Shown here: one piece after another, positions 1 to 4,795 of the stretch | How positions within the stretch are numbered: the first letter of the stretch is position 1 | Layout of the letters: each line of letters begins with the position of its first letter | From: a virus | Lineage: Duplodnaviria; Heunggongvirae; Uroviricota; Caudoviricetes | Direction: 5' to 3' (one strand) | IMG/VR virus record: IMGVR_UViG_2645727555_000023 | Length of the DNA: 4,795 bases | Made by a program: the position numbers and the translations under genes | Notes under the pieces: generated by a model | The model's input: only the letters and a program-made list of their open reading frames with translations | Told to the model about the DNA's origin: nothing | Database searches by the model: none

Positions 1-85
1 CCATATAACCACCTGAAAGACAATGACATTGCCTGTTTTTATAACGGTAATTGCAGACCATGACAAGCCGCAGCCGTCAGGCTGC

Positions 86-178
86 CTACTCGGTAGAAAT
101 CAGCGACGGAACCAGTAAACCGTAGATGAGAGCCACTGAAAGGCCTGTGGCTACTGCCAATAGATAGATTTTGATCAT
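86..178 (-). CDS. Putative small hydrophobic peptide, 30 aa (MIKIYLLAVATGLSVALIYGLLVPSLISTE), probable single transmembrane helix
   Basis: Hand translation of the minus strand: ATG at 178-176, TAG stop at 88-86. AGGA Shine-Dalgarno at about 184-187, 5 nt upstream of the ATG. Not in the supplied ORF track (too short). Composition is almost entirely hydrophobic. No homolog recognised. Confidence 0.3.
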   Translation of the reverse strand: MIKIYLLAVATGLSVALIYGLLVPSLISTE

Positions 179-207
179 GTGTTTTCCTATGTGGTTGTTA
201 TGTGAAA

Positions 208-236
208 ATAATAAGTAAGTACTTATATATTTTCAA
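208..236 (-). promoter_or_regulatory. Candidate sigma70-type promoter (TTGAAA - 17 bp - TATTAT) reading toward the small peptide ORF
   Basis: On the minus strand: TTGAAA (236-231), 17-nt spacer, TATTAT (213-208); each hexamer is 5/6 to consensus. Lies directly after the recA terminator T-run and about 30 nt upstream of the peptide ATG. AT-rich context makes chance matches possible. Confidence 0.3.
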
Positions 237-240
237 GAGA

Positions 241-266
241 TAAAAAAGGCGTCCTGTGGACGCCTT
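241..266 (-). terminator. Rho-independent terminator downstream of the recombinase gene
   Basis: Minus-strand sequence right after the TAA stop (273-271): AAGGCGTCC-ACA-GGACGCCTT (9-bp GC-rich stem, 246-266) followed by TTTTTTA (247-241). On the plus strand it is preceded by an A-run and followed by T-rich TTGTGTTT, so it may act bidirectionally. Confidence 0.6.
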
Positions 267-270
267 GTGT

Positions 271-2610
271 TTACTCTTCTACTGACTCGGTGGGGTTGTC
301 TTTTGCTCTTCGGTCGTCGATTGCCTGCAAAGCCGCAATGATTTCAGCCAGTGGCTTCTCCCGATACATCTCGACGATCTGTGATTTGGTGTATTTCTTG
401 TCACCAATTTCAACTCGCCCGCTGGCGTTCTTTGGCAGGTATCCTTCATCCAGCATGTACTCGACGAGCGATTCGATAACGTCGAGGCCACGAGTAGGAT
501 CGAAGTAGAATTTCCAGGTGCATTTGCCATACGGTGGTGCAACTTTGTTTTTGATGCATTCTGCGCCTACGTCTTGGCCGATCTTCTCTTTACCATCCTT
601 CATCACCGATGCACCAAGACGGATACGTACAGAAGCGTAGAACTTCGGTGAATCTCCACCTGGCGACGTAGTAGGGTCGCCAAACATTACACCGATTTTT
701 GTGCGAACCTGATTCAAGAAGATGATGCAGGCGTTGTATTTGCGTGCCCACAAAGCCAGAGTAGGGAAGTTCGCACTCGTCGCACGAGCCAGTGCCGTAT
801 TGTCGTTCATGTTTAGCTGATCTTTGTCTTTGGCTGTGCCTTCAGCCATCTTTTCGAACTTCTCGGCTTTGGAGTTCGGAACCATAGACGCAAGAGAGTC
901 AGCCACGATACAGATTGGTGCTGATTCGGGGATAAGCTCTTCATCACGAACCAATTTAAGTATTGTGCCGATCAACTCTACAGAGTCTTCGAAGGTATCT
1001 GGCTGCTTGTATACCCACTGACCGTCATCCTCATCTGCGTTCAGGCCATTGGCTACAGCCAGGCCAACGTCAAAACTGTTTTCATGATCGAGGAATACCG
1101 CCAGACCATCTTGTTTTTGAGCGGAGATCATCGCTGCTGTTGCAAGGAATGTGTTGTGGCTGATAATCCCGTTAGACCAGAAAGAGTGTGTTTCCGGCAT
1201 CGCTACGTCGAACGTTGGTGCTTCACCTTCCTCAATAGCCACGACTTCGTCGTAGAACAAGTTAGAGCCAATTACCGCTGCCAGTTGTGCAAACAGATGC
1301 TCGTTAAAACGATTCTTTCTGCCAATGAAGGAGACATAGATTTCTCGCAGTTTGTCTATTCCGACACGATCGCCGCGGCCAATAACGTGGTCTACCAGAG
1401 CGTAGTCTTCACGGGTGGTCTTGGTGAGCGACTCGTAGAGTGATTTCACTAAGCCGCTGATGTGCGGAACATAGCCTGAGTAAGTGCGGTCAAAACCAAT
1501 GTCCCGTTTGGTTGCCACTGATAAACGTGCCGGAGATTCGAAACCAATCGTTGACAGAAAAAGGTCGTAATTAGAGCCACTGAATGACAGCCGGTAATAT
1601 GTATTTTCATAACCCGCGACGTGTTTTTCAGAGATAGTTGACGTAATCCCCAGATTCAGGAGCATGAGGCGAATTTGCTGTAGCAGCAGCCCACTCGCGC
1701 TTACAACCTCAATGCAGCGACCATCATTGACGTGGCATTCCAGCTCAAAGTAGCCGCGAAGGAATGCAATTTGAGCCTCGCTATTGGCGCGACGCACACT
1801 CAACGGAACCTGCTTGCCAGCAGCTTTCTCATACTCCAGACCATATTCTTTAAAAAGCAGCGAACGCACCTCTTTGCTAAACAGCACATGGTCTTCCGAG
1901 CCGTTATGTTTTCTCGTAACTGGCATCTTGTCTGATACCAGCGAAATGAGGCGGTAGTACTCATCCTTGATGAAAGGATCTGTGTTAGAAAAATTCACTG
2001 AATTTTCAGAGGCCACGTATCCGTCAGCAATTAAATAGCCCATCAGTTTTGCGATATTGGCATCCAGGTGCTGATCGCCGAATTGATGTGTGCCAACCAT
2101 TGAAGGAATCGTGTCGCCTACACTGATTTTTTCAGCATGTCGCCAGACGACATTACCTAAGTCGTCAACCACACGGATTGGGTGACGGAACGTAGCCTCG
2201 ATATAACCGCCTGATGCCAGCTTAATACGCTTGAATTTGCGACGGTTGTTCCATGTCAGGTGTGAGGTCTTCTCTATCACGCCATTTTCATTGATGAGTC
2301 CAACGTTATGCTCTACATCGCGAGTAGTGCATGTCGCTTTGTACCCTTCAATCTCAAACAACTCTTTCACTGTTACCATTCCACGCTCCGTCAGCAGCAT
2401 GGTGTCTGCGGTAACACATTTCCCCGCGCTTGGAGGACCGAATACTTCGACGATACGACCACATGGGAAGCCGCCATCGTAACGACCAGAAATAGCTTTG
2501 TTTAACGGTGGAAAGCCTGTATCAATCCAATGAGTTACTTTCTGAATTTCGTCGTTGCTACCGATTTTCTTTTTCAGAGCAAGTGCCAGTGCGGATTTTC
2601 CTTTTGCCAT
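271..2610 (-). CDS. recA: RecA-family recombinase precursor (779 aa) containing a 422-aa intein; predicted spliced product 357 aa
   Basis: Exteins align to bacterial RecA hallmarks: N-extein GRIVEVFGPPSAGK + C-extein TFLATAAMI rebuilds Walker A GPPSAGKT (RecA GPESSGKT); Walker B-like ICIVADSLASMVP; L2-loop region FLNQVRTKIGVMFGDPTTSPGGDSPKFYASVR closely matches RecA [32 protein letters not shown]. ATG at 2610 is preceded by AAAAGGAG 7 nt upstream. Symbol denotes RecA family; a phage-encoded homolog is likely. Confidence 0.9.
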   Translation of the reverse strand: MAKGKSALALALKKKIGSNDEIQKVTHWIDTGFPPLNKAISGRYDGGFPCGRIVEVFGPPSAGKCVTADTMLLTERGMVTVKELFEIEGYKATCTTRDVEHNVGLINENGVIEKTSHLTWNNRRKFKRIKLASGGYIEATFRHPIRVVDDLGNVVWRHAEKISVGDTIPSMVGTHQFGDQHLDANIAKLMGYLIADGYVASENSVNFSNTDPFIKDEYYRLISLVSDKMPVTRKHNGSEDHVLFSKEVRSLLFKEYGLEYEKAAGKQVPLSVRRANSEAQIAFLRGYFELECHVNDGRCIEVVSASGLLLQQIRLMLLNLGITSTISEKHVAGYENTYYRLSFSGSNYDLFLSTIGFESPARLSVATKRDIGFDRTYSGYVPHISGLVKSLYESLTKTTREDYALVDHVIGRGDRVGIDKLREIYVSFIGRKNRFNEHLFAQLAAVIGSNLFYDEVVAIEEGEAPTFDVAMPETHSFWSNGIISHNTFLATAAMISAQKQDGLAVFLDHENSFDVGLAVANGLNADEDDGQWVYKQPDTFEDSVELIGTILKLVRDEELIPESAPICIVADSLASMVPNSKAEKFEKMAEGTAKDKDQLNMNDNTALARATSANFPTLALWARKYNACIIFLNQVRTKIGVMFGDPTTSPGGDSPKFYASVRIRLGASVMKDGKEKIGQDVGAECIKNKVAPPYGKCTWKFYFDPTRGLDVIESLVEYMLDEGYLPKNASGRVEIGDKKYTKSQIVEMYREKPLAEIIAALQAIDDRRAKDNPTESVEE
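1153..2418 (-). mobile_element. Intein (422 aa) with LAGLIDADG homing-endonuclease domain, inserted in the recombinase P-loop between Lys64 and Thr(+1)
   Basis: Starts with Cys (TGT at 2418-2416) in a block-A-like CVTADTMLLTERG. Block B TFRHPIRVV (TxxH). Two LAGLIDADG motifs: LMGYLIADG (2046-2020) and LRGYFELEC (1761-1735). Blocks F/G TFDVAMPETHSFWSNGIISHN end in His-Asn (AAC at 1155-1153) followed by Thr +1. Removing it restores a contiguous 357-aa RecA. Confidence 0.85.
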
Positions 2611-2612
2611 GA

Positions 2613-2879
2613 TCAGGCTCCTTTTGTTTCGTTGATTCGTTTTACAGCGGCGGATTCATCGAATACAATCGCATCGTGGTTAAGGAGTCTGGATACACGA
2701 GCGAGGATTTTTACGACCTGCTCGCTGACTAATCCAAACTCGCGATCTGTCGCTTTCATTCCGGCAGCGCCTAGAATTGACGGCAGTGCGATGACAGCGT
2801 ACTCACCGTGATAAAAGACAATCTCTTTTGCCAGTTGGGCAGGGGTGGTTGTAGCGCCATTGATAATCGATTTAAGCAT
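2613..2879 (-). CDS. Hypothetical small protein (~88 aa), translationally coupled between the exonuclease and recombinase genes
   Basis: ORF track gives 2613..2885 from a TTG. The in-frame ATG at 2879-2877 overlaps the exonuclease TAA stop (2881-2879) as TAATG and is the more likely start. No recognisable motif; function unknown. Confidence 0.55.
   Translation of the reverse strand: MLKSIINGATTTPAQLAKEIVFYHGEYAVIALPSILGAAGMKATDREFGLVSEQVVKILARVSRLLNHDAIVFDESAAVKRINETKGA
2618..2624 (-). promoter_or_regulatory. Shine-Dalgarno (AAAAGGAG) for the recombinase gene, embedded in the 3' end of the upstream small ORF
   Basis: Minus-strand AAAAGGAG lies 7 nt upstream of ATG 2610 and overlaps the last codons (K-G-A) of the upstream ORF, whose TGA stop (2615-2613) sits 2 nt before the ATG: translational coupling. 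Confidence 0.6.
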
Positions 2880-3823
2880 TAGCAATACCTTTCGAATGGA
2901 AGAACAAACACTTCAAGGTCTTCAAGGAACGAACGGAAATTCAGCTCGTAGCACAGTTGCTCGAATGCTTTCACGTCACGATTGCCTTTGATTGTTTCGA
3001 TTTCGGTAGGCGGAAACTTCGTCTCAATCAGGTTCATTAGCGTGATGTTTCTCTTGAACGCTTCGAGCATTCGACAGCCTGTTTTCTCGTTGAAGGCATT
3101 CTTCGCTAGTTTGTTGAAGGCGGTCTTATGGCGTCCTTTGTCAACCACGATTGAGCCGTCGTTGATGCCGCGTACCATCGTTGCGACACTTCCCCATTCA
3201 TGCAGCAGCTCTTTCGCACCGCCAGCACCAATGCCACCAACACCGCTAATGTTGTCCGATTTATCGCCTTGTAATGCTTTTGCTTCCAAAAATGCGCGAG
3301 GAGTAGCGAATCCTGTCAGCTCCGCAAATTGCTCAAAATTAACCTGCTTGTTTTTGGCGTCTTCGCGCAGGCTTACCCAGCTTACGTTTTCGCGAACTAA
3401 CTGAAGCCAGTCGCTATCGCCTGTTAACAGATAGATGTGTTCAACGGTTGGCTGCGGTGCCATGCGGGATACCAGCAGCCCGGCCAGATCATCCGCTTCT
3501 GCATCTTTTGCAATGAGTTGGGTAACTCCAAGCGCGGTCATCATTTTGAGGATGTATGGCTTCTGGATAGCAAAGCCTTCCTTCATCTTTTTCATATCAG
3601 GATCGTCGTCGCGATTTGCTTTGTAGTCCGGGTAAAAGTCGCGACGCTTGTCACTAAATCCATCCCAAAGAATCATAGGTCGGGCATGGAGGATGGAGGC
3701 ATAACGACGGACGTTCTTAACAAAGCCGAAAGCAGCCTGTACTTCCATTTCGCCGTTGTGCAATTTGTCAGATTGTTGGTGGTAATAACCCAGGCTATTG
3801 CCATCTACGAAGAGATAATTCAC
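2879..3823 (-). CDS. 5'-3' exonuclease / flap endonuclease (FEN family, Pol I 5'-nuclease-like)
   Basis: N-terminal motif NYLFVDGNSLGYY (compare Pol I 5'-nuclease LILVDGSSYLYRAYHA), acidic cluster LLTGDSDWLQLV, and H3TH motif ALQGDKSDNISGVGGIGAGGAKELLHEWGS (compare Taq ALTGDESDNLPGVKGIGEKTARKLLEEWGS). ORF track starts at GTG 3874; the in-frame GTG at 3823-3821 with GGAAGGAA SD 8 nt upstream is preferred because codons 2-12 of the longer ORF are the terminator hairpin and T-run. Stop TAA at 2881-2879. Confidence 0.85.
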   Translation of the reverse strand: MNYLFVDGNSLGYYHQQSDKLHNGEMEVQAAFGFVKNVRRYASILHARPMILWDGFSDKRRDFYPDYKANRDDDPDMKKMKEGFAIQKPYILKMMTALGVTQLIAKDAEADDLAGLLVSRMAPQPTVEHIYLLTGDSDWLQLVRENVSWVSLREDAKNKQVNFEQFAELTGFATPRAFLEAKALQGDKSDNISGVGGIGAGGAKELLHEWGSVATMVRGINDGSIVVDKGRHKTAFNKLAKNAFNEKTGCRMLEAFKRNITLMNLIETKFPPTEIETIKGNRDVKAFEQLCYELNFRSFLEDLEVFVLPFERYC

Positions 3824-3838
3824 CGGTACATTCCTTCC

Positions 3839-3867
3839 AAAAAGTAAGGCGTCCGTAGACGCCTTAC
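3839..3867 (-). terminator. Rho-independent terminator or attenuator between the SSB-like gene and the exonuclease gene
   Basis: Minus strand, 17 nt after the SSB-like TAA stop: GTAAGGCGTC-TACG-GACGCCTTAC (10-bp stem, 3867-3844) followed by TTTTT (3843-3839), then the SD and GTG of the exonuclease. Stem arms AAGGCGTC/GACGCCTT are identical to those of the terminator at 246-266. Confidence 0.55.
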
Positions 3868-3883
3868 TGGTCACGTAATGGGA

Positions 3884-4651
3884 TTACAGAGAGTCCAGTT
3901 CTCTCAGTAGGTCATCCAGACCTTCATCTTCCGTCGCAGATGCGGTTGCTACAGATGTCGCTGCTACTGCTTCAGACTCTTTGACTGATACGGCAACGGC
4001 AGCGGAACTTGCTTCTGGTTTAAATTCAGTTTCAACGGCACGGAGGATTTCTTCATCAACCAGACTGGTTGGTTCAGAAGCTGGGGTGTGAGCGGTTGCT
4101 ACAGCAGTCGCACCCTCCGTATGACCAGTGACAGAGCCAAATCCAGGCAGTGCCGCGGCCGATGTTTTCGCGGTAGAGGAAATTGCTGGTGCAGATGCTG
4201 CGGCAGTTGGTGCAGCGATGCCAATCAGACGACCCATAGTGCGAACTGTCGACAGAAGACGAGTTTCATCAGCCTGATTTGCGTATGCGATCAGATCATG
4301 CTGGGTGTTCCAGAATTTATCTTCGATATCGCCTTTGTAGACTTTACGCTTAGGCGAGACGTCATATTTGGTATCGCGACCAGAACCAGTACGTTTAATC
4401 AGGAATGCGTAGCCTTCCTCTTTGCTCAGTGGATTGCCGATATCATCAGCGATGTCTTCGGTGATTGCTTTGCAGATATCATCGAATACAGTAGACGGCA
4501 GCTCGATTAACTGGCATTTCTCAGCATCTGCGAAATCCTCACGAGCAGAAAGAATGCCGTTGACCAGGTAGCGAGGAGTGGCACGCATTTGACCGATGCG
4601 TTCTTCCATTGCTTTGTTACCCTTGTGACGAGCGCGACCTTCCATAACCAT
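3884..4651 (-). CDS. Putative ssDNA-binding protein (gp32-like features), probably a 3' fragment of a gene disrupted by the adjacent IS element
   Basis: Long Ala/Ser/Thr-rich low-complexity linker ending in acidic tail EDEGLDDLLRELDSL, typical of SSB C-termini. The frame stays open upstream of the first ATG up to the IS boundary (4701) and encodes C-x8-C-x2-C (YICEQHTHGRACQLCEM), reminiscent of the T4 gp32 zinc site. No Shine-Dalgarno precedes ATG 4651 or 4645. Functional call is motif-level only. Confidence 0.5.
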   Translation of the reverse strand: MVMEGRARHKGNKAMEERIGQMRATPRYLVNGILSAREDFADAEKCQLIELPSTVFDDICKAITEDIADDIGNPLSKEEGYAFLIKRTGSGRDTKYDVSPKRKVYKGDIEDKFWNTQHDLIAYANQADETRLLSTVRTMGRLIGIAAPTAAASAPAISSTAKTSAAALPGFGSVTGHTEGATAVATAHTPASEPTSLVDEEILRAVETEFKPEASSAAVAVSVKESEAVAATSVATASATEDEGLDDLLRELDSL

Positions 4652-4701
4652 TTCGCATAGCTGACAAGCGCGACCGTGAGTATGTTGCTCACAAATATAA
4701 G

Positions 4702-4795
4702 TGAACCGCCCCGGGAATCCTGGAGACTAAACTTCCTGAGAAAGAGGTAAACAGGATGACTAAAAATACTCGTTTTTCCCCTGAAGTCCGTCAAC
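4702..4795 (+). mobile_element. Left end of an IS3-family insertion sequence (IS629/IS1203-like), continuing beyond the window
   Basis: Sequence begins TGAACCGCCCCGGG at 4702 (IS3-family termini start 5'-TG). It is followed by GAGG SD and an ATG at 4756 opening an ORF MTKNTRFSPEVRQ..., which matches from memory the N-terminus of IS629-group OrfA transposases. Exact IS identity is unverified. Confidence 0.7.
4756..4795 (+). CDS. IS3-family transposase OrfA, N-terminal 13 codons (partial, runs off window)
   Basis: ATG at 4756-4758 with GAGGT 7 nt upstream; translation MTKNTRFSPEVRQ. Recognition is from recalled IS629/IS1203 OrfA sequence. Confidence 0.7.
   Translation, partial: MTKNTRFSPEVRQ

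Follow-up and report, generated by a model that had tools for sequence, protein, structure and literature searches.

A recurring GGCGTC hairpin, putatively a copied terminator, at module borders of SSU5-type phage-plasmids

The locus and its two hairpins

The window analysed here is a stretch of viral DNA of 4,795 nt whose genes all run on the minus strand, making this the coding strand throughout. Positions 89-4701 are 99.0-99.4% identical to E. coli plasmids of ~105-115 kb, and phage Cyrano and Salmonella phage SSU5 are 97.8% and ~80% identical to the window, respectively. Judged by these matches, the window is a 4.6-kb piece of an SSU5-type E. coli phage-plasmid between two insertion sequences. 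Homology to SSU5-type plasmids begins around position 89. Positions 1-94 belong to the end of an IS91-family element, for which large E. coli plasmids carry 100% identical copies that adjoin an IS91-family transposase; the membrane-protein gene is broken by this end at ~89-94. At the opposite side, positions 4702-4795 are the left end of IS629 (TGAACCGCCCCGGG..., orfA start MTKNTRFSPEVRQ), which lies inside the gp32-like SSB gene. Only 272 of the 342 codons of this gene are retained after the insertion, and the SSU5-type segment in the window's replicon is therefore probably a defective remnant. The recA gene carries a LAGLIDADG-type intein of ~420 aa in the P-loop (GPPSAGK|C...HN|T); the SSU5, Klebsiella, Cronobacter and K. 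oxytoca relatives have intein-less recA genes of ~1.08 kb. The features of the window are the following:

89-178, minus strand: 5' part of the gene for a 66-aa membrane protein, which opens the block between sites 1 and 3
208-236, minus strand: predicted sigma70-type promoter TTGAAA-17-TATTAT, ~6 nt past the site 1 U-run
242-266, minus strand: site 1, predicted terminator (hairpin 246-266, U-run from 247 down to 242)
271-2610, minus strand: RecA-like recombinase gene with LAGLIDADG intein (stop codon 271-273), ended by site 1
2613-2879, minus strand: 88-aa gene with no assigned function, between the exonuclease gene and recA and in one transcription unit with both
2879-3823, minus strand: 5'-3' exonuclease (FEN-type) gene, GTG start at 3823
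3839-3868, minus strand: site 2, predicted attenuator/terminator (hairpin 3843-3868, five U from 3843 down to 3839)
3884-4701, minus strand: gp32-like SSB gene, 3' part only; cut by IS629 at 4702 and ending ahead of site 2

The 8-mer AAGGCGTC is found at 246-253 (+), 259-266 (-), 3846-3853 (+) and 3858-3865 (-), i.e. four matches where 0.14 are expected, a number that none of 200 dinucleotide-preserving shuffles reached. The AAGGCGTC/GACGCCTT arms form hairpins at 246-266 and 3846-3865. An original prediction, made from the letters of the window, had described two hairpins with identical 8-bp arms, differing loops and minus-strand T-runs at both sites, all of which is borne out, as is its assignment of the neighbouring genes (recA, SSB-like, exonuclease). 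The second hairpin is likewise real, its extent of 3843-3868 (11 bp) being slightly wider than the 3844-3867 originally given.

On the minus strand, site 1 reads AAGGCGTCC-ACA-GGACGCCTT followed by TTTTATC (as RNA, AAGGCGUCC-ACA-GGACGCCUU followed by UUUUAUC). The hairpin has 9 bp with 6-7 G-C pairs and begins 4 nt past the stop codon of the intein-containing RecA gene, and its 51-nt context folds with -20.6 kcal/mol (z = -5.4 against shuffles). Site 2 reads AGTAAGGCGTC-TACG-GACGCCTTACT followed by TTTTGG (as RNA, AGUAAGGCGUC-UACG-GACGCCUUACU followed by UUUUGG), has 11 bp and gives -21.9 kcal/mol in its context (z = -3.5 against shuffles). It is positioned 15 nt past the SSB stop codon and 25 nt ahead of the exonuclease start, with its U-run abutting the exonuclease Shine-Dalgarno GGAAGG. 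The loop of site 2 in the window, C-UACG-G, is a C(UNCG)G tetraloop, a loop type that gives extra stability to hairpins.

Together with a third copy present in intact relatives (site 3, see below), the stems of 9 (site 1), 11 (site 2) and 8 bp (site 3) and the loops of 3-4 nt lie within the range of intrinsic terminator hairpins (stem ~5-14 bp, loop 3-8 nt). The three hairpins alone fold with -14 to -19 kcal/mol, and their contexts with -15.6 to -21.9 kcal/mol (z = -3.5 to -5.4). The U-tract required of intrinsic terminators (PMC3993855) is present as CCUUUUUUAUC at sites 1 and 3 and as ...UUACUUUUUGG (five U) at site 2; a simple terminator scan flags sites 1 and 3 and misses site 2, which has the shorter tail. 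Placement and pairing are also those of intrinsic terminators, the hairpins being downstream of a gene on the coding strand with their pairing kept and limited covariation. An Rfam scan of the window (E <= 1) found no known RNA family, only two sub-threshold chance matches.

Promoter-like sites on the coding strand were predicted upstream of the SSB gene and directly after site 1, in a scan where promoter predictions occur at chance density. The latter site (208-236), within which lies the inverted-repeat motif AAGTACTTACTTAT, would be the promoter of the membrane protein/SPFH block. The scan gave none at site 3, nor between site 2 and the exonuclease start, where site 2 leaves no space for one, and the exonuclease gene would consequently have to be read by transcription through site 2. 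The inverted-repeat motif, in its E. coli type ATAAGTAAGTAC / AAGTACTTACTTAT, occupies ~10 intergenic regions per genome, where it overlaps sigma70-like promoters; its positions in the intact plasmid pAVS0223-B (L001-L003) are 4224, 9029, 23038, 25539, 29844, 45723, 57700, 59211, 102355 and 107035. The arms of the motif differ by lineage (TAGGTAGGTAACTACCTA in Cronobacter, TAAGTAAATGCTTACTTA in K. oxytoca), which suggests that it is the operator of a lineage-specific regulator. A different palindrome, AAGAAAACAA(T/A)TTGTTT, is located between site 3 and the next gene (L001 3060-3110; also in SSU5, L004, and the Cronobacter plasmid). It persists from lineage to lineage amid variable surrounding sequence and may be a further regulatory site.

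Further copies and their conservation in the SSU5 family

The closest intact relative, pAVS0223-B, was assembled (108,564 bp, 99.4% identical). The 16-nt full pattern is found there at sites 1 and 2 only, and the third hairpin, AGGCGUCC-AGUU-GGACGCCU followed by UUUUUAUC, lies at 3121-3140 (-). This site 3 comes after the SPFH-domain gene, 1,138 bp downstream of site 1; relative to the window, it would lie ~890 nt beyond the left end if it has survived past the IS91-family insertion, the collections having yielded no intact version of the window's own replicon. Sites 1 and 3 have 16 consecutive bases in common, comprising the 3' arm plus the tail (GGACGCCTTTTTTATC). AGGCGTC-loop-GACGCCT occurs three times in the 108.6 kb of pAVS0223-B, which otherwise holds ~30 strong terminator-like hairpins with different arms. 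A G/C core of at least 6 nt is common to ~1% of the hairpin pairs outside the site 1-3 trio, and the crude expectation of a stem-sharing trio based on the 6-nt core is a few tenths per genome. On this statistic a chance trio is unlikely, not astronomically so; the statistic is weak alone, and the case thus rests on comparative evidence. Repeated terminator stems are not unique to the GGCGTC hairpin in these genomes, as a second family, AGCGCCCA-CTA-TGGGCGCT, recurs in two or three tandem copies (pAVS0223-B 69178-69245; Cronobacter plasmid 74021, 74066 and 74314; K. oxytoca plasmid 12977 and 13019).

Two complete plasmids of distant lineages were also assembled, namely the Cronobacter JZ38 plasmid and K. 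oxytoca pCAV1099-111; these lineages had no match among GenBank phage records and were found among plasmids. The Cronobacter plasmid keeps the stem at sites 2 and 3 and has an unrelated hairpin (GAGGGGUGC...) after recA. It carries a new copy after the DUF3927 gene, a position occupied by unrelated stems in E. coli and K. oxytoca, and this copy equals the plasmid's own site 2 over 20 nt, loop included. The K. oxytoca plasmid likewise keeps sites 2 and 3, with a U.G pair at site 3, has an unrelated hairpin at site 1, and contains extra related copies at 14878 (-) and, in imperfect form, after the DnaB-like gene. The new copies are located at borders between conserved and variable genes. Counted per genome, pAVS0223-B has three copies, the Cronobacter plasmid three and an additional arm-flipped one, and the K. 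oxytoca plasmid 3-5. All are intergenic and downstream of a gene on the coding strand, and all have a U-run except the hairpin at K. oxytoca 26605.

This exception (L405), GGGCGTC-ATAT-GGCGCCC, is a U.G stem variant without a U-run. It follows a gene with an Ig-like domain (26154..26597), at a distance of one gene downstream from the major capsid gene, and may stabilise mRNA instead of terminating transcription. The arm-flipped hairpin, AGACGCCC-TTCT-GGGCGTCT followed by a T9 run, comes after a pyrophosphohydrolase gene at 50827 of the Cronobacter plasmid (L403, ~1827). It has the base composition of the family with every pair flipped, and is a candidate relative.

The prediction had staked itself on further copies existing, and the search of intact relatives found them. 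Its idea of a family of terminators is supported by the third copy in pAVS0223-B, the stem conserved across the SSU5 family and the further sites in Cronobacter and K. oxytoca. The element does recur as proposed; its supposed specificity to one genome did not survive, the hairpin being shared across a phage-plasmid family at 3-5 copies per genome.

Occurrence outside the family was surveyed by scanning IMG/VR with the pattern AGGCGTCC-N3-4-GGACGCCT. The palindrome was found in 111 stretches, ~70 of them SSU5-like, and these include every two-copy stretch examined. The other ~40 hold single copies, mostly terminator-like and in unrelated phages, at about the estimated chance level (for an assumed collection size of ~60 Gb). 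Among species-representative bacterial genomes, the originally proposed pattern matched at least 120 stretches; in the bacterial matches listed, all were single and in scattered taxa, none was SSU5-like or clustered, and 58 of 120 were terminator-like. As the bacterial and viral occurrences elsewhere are single, clustered recurrence appears to be a property of the SSU5-type phage-plasmid family. A host-wide repeat of the REP or uptake-sequence kind was also considered and set aside, given only single scattered occurrences among the bacterial matches listed.

Conservation was examined across 80 IMG/VR loci, retrieved via the exonuclease protein, together with SSU5, Cyrano and a Klebsiella phage. 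Throughout this set all three sites retain the GGCGTC(C)/(G)GACGCC stem, whether the lineage is of E. coli, Salmonella or Klebsiella, and the loops and flanks vary. Site 1 loops include ACA, AUU, GUU, AAAC and GAAU, and site 3 loops are AGUU or ACUU. At site 2 the loop is UACG, in a few cases UGCG, and UUCG in the Cronobacter, K. oxytoca and L333 lineages; with UUCG replacing UACG in the distant lineages, the site 2 loop always has the C(UNCG)G form. The sense-strand variants comprise several changes from A-U to G.U at the stem base, one from G-C to G.U in a single locus, and a compensatory series at one core pair (U-A to U.G to C-G). Overall, 96% of cells pair, and two pairs show changes on both sides. 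The covariation appears real but thin, since four core pairs never vary in any of the sequences and only these two change on both sides; it exceeds a shuffle control moderately, with 14-34 of 500 shuffles reaching the observed values. The site 2 hairpin forms an invariant island, AGGCGTCT-N-CGGACGCCTTA, across six lineages with exonuclease identities of 64-100%, between an unalignable upstream spacer and a partly conserved downstream ribosome-binding region.

Control terminators put this conservation in perspective. In the E. coli, Cronobacter and K. oxytoca lineages, stems are retained by the terminators behind the major capsid gene and ahead of nrdA, and those after the GrxA, DUF3927, DnaB-like and recA genes are replaced across the same lineages. 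As control terminators keep their stems too, conservation at one site is ordinary, and recurrence at several sites is the unusual part; the capsid-gene and nrdA controls weaken any argument for a special sequence constraint from conservation alone. Strict concerted evolution of the copies was also discarded, as some genomes have GGCGCCC/GGGCGCC at site 1 and GGCGTCC/GGACGCC at site 3.

The membrane protein-SPFH block and its junctions

Sites 1 and 3 are direct repeats around a block of a small membrane protein gene and an SPFH-domain gene, an arrangement that the original prediction did not foresee: two of the copies frame genes that are variably present. Among the ~70 IMG/VR loci scored downstream of recA, the order recA-hairpin-membrane protein-SPFH-hairpin is found in ~40, and in 22 the block is absent and a single hairpin is left. 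Block-absent loci (L119, L154, L185/L006) were compared with L120 and L178. The E. coli-type L119 has the left flank and ACA loop of site 1 and the right flank of site 3, placing the crossover within the 16 nt of 3' arm plus tail common to both sites. In the SSU5/Klebsiella-type L154 the left flank is from site 1 and both the ACUU loop and the right flank are from site 3, so that the crossover falls in the 5' arm. L185 and phage ST13-OXA48phi12.3 combine the AUU loop of site 1 with a site 3-type right flank, the crossover of L185 lying, as in L119, in the 3' arm plus tail. Left flank types are freely paired with right ones in no fewer than five lineage backgrounds, and the homology common to both repeats at the deletion junctions is only 7-16 nt. 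The E. coli-type junction is found as one uninterrupted match in at least eight complete E. coli plasmids; 203 plasmids match the junction query, most of them splitting it over two places.

The block is present in the most divergent lineages, and its absence is hence most simply explained as repeated loss between direct repeats. Such loss may have occurred by homologous recombination or by slippage, and we infer the mechanism and direction of each event from the sequences compared. A corresponding loss of exonuclease-recA, by deletion from site 2 to site 1, was sought and not found; every site-2-type hairpin in SSU5-like contigs is followed by the exonuclease gene, and recombination of site 2 with other copies was never seen among the loci compared.

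Interpretation and relation to known systems

The combined observations make it probable, at roughly 70%, that the hairpins of the leftward recombination/replication cluster are Rho-independent terminators which form a small family of copies and have also served as recombination junctions at module borders. RNA polymerase would initiate ahead of the gp32-like SSB gene, at the promoter predicted there, and meet, at site 2, a very stable C(UNCG)G-capped hairpin, the most stable of the set, followed by the shortest U-run (five U), where part of the transcripts would end. This would yield abundant SSB mRNA with a protected 3' end, and the remaining transcripts would continue into exonuclease-p90-recA, resulting in lower expression of the enzymes. 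Site 1 would close the exonuclease-p90-recA unit 4 nt past the recA stop, with the putative sigma70-type promoter of the next block directly after it, and site 3 would end the membrane protein-SPFH block in intact relatives. Termination as such requires no one particular stem sequence; the identical arms would stem from copying of the hairpins between intergenic sites within the SSU5-type phage family. Hairpins copied in this manner would consequently act as short direct repeats at module borders, and recombination or replication slippage between sites 1 and 3 would remove the block and leave one chimeric hairpin. The parts of this model that we infer are termination with its efficiency, transcription past site 2, and the enzymes behind copying and deletion. 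A more far-reaching proposal is that the GGCGUC hairpin is a family-specific linker cassette, actively copied to new intergenic sites to swap or shed modules, and a temperate-phage counterpart of the PeSL elements discussed below, possibly helped by the phage's own RecA/UvsY/gp32/exonuclease genes, between which the hairpins lie, or by a stem-recognising factor. We regard this proposal as possible, though less likely than not.

Several other explanations were weighed against that of copied terminators. That the two hairpins of the window are independent, ordinary terminators, with arms that coincide through a limited repertoire of A-tracts and G/C-rich stems, would fit the sporadic appearance of the palindrome as a terminator-like hairpin in unrelated phages and bacteria, the ~1% of terminator pairs that have a 6-nt core in common by chance, and the unrelated stems that can follow recA in Cronobacter and K. 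oxytoca. It is nevertheless very unlikely, considering that a third copy lies within the same 5 kb of the intact relative, that genomes of the family have the stem at up to 4-5 sites, and that outside the family the palindrome is always single per stretch among the matches listed. The 20-nt match, including the loop, between Cronobacter site 2 and the new Cronobacter copy (site 4) and the 16 nt of arm plus tail common to sites 1 and 3 speak against it as well, and the TTCG loop common to the Cronobacter copies points against convergence. A chance coincidence of the arms is rejected given the copy number, the conservation and the junction evidence. Alternatively, the palindrome may be read at the DNA level by a protein, as an operator, a partition or replication site or a restriction-modification target, the hairpin being incidental. 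The strongly invariant core and the perfect inverted repeat would suit such a role, as would the fact that all variants keep GRCGYC (an AcyI/BsaHI-type site) in each arm. All of the variants are transitions, however, which keep R and Y anyway, so that the retention of GRCGYC carries no information and the restriction-site reading could be dropped. In addition, the arm spacing varies (loops of 3, 4, 5 and 6 nt) with free loop sequence, the variants produce G.U on the sense strand where the other strand would have A.C mismatches, the copies sit in intergenic positions downstream of a gene with a T-run in all but K. oxytoca 26605, and a much better operator candidate is present in the same intergenic regions. 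The protein-recognised palindrome offered by the original prediction finds no support, given the variable loops, the sense-strand wobbles and compensatory changes, and the placement after genes, and we consider a DNA site very improbable.

The hairpin could also be mainly an RNA processing, stability or regulatory element for a sequence-specific RNA-binding factor, with termination secondary; it might then be a 3'-end protector, a stabilising 5' stem-loop on the exonuclease transcript or a site at which a translational regulator acts. A role in stabilising RNA, among the options of the original prediction, would be consistent with the observations. Site 2 is where this idea has its appeal, the hairpin being 8 nt ahead of the exonuclease Shine-Dalgarno and, together with its UNCG-type loop and the downstream ACTTTTTGGAAGGA, invariant in most lineages next to a free upstream spacer. 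Moreover, seven core pairs are fully invariant at site 2, with no compensatory change, which is beyond what structure demands and could reflect a sequence-specific partner. The other copies, in contrast, are not beside a translation start, site 1 tolerates wobble, compensatory change and replacement of the whole hairpin, and stems are conserved to a similar degree in the control terminators. The SSU5 family is not known to have such a factor, and there is the null result of the Rfam scan. A terminator hairpin protects 3' ends anyway, and the explanation therefore overlaps that of copied terminators; as a separate explanation it seems rather unlikely.

SSU5-type phage-plasmids are frequent in clinical Enterobacteriaceae, and their variable regions harbour accessory and resistance genes. 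A terminator that marks module borders would be a testable handle on how cargo is reshuffled without breaking operon control, and likewise on unequal expression within the recombination/replication cluster, with abundant SSB and less exonuclease and RecA. It would also provide a simple operon-end motif for annotating the SSU5-type family. The knowledge of termination itself is unchanged by the finding. Our literature search found no paper on terminators or intergenic repeats in SSU5/pHCM2-type elements.

In anatomy the hairpins are no different from intrinsic terminators: closely behind a stop codon, the coding strand shows 8-11 bp of G+C-rich stem with a short loop, directly followed by a U-run. 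The unusual feature is the recurrence of a single stem at several sites per genome. Site 2, between a bulk protein (SSB) and enzymes required in small amounts, is placed similarly to the intra-operon attenuators, internal terminators that set subunit stoichiometry (PMC9045158). The hairpins also bring to mind repeats with identical palindrome arms at many gene ends that can terminate transcription or stabilise mRNA.

Among such repeats, the REP/BIME elements of E. coli and uptake-sequence palindromes number hundreds to thousands of copies per chromosome and spread through uptake selection or a dedicated transposase (REP/RAYT). Terminators formed from inverted DNA-uptake sequences have reportedly been described in Neisseria and Haemophilus by Kingsford et al. 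in 2007. Unlike these, the GGCGTC hairpin has a handful of copies in one phage-plasmid family, with no uptake role and no associated transposase, and hundreds of copies per chromosome were not seen among the bacterial matches listed.

The membrane protein-SPFH block resembles a lambdoid-phage moron, a gene with its own promoter and terminator that is found only in some relatives (summarised in PMC2839356): it lies between site 1 with its predicted promoter and the site 3 terminator, and is variably present among close relatives. Classic moron insertion has been proposed to be independent of flanking homology (PMC2839356). The terminator of the present block, in contrast, is a copy of the resident upstream terminator, so that the block is framed by direct repeats; furthermore, the block seems to be ancestral, with loss as the apparent cause of its absence.

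A close parallel in arrangement may be the PeSL (promoter-early stem-loop) cassettes, repeated stem-loop terminators of T4-type phages (Arbiol et al. 2010, PMC2839356; Comeau et al. 2014, PMC4122927). Both are repeated intergenic stem-loop terminators at the borders of variable genes, sometimes with a sigma70-type promoter attached (a candidate one at site 1 here), and in both cases relatives without the flanked genes carry one chimeric element, with PeSL crossovers inside the element, stem and loop included (PMC2839356). Flanking of variable genes and chimeric single elements are thus found here as in PeSL-type cassettes. Several properties differ: T4-type genomes have ~50 copies, concentrated in hyperplastic regions, and SSU5-type genomes 3-5, far from dozens; the PeSL stem is GGGG...CCCC and not GGCGTC(C); site 2 has no attached promoter; and the hosts of the elements are virulent T4-type myoviruses in one case and temperate siphovirus phage-plasmids in the other. 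PeSL cassettes are further recognised by excised mini-circles, detectable by inverse PCR, whereas recombination at the present hairpins is deduced from a comparison of relatives. We see the GGCGTC hairpins as a probable paralogous family of intrinsic terminators comparable to PeSL cassettes, and not as a new kind of element.

Follow-up and report, generated by a model that had tools for sequence, protein, structure and literature searches.

The catalogued RecA c2 intein as a probable homing element in the Walker A motif of a phage-plasmid RecA/UvsX-like recombinase

Inteins of RecA-family recombinases have been described at several positions, one of which lies within the ATP-binding P-loop. 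Topilina, Novikova, Stanger, Banavali & Belfort (2015, NAR 43:6631; PMC4513877) list in their Table 1 a RecA insertion point c2, residues 65-486, and record its intein from E. coli (eight strains), Enterobacter (two) and Salmonella (one); they regard it as an intein of bacterial RecA, refer to modelling merely as 'data not shown' and never mention phage. The RadA intein (c1) of Pyrococcus horikoshii and Thermococcus shares the same P-loop position, Cys1 and a Thr-initiated C-extein, and its precursor is ATPase-dead until splicing. The Lys/Thr site (a slash marks the junction throughout) has been termed a 'classic' location for inteins inserted in the P-loop (PMC5050341). The mycobacterial RecA inteins lie elsewhere, as the first-pass annotation of our DNA had stated, at site a in M. 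tuberculosis (252-691; 440 residues, similar in size to the intein studied here) and at site b in M. leprae (206-570), roughly 140-190 residues downstream of the P-loop in the chromosomal housekeeping recA of Actinobacteria. Our literature searches found no follow-up on the E. coli RecA intein beyond the 2015 paper (PMC4513877), nothing relevant joining inteins with SSU5, phage-plasmids or UvsX, and nothing relevant on SSU5/pHCM2 with homing endonuclease or LAGLIDADG among the matches listed.

The DNA analysed here is a 4,795-nucleotide stretch of viral sequence (the window), which encodes a 779-aa RecA/UvsX-like protein of 86.5 kDa (ORF list; Table 1). It corresponds to the complete contig DF970385.1 in assembly GCA_001297725.1, as an exact protein match showed. 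The first-pass annotation had placed a 422-aa insert at positions 1153-2418 of this frame, and translation confirmed these coordinates and the 357-aa extein that is left when the insert is removed. The exact window protein is RefSeq WP_054192316.1, which belongs to a 90%-identity cluster of 1496 members. It is identical at 778 of 779 residues to the protein of E. coli MS 145-7, a strain listed in 2015, and the intein is 100% identical. Judged by this match, the window intein is the already catalogued RecA c2 intein, with the same residue range, the same P-loop site and no difference in the element, and the earlier suggestion that it may be an undescribed allele does not stand. As a discovery it therefore carries little weight, since the element, the site and the 'switch' idea are in the literature and the sequence is present many times in RefSeq. 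What can be added to the 2015 catalogue is the phage-plasmid location, the allele frequencies and a signal of horizontal transfer.

Table 1 Features of the window, with positions counted from its first nucleotide
Feature	Position	Strand	Basis
End of IS21-family (IS100-like) element, outside phage-plasmid module	1..94	.	
Terminator-like hairpin and T-run, directly 3' of recA stop codon	246..266	-	
Precursor gene, RecA/UvsX-like recombinase with intein	271..2610	-	Pfam RecA, Intein_splicing, LAGLIDADG_3; phrog_9666, phrog_97
C-extein, aa 487-779 and stop codon	271..1152	-	Translation; 3cmu alignment; RecA core aligned up to precursor residue 703 (Pfam)
Intein, 422 aa, 47.5 kDa, precursor residues 65-486, CVTADT...GIISHN	1153..2418	-	Translation, Pfam, NCBIfam; missing precisely in CMS-2020a and SSU5 alleles
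C-terminal splicing region: block F (PTFDVAMPETHSF), block G (IISHN: H421, N422)	1153..1266	-	TIGR01443 intein_Cterm; related-intein alignment
Nested LAGLIDADG homing-endonuclease domain	1519..2070	-	Pfam LAGLIDADG_3 at intein 215-292; phmmer matches
N-terminal splicing (Hint) region: block A with Cys1, block B with T76-x-x-H79	2104..2418	-	TIGR01445 at precursor 65-147; related-intein alignment
N-extein, aa 1-64; Walker A GPPSAGK at its end, codons 2419-2439	2419..2610	-	Translation; P-loop alignment to E. coli RecA, PDB 3cmu
Small conserved ORF, 88 aa, phrog_2207 (function unknown), between exonuclease gene and recA	2613..2879	-	
5'-3' (FEN-type) exonuclease gene, 314 aa	2879..3823	-	Pfam 5_3_exonuc_N, 5_3_exonuc; gene call in L010
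T4 gp32-like ssDNA-binding protein gene, 5' end truncated by IS629, 255 aa	3884..4651	-	Pfam gp32
Left end of IS629 (IS3 family), outside phage-plasmid module	4702..4795	.	Matches IS629 features in Stx phage records

Removal of the insert improved the Pfam RecA match from an E value of 3e-36 for the precursor to 2e-42, and the match then became single and continuous. The spliced extein matched phrog_97, 'UvsX-like recombinase', at 1.6e-91, and the precursor matched phrog_9666 end to end across its 779 positions. In the alignment to PDB 3cmu, GRIVEVFGPPSAGKTFLAT of the window protein lies opposite GRIVEIYGPESSGKTTLTL of E. coli RecA, and the insertion therefore falls between the Lys and the Thr of Walker A, as the initial reading of this DNA as a split RecA-family P-loop had it. 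We take these two residues to be K72 and T73 in E. coli RecA numbering. The first residue of the C-extein, directly after N422, is the Walker A Thr itself (codon ACA, 1150-1152, minus strand); it occupies the +1 position and would be the splice nucleophile, in agreement with the earlier proposal. Against the TIGR02012 equivalog for housekeeping RecA (NCBIfam), the spliced extein scored 153 bits, under the cut-off of 325. These profile matches assign the spliced extein to the RecA superfamily as a phage-type paralogue, not as the bacterial housekeeping RecA.

The insert contains the complete set of intein blocks that had been noticed from the letters. Its key residues (C1, T76 and H79 of the block B motif T76-F-R-H79, D132, E227, D404, H421, N422 and Thr+1) are invariant in all 11 members that were checked in the 90% cluster, each of them full- or near-full-length. 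The two LAGLIDADG motifs read KLMGYLIADG (intein 124-133, catalytic D132) and FLRGYFELEC (intein 219-228, catalytic E227), and the C-terminal blocks read PTFDV...THSF...IISH421-N422, then Thr, with block F and G columns invariant across the aligned related inteins. Profile scores exceeded the curated cut-offs both for the insert (Pfam Intein_splicing, PF14890, 46.6 bits versus 35.8; LAGLIDADG_3, PF14528, 65.8 versus 22.5) and for the whole precursor (NCBIfam intein_Nterm, TIGR01445, 35.4 versus 24.5; intein_Cterm, TIGR01443, 17.8 versus 15.6). With phmmer, intein residues 117-283 matched the V-ATPase intein 7qsu and residues 117-274 matched PI-PkoII (2cw7), and the 117-283 stretch lines up with the endonuclease domain of solved inteins. 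An AlphaFold2 model of the intein (pLDDT 80.7, pTM 0.84) is predicted to have the Hint fold, and its top Foldseek matches were homing-endonuclease inteins, namely TliVMA (7qss, E 1e-18), PI-PfuI, PI-PkoII and PI-SceI; the Foldseek probability was 1.00 for these four and for mini-inteins. The profile scores and the predicted fold refute a chance motif match. It is thus fully supported that the insert is a class-1 intein with a nested two-motif LAGLIDADG endonuclease, located between the Walker A Lys and Thr.

Natural alleles without the intein define the same boundaries. The RecA of phage CMS-2020a is 357 aa long, lacks the intein and is identical at 356 of 357 residues to the predicted spliced product. 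Its junction DNA reads GGGAAA/ACGTTC, with a gap of 0 nt where the window has 1266 nt, and its empty site is GGTCCTCCAAGTGCAGGGAAA/ACGTTCCTTGCAACAGCAGCG. The SSU5 allele likewise lacks exactly these 1266 nt, and the gap in both intein-less homologues falls exactly at the junction that had been named as the insertion point. The existence of a natural allele without precisely these 1266 nt shows that the pattern of the insert is not due to chance. The same alleles bear on whether the 422 aa might not be an intein at all but a conserved accessory domain found in a long isoform of the recombinase, a reading to which we give almost no credence. Just the RefSeq name of the whole protein, 'LAGLIDADG family homing endonuclease', speaks for such a domain, whereas orthologues 98.8% identical in DNA are exactly 1266 nt shorter at the intein site, the intein profiles score over their curated cut-offs, and an insert that splits the invariant GK/T has to be removed before ATP can bind. 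The empty-site alleles and the intein profiles together refute a conserved non-intein domain.

The intein-bearing recA sits on SSU5-like phage-plasmids. Similarity to the phage backbone begins at about position 89-95 of the window, and recA sits in a T4-like recombination module that also holds a gp32-like SSB and a FEN exonuclease, to which the Cyrano record adds a gene annotated UvsY. The gp32-like protein is 255 aa long in the window versus 340-342 aa in relatives (it is full-length in L007 to L009 and in Cyrano), and its Pfam gp32 match is restricted to profile positions 60-208. Since IS elements flank the module on both sides and the ssb gene is truncated in the contig, the element that holds this copy may be decaying. 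The truncated ssb and the IS-flanked fragment would fit a splicing-dead or endonuclease-dead relic, with recA effectively a pseudogene in intein-bearing elements, as would the degraded endonuclease domains in some metagenomic relatives (P0022, P0027 and P0028). We regard this as very unlikely, because the splicing residues are intact, as are the two acidic residues of the LAGLIDADG motifs, all of them invariant in the checked cluster members, and the omega values for the intein are low (0.14 against the copy of Klebsiella phage vB_KpnS_p4727, 0.05 against Cyrano); a decayed intein was rejected on these grounds. Between the window and p4727, both of which bear the intein, omega for the C-extein is 0.014, and such strong purifying selection on the exteins of intein-bearing lineages implies that the spliced recombinase is made and used.

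We surveyed 5426 complete E. coli genomes with a 200-nt empty-site probe, which matched 210 of them and was plasmid-borne every time. The recA allele was uninterrupted in 129 and split in about 81. In another search, 113 genomes carried 80% or more of the window. The intein is thus a presence/absence polymorphism in E. coli. Its DNA was also found in 248 PLSDB plasmids from Escherichia, Klebsiella, Enterobacter, Citrobacter and others. Compared with the window, p4727 shows 96.9% nucleotide identity in the intein but only 78-81% in the exteins and 72-79% in the neighbouring genes, and dS against this Klebsiella element is 0.094 for the intein versus 1.88 for the C-extein. The sequence that intein-bearing alleles have in common reaches only about 9 nt past each junction. 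These comparisons indicate that the intein has recently moved between diverged backbones, and its low omega values indicate purifying selection.

On this basis, the best explanation, and in our judgement a very probable one, is that the window's recA/uvsX-like gene, which belongs to an SSU5-type phage-plasmid, carries a mobile, homing class-1 intein with a nested LAGLIDADG endonuclease. We infer both its splicing and its endonuclease activity from the sequence. The precursor would be translated with a broken P-loop and so would not bind ATP. Following established intein chemistry, Cys1 would undergo an N-S acyl shift and the hydroxyl of Thr+1 would attack the resulting thioester; cyclisation of Asn422 would then release the intein (47.5 kDa predicted), and an O-N shift would restore the GPPSAGKT P-loop in a ligated recombinase of a predicted 39 kDa. 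When two related phage-plasmids share a cell, the LAGLIDADG domain of the freed intein would cut the empty site of the intein-less recA, and recombinational repair of the cut gene would copy the intein in. Intein-less E. coli alleles with 98.5-99% flank identity coexist at high frequency, and homing is therefore not sweeping the population. We sought an E. coli intein-less allele with the exact flanks of an intein-bearing allele, which would point to precise loss or to a naive target, and found none, the best match being 99.0% over 200 nt and always having ACG, not ACA, at the Thr+1 codon. Every intein-less allele examined has ACG or ACC at this codon, versus ACA in the intein-bearing alleles; this difference could reflect resistant target sites or merely co-conversion.

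A different possibility, compatible with mobility, is that the intein has been domesticated as a regulator, with splicing conditional on ssDNA, DNA damage, redox state or prophage induction and the recombinase ATPase-dead until needed, like the P. horikoshii RadA precursor. The first-pass annotation had raised such a post-translational switch on recombination, an idea that others had put forward and demonstrated for archaeal RadA, whose intein occupies this site (PMC4513877, PMC5790916) and splices under the control of exteins, temperature and ssDNA. Lower efficiency of RadA intein splicing also alters the replication mode of Thermococcus kodakarensis (PMC11409957). Gating would matter in the T4-like recombination module that holds recA, and the intein is under purifying selection, but both this selection and the recent horizontal transfer are what one would expect of a homing element that is purely selfish. 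The intein is absent from about 60% of E. coli alleles on otherwise near-identical backbones and is therefore dispensable. The RadA intein also differs from the window intein in that its conditional splicing has been demonstrated, whereas the sequence of the window intein gives no sign of conditionality. Unlike the window intein, the RadA inteins of the thermophilic archaea P. horikoshii and T. sibiricus are mini-inteins that lack an endonuclease. The RadA and c2 inteins were judged to be independent invasions with little sequence similarity (PMC4513877); Foldseek gave about 22% identity over the Hint core. Moreover, Topilina et al. (PMC4513877) report that, for steric reasons, the E. coli RecA precursor could not adopt the RadA-type inhibitory intein-extein orientation. 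We therefore consider domestication improbable. It is similarly doubtful that conditional splicing in the native mesophilic host, for example triggered by ssDNA or induction, might gate the recombination module (possibly one for recombination-dependent replication) between plasmid and lytic states, while the endonuclease attacks the intein-less recA of competitors. If this held, the archaeal RadA switch would have a counterpart in bacteria that is amenable to genetics.

The probable homing intein offers a convenient and unexploited in vivo system, in a model organism, for measuring homing, co-conversion and possible conditional splicing, because it is native to E. coli, its endonuclease is apparently intact, near-identical phage-plasmids lack it and the signal of recent inter-genus transfer is clear. 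There is also a practical consequence for annotation. The precursor carries the PGAP name 'LAGLIDADG family homing endonuclease' or else 'hint domain-containing protein', and the recombinase is therefore mis-annotated in many phage-plasmids, which can distort comparisons of gene content.

By their junctions, the related inteins form a family of P-loop specialists. RecA-like proteins make up 95 of the 147 closest 50%-identity cluster representatives, and among these the N-side junction is ...GK/C in 90 and the C-side junction HN/T or HN/S in 91. Most of the remaining representatives have GK/C too, including proteins that share a ..TNGGK/C...HN/TE junction with the helicases of Twort-like phages. 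The mycobacteriophage TerL1-a inteins (Kelley et al. 2016, PMC5050341), which lie in the terminase of actinophages, are not close relatives of the window intein. Its closest phage relatives, at 32-34% identity over the full length, are P-loop inteins of Herelleviridae phages, namely the UvsW-like helicase intein of Twort-like phages and the intein in RecA of Bacillus phage fHSPT3. Both, 33-34% identical to the window intein in one comparison, have the same architecture, a GK/C...HN/T or HN/S junction and the same Lys/Ser or Lys/Thr position, but they occur in other host proteins or phage families and in phages of Gram-positive hosts. The fHSPT3 intein is unannotated, and the helicase intein is annotated as such in Staphylococcus phage Twillingate.

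Translation of the largest ORF in the window, a recA/uvsX-like gene, gave a precursor reading ...GRIVEVFGPPSAGK / CVTADTMLL...SNGIISHN / TFLATAAM..., with the size and boundaries of the insert exactly as the first-pass annotation had them. With the insert in place, Pfam searches broke the RecA match into two stretches and added Intein_splicing and LAGLIDADG_3 matches; the 357-aa extein without it gave a single, unbroken and stronger RecA match (2e-42). The precursor also passed the curated NCBIfam cut-offs for intein_Nterm (35.4 bits versus 24.5) and intein_Cterm (17.8 bits versus 15.6). Because GPPSAGK/T in the window aligned to GPESSGK/T of E. coli RecA (PDB 3cmu), we placed the insert between the invariant lysine and threonine of Walker A. 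The extein matched phrog_97, ‘UvsX-like recombinase’, at 1.6e-91 and scored 153 bits against the housekeeping-RecA profile TIGR02012, below the equivalog cut-off of 325; judged by these profiles, it is a phage-type RecA paralogue, not the housekeeping RecA. The precursor is predicted to weigh 86.5 kDa, the intein 47.5 kDa and the spliced recombinase 39.0 kDa.

Features of the window and of related loci
Feature	Location	Strand	Details
IS21-family (IS100-like) end	1-94		left end of window
Membrane-protein gene downstream of recA	about 95-187	minus	66 aa cut to 30 aa by IS21-family element
Hairpin	246-266	minus	9 base pairs (6 G-C) and T-run; directly after recA stop codon
recA/uvsX-like precursor ORF	271-2610	minus	779 aa
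Thr+1 codon	1150-1152
Intein insert	1153-2418	minus	422 aa; precursor residues 65-486
Last four N-extein codons	2419-2430
gp32-like ssb gene	3884-4651	minus	5' end cut by IS629; 255 aa vs 340-342 aa in relatives
IS629 end	4702-4795		right end of window
‘protein RecA’ gene of fHSPT3 (Herelleviridae phage)	L004 1288-3765		825 aa; intein 422 aa, GKPGGGK/C...VNHN/STLAF, 33% identical to the window's
Split dnaE loci in relatives	L012 8496-10610; L013 201-4513; L007 1-1876		outside window

Naturally empty sites were found in related phages. Escherichia phages PhiR41_1 and Cyrano are 98% identical to the window and carry the insert; Escherichia phage CMS-2020a (98.8% identical) and Salmonella phage SSU5 (~80%) both aligned in two pieces. 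In the latter two, the recA flanks join with a 0-nt gap (GGGAAA/ACGTTC) compared with 1,266 nt in the window, which rules out the alternative that the first-pass annotation had set against its own reading, namely that the insert is a conserved non-intein domain of full-length homologues. The RecA of CMS-2020a is 357 aa long and differs at one residue from the predicted spliced extein. Together with the intein profiles and the P-loop alignment, these alleles bear out the earlier structural reading of an endonuclease-bearing P-loop intein in a RecA homologue.

Alignment with related inteins revealed splicing blocks A (Cys1), B (T76-x-x-H79), F (PTFDV..P.THSF) and G (..SH421-N422). Both LAGLIDADG motifs, KLMGYLIAD132G and FLRGYFELE227C, keep the catalytic acidic residue. 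None of the 11 key residues (Lys-1, C1, T76, H79, D132, E227, D404, H411, H421, N422 and Thr+1) varied among the 11 full- or near-full-length proteins checked from the 90% cluster. In sequence, the insert matched the solved V-ATPase intein, PI-PkoII and a DnaB intein. When its AlphaFold2 model (pLDDT 80.7, pTM 0.84) was compared by Foldseek, the top matches were TliVMA (7qss, E 1e-18), PI-PfuI, PI-PkoII and PI-SceI, all of them inteins with an endonuclease; numerous mini-inteins came next, among them those of P. horikoshii RadA and M. tuberculosis RecA.

In PLSDB, 248 plasmids contained the intein DNA (Escherichia 123, Klebsiella 71, Enterobacter 41, Citrobacter 6, and others), and at least 113 of 5,426 complete E. 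coli genomes carried 80% or more of the window. A 200-nt empty-site probe matched 210 complete E. coli genomes, with 129 alleles uninterrupted and ~81 split; the ratio in PLSDB was similar (121 of 199 uninterrupted). Nucleotide identity to Klebsiella phage vB_KpnS_p4727 was 96.9% in the intein, 78-81% in the exteins and 72-79% in neighbouring genes. The corresponding dS (Nei-Gojobori) was 0.094 for the intein and 1.88 for the C-extein, which shows that the intein passed between backbones long after their divergence; the N-extein was saturated. Intein omega values by the same method, 0.14 against vB_KpnS_p4727 and 0.05 against Cyrano, show that the intein has been kept by selection on its protein.

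The best-supported explanation, and one we consider highly probable, is that the insert is a homing intein, active and selfish, and that the phage-plasmid recombinase would regain its Walker A motif only through splicing. Several observations suggest both splicing and cleavage: the catalytic residues are intact, intein and exteins are under purifying selection, the site is empty in some alleles and filled in others, and the intein has recently been transferred horizontally. The first-pass annotation had raised the idea that the intein might serve as a post-translational switch on the recombinase. For the RadA intein, such a switch has already been put forward and demonstrated, with control by extein and temperature (PMC4513877), control of splicing by ssDNA (PMC5238726, PMC5790916) and in vivo effects (PMC11409957). 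On the behaviour of the E. coli intein, PMC4513877 reports only modelling, in which the authors found the RadA-like inhibitory orientation to be sterically infeasible for it. As the intein is also dispensable, being absent from ~60% of E. coli elements that are nearly identical in other respects, we regard a regulatory role as improbable.

Around the insertion point of this putative homing intein, intein-bearing alleles have only ~9 nt in common beyond each junction (GCGGGGAAA/.../ACATTCCT). The Thr+1 codon is ACA in all intein-bearing alleles examined and ACG or ACC in all intein-less ones examined, and CMS-2020a has two more synonymous differences within the last four N-extein codons. A search for an intein-less E. 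coli allele with the exact flanks of an intein-bearing allele found none. The flank and codon pattern would fit either co-conversion over a very short tract or a target site that is resistant or immune.

We searched 1.84 billion cluster representatives exhaustively with HMMER and identified 189 relatives of the intein at E values up to 1e-30. Among the best 147 of these, 95 had RecA-like hosts, with an N junction of ...GK/C in 90 of the 95 and a C junction of HN/T or HN/S in 91; most of the non-RecA hosts in the same 147 had GK/C, and some share ..TNGGK/C...HN/TE with helicases of Twort-like phages. The closest relatives in cultured phages, at 32-34% identity, are the Twort-like helicase intein (STNGGK/C...HN/TEIA), for which phage Twillingate has an intein annotation, and the unannotated RecA intein of Bacillus phage fHSPT3, at the same P-loop position. 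The endonuclease domain is degraded in the alignment of some metagenomic RecA relatives, as expected from the homing cycle.

The intein and its site are already known. Kelley et al. (PMC5050341), in work on mycobacteriophage TerL1-a inteins, refer to the Lys/Thr position as the ‘classic’ point of intein insertion in P-loops. Topilina et al. (2015) defined five RadA/RecA insertion points, and their Table 1 (PMC4513877) gives ‘c2 (65-486)’ for eight E. coli strains including MS 145-7 (E1IXC8), as well as for Enterobacter cloacae BWH 29, Enterobacter sp. MGH 26 and Salmonella enterica 557928. The RefSeq product of the MS 145-7 plasmid gene is identical to the window protein at 778 of 779 residues, and the inteins are identical. 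The earlier suggestion of a possibly undescribed allele is thus withdrawn, whereas the accompanying remark that mycobacterial RecA inteins lie at other positions was correct (M. tuberculosis, site a, 252-691; M. leprae, site b, 206-570). PMC4513877 makes no mention of phage, and no later work on the E. coli c2 intein turned up among the papers searched. Our results add to the published entry the phage-plasmid context, allele frequencies, measurements of transfer and selection, and the size of the RecA P-loop intein family. The precursor is named ‘LAGLIDADG family homing endonuclease’ or ‘hint domain-containing protein’ by RefSeq/PGAP, and ‘recombinase RecA’ or ‘hypothetical protein’ by GenBank submitters. 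Intein annotation was absent from all records seen for this precursor, which conceals the role as a recombinase in many phage-plasmid entries.

On the minus strand, the gene order is gp32-like SSB, 5'-3' exonuclease, an 88-aa ORF, recA and a terminator-like hairpin, and phage Cyrano has a gene labelled ‘UvsY recombination mediator’ immediately upstream. Together the genes form a recombination module of T4 style, carried by an SSU5-like element. Every copy detected in complete E. coli genomes lay on a plasmid, usually a circular replicon of ~110 kb. A Rep3 replication gene lies nearby. The genes ssb, exo, orf88 and recA are closely spaced, which points to one operon, and the hairpin looks like an intrinsic terminator. 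The window is the complete contig DF970385.1 (4,795 nt; GCA_001297725.1). In this strain, the 4.6-kb module either has IS insertions on both sides or comes from an assembly broken at IS elements, and this copy may be incompletely functional. The dnaE gene (Pol III alpha) is intact in two relatives (L008 and L009; 1,172 aa) and split in others, namely the E. coli MS 145-7 plasmid and the metagenome contig L007. In MS 145-7 the locus comprises an N-terminal ORF of 787 aa, a free-standing gene for a 244-aa HNH endonuclease and a C-terminal ORF of ~372 aa; on sequence grounds, the split is a second homing-endonuclease polymorphism, ~4 kb from recA.

Follow-up and report, generated by a model that had tools for sequence, protein, structure and literature searches.

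A RecA intein of SSU5-like phage-plasmids that probably retains an active LAGLIDADG homing endonuclease

Analysis of a 4,795-nt stretch of viral DNA (hereafter the window) indicated that the Walker A class-1 intein of its RecA-family recombinase likely carries a functional, or at least very recently functional, two-motif LAGLIDADG homing endonuclease. Judged from sequence comparison, this is an ordinary and already known homing intein that is probably active, despite a second motif that departs from the textbook consensus.

The recombinase precursor is encoded by an ORF on the minus strand at 271..2610 (779 aa, stop at 271-273), as are all features described below. It matched the Pfam RecA profile (E=3e-36) and showed 98-99% identity with Escherichia phage PhiR41_1/Cyrano and E. 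coli plasmids. The name recA used in the initial annotation held for the protein family but not for the chromosomal gene, which we rejected as the host gene because all matches lay on plasmids or phages and the ORF is neighboured by genes for a gp32-like SSB and a 5'-3' exonuclease; the host gene is instead the recombinase of an SSU5-like phage-plasmid. Since the present copy lies within a 4.6-kb phage-plasmid remnant with IS elements on both sides, expression of the intein from this copy is uncertain. The E. coli and plasmid collections contained neither of the two IS junctions.

The intein (1153..2418; 422 aa, precursor residues 65-486, Cys1 to His-Asn) is inserted between Lys (K64) and Thr (T487) of the Walker A loop, separating a 64-aa N-extein (2419..2610) that ends in GPPSAGK from a 293-aa C-extein (274..1152) whose first residue is the +1 Thr (ACA, 1152-1150) of GK|T. 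The boundaries, GPPSAGK|CVTAD...IISHN|TFLAT in translation, are residue-exact, because the intein-less orthologues of CMS-2020a and SSU5 read contiguously through GPPSAGK|TFLATAAM with no gap, the insertion being absent exactly and in frame. Pfam Intein_splicing matched the insertion (E=2e-11, 44 bits versus a cutoff of 35.8), and all class 1 splicing residues were found. Cys1 (2418-2416) and block B TFRH (2193-2182, intein 76-79) lie in the N-terminal splicing (HINT) part (2089..2418, intein 1-110), which is beta-rich in the structural model and aligns with the Mxe GyrA, DnaB, and RadA mini-inteins. Blocks F and G, represented by FDVAM (1212-1198) and SHN (1161-1153, intein 420-422), followed by the +1 Thr, lie in the C-terminal splicing part (1153..1263), which aligns with the DnaB, CDC21, and GyrA intein C-termini. 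Between them lie the LAGLIDADG endonuclease core (1519..2088, intein ~111-300, with approximate borders taken from the model) and a helical accessory region (1264..1518, intein ~301-385). The element is thus a class-1 intein of the HINT fold that is predicted to splice itself. GC content is 0.48 in the intein and 0.46-0.49 in the exteins and is uninformative.

Both LAGLIDADG motifs were recovered exactly as first reported in the ORF translation, namely LMGYLIADG at 2020..2046 (protein residues 189-197, intein 125-133) and LRGYFELEC at 1735..1761 (protein residues 284-292, intein 220-228), with a Pfam LAGLIDADG_3 match over residues 279-356 (E=2e-17). HMM alignments placed LRGYFELEC in register with IAGLFDAEG of PI-PfuI, LEGYFIGDG of PI-PkoII, and INAYIVCDG of TliVMA, and because these alignments fix the register, motif 2 has Glu at positions 6 and 8 and Cys at position 9 (Cys228, codon 1737-1735), in agreement with the initial reading. 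Position 8 is therefore acidic in both helices. The predicted catalytic residues Asp132 (codon 2025-2023) and Glu227 (codon 1740-1738) aligned with PI-PfuI Asp149 and Glu250, respectively, in line with the earlier proposal that the catalytic position tolerates Glu, for which I-DmoI E117 is another precedent. Gly is not found at position 9 of both motifs, as motif 2 has Cys there; this Gly is not universal, the active enzyme I-SceI having GIGLILGDA as motif 1 with Ala at position 9, so that a non-Gly residue there is compatible with high endonuclease activity.

Structure prediction, proposed initially as a check, gave an AF2 model of the intein (pLDDT 79.5, pTM 0.83) in which helix-strand repeats follow each motif and build the duplicated alpha-beta-beta-alpha-beta-beta-alpha fold, with residues 133-142 directly after motif 1 falling below a pLDDT of 50. 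The top Foldseek matches in the PDB were endonuclease-bearing inteins, led by TliVMA (E=5e-18, TM 0.70) and followed by PI-PfuI, PI-PkoII, and PI-SceI, and the free-standing I-DmoI was also matched; the probability was 1.00 for PI-PfuI, PI-PkoII, PI-SceI, and I-DmoI.

Word-indexed protein searches returned 13 proteins with the intein alone and 17 with an 8-sequence profile, too few to judge motif conservation, and we therefore turned to an exhaustive representative search. Position 8 was acidic in both motifs in 99/105 P-loop-inserted relatives. Among 77 RecA-hosted relatives with mutual identity of 50% or less, position 8 of motif 2 was Glu in 61 and Asp in 11, and position 9 was occupied by Ser (27), Cys (21), Gly (21), Ala (6), or Met (2). 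Across P-loop-targeting inteins, Glu was paired with a non-Gly residue and Asp with Gly (78/13 versus 10/77, with no phylogenetic correction). These counts indicate that motif 2 in most members of this intein lineage ends in Glu plus Cys, Ser, or Ala. The description of motif 2 as non-canonical accordingly stands against the textbook consensus but not within the lineage, where the departure is the norm and the alarm a false one. It follows that the Glu-Cys ending provides no evidence of decay, and that endonuclease decay cannot be called by motif-matching alone.

The main alternative, which we consider unlikely, is that the endonuclease is already inactive and that the intein persists as precise loss is rare, spreading passively by homologous recombination among co-resident phage-plasmids. 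The replacement of the helix-capping Gly of motif 2 by Cys would fit such a history, but a disabling change would not be expected to appear as the Glu-Cys/Glu-Ser majority of the 77 RecA-hosted relatives, and the relatives that have decayed look different, P0007, P0012, and P0013 having lost one or both motifs entirely. The pattern of selection also speaks against inactivity. In a comparison of two intein haplotypes, the whole intein carried 26 synonymous and 13 non-synonymous changes (pN/pS 0.15, P=1e-8 against neutrality) and the endonuclease core 10 and 3 (pN/pS 0.09, P=5.5e-5), the latter estimate reflecting past selection over 13 substitutions, in which a very recent inactivating change would be invisible. 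The core was as constrained as the splicing domain (0.09 versus 0.09), and the accessory region was the least constrained part of the intein (pN/pS 0.39). The endonuclease core, for which a dN/dS check had been proposed, is thus under purifying selection, and the double-motif intein was intact in 7/7 alleles examined, consistent with the first description of the domain as intact and contrary to its second suggestion of a decaying enzyme.

Further evidence for mobility came from the distribution of the intein. In complete E. coli genomes we found 115 alleles with the full intein and 129 empty sites, all on plasmids, amounting to ~50% presence/absence polymorphism on near-identical backbones. 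Two partial E. coli matches, H139 and H140, were considered as mini-inteins and rejected, as they are truncated by IS elements. The present intein shares 96.9% identity (dS 0.09) with that of Klebsiella phage p4727, whereas the exteins share 78-82% (dS>1.9). The p4727 intein in turn matches that of E. coli plasmid pNT1N28-108k at 1266/1266 nt, although 16.4% of extein sites differ between the two; identity extends from -9 to +8 and so ends within 9 nt of each junction. Exchange breakpoints within 9 nt on both sides were found in independent lineages. Identical intein DNA in diverged exteins, junction-near breakpoints, and the occupancy pattern together bear the signature of endonuclease-driven homing, and the intein has crossed very recently between E. 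coli and Klebsiella elements. Recent jumping between diverged recA genes therefore points to an intact rather than a decaying intein, and of the two outcomes originally entertained, the one in which the enzyme may still be active and mobile is strongly favoured by these comparisons.

The disrupted homing site can be read from the intein flanks, which had been quoted exactly in the initial annotation. Its left half, GGTCCTCCAAGCGCGGGGAAA (2419..2439), ends in 9 nt common to all intein-containing alleles, and its right half, ACATTCCTTGCAACAGCA (1135..1152), begins with 8 nt common to them. These shared flanks, GCGGGGAAA|ACATTCCT, are identical in 7/7 intein-containing alleles across three extein lineages, as expected of co-conversion. 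The +3 base is A in all seven (AAA|ACA) and G or C in 6/6 empty alleles examined (AAA|ACG or AAA|ACC). The uninterrupted recA P-loop predicted as the target does exist in nature, but the sequence reconstructed for it had used the co-converted donor flanks; it agrees with the closest natural empty site (MMC-J-0050 type), GGTCCTCCAAGCGCGGGGAAA|ACGTTCCTTGCAACAGCA, at every base but one, ACG rather than ACA at +3. Other natural empty sites read ...GCGGGGAAA|ACCTTTTTGGCAACGG (O104 type), ...AGTGCAGGGAAA|ACGTTCC (CMS-2020a type), and ...GCCGGTAAA|ACCTTTTTGG (SSU5 type), and all four can be used in a cleavage assay. A 4-bp deletion on plasmid elppa10 (NZ_CP083480.1), an empty allele, lies 3-7 nt from the insertion point; we rejected it as a cleavage scar, as it occurs in a single record in the E. 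coli and plasmid collections and falls in a T5 run, and it stands as an anecdote only.

On the preferred reading, the precursor would be translated and the intein would splice out to restore GPPSAGKT. Free intein or precursor would then recognise the uninterrupted recA P-loop DNA of a co-resident intein-less phage-plasmid and cleave it with Asp132 of motif 1 and Glu227 of motif 2 as the putative metal-binding pair, and repair from the intein-containing copy would convert the empty allele together with ~8-12 nt of donor flank. Passive spread of an inactive element could draw on the frequent recombination in this region, seen in the mosaic inteins of STEC388 and HCP30S3 and in mosaic exteins, and on a host gene that itself encodes a recombinase. 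However, random recombination would not yield breakpoints that fall, in independent lineages, no more than 9 nt from either junction. A further alternative, which we regard as highly improbable, is that the endonuclease fold is kept for a non-nuclease role, as a splicing scaffold or as a DNA-binding module that puts RecA maturation under conditional control. Conditional switching has been shown or proposed for P-loop recombinase inteins, with those of Pho RadA and Mtu RecA among the proposed cases (PMC4513877), and the function under selection cannot be read from purifying selection alone; such a role would nevertheless leave unexplained why exteins that have diverged by 16% hold identical intein DNA with breakpoints precisely at the junctions, why presence is ~50% polymorphic on near-identical backbones, and why 99 of the 105 relatives keep both metal-binding acidic residues. 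Such a role and homing are not mutually exclusive.

The intein itself is not new. The RecA insertion point c2 intein, residues 65-486, has been catalogued for E. coli/Enterobacter (Topilina, Novikova, Stanger, Banavali & Belfort; Topilina et al. 2015, NAR 43:6631; PMC4513877) and shares with the present intein the host protein, the Walker A Lys|Thr insertion, and the residue range. In E. coli MS 145-7, one of the strains listed there, the intein is 99.9% identical to the present one, and the two are the same element; PGAP also annotates it as an intein. The c2 paper treats it as a bacterial RecA intein, and its text, as far as searched, makes no mention of phage, LAGLIDADG motifs, or endonuclease activity. 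A search of the literature for biochemical cleavage or splicing tests of the RecA c2 intein found none, and one that paired SSU5 or phage-plasmid with inteins or homing endonucleases yielded nothing of relevance. The phage-plasmid context, the occupancy figures, and the homing signatures are thus the contribution of the present analysis, which places the "first E. coli intein" on SSU5-like phage-plasmids at ~50% occupancy. This polymorphism and the recent crossing recommend it as a natural setting in which intein homing and co-conversion could conveniently be studied in a host with easy genetics, although its practical value is modest.

A more speculative reading, to which we give little credence, is that the ending of Glu plus Cys, Ser, Ala, or Met may mark an asymmetric active site that works by a distinct mechanism, as opposed to a neutral variant. 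This ending almost fully displaces Asp-Gly in P-loop-targeting inteins (78/91 versus 10/87), and one possibility is that a thiol or hydroxyl beside the catalytic Glu might tune metal use, strand order (nick first), or the redox sensitivity of cleavage. Were this so, the intein would be an actively sweeping element that passes between phage-plasmids of E. coli and Klebsiella, and it could offer a tractable homing model in E. coli.

Comparison with characterised systems sets the present intein among its relatives. TliVMA (PDB 7qss) is the best match in the PDB by both structure and sequence (HMM E=1e-20) and resembles it in having a P-loop ATPase host, a similar size (429 aa), and helical accessory domains, but it shares 20% identity, resides in an archaeal V-ATPase, and has a motif 2, INAYIVCDG, that ends in Asp-Gly; cleavage of its homing site has been demonstrated, and the acidic residues are missing from the degenerate PhoVMA (Beyer et al. 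2022, PMC8966425). PI-PfuI, from the RNR intein of Pyrococcus furiosus (PDB 1dq3), is likewise an intein-nested two-motif endonuclease whose motifs 1 and 2 carry Asp and Glu, respectively, and its IAGLFDAEG and LRGYFELEC align in every column (Foldseek E=2e-16), whereas it differs in being archaeal, in its 15% identity, its host protein, the Gly that ends motif 2, and an extra stirrup domain. The Pyrococcus horikoshii RadA intein (insertion point c1) occupies the homologous Lys|Thr P-loop position and its splicing domains align weakly, but it is a mini-intein without an endonuclease and has been judged an independent invasion (PMC4513877). PI-MtuI, the Mycobacterium tuberculosis RecA intein, is RecA-hosted with a nested endonuclease and a related splicing domain (E=2e-3), but it belongs to a different intein lineage and lies at site a (residue ~252) of a chromosomal host gene.

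The intein occupies RecA residues 65-486 (422 aa; window 2418-1153) and is bordered by GPPSAGK/C...SHN/T, where slashes mark the junctions. RecA of the phages CMS-2020a and SSU5, both intein-less orthologues, reads GPPSAGK/TFLAT without a gap, and the intein borders are therefore exact to the residue. The intein has a full set of splicing residues (Cys1, TFRH, His-Asn and a +1 Thr), and the product of the surrounding ORF (271-2610, minus strand), a 779-aa RecA-family recombinase, matched RecA, LAGLIDADG_3 and Intein_splicing in Pfam. Translation placed the two LAGLIDADG motifs, LMGYLIADG (2046-2020) and LRGYFELEC (1761-1735), exactly where the initial annotation had read them. An AlphaFold2 model (eight family members; mean pLDDT 79.5, pTM 0.83) put the two motif helices at residues 120-132 and 213-227. 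The top Foldseek match in the PDB was the TliVMA intein (E=5e-18, TM 0.70), followed by PI-PfuI, PI-PkoII, PhoVMA, PI-SceI and I-DmoI; TliVMA is an endonuclease with experimentally shown activity, and PhoVMA is degenerate and lacks the acidic residues (PMC8966425).

HMM-based alignment with solved structures brought LRGYFELEC into register with IAGLFDAEG of PI-PfuI, LEGYFIGDG of PI-PkoII and INAYIVCDG of TliVMA. The PI-PfuI residues aligned to the acidic pair of the intein motifs are Asp149 and Glu250 (counted along the PI-PfuI chain), its published active-site pair, and Glu227 of the intein therefore lies at the catalytic position, where Glu has direct precedent. I-DmoI E117 offers a second precedent, with E117A mutant entries among the Foldseek PDB matches, in agreement with the initial annotation that Glu is tolerated here. 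The unusual feature of motif 2 is Cys at position 9, the last residue. We examined this Cys across the family by exhaustive profile search, which yielded 1693 cluster representatives at E<1e-30, and counted motifs in the best 150 of them. These 150 proteins included 105 endonuclease domains in a GK/C P-loop context (77 in RecA hosts), and position 8 was acidic in both motifs in 99 of the 105. Among the 77 RecA-hosted domains, position 8 of motif 2 was Glu in 61 and Asp in 11, while position 9 was Ser (27), Cys (21), Gly (21), Ala (6) or Met (2). Over 194 aligned domains (relatives P0004-P0165), motif 2 paired Asp with Gly in 77/87 cases and Glu with a non-Gly residue (Cys, Ser, Ala or Met) in 78/91, a covariation with Fisher P=3.5e-25 in a test that ignores phylogeny. 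I-SceI, a very active enzyme, carries Ala at position 9 of its motif 1 (checked in PDB 1r7m), and in three truly decayed relatives (P0007, P0012 and P0013) entire motifs or half of the domain are missing. The family counts, the I-SceI Ala and the different look of decayed relatives argue that Glu-Cys is the normal state of this intein lineage and no lesion; the suspicion first attached to a non-canonical motif 2 falls away, as Glu followed by a non-Gly residue is the majority state in the RecA-hosted relatives.

Positions 8 and 9 did not covary in motif 1, where Gly was kept in 41/41 domains with Glu. The same Glu-Cys or Glu-Met motif 2 was found in closely related inteins (P0068, P0075, P0094, P0107, P0110, P0113, P0119, P0120, P0147 and others). 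Their hosts are ~1000-aa proteins, non-RecA by sequence, with the intein in a P-loop reading ..ATNGGK/C...HN/TE.., which suggests that the lineage moved between different P-loop ATPases.

The two intein haplotypes are separated by 26 synonymous and 13 non-synonymous changes (pN/pS 0.15, P=1e-8 versus neutrality), with 10 and 3, respectively, in the endonuclease core (pN/pS 0.09, P=5.5e-5). Constraint on the core equals that on the N-terminal splicing part (0.09); the helical region that follows is under weaker constraint (0.39). We read these ratios as purifying selection on the intein and its endonuclease core. All seven intein alleles examined were full length, had no stops and shared the same motifs. 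Decay, the other possibility raised at first, finds no support in the core ratio, the intact alleles or a motif 2 typical of its lineage. Among 5426 complete E. coli genomes, 115 had the full intein and 129 an uninterrupted junction, and every occupied or empty recA junction was plasmid-borne.

The window and Klebsiella phage vB_KpnS_p4727 carry inteins that are 96.9% identical (dS 0.09), in exteins that share 78-82% identity and have a saturated dS (>1.9). The vB_KpnS_p4727 intein was the same as that of E. coli plasmid pNT1N28-108k at 1266/1266 nt, where ~207 differences would be expected at the divergence of their exteins (16.4% of sites), and the identical tract extended only from -9 to +8 nt around the intein. 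The flanks GCGGGGAAA/ACATTCCT were common to 7/7 intein-containing alleles from three extein lineages, and six empty alleles had AAA/ACG or AAA/ACC at the junction. Compared with its closest empty relatives, the window differed in its N-extein from CMS-2020a only at -10 and -7, and near the junction from MMC-J-0050 only at +3; these differences mark short co-conversion tracts. Mosaic inteins were observed at two plasmid recA loci, with a Klebsiella-type 5' part and window-type 3' part in pSTEC388_1 and the reverse in an HCP30S3 plasmid, a pattern that points to recombination or partial gene conversion within the intein and not just at its edges.

Because breakpoints are sited at the junctions and recur at both ends, passive recombination is not their expected source. 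Identical intein DNA in diverged exteins, shared flanks and mixed occupancy favor the mobile intein envisaged in the initial annotation, and the combined evidence is the pattern expected of endonuclease-initiated gene conversion; the endonuclease is probably functional, or was until very recently. An inactive domain whose intein spread by general recombination is unlikely, since such recombination would not repeatedly set breakpoints at both intein junctions, and retention of the domain for a non-nuclease role seems more improbable still. In the most likely homing cycle, splicing of the precursor would release the intein and leave RecA with its GPPSAGKT loop intact. In a cell that also harbours an intein-less phage-plasmid, the endonuclease of the free intein would recognise the uninterrupted P-loop sequence in the recA of that element and cleave it, with Asp132 and Glu227 as putative metal ligands. 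Repair templated by the occupied copy would then install the intein in the empty allele along with some 8-12 nt of donor flank.

The initial idea of an uninterrupted recA P-loop target was right, but the sequence quoted for it is the co-converted donor flank: the closest natural empty site, GGTCCTCCAAGCGCGGGGAAA/ACGTTCCTTGCAACAGCA in E. coli MMC-J-0050, differs from it by one base at +3. Further natural empty sites had up to five synonymous differences within 12 nt. In the E. coli elppa10 plasmid (NZ_CP083480.1; gene 1501-2570), the intein-less recA has a 4-bp deletion at about nt 196-199, namely TTTT of AAA/ACCTTTTTGG, 3-7 nt from the insertion point, which frameshifts the gene. Such a deletion would arise if the 4-nt overhangs of a LAGLIDADG cut were lost, or it may be an assembly error or slippage in the T5 run of a single record.

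The intein is an already known element: inteins in the RecA of Enterobacter and of E. coli, strain MS 145-7 among them, are described at "insertion point c2 (65-486)", the coordinates found here, in a P-loop position equal to that of the archaeal RadA intein (Topilina et al. 2015, PMC4513877). The MS 145-7 plasmid was among our 99.9%-identity matches. The searched part of that paper's text mentions neither phage, LAGLIDADG nor endonuclease activity, and the searched literature contained no test of the RecA c2 endonuclease and no mention of the phage-plasmid context; the NCBI pipeline annotates the gene as "LAGLIDADG family homing endonuclease". The present analysis adds evidence for a non-degenerate endonuclease, a population-level view of the element and a set of natural targets.

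The window derives from an SSU5-like phage-plasmid, of which it represents 4.6 kb; it shares 98% identity with Escherichia phages PhiR41_1 and Cyrano and 99% with ~110-kb E. coli plasmids, and every gene lies on the minus strand. Besides recA, it carries a gp32-like single-strand DNA-binding protein (SSB) gene (3884-4651; 255-aa ORF, 342 aa in Cyrano), a 5'-3' exonuclease gene and, between exonuclease and recA, a 90-aa ORF (2613-2885) that had no Pfam match and is kept in SSU5 (SSU5_059) and E. coli plasmids as a 'hypothetical protein'. The last ~95 nt (4701-4795) correspond to the terminus of IS629, of the IS3 family, whose insertion removes the first ~70 codons of the SSB gene, and the first ~94 nt (1-94) to that of an IS21-family element (IS21/IS100kyp, adjoining istB), which truncates a small membrane-protein gene downstream of recA (end near 88). 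With IS ends at both borders, the window is therefore a phage-plasmid remnant between two IS elements; neither junction had a match in the E. coli collection or the plasmid collection. Two sites directly 3' of recA and of the SSB gene (about 240-262 and 3835-3866, minus strand; aaggcgtccacaggacgcctttttt and aaggcgtctacggacgccttacttttt), read by eye, look like intrinsic terminators, each with a GC-rich hairpin and a T run after it.

Follow-up and report, generated by a model that had tools for sequence, protein, structure and literature searches.

Gene organization of the segment

The DNA analyzed here (the window, 4,795 bp) is the reverse complement of the entire draft contig DF970385.1 (GCA_001297725.1), so both of its ends are assembly breaks in repeats. 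Four co-directional genes lie on its minus strand: an SSB gene remnant (3884–4701), a 5'-3' exonuclease gene (exo, 2879–3823), a small conserved gene (orf88, 2613–2879), and a RecA-family recombinase gene interrupted by an intein (271–2610). The identities and coordinates assigned to them in an earlier sequence-only reading were borne out, with Pfam domains in support. The tight junctions described in that reading hold for exo and orf88, which overlap by 1 nt (TAATG), and for orf88 and recA, which are 2 nt apart; the SSB–exo spacer, however, is 60 nt rather than 9 nt when exo starts at GTG 3823.

This spacer contains a terminator- or attenuator-like hairpin (3839–3868, hairpin proper 3843–3868, minus strand; AGTAAGGCGTC-tacg-GACGCCTTACT, then TTTT) with a folding energy of -21.5 kcal/mol (3828–3880 folded). 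It is conserved in Salmonella phage SSU5, and a terminator scan detected a version that is one T longer in a related locus (L003). Its stem is the same as that of the strong hairpin after recA (246–266; AAGGCGTCC-aca-GGACGCCTT, then TTTTTT on the minus strand), which SSU5 keeps with a different loop. The module had been described as bracketed by terminators, which is correct downstream of recA; upstream no terminator was found and an insertion sequence forms the boundary, while the second hairpin lies inside the module.

Downstream of recA, positions 94–178 (minus strand) hold the first 28 of the 66 codons of a membrane-protein gene (translation MIKIYLLAVATGLSVALIYGLLVPSLIS; homologue CYRAN_56/SSU5_061, phrog_1130). 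This gene comes next after recA in intact phage-plasmids and is uncut in a related contig (L089), whereas here it is cut by an IS91-family element. A sigma-70 promoter-like site (TTGAAA-17-TATTAT, 208–236, minus strand) lies upstream of it, being a consensus match only (10/12 matches in a consensus scan). The scan found no consensus promoter on the coding (minus) strand for the module, and we infer a possible loss of expression in the segment from this absence alone.

SSB, exonuclease, and orf88

The SSB remnant comprises the 3' 271 of 342 codons of a gp32-family gene (Pfam gp32, E = 4e-44). It covers positions 60–208 of the Pfam profile, compared with 1–208 for the intact Cyrano protein (E = 2e-66), and side-by-side translations with the intact homologue showed that the N-terminal 71 codons were removed by IS629. 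The longest remaining ATG-initiated ORF (255 aa, start at 4651) begins past the Cys/His zinc motif and keeps the acidic C-terminal tail, and the window thus does not encode a full-length gp32 domain with the N-terminal region and zinc motif. Because IS629 sits after its codon 71, the SSB is inactivated and is dead in this copy.

The exonuclease/flap endonuclease (FEN) matched Pfam 5_3_exonuc_N and 5_3_exonuc, both above their cut-offs, in agreement with an N-terminal resolvase-like domain and an H3TH domain. Starting at GTG 3823, it has 314 aa, the form given by gene callers and all homologue annotations; initiation at a further in-frame GTG (3874) would lengthen it to 331 aa. Its nearest solved relative is the T5 FEN D15 (1EXN/5HMM, E = 3e-15), and the alignment matched all eight metal-binding carboxylates (VDG, D.G, EADD, DSDW, and GDKSDN).

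The 88-aa product of orf88 belongs to phrog_2207 (E = 6e-54) and showed no match in Pfam or NCBIfam. The gene is apparently translationally coupled to exo, as its start overlaps the exo stop codon. Its dN/dS is approximately 0.1, and its position is retained even in a relative of 41% identity. The AF2 model consists of three helices (pLDDT 89.7), for which Foldseek returned no PDB match.

A divergent RecA-family recombinase interrupted by an intein

The recombinase gene consists of an N-extein (2419–2610, minus strand; residues 1–64, ending in GPPSAGK, as delimited by alignment to an intein-less recombinase), an intein (1153–2418, minus strand), and a C-extein (271–1152, minus strand; residues 65–357 of the spliced 357-aa protein plus the stop codon; Pfam RecA, E = 3e-36). 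The deduced spliced product regains GPPSAGKT at residue 58 and has ICIVADS at 144, in keeping with a RecA core that has Walker A and B motifs and DNA-binding loops, and the intein-less SSU5 recombinase (358 aa) aligns to it without gaps. The recombinase can be active solely after protein splicing has rebuilt GPPSAGKT.

Searches against PDB matched the recombinase to bacterial RecA with E values of approximately 1e-31 to 1e-35. It also matched phrog_97 ('UvsX-like', E = 2e-91). With the NCBIfam RecA equivalog TIGR02012 it scored 132 bits, below the cut-off of 325. Judged from these sequence comparisons, the recombinase is a divergent phage-type RecA and not a housekeeping orthologue.

The 422-aa intein is a class-1 element with a LAGLIDADG homing-endonuclease domain, inserted in frame exactly between K64 and T65 of the Walker A motif (GPPSAGK/T). 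The splicing residues are present (Cys1, block B TFRH at 76–79, SHN at 420–422, and Thr+1), block F reads FYDEVVAIEE, and the two LAGLIDADG motifs, with their acidic catalytic residues, are LMGYLIADGY (125–134) and FLRGYFELEC (219–228). Profile matches were above cut-off for Pfam Intein_splicing (44.3 bits against 35.8) and for TIGR01445 and TIGR01443, and Pfam LAGLIDADG_3 matched with E = 2.4e-17; the endonuclease domain resembles those of PI-PkoII and the V-ATPase intein.

Insertion in the P-loop is a recurrent intein theme, and RecA and P-loop inteins form a known class (PMC4760082). Inteins with 28–45% identity to this one occupy the same GK/T site in other RecA proteins. Those of Pyrococcus horikoshii RadA and bacterial RecA share its insertion site, class 1 type, Cys1, TxxH, HN, and Thr+1; the present intein differs from them in residing in a phage-plasmid gene, in retaining the full LAGLIDADG domain, and in its recent horizontal spread. 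The RecA inteins of Mycobacterium tuberculosis and M. leprae sit at other sites.

Evidence of this spread came from comparing alleles. The intein shows 96.7–96.9% nucleotide identity across backbones whose exteins are 82–84% identical, with a dS of 0.094 against 1.3–2.2 for the flanking exteins and a dN/dS of 0.14–0.18. In both lineages, every intein-plus allele has the synonymous markers GCGGGGAAA/ACATTCCT at its flanks, and these markers are absent from all intein-minus allele types but one; the mosaic locus L077 was counted with the homing signature. The intein is present in 120 of 217 E. coli elements (~55%), and was not found elsewhere in those E. coli genomes; SSU5 and the other ~45% of the E. 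coli elements, unlike this copy, have no intein. This pattern is a signature of spread by homing between diverged phage-plasmid lineages, via the predicted LAGLIDADG nuclease.

Phage-plasmid context

Positions 94–4701 showed 98–99.4% nucleotide identity to more than 100 SSU5-like phage-plasmids and E. coli plasmids of approximately 110 kb, and 96% of the window matched Cyrano, PhiR41_1, and more than 100 plasmids at this level. The relatives matched at this level over 89/95–4701 include phages PhiR41_1 and Cyrano (= pLF82), with collinearity and an identical gene order; identity to SSU5 was approximately 80%. Among 5426 complete E. coli genomes, the segment had 221 matches, all plasmid-borne and none chromosomal, and the module was found in 217 genomes, on plasmids every time. 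The backbone is very probably that of an extrachromosomal SSU5-type phage-plasmid rather than an integrated prophage; the sequence-only reading had been right about a phage-related context rich in mobile elements, though not about its being a prophage. That the locus could be the ordinary chromosomal recA of the host, as the Pfam RecA match alone might suggest, was ruled out by the lack of any chromosomal copy among the 221 matches, by the equivalog score of 132 against 325, and by the neighbouring genes, which are those of a phage-plasmid. The sequence-only reading had named such a locus as its own refutation.

The gene-neighbourhood comparison proposed earlier revealed very strong synteny elsewhere. 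Intact elements carry, in order, a UvsY-like gene, the gp32-type SSB gene, a hairpin, the FEN-type exonuclease gene, orf88, the RecA gene, and a second hairpin. Among IMG/VR loci retaining the region, the order UvsY-like gene, SSB, exo, orf88, and RecA was kept in 80 viral contigs, the exceptions being L037, L049, L085, and L086, with deletions or truncation. The same order was found in a remote relative (L092) and, without orf88, in another (L091). The UvsY-like gene lies just upstream of the SSB gene in intact elements, and here it falls beyond the IS, outside the window. Its assignment to UvsY is weak, the product matching phrog_231 with E = 5.5e-4 and having no Pfam match in the intact elements; the depositors of Cyrano labelled it UvsY. 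Intact elements additionally encode Pol III alpha, a helicase, a primase, a ligase, SbcCD-like proteins, and RuvC.

The four genes are consequently a slice of a larger T4-like replication and recombination set, with the UvsY-like gene immediately upstream, and the suggestion that they form a self-contained cassette did not survive. The module is also not new, having already been catalogued: the SSU5 supergroup (SSU5, Cyrano, and the S. Typhi pHCM2-type plasmids) has these genes, identically ordered, at 80–99% nucleotide identity, and the Cyrano record names UvsY, SSB T4 gp32-like, Exonuclease, and RecA, leaving orf88 unannotated. What sets this copy apart from the supergroup is IS629 in the SSB gene and the IS91-family element after recA. 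RecA-like genes are persistent across the SSU5 supergroup (PMC7969092), and Cyrano/pLF82 is a 5.5-copy plasmid that produces virions and responds to ciprofloxacin with a 39-fold induction (PMC9928086).

Insertion sequences at both ends

Homology to intact relatives ends precisely at 4701, where the left end of IS629 (IS3 family; 4702–4795, plus strand) begins with the terminal repeat TGAACCGCC... and runs into orfA (ATG at 4756), of which 40 nt lie in the window and which is transcribed away from the module. These 94 nt are 99–100% identical to IS629 copies annotated in Stx phages and in E. coli genomes. At the other end, positions 1–93 (minus strand) are the outermost 93 nt at the 5' (orf121-side) end of an IS91-family element, a sequence that occurs at 100% identity in 225 E. 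coli genomes, chiefly on plasmids. In two annotated plasmids, this end adjoins a 121-aa ORF and a transposase gene (Pfam Y2_Tnp, Zn_Tnp_IS91), and in three different contexts the element terminates at ...CTACTCGG. At the position of this junction, the sequence of intact phage-plasmids is CTCTTG/GTAGAAATC, which corresponds to a CTTG target (IS91 type: CTTG/GTTC); the insertion follows the recA stop codon at a distance of 92 nt and falls within the next gene. Since the window is the entire draft contig, just 93–94 nt of each IS is visible. Of selfish elements, the sequence-only reading had recognized the recA intein and the IS that interrupts the SSB gene but had missed this third one.

Flanking of 4.6 kb by two different IS elements raises the question of whether the segment is still part of a phage-plasmid. 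It might instead be an isolated fragment, bounded by IS elements and either moved to or kept on a different replicon, for instance a virulence plasmid, through IS91-type one-ended rolling-circle transposition or IS-mediated deletion. The IS91-family element occurs mostly on large E. coli plasmids (387/412 places), the segment abuts the end upstream of its transposase gene, from which read-through mobilises adjacent DNA in IS91, and neither junction occurs in any database record. However, the IS91 junction lies exactly at the backbone CTTG, as for a simple insertion, and another E. coli contig with the same truncated 255-aa SSB reads on into the downstream backbone genes, which are intact there. 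Short-read assemblies normally break at IS copies. The segment is also 99.4% identical to intact elements and has no frameshifts, which suggests that the events were very recent. We therefore consider an isolated fragment unlikely. Based on sequence identity and synteny, the 4.6-kb segment very probably belongs to the replication/recombination region of a siphoviral E. coli phage-plasmid of the SSU5 type and has been cut on both sides by IS elements.

Comparison with known recombination systems

The module shares with lambda Red (exo/bet/gam) and RecET the clustering of phage-encoded recombination functions in one transcription direction. Unlike these systems, it lacks a single-strand-annealing protein, a lambda-exo-type nuclease, and Gam, and it encodes an ATP-dependent RecA-type strand-exchange protein and its own SSB, so the distinction drawn in the sequence-only reading was confirmed.

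The closer parallel is with T4. A gp32-family SSB, a RecA-family recombinase, and a small candidate mediator recall the T4 presynaptic system (UvsX, UvsY, and gp32), and the FEN-family nuclease and nearby SbcCD/Mre11-Rad50-like genes recall T4 RNase H (FEN) and gp46/47. By analogy, the expected role would be the same as in T4, namely recombination-dependent replication. Several differences were also observed: the recombinase is nearer to bacterial RecA (E ~1e-35) than to T4 UvsX (3io5, E = 2.7e-5), the UvsY similarity is marginal (E = 5.5e-4), and the nearest relatives of the FEN are T5 D15 and the Pol I 5' nuclease. Given the affinity of the recombinase to bacterial RecA, the parallel with T4 is one of function and not of orthology. 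Furthermore, the genes are clustered in SSU5-type elements, whereas their counterparts are scattered in the T4 genome, and the element that carries them is a temperate plasmid-prophage.

Fate of this copy and proposed role of the module

We propose that IS629 inserted after SSB codon 71 and the IS91-family element in the gene following recA. These insertions would have cut exo-orf88-recA off from the UvsY-like gene and native upstream control, and the remaining ORFs would be intact only because the insertions are recent. Host-independent repair, which had been suggested for the module, is not expected of this copy; with its SSB truncated and its genes severed from the upstream region, it is more likely decaying. 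The intact exo, orf88, and recA-intein ORFs, together with purifying selection across lineages, could be read as signs of a functional, host-serving module domesticated as a second RecA system in this strain. That selection was measured between intact phage-plasmids, however, and not in the lineage of this strain; the SSB lacks 71 N-terminal codons and its longest ATG ORF starts past the zinc motif, IS629 (orfA pointing away) separates the mediator gene and upstream region, and the coding strand has no consensus promoter. Domestication is thus highly improbable.

A more elaborate scheme would make orf88 a new lineage-specific recombinase accessory (mediator or inhibitor), the P-loop intein a redox or stress switch gating RecA and recombination-dependent replication, and three identical-stem terminators a shared regulatory device; as a joint proposal, we regard it as doubtful. 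The idea of an intein switch parallels proposals for other RecA/RadA inteins.

In the intact elements, by analogy with T4, the SSB would coat resected single strands and the UvsY-like mediator would load the recombinase, while removal of RNA primers and flaps would be the task of the FEN. Since the SSB is needed in stoichiometric amounts, the hairpin behind its gene probably serves to keep transcription of the enzyme genes downstream at a lower level than that of the SSB. Where the selfish 422-aa intein occupies the recombinase P-loop, splicing would be needed for activity. Strand invasion, again as in T4, may then prime recombination-dependent replication and repair during the lytic growth of these phage-plasmids.

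Source element and genomic context

Sequence comparison revealed that window positions 89/95–4701 share 98–99.4% identity with Escherichia phages PhiR41_1 and Cyrano, and more than 100 E. coli plasmids of approximately 110 kb matched this stretch equally well; Salmonella phage SSU5 showed approximately 80% identity to it. The matching elements are SSU5-type phage-plasmids. Cyrano (= pLF82) has a copy number of approximately 5.5 per cell, produces particles of the siphovirus type, and shows 39-fold induction by ciprofloxacin (PMC9928086), and the persistent genes of the SSU5 supergroup include RecA-like genes (PMC7969092).

The depositors of Cyrano annotated, in order, a UvsY recombination mediator, a T4 gp32-like single-stranded DNA-binding protein (SSB), an exonuclease, and RecA; next come a small membrane protein and a stomatin-like protein. 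Further genes of the element code for Pol III alpha and epsilon, helicase, primase, ligase, SbcCD-like proteins, RuvC, ribonucleotide reductase, and ThyX. The four genes of the module are therefore a slice of a large T4-like replication and recombination region, not the self-contained cassette proposed in the sequence-only reading. In an otherwise intact related locus (L003, 3976–4710; ENA ERZ27281615 k141_8727), an HNH_3/NUMOD3 homing-endonuclease-like ORF splits the Pol III alpha gene in two and is another selfish element of the same replication region.

The exonuclease gene together with orf88, an 88-aa ORF, was found in 217 of 5,426 complete E. coli genomes, at 221 places that were all on plasmids and never on a chromosome. 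The RecA-family protein scored 132 bits against the NCBIfam RecA equivalog, below the cut-off of 325. Both results argue against an ordinary chromosomal locus with a housekeeping recA, to which we give practically no credence; the window recA is not that of the host.

Gene layout and hairpins

An ORF scan of the window placed all long ORFs of the module on the minus strand. As transcribed, first to last, these are the gp32-family SSB remnant (4701/4651–3884; Pfam gp32, E=4e-44, profile positions 60–208 only), the 5'-3' exonuclease (3823–2879; both Pfam domains), orf88 (2879–2613), and a 779-aa RecA-family precursor (2610–271; Pfam RecA, Intein_splicing, and LAGLIDADG_3). The orf88 start shares one base with the exonuclease stop (TAATG), and the gap between orf88 and recA is 2 nt. 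The equivalent of GTG 3823 is the exonuclease start in every annotated or called homologue, which gives a protein of 314 aa. A 331-aa start (GTG 3874) was rejected because it would put a conserved hairpin within the coding sequence and all homologues are annotated as 314 aa.

This 11-bp hairpin, followed by TTTT, lies in the 60-nt spacer between the SSB stop and the exonuclease start (−21.5 kcal/mol for the 53-nt stretch folded) and resembles a terminator or attenuator internal to the module. The module is thus not simply bracketed by terminators, as had been described from the sequence: a strong hairpin with a T-run does lie 3' of recA (266–246), but the second one separates SSB from the exonuclease.

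Three terminator-like hairpins have one palindromic stem, AGGCGTC(C)-N3-4-(G)GACGCCT, with a T-run after each. They lie after the SSB gene (window 3848–3863, minus strand), after recA (window 248–264, minus strand), and after the stomatin-like gene (Cyrano OV696614.1, 58550–58567). The motif occurs at only these three sites in 100 kb of Cyrano and at none in shuffled sequences; SSU5 keeps the stems with different loops. A shared factor, an operator-like palindrome, and duplication are possible explanations for the identical stem of these neighbouring terminators. A repeat scan of the window returned short chance matches and nothing more, and the sole Rfam match was rejected as being at chance level (22.6 bits, with a gathering score of 229).

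Conservation of gene order

Synteny beyond the window, whose absence the sequence-only reading had named as a refutation, was found among close and remote relatives. A scan with the spliced recombinase recovered 80 IMG/VR loci with at least 92% protein identity, and a tblastn map showed the order UvsY-like, SSB, exonuclease, orf88, and RecA in every locus retaining the region, with four exceptions: L037, L049, and L085, which carry deletions, and L086, in which recA is truncated at the P-loop. The same order was observed in a remote relative, L092, whose orf88 is 41% identical. A more distant one, L091, has the same genes without orf88; a DNA ligase gene follows its recA, which contains an intein of 44% identity at that same site. 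The L091 recA (8001–10388) was called as two ORFs, the first stopping just short of the C-terminal splicing block, so that either the intein is degenerate or the sequence contains an error.

Among the loci with deletions, L085 has SSB codon 44 fused to orf88 codon 46, with loss of the exonuclease gene, and L037 and L049 have lost the SSB and/or the exonuclease N-terminus. Plasmid maintenance evidently does not require the module. One protein, P0031, is a chimeric ORF in which the N-half of orf88 is joined to intein block F. In L086 (5751–6900), recA ends exactly at the P-loop/intein insertion site, and unrelated DNA with an opposite-strand 511-aa ORF replaces the N-extein and everything upstream, possibly through a rearrangement set off at the homing site.

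Intein and evidence of homing

The intein occupies residues 65–486 of the RecA precursor (window 2418–1153), exactly between the K and T of Walker A. It has Cys1, TFRH, a pair of LAGLIDADG motifs carrying D and E, block F, and SHN with Thr after it, and the intein-less SSU5 allele aligns gap-free to the spliced recombinase. The intein recognized in recA from the sequence alone is thus an exact in-frame insertion at GK/T with a complete set of splicing features. The same site in other RecA proteins holds homologous inteins (28–45% identity), and inteins in P-loops and in RecA form a class already known (PMC4760082). Among the 80 viral loci, 18 have the intein, as do 120 of the 217 E. coli elements; it was found at no other site in those genomes.

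Comparison of the window with a diverged backbone lineage showed 96.7–96.9% nucleotide identity for the intein, whereas identity was 82–84% for the exteins, 82% for the exonuclease gene, and 74% for orf88. The dS was 0.094 for the intein and 1.3–2.2 for the flanking genes, and the dN/dS of the intein was 0.14–0.18. Flanking synonymous markers (GCGGGGAAA/ACATTCCT, the slash marking the insertion site) are common to all intein-plus alleles of both lineages; intein-minus alleles of the same lineages differ at those markers with one N-side exception. An intein-minus site reads ...AGTGCAGGGAAA/ACGTTCCTTGCA.... A further locus, L077, is a mosaic with its breakpoint at the intein. Taken together, the identity values, the dS and dN/dS values, the shared flanking markers, and the L077 mosaic form a classical signature of horizontal spread by recent homing with short co-conversion tracts, and of purifying selection acting on the intein, its endonuclease domain included.

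Properties of the encoded proteins

Splicing restores GPPSAGKT in a 357-aa recombinase, which matched bacterial RecA structures with E values of approximately 1e-31 to 1e-35 and T4 UvsX (3io5) with 2.7e-5; its PHROGs class is 'UvsX-like recombinase'. The best solved relative of the exonuclease is the T5 flap endonuclease (E=3e-15), and the carboxylate motifs VDG, D.G, EADD, DSDW, and GDKSDN are all kept in the alignment. In intact elements, a 134-aa protein encoded upstream showed a weak UvsY-like PHROG match (E=5.5e-4).

For orf88, there was no Pfam match even at E≤10 and none in NCBIfam, its PHROGs class is 'unknown function', and an exhaustive HMMER search of 1.8 billion representatives yielded only about 20 small relatives. 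Its dN/dS of approximately 0.1 shows it to be a real gene under purifying selection. The AF2 model has three helices (pLDDT 89.7), with no Foldseek PDB match better than E=0.8; orf88 is thus a conserved protein with a confidently predicted three-helix fold. In the Cyrano record, orf88 (window 2613–2879) is unannotated, which leaves a gap between the exonuclease and RecA.

Contig ends and IS insertions

Exact-protein look-up matched the window, in reverse complement, to DF970385.1 (assembly GCA_001297725.1), a record of 4795 bp over its full length; because it is an entire contig, both ends are assembly breaks in repeats. Three selfish elements cut it: the intein in recA and the IS in the SSB gene, both recognized in the sequence-only reading and the latter identified here as IS629, and a third, IS91-family element at 1–93 that the count of two had missed.

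The IS629 left end (TGAACCGCC...) occupies 4702–4795, with the orfA ATG at 4756 directed away from the module. When translated next to the intact Cyrano SSB of 342 aa, the SSB gene of the window proved to lack its first 71 codons; the longest remaining ATG ORF (255 aa) begins past the Cys/His zinc motif CEQHTHGRACQLC. The SSB is inactivated in this strain. It is very improbable that the module is a functional cassette serving the host.

Positions 1–93 were assigned to the 5' end of an IS91-family element because in two annotated plasmids this sequence directly adjoins a 121-aa ORF and a transposase with Pfam Y2_Tnp and Zn_Tnp_IS91. An IS21/IS100-type end was rejected; the top matches were annotated as istB, and in one plasmid the IS91-family element had inserted into IS21. 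Intact backbones read CTCTTG/GTAGAAATC at the left junction, giving the target CTTG, which is typical of IS91, and the insertion cuts a 66-aa membrane-protein gene after 28 codons.

An identical 255-aa truncated SSB is encoded in two other E. coli drafts, L089 (GCA_017292775.1) and L090 (GCA_031058115.1), whose contigs start 14–25 nt inside the IS629 junction; the L089 contig continues through the membrane and Band_7 genes that follow, both intact. This suggests that the IS629 event is common to a small lineage and the IS91 event private to the strain of the window. The IS629/SSB junction had no exact match when one genome per species was searched, PLSDB plasmids contained neither IS junction, and no phage record or complete E. 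coli genome spans the whole window.

IS91-type elements can mobilize DNA adjoining the end seen here by one-ended transposition. The segment could accordingly be an isolated IS-bounded fragment carried to another replicon, and the contig does stop within the IS at either end; simple insertions of recent date fit better with the CTTG target, the related L089 contig, and the close match to intact elements, and we consider transfer of a fragment rather unlikely.

Proposed function and fate

Gene identities and order, the insertions of the intein and the IS elements, and the intein's horizontal spread were demonstrated by the sequence comparisons; the working of the system is drawn from established T4 biology. 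By analogy with T4, the gp32-type SSB of intact elements would coat resected single strands, SbcCD-like genes being nearby, and the small mediator would load the RecA-type recombinase, active only once spliced. Strand invasion would then prime recombination-dependent replication and repair in lytic growth, with FEN taking off primers and flaps. The hairpin 3' of the SSB gene would leave the catalytic genes less transcribed than that of the stoichiometric SSB. In the strain of the window, IS629 separates the mediator gene and upstream control region from exo-orf88-recA. No consensus promoter was seen on the coding strand of the window, and the remnant is probably silent and decaying.

The module belongs to the standard gene content of enterobacterial phage-plasmids of a very common family, is annotated in public records, and is damaged in this copy. 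Its arrangement and proteins are already in public annotation, including the intein-containing precursor (PHROG 9666; RefSeq 'LAGLIDADG family homing endonuclease'). The sequence-only reading was correct on genes, intein, and IS and partly correct in its interpretation, of which the self-contained cassette did not stand. No paper describing the intein in SSU5-type elements was found in the literature searched, and only this intein, orf88, and the shared-stem terminators are mildly new. The module thus matters little as a discovery, with three by-products of modest value: clear population-genetic evidence for recent recA intein homing among SSU5-like elements, a conserved protein predicted to be well folded, and an unusual identical stem in three terminators. 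Given these features, intein homing and recombinase accessory factors could be conveniently studied in E. coli with Cyrano-type phage-plasmids.

Follow-up and report, generated by a model that had tools for sequence, protein, structure and literature searches.

The small orphan gene between the exonuclease and recA genes of SSU5-type phage-plasmids appears to be a lineage-specific accessory gene and not a core recombination factor

The 88-codon open reading frame (ORF) that separates a FEN-type exonuclease gene from a recA/uvsX-like gene in an Escherichia coli phage-plasmid appears, from comparison with related elements, to be a lineage-specific accessory gene rather than a core recombination factor. 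An earlier note on this DNA had proposed, from the position of the ORF, that it could encode a mediator or regulator of RecA loading. A core role of this kind is unlikely because the recombination module works without the ORF in other lineages and already has a UvsY-like candidate. The window (the whole stretch of DNA that was analysed, 4,795 nt) is 96% covered, at ∼98% identity, by the Escherichia phages PhiR41_1 and Cyrano, the latter displaying 97.8% DNA identity, while Salmonella phage SSU5 is more distant. On the basis of its coverage by, and identity to, these phages the window belongs to an E. coli phage-plasmid of the SSU5/pHCM2/pMT1 type.

All the genes of the module are carried on the minus strand, in the order gp32-like protein, hairpin, FEN exonuclease, 88-codon ORF, RecA/UvsX-like recombinase and terminator-like hairpin. 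The features of the window are as follows:

246–266, minus strand: intrinsic-terminator-like hairpin and T run just past the recA stop codon, from a terminator scan
271–2610, minus strand: intein-bearing RecA/UvsX-like recombinase gene of 779 codons (PF00154, E 3e-36; phrog_97, UvsX-like)
1153–2418, minus strand: LAGLIDADG intein of 422 aa, RecA residues 65–486 (PF14528, PF14890; boundaries from alignment to intein-less RecAs)
2613–2879, minus strand: the small ORF, ortholog of SSU5_059 and member of PHROG 2207, 88 codons plus TGA at 2615–2613 (ORF list and profile match)
2618–2623, minus strand: recA Shine-Dalgarno sequence AAGGAG, 7 nt before the recA ATG and within codons 85–87 of the small ORF (read from the sequence)
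2879–3823, minus strand: FEN-type 5′-3′ exonuclease gene encoding 314 aa (PF02739, E 2e-24; PF01367, E 5e-12)
2888–2892, minus strand: Shine-Dalgarno-like AAAGG of the small ORF, 8 nt before its ATG and within the 3′ end of the exonuclease gene (read from the sequence)
3844–3867, minus strand: perfect 10-bp hairpin and downstream TTTTT, located between the gp32-like and exonuclease genes (fold −22.2 kcal/mol, z −4.35)
3884–4701, minus strand: gene for a gp32-like single-strand DNA-binding protein (SSB) that has lost its 5′ part (PF08804, E 4e-44, profile positions 60–208 only)
4702–4795, plus strand: left end of IS629, comprising the inverted repeat TGAACCGCCCCGGG... and the start of orfA (99–100% matches to annotated IS3-family IS629 in Stx phages)

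The Pfam matches bear out the neighbour identities given in the earlier note, an exonuclease and an intein-split RecA. The exonuclease start is a GTG codon at 3823, preceded by GGAAGGA; the mechanical ORF reaches 3874, and the resulting length of 945 nt agrees with the Cyrano and SSU5 annotations. The intein is inserted in the Walker A motif of RecA (GPPSAGK/T), and the spliced product, of 357 aa, is 95% identical to the intein-less RecA of SSU5. In intact relatives the gene upstream of gp32 (CYRAN_52 in Cyrano) weakly matches the UvsY-like family phrog_231 (E 5.5e-4). The module is, from these matches, T4-like, with UvsY-like, gp32-like, FEN and RecA/UvsX-like components.

The RecA intein is polymorphic among near-identical elements, being present in Cyrano, PhiR41_1 and many plasmids, and missing from SSU5 and CMS-2020a. 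Acinetobacter relatives (L099, 4456–6654) have a RecA intein elsewhere, behind the sequence GDPT near residue 220, and the Walker A and GDPT sites thus represent two independent insertion points in the family. IS629 has inserted in the gp32-like SSB gene, removing its 5′ part, and homology to Cyrano and PhiR41_1 stops at 4701. No plasmid in PLSDB carries the same IS629/gp32-like junction. The element probably lacks its own SSB owing to this insertion, which may also have cut off the recombination operon from its upstream promoter.

The small ORF matched the PHROG 2207 profile over its full length (E 6.1e-54; residues 1–88 on positions 1–88 of 88). This match, in combination with the homologs, which reach down to 26% identity, the dN/dS values, a confident fold and conserved junctions, shows the ORF to be a genuine gene that codes for a protein of an orphan family, and the ∼88-aa frame of the earlier note was thus confirmed. 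An in-frame TTG at 2885 would lengthen the product to 90 aa; however, all the homologs use an ATG or GTG that overlaps the exonuclease stop codon rather than the upstream TTG. In the profile alignment ten residues are invariant (M1, S4, P13, L16, A17, E19, G25, T44, E47 and R61), and T12, K18 and R46 are nearly so. Estimates of dN/dS (Nei-Gojobori), 0.07–0.12 for the small ORF compared with 0.02–0.03 for the flanking exonuclease and RecA genes, indicate that the ORF is under purifying selection, although its non-synonymous rate is 3–6 times that of its neighbours. The protein diverges faster to a matching degree, retaining 31–45% identity between elements whose exonucleases are 49–66% and RecAs 51–74% identical. 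Truncated or frameshifted alleles beside intact neighbours occur in nature (P0020, P0026, P0027 and L034), showing that the small ORF is dispensable at least for plasmid carriage.

Some database records of the family are irregular. The small ORF is joined to an intein C-terminal fragment in P0031 and to an unrelated N-terminal sequence in P0042, while P0036 is 145 aa in length; these chimeric proteins probably arose through errors of assembly or gene calling, or through local deletion. In phage Cyrano (OV696614.1; L001, 8518–8785) the ORF is intact and 98% identical to that of the window, but it is unannotated in the GenBank record, and so expression studies that use this annotation will have missed it.

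The ORF was located by tblastn in 12 phage records and in 814 plasmid records of PLSDB, the plasmid hosts including Klebsiella, Escherichia, Enterobacter, Yersinia (pMT1), Salmonella (pHCM2), Citrobacter, Cronobacter and others. Profile searches widened the family to elements of Xenorhabdus, Providencia, Morganella, Moellerella and Pectobacterium, at 26–40% identity. The wider homology search comprised an exhaustive HMM search over 1.84 billion representatives, and one single-sequence and two profile searches of a 5.8-billion-sequence database; in both collections PHROG 2207 stayed within Enterobacterales phage-plasmids. A genome-contig profile search with a sub-alignment of the small ORF returned three loci only and a viral-contig search with RecA returned only close relatives. 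The RecA homolog has a broader distribution, occurring in 984 PLSDB records that include 138 from Acinetobacter and 11 from Aeromonas, and the small ORF is present in none of the records of these two genera. In every context from which it was recovered the small ORF lies after the exonuclease gene and before recA. In one viral contig (L078, 2033–3568) the RecA gene is 5′-truncated and an opposite-strand ORF of 511 aa, with no Pfam match, takes the place of the small ORF and the exonuclease gene, an arrangement that probably reflects an insertion or rearrangement.

Direct reading of the sequence showed that the junction details in the earlier note, a TAATG overlap with the exonuclease stop, a 2-nt gap before recA and a recA Shine-Dalgarno sequence in the last codons, were all correct. 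At the upstream junction the plus-strand CATTA at 2877–2881 corresponds to TAATG on the minus strand, such that the exonuclease stop codon TAA (2881–2879) has one base in common with the ATG of the small ORF (2879–2877). Downstream, the TGA of the small ORF is followed by two bases, TC (2612–2611), and then by the recA ATG at 2610–2608. This layout is shared by almost all of 95 related loci. The stop/start overlap with the exonuclease gene is 1 nt (TAATG or TGATG) in 80 and 4 nt (ATGA or GTGA) in 13, giving 93 of the 95; a spacing of exactly 2 nt before recA is found in 91 of the 95. The layout persists even where the small protein is only 26–40% identical. A purine-rich GAGG or AAAGG element is found at the same place before the start of the small ORF in most related loci, while the recA Shine-Dalgarno sequence is AAAGGAG or, in the other clade, GAGG. 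This embedded ribosome-binding sequence accounts, at least in part, for the conservation of the C-terminal K86-G87 (L-E in the other clade). The exceptions to the 2-nt gap are L003 (16 nt), L010 (59 nt), one case of −1 and L034, in which the frame stops prematurely; downstream coupling has been lost in two of these lineages, L003 and L010. The 59-nt spacer (5265–5323) between the small ORF and recA of L010, a divergent lineage, contains a GC-rich palindrome (GCGCGGGCACCGATGCCCGCC).

The start and stop codons of the small ORF are suitably placed for termination-reinitiation with both neighbours. A stable RNA structure was predicted at neither junction (z about +0.5) and no Rfam match was found in the junction region, so that an RNA element or an obligatory coupling structure at these sites was rejected. 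A promoter-like antisense site at 2641–2669 was within chance expectation. As no occluding fold is predicted and an accessible Shine-Dalgarno sequence precedes both the small ORF and recA, independent initiation is possible, and the junctions are thus predicted to permit translational coupling but not to enforce it. Overlaps of 1–4 nt are, furthermore, common among neighbouring genes of these elements, SSU5 being an example, and, as short overlaps are common between unrelated adjacent phage genes, the spacing of the small ORF is weak evidence for a role.

The exonuclease-ORF-recA unit is flanked by two near-identical GC-rich hairpins, at 3844–3867 and 246–266, with the core AAGGCGTC...GACGCCTT. 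The first of these, which was overlooked by the terminator scan, is predicted to be terminator- or attenuator-like and may attenuate read-through from gp32. The small ORF is transcribed within the unit bounded by the two hairpins. With respect to the tight coupling described in the earlier note, the layout and the shared expression unit are upheld, but coupling is not enforced and the junctions lack a stable predicted RNA structure.

The relationship of the small ORF to its neighbours is illustrated by modules of the same order in which it is missing. According to an independent study, the Acinetobacter AB group is a relative of the SSU5 supergroup, above all in phage and recombination functions (Pfeifer et al., PMC7969092). 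In Rhizobium phage RHph_X66, whose RecA is 49% identical, genes for Pol III alpha, a gp32-type SSB, a 5′-3′ exonuclease, RecA, an ASCH protein and SbcCD follow the SSU5 order, and the exonuclease gene (3986–4939) runs directly to recA at 4959 with nothing between. The Acinetobacter baumannii plasmid p5626 encodes a gp32-like protein, a FEN exonuclease (3416–4453) and an intein-containing RecA that starts at 4456, the exonuclease-recA junction, TGAttATG, being of the same stop-NN-ATG form as that between the small ORF and recA. In Aeromonas pKAM330_1 the gp32-like and FEN genes are separated from recA by a gene for a 198-aa DNA methyltransferase (phrog_799, E 3e-44). This gene (L098, 3843–4439) follows the exonuclease gene after a 2-nt gap.

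The missing ORF does not appear to be present elsewhere in these modules in another form. An unfiltered hmmsearch of the small-ORF profile against all ORFs of the RHph_X66, Acinetobacter and Aeromonas loci gave a best E of 3.8, and alignments revealed no compensating extension in the exonuclease or RecA of the relatives that lack the ORF. The idea that the small protein is a split domain, derived from the C-terminal domain of the exonuclease or the N-terminal domain of RecA, was rejected on the same grounds, as the ORF-less relatives have no matching extension and hmmsearch --max gave the best E of 3.8 already mentioned. An 87-aa ORF upstream of the SSB gene in RHph_X66, considered as a relocated copy, was unrelated by eye and by hmmsearch.

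The exonuclease-recA junction is thus a variable slot, empty or otherwise filled according to lineage, and in the enterobacterial elements it is occupied by the small ORF. Tight spacing seems to belong to the slot, and not to the small ORF, since the Acinetobacter exonuclease and recA genes have the same stop-NN-ATG junction without it. The Aeromonas methyltransferase suggests, in addition, that the slot is open to cargo unrelated to recombination. The existence of three syntenic modules without the small ORF indicates that FEN and RecA work in its absence. Such absence from otherwise syntenic modules was the observation that the earlier note named as refuting its proposal, and the absence of the ORF from gp32-exonuclease-RecA modules in three lineages argues against a core mediator. 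Tight spacing, on which the RecA-loading role was based, does not support that role either, given that overlaps are common, that the same junction exists without the ORF and that the UvsY-like gene lies elsewhere in the module. T4 UvsY helps a UvsX/RecA-type recombinase onto gp32-coated DNA, which is the role that had been proposed for the small protein. However, the two proteins display no similarity, no Pfam or PHROG UvsY match was found for the small ORF, and it is the gene upstream of gp32 that has the UvsY-like match. Nor does the small ORF co-occur with the recombinase across related modules, as would be expected of a UvsY-type mediator. The separate UvsY-like gene is thus, from its profile match, the likelier mediator of the two.

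A model of the small protein, predicted by AlphaFold2 from a 24-sequence alignment, was of high confidence (pLDDT 91.2, pTM 0.82), so the structure prediction that had been called for yields a confident three-helix fold. Helices at residues 13–38, 45–67 and 75–86 are preceded by a short N-terminal stretch that includes a beta bridge and in which the sequence MLKSII/MITSLI is conserved. Conserved polar residues comprise S4, T12, K18, E19, T44, R46, E47 and R61, and the protein is close to neutral (pI about 8, net charge about +1), some members of the family being acidic and most slightly basic. The earlier note recognised no sequence family, and searches by sequence and by fold agree. No significant match was obtained against Pfam, NCBIfam, PADLOC or PDB sequences, with the single sequence or with profiles of 17–24 members, the best leftovers being SLATT_2 (E 0.076) and scattered single-member matches, and Foldseek of the model against BFVD returned nothing at E 0.001 or better. 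The protein displays no sequence or fold similarity to RecX, DinI or PsiB, and neither the acidic surface nor the fold of the DNA mimics lambda Gam, T7 gp5.9 and Ocr. Three-helix proteins of the Pol III theta/phage P1 HOT type were rejected, with an hhalign probability of 0.4% against theta and no sequence or fold similarity, as was homology to T4 DsbA (hhalign probability 0.2%).

The closest known counterpart, SSU5_059 (YP_006906691.1), is a 77% identical protein, also of 88 codons, whose gene overlaps the exonuclease stop in the same way and likewise ends 2 nt before the recombinase gene. SSU5_059 and its RefSeq orthologs on pHCM2-, pMT1- and pKpn-type phage-plasmids are labelled 'hypothetical protein', and a literature search found no paper on the small ORF, SSU5_059 or PHROG 2207. 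Among better studied phages, lambda Gam, P22 Abc2, T7 gp5.9 and Rac Lar are host-directed proteins encoded beside recombination or exonuclease genes. The small ORF may be analogous to lambda Gam, P22 Abc1/Abc2 and Arf, T7 gp5.9 and Rac Lar in being short, lineage-specific and co-expressed beside exonuclease or recombinase genes. In contrast to these resemblances of context, it has no sequence or fold similarity to Gam, Abc, Arf, gp5.9 or Lar and is not acidic, and its partner is a RecA/UvsX-type recombinase accompanied by gp32 and UvsY-like proteins, whereas the recombinases of that group are of the Red/Erf/RecT type. A second parallel is provided by T4 DsbA, a dsDNA-binding protein. At 89 aa DsbA is close in size to the small protein, and its gene lies directly downstream of the FEN gene rnh, the same post-FEN position in a T4-type cluster; however, the genes after dsbA are 33 and 59, whereas the small ORF is followed by the recombinase gene, recA.

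The small protein most likely would act by binding another protein, as it has no catalytic, DNA-mimic or DNA-binding signature and is predicted to be a compact bundle of helices, neutral in charge, in which polar residues are conserved. We tentatively favour, at a probability of about 0.35, a putative adaptor or modulator of the element's own FEN exonuclease and/or RecA-like filament. Such a protein would act during lytic, recombination-dependent replication and would be made in fixed proportion to FEN and RecA; loading of the recombinase would probably be left to the UvsY-like gene, with the small ORF an accessory refinement gained in the enterobacterial lineage. A target within the element's own machinery is favoured because of the strict linkage to, and co-expression with, the exonuclease and recA genes. 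Counting against it are the absence of the ORF from syntenic modules, the Aeromonas methyltransferase, the faster evolution of the ORF, its broken alleles, the commonness of overlaps and the lost downstream coupling. A more specific form of the proposal, in which PHROG 2207 would be a putative new class of small phage RecA/UvsX regulators, three-helix adaptors that link FEN to the RecA-like filament or cap the filament, is unlikely.

Several of the observations that weigh against a modulator of the element's own machinery fit an inhibitor directed at the host, which the permissive slot would carry as cargo; this explanation is the closest rival to the favoured one and almost as likely. Upon expression of the recombination genes such an inhibitor would bind a host protein and block or divert it, the candidates being a nuclease that processes DNA ends (RecBCD, for example), a component of restriction or of another defence, or the RecA/SOS system of the host. 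It is consistent with the limitation of the ORF to Enterobacterales elements, when the flanking module reaches Acinetobacter, Aeromonas and Rhizobium, with a self-protection gene (the DNA methyltransferase) in the Aeromonas slot, with evolution faster than that of the neighbours and with the dispensability evident from some natural alleles. However, the protein is not acidic, and so is no DNA mimic of the Gam, Ocr or gp5.9 kind; it has no PADLOC match and no fold match, and its dN/dS of about 0.1 carries no arms-race signature.

A small nucleic-acid-binding or regulatory protein, DsbA-like in role and tuning transcription or replication of the element, is quite improbable. The parallel with T4 rnh-dsbA in position and size and the slightly basic pI of most members are offset by the 0.2% hhalign score against DsbA, a net charge of only about +1 with some members acidic, the lack of helix-turn-helix geometry (the first helix extends over 26 residues) and the lack of any DNA-binding family match. 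It is least probable of all that the ORF is a translated spacer, with a peptide of little importance and a frame retained chiefly to bring ribosomes on from the exonuclease gene to the start of recA. While the extreme conservation of the junction geometry and the use of the last codons as the recA Shine-Dalgarno sequence are in keeping with such a function, purifying selection acts across the whole protein (dN/dS 0.07–0.12), the ten invariant residues persist down to 26% identity and the predicted fold is confident. In addition, relatives join the exonuclease gene directly to recA with no spacer, and recA has a strong, unstructured Shine-Dalgarno sequence of its own.

SSU5-type phage-plasmids are widespread in clinical Enterobacterales, including relatives of pMT1 of Yersinia pestis and pHCM2 of Salmonella Typhi, and their T4-like recombination module is essentially unstudied. 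The small ORF is already in databases as a hypothetical protein, and it has no feature that is unexpected in a phage early operon. A useful outcome of the analysis is negative, in that close spacing to recA does not constitute evidence for a mediator, given that related modules have nothing, or another gene, in the slot. As a conserved, confidently folded and abundant orphan the small ORF is a cheap and well-defined experimental target. If the protein modulates the RecA or exonuclease of the element, it would be a new accessory factor in UvsX/RecA biology; were it instead to inhibit a nuclease or defence of the host, it would be a new anti-host protein.

What the first reader, a model, noticed from the sequence alone, without database searches (positions are those of the whole stretch)
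4640..4795. IS3-family element inserted into the 5' part of the SSB-like gene
The IS end (TGAACCGCCCCGGG, from 4702) lies 50 nt upstream of the first ATG of the SSB-like ORF. Those 50 nt are in frame with no stop and encode a Cys-x8-Cys-x2-Cys motif, and there is no Shine-Dalgarno before ATG 4651 or 4645. The simplest reading is that the IS split the gene, leaving its N-terminal part (and promoter) on the far side of the IS outside this window. That would inactivate the first gene of the module and could place the downstream genes under IS-derived or read-through transcription.
Basis: partly seen in the sequence, partly recalled or inferred. Interest (0 to 1): 0.65.

Follow-up and report, generated by a model that had tools for sequence, protein, structure and literature searches.

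The report
IS629 insertion truncating phage-plasmid SSB gene
The right end of this short E. coli assembly contig is the tip of a common jumping gene (an IS629-type insertion sequence) sitting inside a T4 gp32-like single-strand-DNA-binding gene of an SSU5-type phage-plasmid. It cuts off the first 70 codons, which is a real but ordinary gene knock-out.

Summary
Window 4702-4795 is 100% identical to the left end of a 1310-bp IS3-family element of the IS629 type. Homology to about 108-kb SSU5-like E. coli phage-plasmids stops exactly at 4701|4702.

In those relatives the minus-strand gene is a 342-aa gp32-family SSB (Pfam PF08804, E 1.7e-66) with a strong Shine-Dalgarno sequence. Here it is cut inside codon 71. 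It loses its start, ribosome-binding site, 70 codons and the first 59 positions of the gp32 profile. The 50-nt in-frame remnant carries the Cys-x8-Cys-x2-Cys motif that aligns with the T4 gp32 zinc cysteines.

Three points need correction or caution:
- The window is a whole 4795-bp draft contig whose two ends are each 94 nt of IS (an IS91-family end on the left). The far side, the 5' half and the target duplication cannot be checked, and none of my searches recovered them.
- The IS transposase gene points away from the SSB gene, and no outward promoter-like site is found.
- In relatives the SSB gene is preceded by same-strand genes, so it is not clearly the first gene of a module.

This is an ordinary IS knock-out, and an independent ISEc23 insertion in the same gene exists in a complete plasmid. 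Interest is low.

The parts
4702..4795 (+). First 94 nt (IRL end) of an IS629-type IS3-family insertion sequence; the contig ends inside the element
   Evidence: 94/94 identity to IS copies in thousands of E. coli records. The reference copy L005 2001-3310 is 1310 bp with matching IRs and a frameshifted orfAB.
4702..4715 (+). Terminal inverted-repeat core TGAACCGCCCCGGG (IRL)
   Evidence: Identical 14-nt core at both ends of the reference copy. The homology break to intact plasmids falls exactly before the T at 4702.
4756..4795 (+). First 13 codons of IS orfA (MTKNTRFSPEVRQ), reading away from the SSB gene
   Evidence: Offset 54 from the IS end, equal to the CDS start at 2055 in L005. The reference OrfA is PF01527 HTH_Tnp_1 and the reference OrfB is PF00665 rve.
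3884..4701 (-). 5'-truncated T4 gp32-like SSB gene: last 2 nt of codon 71 through codon 342 plus the stop
   Evidence: 99.2% identical to the 3' 818 nt of the 1029-nt intact gene in L001. Pfam PF08804 gp32: the intact protein covers profile positions 1-208, the remnant only 60-208.
4652..4701 (-). In-frame remnant upstream of the first ATG. It encodes Y72-E87 with Cys74, Cys83 and Cys86, which correspond to the gp32 zinc-site cysteines
   Evidence: Translation.
4699..4701 (.). AAG: the 3 bp expected to be duplicated on the far side of the IS if this is a simple insertion (TAAG, 4698-4701, if 4 bp)
   Evidence: Inference. IS629 makes 3-4 bp duplications (PMC3271280). Not verifiable in this contig.
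3838..3870 (-). Terminator-like hairpin plus U-run between the SSB stop and the GTG start of the FEN gene (3823)
   Evidence: Fold -22.2 kcal/mol, z -3.1, followed by UUUUU. It was missed by the consensus scan.
271..3823 (-). Downstream genes of the same array: 5'-3' exonuclease (2879-3823), orf88 (2613-2879) and RecA with an intein (271-2610). All are intact
   Evidence: ORFs, Pfam, and the same order in intact relatives.
1..93 (.). Second repeat boundary: the end of an IS91-family element that truncates the 66-aa ORF downstream of recA to 30 aa (ORF 86-178, minus strand)
   Evidence: 93-94 nt at 100% identity to IS91-family element ends. Phage-plasmid homology starts at 89-95. Truncation shown.

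Best explanation
The window is a complete short-read contig: GCA_001297725.1, DF970385.1, 4795 bp. It holds 4.6 kb of an SSU5-type E. coli phage-plasmid.

At its right end, the left terminal repeat of a multicopy IS629-type IS3-family element abuts codon 71 of the element's T4 gp32-like SSB gene. The gene has lost the following:
- its Shine-Dalgarno sequence and start codon
- 70 N-terminal codons, which hold the N-terminal segment (in T4 gp32 this segment mediates cooperative binding) and the candidate His zinc ligand
- the first 59 positions of the gp32 profile

No usable start remains in front of the three zinc cysteines. The gene is therefore a null pseudogene. At best, an 88-342 fragment lacking all zinc ligands could be made from ATG 4651, which has no Shine-Dalgarno sequence.

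The most likely origin is a simple transposition (shown: the precise IS-end junction; inferred: the 5' half and an AAG/TAAG duplication 1.3 kb away on the far side). The assembler stopped there because the IS is repeated in the genome, just as it stopped in an IS91-family end at the other contig end.

The likely consequence is loss of the phage-type SSB, and so probably of efficient lytic or recombination-dependent replication. Plasmid maintenance would continue. Both consequences are inferred.
For: - Source contig identified.
- IS end is 94/94 identical to IS copies in 3553 genomes.
- The complete 1310-bp copy has matching IRs, a frameshifted transposase, and HTH_Tnp_1 plus rve domains.
- Homology to more than 160 plasmids at about 99% ends exactly at 4701.
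- The intact gene is 342 aa, with AAGGAG before its ATG.
- Pfam gp32 E 1.7e-66; the remnant covers only profile positions 60-208.
- SSU5 and related phages carry the full gene, annotated 'SSB T4 gp32-like' or 'single strand DNA binding protein'.
- The gene is found only on plasmids, in 243 of 5426 complete genomes, and 239 of these have it full length.
- The complete plasmid pEC16-526_1 has an independent ISEc23 insertion in the same gene with both halves kept, which shows the replicon tolerates loss of this gene.
- IS629 inserts mostly in prophage DNA and makes 3-4 bp duplications (PMC3271280).
- Both contig ends carry 94 nt of IS, the signature of assembly breaks at repeats.
Against: - The far side of the IS is not in the window and could not be recovered. 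Predicted N-terminal/IS fusion products are absent from the protein collection. No such fragment appears among the top homology hits. Junction patterns have no match in the genome, metagenome or viral collections. These collections do not give access to the other contigs of this assembly, so the negative results are weak.
- Only 94 nt of the IS are seen, so its completeness here is assumed.
- The functional consequences are inferred, not measured.
Confidence: 0.9

Rival explanations
1. The IS is next to the truncated gene, but the 5' half is not on its far side. An IS629-mediated adjacent deletion, inversion, or recombination between IS copies removed or relocated it. In that case the 4.6-kb segment is an IS-flanked remnant of a decayed phage-plasmid, possibly now in another replicon.
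For: - The segment is bounded by two different IS ends within 4.7 kb.
- In O157:H7 only 21 of 47 IS629 copies have matching flanking duplications (PMC3271280).
- No 5'-half/IS fusion product was found.
Against: - The negative searches cannot see the rest of this assembly.
- All 247 occurrences of the gene in complete genomes are on about 105-120-kb plasmids, never on chromosomes.
- The one other IS-disrupted copy is a simple insertion with both halves retained.
Confidence: 0.3
2. The junction is an assembly chimera: a mis-join of a phage-plasmid contig to IS reads, with no IS really at this site.
For: The source is a draft short-read assembly, and the contig ends in repeats.
Against: - The break falls exactly at the first base of the IS terminal repeat, as real transposition requires and as a random mis-join would not.
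- Ending about k-1 bases into a repeat is normal assembler behaviour and is seen at both ends.
Confidence: 0.02
3. The ORF starting at Met 4651 (255 aa) is the genuine, complete gene, and the IS merely lies upstream of it.
For: A 255-aa product identical to this ORF is on record in two other assemblies.
Against: - Those two contigs simply end 25 and 36 nt upstream of the ATG, before the IS site. Partner contigs in other assemblies carry the N-terminal part through 'CQLCEMV', so the 255-aa products are contig-end artefacts.
- All complete homologues start 87 codons earlier.
- There is no Shine-Dalgarno sequence before 4651.
Confidence: 0.01

Closest known systems
IS629 (isoforms IS1203 and IS3411), IS3 family, of E. 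coli and Shigella
   Same: - The 94 nt present are identical to copies that are 1310 bp long.
- Those copies carry TGAACCGCCCCGGG terminal repeats and an orfA/orfB transposase with a programmed frameshift.
- They occur at up to 40 or more copies in EHEC O145 genomes.
- IS629 inserts preferentially in prophage-like DNA (PMC3271280).
- The name IS629 for this end sequence comes from my own knowledge of ISfinder. The records used here say only 'IS3 family transposase'.
   Different: Nothing distinguishes it. Only the end is visible here, and the insertion site (codon 71 of the phage-plasmid SSB gene) was not found in any complete genome or PLSDB plasmid.
T4 gp32-family single-strand DNA-binding proteins (Pfam PF08804), as encoded by Salmonella phage SSU5 and its phage-plasmid relatives
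   Same: - Full-length match to the gp32 profile in intact relatives.
- Cys-x8-Cys-x2-Cys aligned to the T4 Cys77/87/90 zinc site.
- Acidic C-terminal tail (…DEGLDDLLRELDSL) resembling the T4 tail (…DLDDLLNDL, from memory).
- 87.6% identity to the SSU5 SSB.
   Different: - The copy in the window lacks the first 70 codons and is a pseudogene.
- The spacing is C-x8-C rather than the C-x9-C of T4.
- Pairwise similarity to T4 gp32 itself is weak (E 0.064).
- No solved structure is detectable by sequence.
ISEc23 (IS66 family) insertion in the same gene in plasmid pEC16-526_1 (NZ_CP184119.1)
   Same: An independent IS knock-out of the same SSB gene in the same phage-plasmid family. The downstream FEN, orf88 and recA genes are intact.
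   Different: - A different IS family and a different site (about nt 292-300 of the gene, against nt 211).
- Both halves and an approximately 8-9-nt overlap are visible there because the record is complete.

Membership tests
IS3 family insertion sequence (IS629 type) | Terminal inverted repeats beginning 5'-TG | tested here: met
   The window carries IRL TGAACCGCCCCGGG at 4702. In the identical reference copy, IRL and IRR match at 23 of the first 25 positions.
IS3 family insertion sequence (IS629 type) | Two overlapping ORFs (orfA with an HTH domain, orfB with a DDE/rve domain) fused by a programmed -1 frameshift | tested here: inconclusive
   Only the first 13 codons of orfA lie in the window. 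In the reference copy that is identical over the shared 94 nt, the CDS is annotated with a programmed frameshift, with PF01527 in OrfA and PF00665 in OrfB.
IS3 family insertion sequence (IS629 type) | 3-4 bp target-site duplication flanking the element | not testable with these tools
   The contig ends inside the IS. Searches for the partner junction found nothing.
IS3 family insertion sequence (IS629 type) | Empty site in close relatives, with the break exactly at the IS terminus | tested here: met
   More than 160 plasmids at about 99% identity continue uninterrupted through the site. The break is at 4701|4702.
T4 gp32-like SSB (PF08804) | Significant match to the gp32 profile over its whole length | tested here: met
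   Intact relative: E 1.7e-66, profile positions 1-208 of 208. Window remnant: E 4.2e-44, profile positions 60-208 only.
T4 gp32-like SSB (PF08804) | Zinc-binding His plus three Cys subdomain | tested here: inconclusive
   The three Cys residues are present and align to T4 C77, C87 and C90. The candidate His (H56 of the intact protein) lies in the missing part, and its equivalence to T4 H64 is not established.
T4 gp32-like SSB (PF08804) | ssDNA-binding activity | not testable with these tools
   No biochemical data are available. The function is inferred from family membership and from the annotations of SSU5 and Cyrano.
SSU5-type phage-plasmid | Synteny and high identity with SSU5-group elements (about 100-115-kb plasmids carrying phage replication and recombination genes plus a plasmid Rep) | tested here: met
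   - Window 89-4701 is about 99% identical to 105-115-kb E. coli plasmids.
- Neighbours in relatives include dnaE, a Rep3 protein and an SbcCD-like pair.
- The SSB is 87.6% identical to that of phage SSU5.
- The SSU5 group is described in PMC7969092.
- Whether the rest of the element is present in this strain was not tested.

The most novel reading that the evidence does not exclude
The two IS hits within 4.7 kb (IS629 in the SSB gene, an IS91-family element in orf66) could mark a phage-plasmid being converted into a plain plasmid by loss of its lytic replication module.

Alternatively, the residual 88-342 fragment could be expressed. It has no zinc site and no N-terminal segment, but it keeps the acidic C-terminal tail, which in T4 gp32 recruits partner proteins. 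Such a fragment could act as a dominant-negative decoy against superinfecting SSU5-type phages.
Probability: 0.04. Interest if true: 0.4.

Novelty: already known. Interest (0 to 1): 0.1.

Why it matters
It matters little beyond annotation.
- The 255-aa ORF should be called a pseudogene, specifically an IS-disrupted gp32-like SSB. It should not be called a 'regulator' or 'hypothetical protein', as many records name this family.
- This copy of the phage-plasmid is probably defective for phage-type replication.
- It adds one example, alongside pEC16-526_1, showing that SSU5-type elements persist as plasmids without their own SSB. This fits published views that phage-plasmids decay into defective or hybrid elements (abstract of PMC12977533).

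Tried and rejected
- I looked for the source junction in complete E. coli genomes and in PLSDB. No record contains it.
- I tried to recover the other side of the IS three ways, all negative: exact look-up of the predicted N-terminal/IS fusion products for 3-, 4- and 5-bp duplications and for both the E64 and D64 alleles; a homology search with the predicted fusion, which was swamped by unrelated genes that read into IS629 ends; and exact junction patterns in GTDB representative genomes, JGI metagenomes and IMG/VR. None of these collections gives access to the remaining contigs of GCA_001297725.1, so the negatives carry little weight.
- I considered that two other assemblies with the same 255-aa ORF share the insertion. 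I rejected this because their contigs stop 25 and 36 nt upstream of the ATG, before the IS site. N-terminal partial proteins in other assemblies end at varying points across residues 34-89, some beyond the IS site.
- A sequence search of the PDB with the intact protein found nothing at E up to 1.
- The first annotation under the left-end match suggested an IS21 element. Inspection showed an IS91-family element inserted into istB.
- Promoter scans gave nothing above chance.

Full report
**What the window is.** The 4795 bases are the whole of one draft-assembly contig, NCBI GCA_001297725.1 record DF970385.1, in reverse orientation. All genes are on the minus strand:
- an SSB-like ORF (3884-4651)
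- a 5'-3' exonuclease (2879-3823, GTG start)
- an 88-aa ORF (2613-2879)
- a 779-aa RecA carrying a LAGLIDADG intein (271-2610)

Window 89-4701 is about 99% identical to more than 160 E. coli plasmids of 105-115 kb. In relatives, the neighbouring genes are dnaE, a Rep3 replication protein and an SbcCD-like pair. The SSB is 87.6% identical to that of Salmonella phage SSU5 and 100% identical over the aligned 299 residues (87% of the protein) to Escherichia phages Cyrano and PhiR41_1. The DNA therefore belongs to the SSU5 group of phage-plasmids described in PMC7969092.

**Checking the observation.** TGAACCGCCCCGGG begins at 4702. Window 4702-4795 matches 94/94 nt (E 5e-41) to elements found in 3553 of 5426 complete E. 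coli genomes, with up to 40 or more copies per record.

I read one complete copy, L005 2001-3310. It is 1310 bp and ends in the inverted repeat …CCCGGGGCGGTTCA. Its CDS is annotated 'IS3 family transposase, programmed frameshift' and starts 54 nt from the end. Its OrfA is PF01527 and its OrfB is PF00665. Length, ends and host range fit IS629 and its isoforms IS1203 and IS3411. The name itself rests on my own knowledge. In the window the orfA ATG is at 4756.

An alignment with an intact plasmid shows perfect identity up to 4701 and no similarity from 4702 onward. Three further relatives give the same boundary.

The 50 nt at 4652-4701 are in frame with ATG 4651, contain no stop, and encode YICEQHTHGRACQLCE, which is Cys-x8-Cys-x2-Cys. 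Upstream, the frame closes with a stop 8 codons inside the IS, and no start codon lies in between. No Shine-Dalgarno core precedes ATG 4651 or 4645.

**What the gene is and what it lost.** In plasmid WEM25 p1 the gene is 1029 nt (342 aa), starts MSKTLLDLL…, and has AAGGAG 6 nt before its ATG. Pfam gp32 (PF08804) matches residues 30-230 over the whole 208-position profile at E 1.7e-66. The window's ORF matches only profile positions 60-208.

The IS junction lies after the first base of codon 71. That leaves 211 nt (70 codons), the ribosome-binding site and any promoter missing from this side.

Its probable His partner (H56) and the N-terminal segment are on the lost side. Translation from Met88 (4651) would lack all the cysteines as well. 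The gene is a pseudogene. The inactivation is inferred from these losses and was not measured.

**How general the intact state is.** The gene occurs in 243 of 5426 complete E. coli genomes, always on plasmids. It is uninterrupted over at least 80% of its length in 239 of them. No complete genome or PLSDB plasmid has the junction seen here.

One complete plasmid, pEC16-526_1, has an independent ISEc23 (IS66-family) insertion at about nt 292-300 of the same gene. Both halves are retained and the downstream genes are intact. The replicon therefore survives as a plasmid without this SSB. This supports the inference that the gene serves the phage or recombination side of the life cycle rather than plasmid maintenance.

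**Why the window stops there, and the second IS.** The left end of the contig (1 to about 93) is 100% identical to the end of an IS91-family element. It cuts a 66-aa ORF downstream of recA to 30 aa. Both contig ends thus consist of 94 nt of a repeated element, which is the usual picture of a de Bruijn assembler stopping at repeats. It follows that the far side of the IS629-type element cannot be read from this window.

**The far side.** I tried to find it and failed:
- Predicted fusion products for 3-, 4- and 5-bp duplications and two alleles are not on record.
- A homology search with the predicted fusion returned no N-terminal fragment with an IS tail.
- Junction patterns hit nothing in the three contig collections.

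None of these gives access to the other contigs of this assembly, so the result is 'not testable' rather than negative. IS629 makes 3-4 bp duplications, but only 21 of 47 copies in O157:H7 genomes still show them (PMC3271280). I therefore give about 0.6-0.65 to a simple insertion with AAG or TAAG duplicated, and about 0.3 to an IS-associated deletion or rearrangement.

Two other assemblies with the same 255-aa ORF do not share the insertion. Their contigs end before the IS site. N-terminal partial proteins in other assemblies end at varying points across residues 34-89, and several extend past the IS site.

**Transcription.** The IS orfA reads rightward, away from the leftward SSB gene. The consensus scan finds no promoter-like site on either strand in 3700-4795 and none in the complete IS copy. 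IS-driven expression is therefore unsupported. Read-through from a native promoter would have to cross 1.3 kb antisense to the transposase.

In intact relatives a 117-nt spacer with one weak promoter-like site (9 of 12) precedes the SSB gene, and same-strand genes (a 134/143-aa ORF, then dnaE) lie further upstream. 'First gene of the module' is therefore possible but not shown.

A strong hairpin with a U-run (3838-3870, -22.2 kcal/mol, z -3.1) separates the SSB gene from the exonuclease gene. A clearer terminator follows recA. How the downstream genes are transcribed, with or without the IS, remains open.

**Verdict.** This is a real, precisely bounded insertion-sequence junction that truncates a gp32-family SSB gene of an SSU5-type phage-plasmid. 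Its remarks on the far side and on transcription are untested or unsupported. The phenomenon is an ordinary IS knock-out by a very common E. coli element, so novelty is 'already known' and interest is low.

Noticed in passing
window 1-93 (junction somewhere in 88-94); ORF 86-178 minus strand: The left contig end is the end of an IS91-family element, 100% identical to copies in ETEC plasmids. It truncates a 66-aa putative membrane ORF to 30 aa. The intact target reads CTCTTGGTAG, which contains CTTG. From memory, CTTG is a known IS91 target tetranucleotide.
   Followed up: partly
window 1153-2418 minus strand (codons 65-486 of the RecA ORF at 271-2610): A 422-aa LAGLIDADG intein (Cys1 … His-Asn, then Thr+1) sits in the RecA P-loop, GPPSAGK|T. 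Plasmids WEM25 p1 and pEC16-526_1 carry a 357-aa RecA; aligned against WEM25 p1, that protein lacks the intein and is otherwise about 98% identical. The intein is therefore polymorphic in this phage-plasmid family.
   Followed up: partly
window 1-94 and 4702-4795: Both contig ends carry the same length (94 nt) of two different IS elements. This points to assembler k-mer overlap at repeat boundaries, so the contig's neighbours are unresolved.
   Followed up: yes
L002 1-120, L004 1-130; proteins P0005 and P0121-P0134: Many draft E. coli assemblies break inside the first 90 codons or so of this SSB gene, with partial products of 34-89 aa. The break lies near a polymorphic E/D64 codon and a T/G synonymous site. 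This yields spurious '255-aa' and 'regulator, partial' proteins. The cause was not determined; it could be co-resident related plasmids or assembler behaviour.
   Followed up: partly
L007 1564-5876 compared with L008 3512-7030: In one relative (ENA ERZ27281615 contig) the dnaE gene is split into 787-aa and 389-aa parts by a 244-aa HNH/NUMOD3 endonuclease gene. In other relatives dnaE is a single 1172-aa ORF. This may be a mobile intron or a free-standing homing endonuclease.
   Followed up: no
annotations: The gp32-family SSB of these plasmids is mostly annotated 'hypothetical protein' or 'regulator'. Only a few records say 'T4-gp32 family ssDNA-binding protein' or 'SSB T4 gp32-like'. Protein cluster 4 also mixes 314-aa exonuclease entries with 342-aa 'regulator' entries.
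   Followed up: no
L005 1909-2000: The IS629-type reference copy in pRM9872-1 is itself inserted into what looks like the left end of another IS3-family element. It begins TGAGGTAGCCTGAGTTTAACGGACAC, which I recall as IS600-like. This was not checked.
   Followed up: no

Follow-up and report, generated by a model that had tools for sequence, protein, structure and literature searches.

Analysis of a 4,795-nucleotide stretch of DNA (referred to here as the window) revealed the 3' remnant of a gene whose intact product is, with little doubt, a divergent T4 gp32-family single-stranded DNA-binding protein (SSB); the copy in the window has been cut at codon 71 by an IS3-family element and is very probably a pseudogene. 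The window constitutes an entire draft contig (DF970385.1, assembly GCA_001297725.1) and ends within the insertion sequence (IS). Its open frame extends over 3887-4699 of the minus strand (271 codons), with the stop codon at 3884-3886, and retains the 3' four-fifths of a gene of 342 codons (residues 72-342 of the 342-aa protein). Read from 4795 to 3884, the remnant frame includes ...FTYICEQHTHGRACQLCEMVMEG... and terminates in ...EDEGLDDLLRELDSL followed by the stop. An initial sequence-only reading of this DNA had proposed a gp32-type SSB from the architecture of the product, namely a C-x8-C-x2-C motif, a low-complexity linker and an acidic tip. All three elements were recovered on the minus strand where that reading had placed them. 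The span that it had given to the gene (3884-4701) holds for the stop and the frame; however, 4701 is the junction with the IS and not the gene start, and the IS-cut gene is probably dead.

Table 1. Features located in the 4,795-nucleotide window, with residues numbered as in the intact 342-aa protein.
Feature	Position	Strand	Evidence or context
RecA, 779 aa, PF00154, with intein	271-2610	(-)	Same strand as the SSB remnant
88-aa ORF, conserved	2613-2879	(-)	Separates the FEN gene from the RecA gene; overlap with the FEN stop codon
5'-3' exonuclease/FEN, PF02739 + PF01367	2879-3823	(-)	Downstream of the SSB remnant, same strand
Terminator-like hairpin, 10-bp GC-rich stem, 4-nt loop, U5	3839..3867	(-)	Between the SSB stop and the FEN start
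gp32-family SSB gene, 3' remnant (codons 72-342 + stop)	3884..4701	(-)	Pfam PF08804, PHROG 1192
Longest ORF with a start codon, 255 aa from Met88	3884..4651	(-)	Begins downstream of all three cysteines
Acidic C-terminal tip EDEGLDDLLRELDSL	3887..3931	(-)	Likeness to the T4 tip; AF2 helix 332-341
Ala/Ser/Thr/Val-rich flexible linker, residues 232-327	3932..4219	(-)	Composition, AF2 pLDDT
Conserved linker island 2, SLVDEEILRAVETEFK, residues 283-298	4019..4066	(-)	Predicted amphipathic acidic helix; alignment
Conserved linker island 1, LPGFGSVTGH, residues 255-264	4121..4150	(-)	Alignment of relatives
Retained part of the putative ssDNA-binding core, residues 72-231	4220..4699	(-)	Pfam match to profile positions 43-208 of 208; AF2
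Cys74-x8-Cys83-x2-Cys86, three of four putative zinc ligands	4655..4693	(-)	Align with T4 gp32 Cys77/Cys87/Cys90
IS3-family element, left terminal inverted repeat + orfA start (ATG at 4755)	4702..4795	(+)	

Positions 89-4701 of the window share approximately 99% identity with a block conserved among E. coli plasmids of 105-113 kb. At the protein level, tblastn over query residues 1-299 demonstrated 99.7-100% identity in Escherichia phages Cyrano, PhiR41_1 and CMS-2020a, and 88% identity to the protein of Salmonella phage SSU5 across the same aligned residues. Phage-plasmids of the SSU5/pHCM2 group have been defined previously (PMC7969092). Membership is marked by high nucleotide identity to SSU5-type elements (approximately 100-112 kb) and by a gene order conserved with them, and both were found for the host of this gene. 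Because of the DNA identity to the plasmid block and the protein identities to the phages, the host element is, as judged from its sequence, a SSU5/pHCM2-type phage-plasmid of E. coli. In an intact relative (L001) the SSB gene occupies 6796-7824 of the minus strand with 342 codons, and the intact gene is preceded by a leader of 117 nt and a strong ribosome-binding site (AAGGAG). The gene order of the intact elements (a hypothetical gene, SSB, FEN, the 88-aa ORF, and RecA with an intein) is the same in the relatives of the window, and dnaE, encoding the Pol III alpha subunit, is located approximately 2.5 kb upstream of the SSB gene in the intact elements. The FEN nuclease and RecA that had been named as neighbours are confirmed by their matches to PF02739 plus PF01367 and to PF00154, respectively, downstream and on the same strand. 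The contig is bounded by IS elements at both ends. Its left end (window 1-94, approximately) is an IS21-family terminus, IS100-like and adjoining istB in matching records, and interrupts the 66-aa ORF found ahead of the SPFH gene in intact elements.

Assignment of the protein to the gp32 family is carried by profile searches. The intact homologue matched Pfam PF08804 ('gp32 DNA binding protein like') with 224.7 bits (E=1.7e-66, profile positions 1-208 of 208) and the window fragment matched it with 183.6 bits (E=6.4e-54, positions 43-208 of 208), both scores exceeding the gathering score of 26.8 bits. PHROG 1192 ('single strand DNA binding protein') was likewise matched by the intact protein (E=1e-115) and by the fragment (E=1e-84). 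An exhaustive HMMER search returned 577 representative relatives at E<=0.001. When a family profile made from an alignment of 120 sequences (A1) was compared with the PDB, it matched T4 gp32 (8GME, E=2.7e-10), RB69 gp32 (2A1K and 2ATQ) and the T4 core (1GPC), and no PDB sequences other than gp32; an hhalign comparison of A1 with T4 gp32 gave a probability of 97.4%. Similarity of single sequences was far lower. Pairwise BLASTP against T4 gp32 was not significant (E=0.064), and a phmmer search of the PDB with the intact protein as the single query returned nothing at E<=1, so that a profile was required. Since neither of these similarities is significant, the core had gone unrecognised in the sequence-only reading, whose remark that the central region lacks an obvious match to a named OB-fold family agrees with the BLASTP value and with a structure-based identity of 17-18%. 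No match to the bacterial SSB family PF00436 was obtained at E<=1 in the Pfam search, and NCBIfam release 20 gave no meaningful match (only VPA1262_fam, E=0.12), although PGAP uses the gp32 name. The fragment's PF08804 score and the PHROG 1192 match bear out the call made from architecture, and among the families recovered by profile search only those of gp32 and SSB were strong. An architecture-only call can thus correctly recognise a gp32-type SSB even when pairwise comparison with T4 detects no similarity.

Names in public records are divided. The E. coli plasmid protein WP_001717300.1 is named 'T4-gp32 family ssDNA-binding protein' in RefSeq, phage Cyrano carries the annotation 'SSB T4 gp32-like', and the SSU5 RefSeq record reads 'single strand DNA binding protein'. 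Dozens of NCBI records name close homologues 'regulator', and 'putative regulatory protein' and 'hypothetical protein' are also in use. These names would suit a protein that is primarily a gene regulator rather than a replication and recombination SSB, as would the fact that T4 gp32 represses translation of its own mRNA. Neither Pfam nor NCBIfam produced a match to any regulator family, the strong matches being those to gp32 and SSB families, and no helix-turn-helix or similar domain was found. The newest PGAP name is that of a T4-gp32 family ssDNA-binding protein, and autoregulation would come as a by-product of binding ssDNA or RNA and would be no alternative to the SSB role. A primarily regulatory function is therefore very improbable, and we retain the gp32-type SSB as the reading of the intact protein. 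The gene family is already recognised in public databases, many records of which still name the SSB 'regulator' or 'hypothetical protein'; a literature search found no paper specifically on the gp32-like SSB of SSU5. The additions made here are the clade-specific tail motifs and the IS disruption.

Structure prediction was consistent with the profile searches. An AlphaFold2 (AF2) model of the intact homologue, computed from A1, had a mean pLDDT of 84.3 (more than 95 over residues 30-230) and comprised an N-terminal helix (3-21), a mixed beta/alpha core, a helix at 284-294 and a C-terminal helix at 332-341. A low-confidence segment was evident at about 241-280, where 10-residue block means of pLDDT were 42-51. 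Foldseek comparison of the model with the PDB gave six matches at E<=0.001, all of them gp32 chains (2A1K, 1GPC, 8GME and 2ATQ), with a probability of 1.00, TM scores of 0.53-0.63 (target-normalised), 17-18% identity and rmsd values of 5-6 A; the seventh match had E=0.28. The intact homologue is accordingly modelled with the gp32 core fold, the OB-type ssDNA-binding domain as in 1GPC. The N-terminal segment of the intact protein, with its predicted helix and a net charge of +2, lacks the KRKST motif, and the whole segment is missing from the window. Points against the gp32 reading are the pairwise E value of 0.064, the moderate structural match, the absence of KRKST and the older 'regulator' names.

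The cysteine motif had been described as zinc-ribbon-like. Here the prediction sustained the OB-type core, with gp32 chains as the only structural matches, and an alignment supplied a candidate metal site; that site is not a zinc ribbon. In both the HMM alignment to 8GME and the hhalign comparison, His56, Cys74, Cys83 and Cys86 align with T4 His64, Cys77, Cys87 and Cys90. The histidine is present in all sequences of A1 (120/120) and the three cysteines in nearly all (Cys74 117/120, Cys83 118/120, Cys86 114/120), while His77 and His79, which lie near the cysteines, are not conserved in A1. Because His56 and the three cysteines are conserved and the nearby histidines are not, the motif is best described from the alignment as a putative gp32 His+3Cys zinc subdomain. 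The fourth putative ligand, His56, is 18 residues upstream of the first cysteine and falls in the part deleted from the window. The three cysteine codons are retained, at 4691-4693 (Cys74), 4664-4666 (Cys83) and 4655-4657 (Cys86).

The tail of the protein (residues 232-342) has a net charge of -12 and low pLDDT. Its linker (residues 232-327) had been estimated at about 100 residues of low complexity, which fits the 96 residues counted, 65% of them A/S/T/V, with a net charge of -6; the estimate overlooked two conserved motifs that the linker holds. Both the length and the sequence of the linker vary among 25 relatives down to approximately 40% identity, whereas two islands are conserved. The first, with the consensus LPGFGS(V/I)TGH, is present in the SSU5-like clade down to approximately 40% identity, and the second, SL(V/I)DEE(I/V)xRAxEAEF, is present across the 25 relatives and overlaps the AF2 helix at 284-294 (pLDDT about 77). 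The tip, EDEGLDDLLRELDSL, comprises the last 15 residues and has a net charge of -6. T4 gp32, as read from the T4 record, ends in ...SSSSADDTDLDDLLNDL / ...DDTDLDDLLNDL, with DLDDLLNDL at its C-terminus. The protein studied here ends in ...TEDEGLDDLLRELDSL, in which GLDDLLRELDSL is comparable to the T4 DLDDLLNDL; its extreme C-terminus (...LRELDSL) is not of the DDDIPF type. A hydrophobic-[DE]-x-hydrophobic-hydrophobic pattern occurs within the last 25 residues of 87 of the 120 relatives as against 5.1 expected from shuffled tails, a 17-fold excess, and these last 25 residues have a mean net charge of -7. The sequence and the model thus point to an acidic, predicted disordered C-terminal domain with a LDDLL-type tip, as in the gp32 family.

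That the acidic tail recruits partner proteins, as had been stated for T4 gp32, proved a simplification. The Dda helicase binds mainly a helical peptide of T4 gp32 (residues 248-270) upstream of the acidic end, and the acidic end itself (271-301) binds Dda weakly and may act on the DNA-binding function of gp32 itself (PMC11551737). By analogy, the position of island 2 resembles that of the Dda-binding helix 248-270, and partner docking would be assigned to the helix at 283-298 rather than to the LDDLL tip, for which self-gating would be the likelier role. A more speculative extension, which we hold only tentatively and consider rather less likely to be right than wrong, is that the long tail of this clade is a modular docking platform in which three independently conserved motifs (LPGFGSVTGH, the SLVDEEILRAxExEF helix and LDDLL) could each recruit a different enzyme out of FEN, RecA and DnaE, although LDDLL may instead serve a universal gp32 self-interaction (cleft gating) and not partner binding. 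LDDLL may serve such a self-interaction because it has been kept from T4 to SSU5 even though the cores are only about 18% identical.

Aligned with an intact copy, the window shows a single mismatch as far as 4701, whereas its sequence from 4702 on (TGAACCGCCCCGGGAATCC...) is unrelated. Homology breaks off exactly where the terminal inverted repeat of the IS (TGAACCGCCCC...) has its first base. The 98-nt end displayed 100% identity to elements annotated 'IS3 family transposase', found at up to 50 places per E. coli genome, and the element at 4702 is presumably IS629-like. Lost together with codons 1-71 are the leader, the ribosome-binding site, the N-terminal helix, His56 and four strands of the core (AF2 elements E32-38, E50-53, E55-61 and E67-73), so the retained core lacks its first four beta-strands. 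As the contig ends inside the IS, the 71 codons of the 5' end beyond it, or an intact second copy, would lie outside its reach. Alternatively, faulty assembly at the edge of a short draft contig might have produced the junction, the gene being intact in the real genome. Such an artefact would be in keeping with a window that is a whole contig with repeat (IS) ends on both sides, and with an exact-junction search that found no record of the SSB/IS junction in complete E. coli genomes or PLSDB plasmids. A break exactly at the first base of the terminal inverted repeat, however, fits transposition and is unexpected for a chimeric join. In addition, an identical 255-aa ORF is present in two other assemblies, whose contigs end inside the gene 14-25 nt from the same point and without the IS. 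We consider an artefact most unlikely and treat the truncation by the IS3-family element as real.

The truncated copy of the SSB gene is very probably a non-functional pseudogene, as inferred from the IS truncation: its start region is gone, no start codon (ATG, GTG or TTG) precedes Met88 (ATG at 4651) in frame after the upstream stop, a promoter scan found no promoter-like or sigma-70-like site upstream of the remnant on the minus strand, and the transposase gene points away from it. An uninterrupted ORF of 255 aa with an ATG does remain, and its product would keep the conserved tail motifs, so that a functional protein might still be made from Met88 through read-through or a promoter directed outward from the IS end. 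Such a product would have neither the N-terminal helix nor four of the core beta-strands nor any of the four putative zinc ligands, and zinc is required for the fold stability and cooperativity of T4 gp32. Inspection of the sequence 5' of the Met88 ATG showed no visible Shine-Dalgarno sequence, which together with the missing promoter-like site and the orientation of the transposase gene argues against expression. The chance of a functional Met88 product is slight, and the pseudogene remains our interpretation of the window copy.

A working scheme for the intact 342-aa protein can be drawn by analogy with T4 gp32. The protein would consist of the N-terminal helix 3-21, a core of approximately 200 residues and an acidic, largely disordered tail of approximately 110 residues. 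The core would bind ssDNA and be stabilised by a zinc site of His56, Cys74, Cys83 and Cys86, and the N-terminal helix would confer cooperative binding. In this manner the protein would coat ssDNA during replication and recombination of the phage-plasmid, and through its tail it would gate the cleft in which it binds DNA, recruit partner enzymes and hand over ssDNA to them. Its partners are likely to be FEN and RecA, whose genes lie directly downstream, and the DnaE polymerase of the element itself. Thus we infer ssDNA binding, cooperativity and partner recruitment for the intact protein, and non-expression for the remnant.

Comparison with known systems places the SSU5-type protein nearest to gp32 of T4 (1GPC, 8GME) and RB69 (2A1K), members of PF08804. 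The predicted three-part layout of N-terminal helix, zinc-stabilised core and acidic disordered C-terminal domain is common to them, the putative His and three Cys ligands align column by column, the C-terminal LDDLL is common to the T4 protein and this one, and both genes sit among replication and recombination genes. Differences are equally apparent. Core identity to T4 and RB69 gp32 is only 17-18%, with a BLAST comparison that is not significant and a TM score of about 0.6. The tail has 111 residues and is rich in Ala/Ser/Thr/Val, compared to about 50 residues in T4 gp32 (counted from sequence); the LPGFG..TGH and SLVDEEILRA motifs are clade-specific; and the basic KRKST-bearing segment of T4 gp32 (residues 1-21) has no KRKST equivalent here. 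The host is a temperate siphovirus-type phage-plasmid with DnaE, FEN and a true RecA, whereas T4 uses gp43 and UvsX. The SSBs of SSU5 and Cyrano and WP_001717300.1 (PHROG 1192) are the same gene, with 88-100% identity over query residues 1-299. In contrast to them, the window copy lacks codons 1-71, and its element is additionally IS21-cut at the other contig end. Bacterial SSB (PF00436) and T7 gp2.5-type proteins follow the same logic, in which an ssDNA-binding core is joined by a flexible linker to an acidic tip that acts as interaction hub and self-inhibitor. The tip is DDDIPF in E. coli SSB as opposed to LDDLL here, and the present protein has a putative zinc site.

The replication/recombination module of the phage-plasmid in GCA_001297725.1 has been broken by insertion sequences, and for this reason the element is probably decaying. 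The practical value of the finding is small; the conserved tail motifs offer a modest, testable lead on the assembly of DnaE, FEN and RecA on ssDNA in SSU5-type phage-plasmids. Other damaged forms of the gene were encountered in public assemblies. In four of them (P0053, P0071, P0072 and P0073) a gp32-like N-terminal part is fused in frame to a RecA C-terminal part, with four different break points; these fusions are either recurrent deletions, in which FEN and the intein-bearing part of recA were lost, or assembly artefacts. In P0082 and P0084, SSB residues 1-75 are joined to a short Ala/Ser stretch and a LDDLL tip, the core after the first cysteine being deleted. Further frameshifted or truncated forms include P0077, P0079, P0080, P0089, P0093 and P0113, among many. 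Damage to the SSB gene is evidently frequent among sequenced isolates.

Several minor observations concern the neighbouring genes and the RNA level. The 88-aa ORF has no Pfam match on record. The RecA intein carries a LAGLIDADG homing endonuclease (PF14890, PF14528), and the PGAP name for the whole recA gene is 'LAGLIDADG family homing endonuclease' only, by which RecA is hidden. Direct folding of the hairpin between the SSB and FEN genes gave an RNA fold of -22.2 kcal/mol (z = -3.75); a consensus terminator scan did not list it. The same scan found a hairpin after recA (246-266, minus strand). The two hairpins, one following the SSB gene and the other recA, have a common stem core (AAGGCGTC/GACGCCTT), loops of 4 and 3 nt, respectively, and a subsequent U-run. 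In an Rfam scan, neither the window nor the leader of the intact gene matched a known RNA element, and nothing resembling the T4 autoregulatory structure was recognised. Elsewhere in the intact relative L001, a full-length cspA thermoregulator RNA (RF01766, 185.7 bits) is located at 9628-10046 on the plus strand; it precedes a plasmid-borne cspG, and among intact phage-plasmid relatives this thermoregulator and cspG lie near the replication module.
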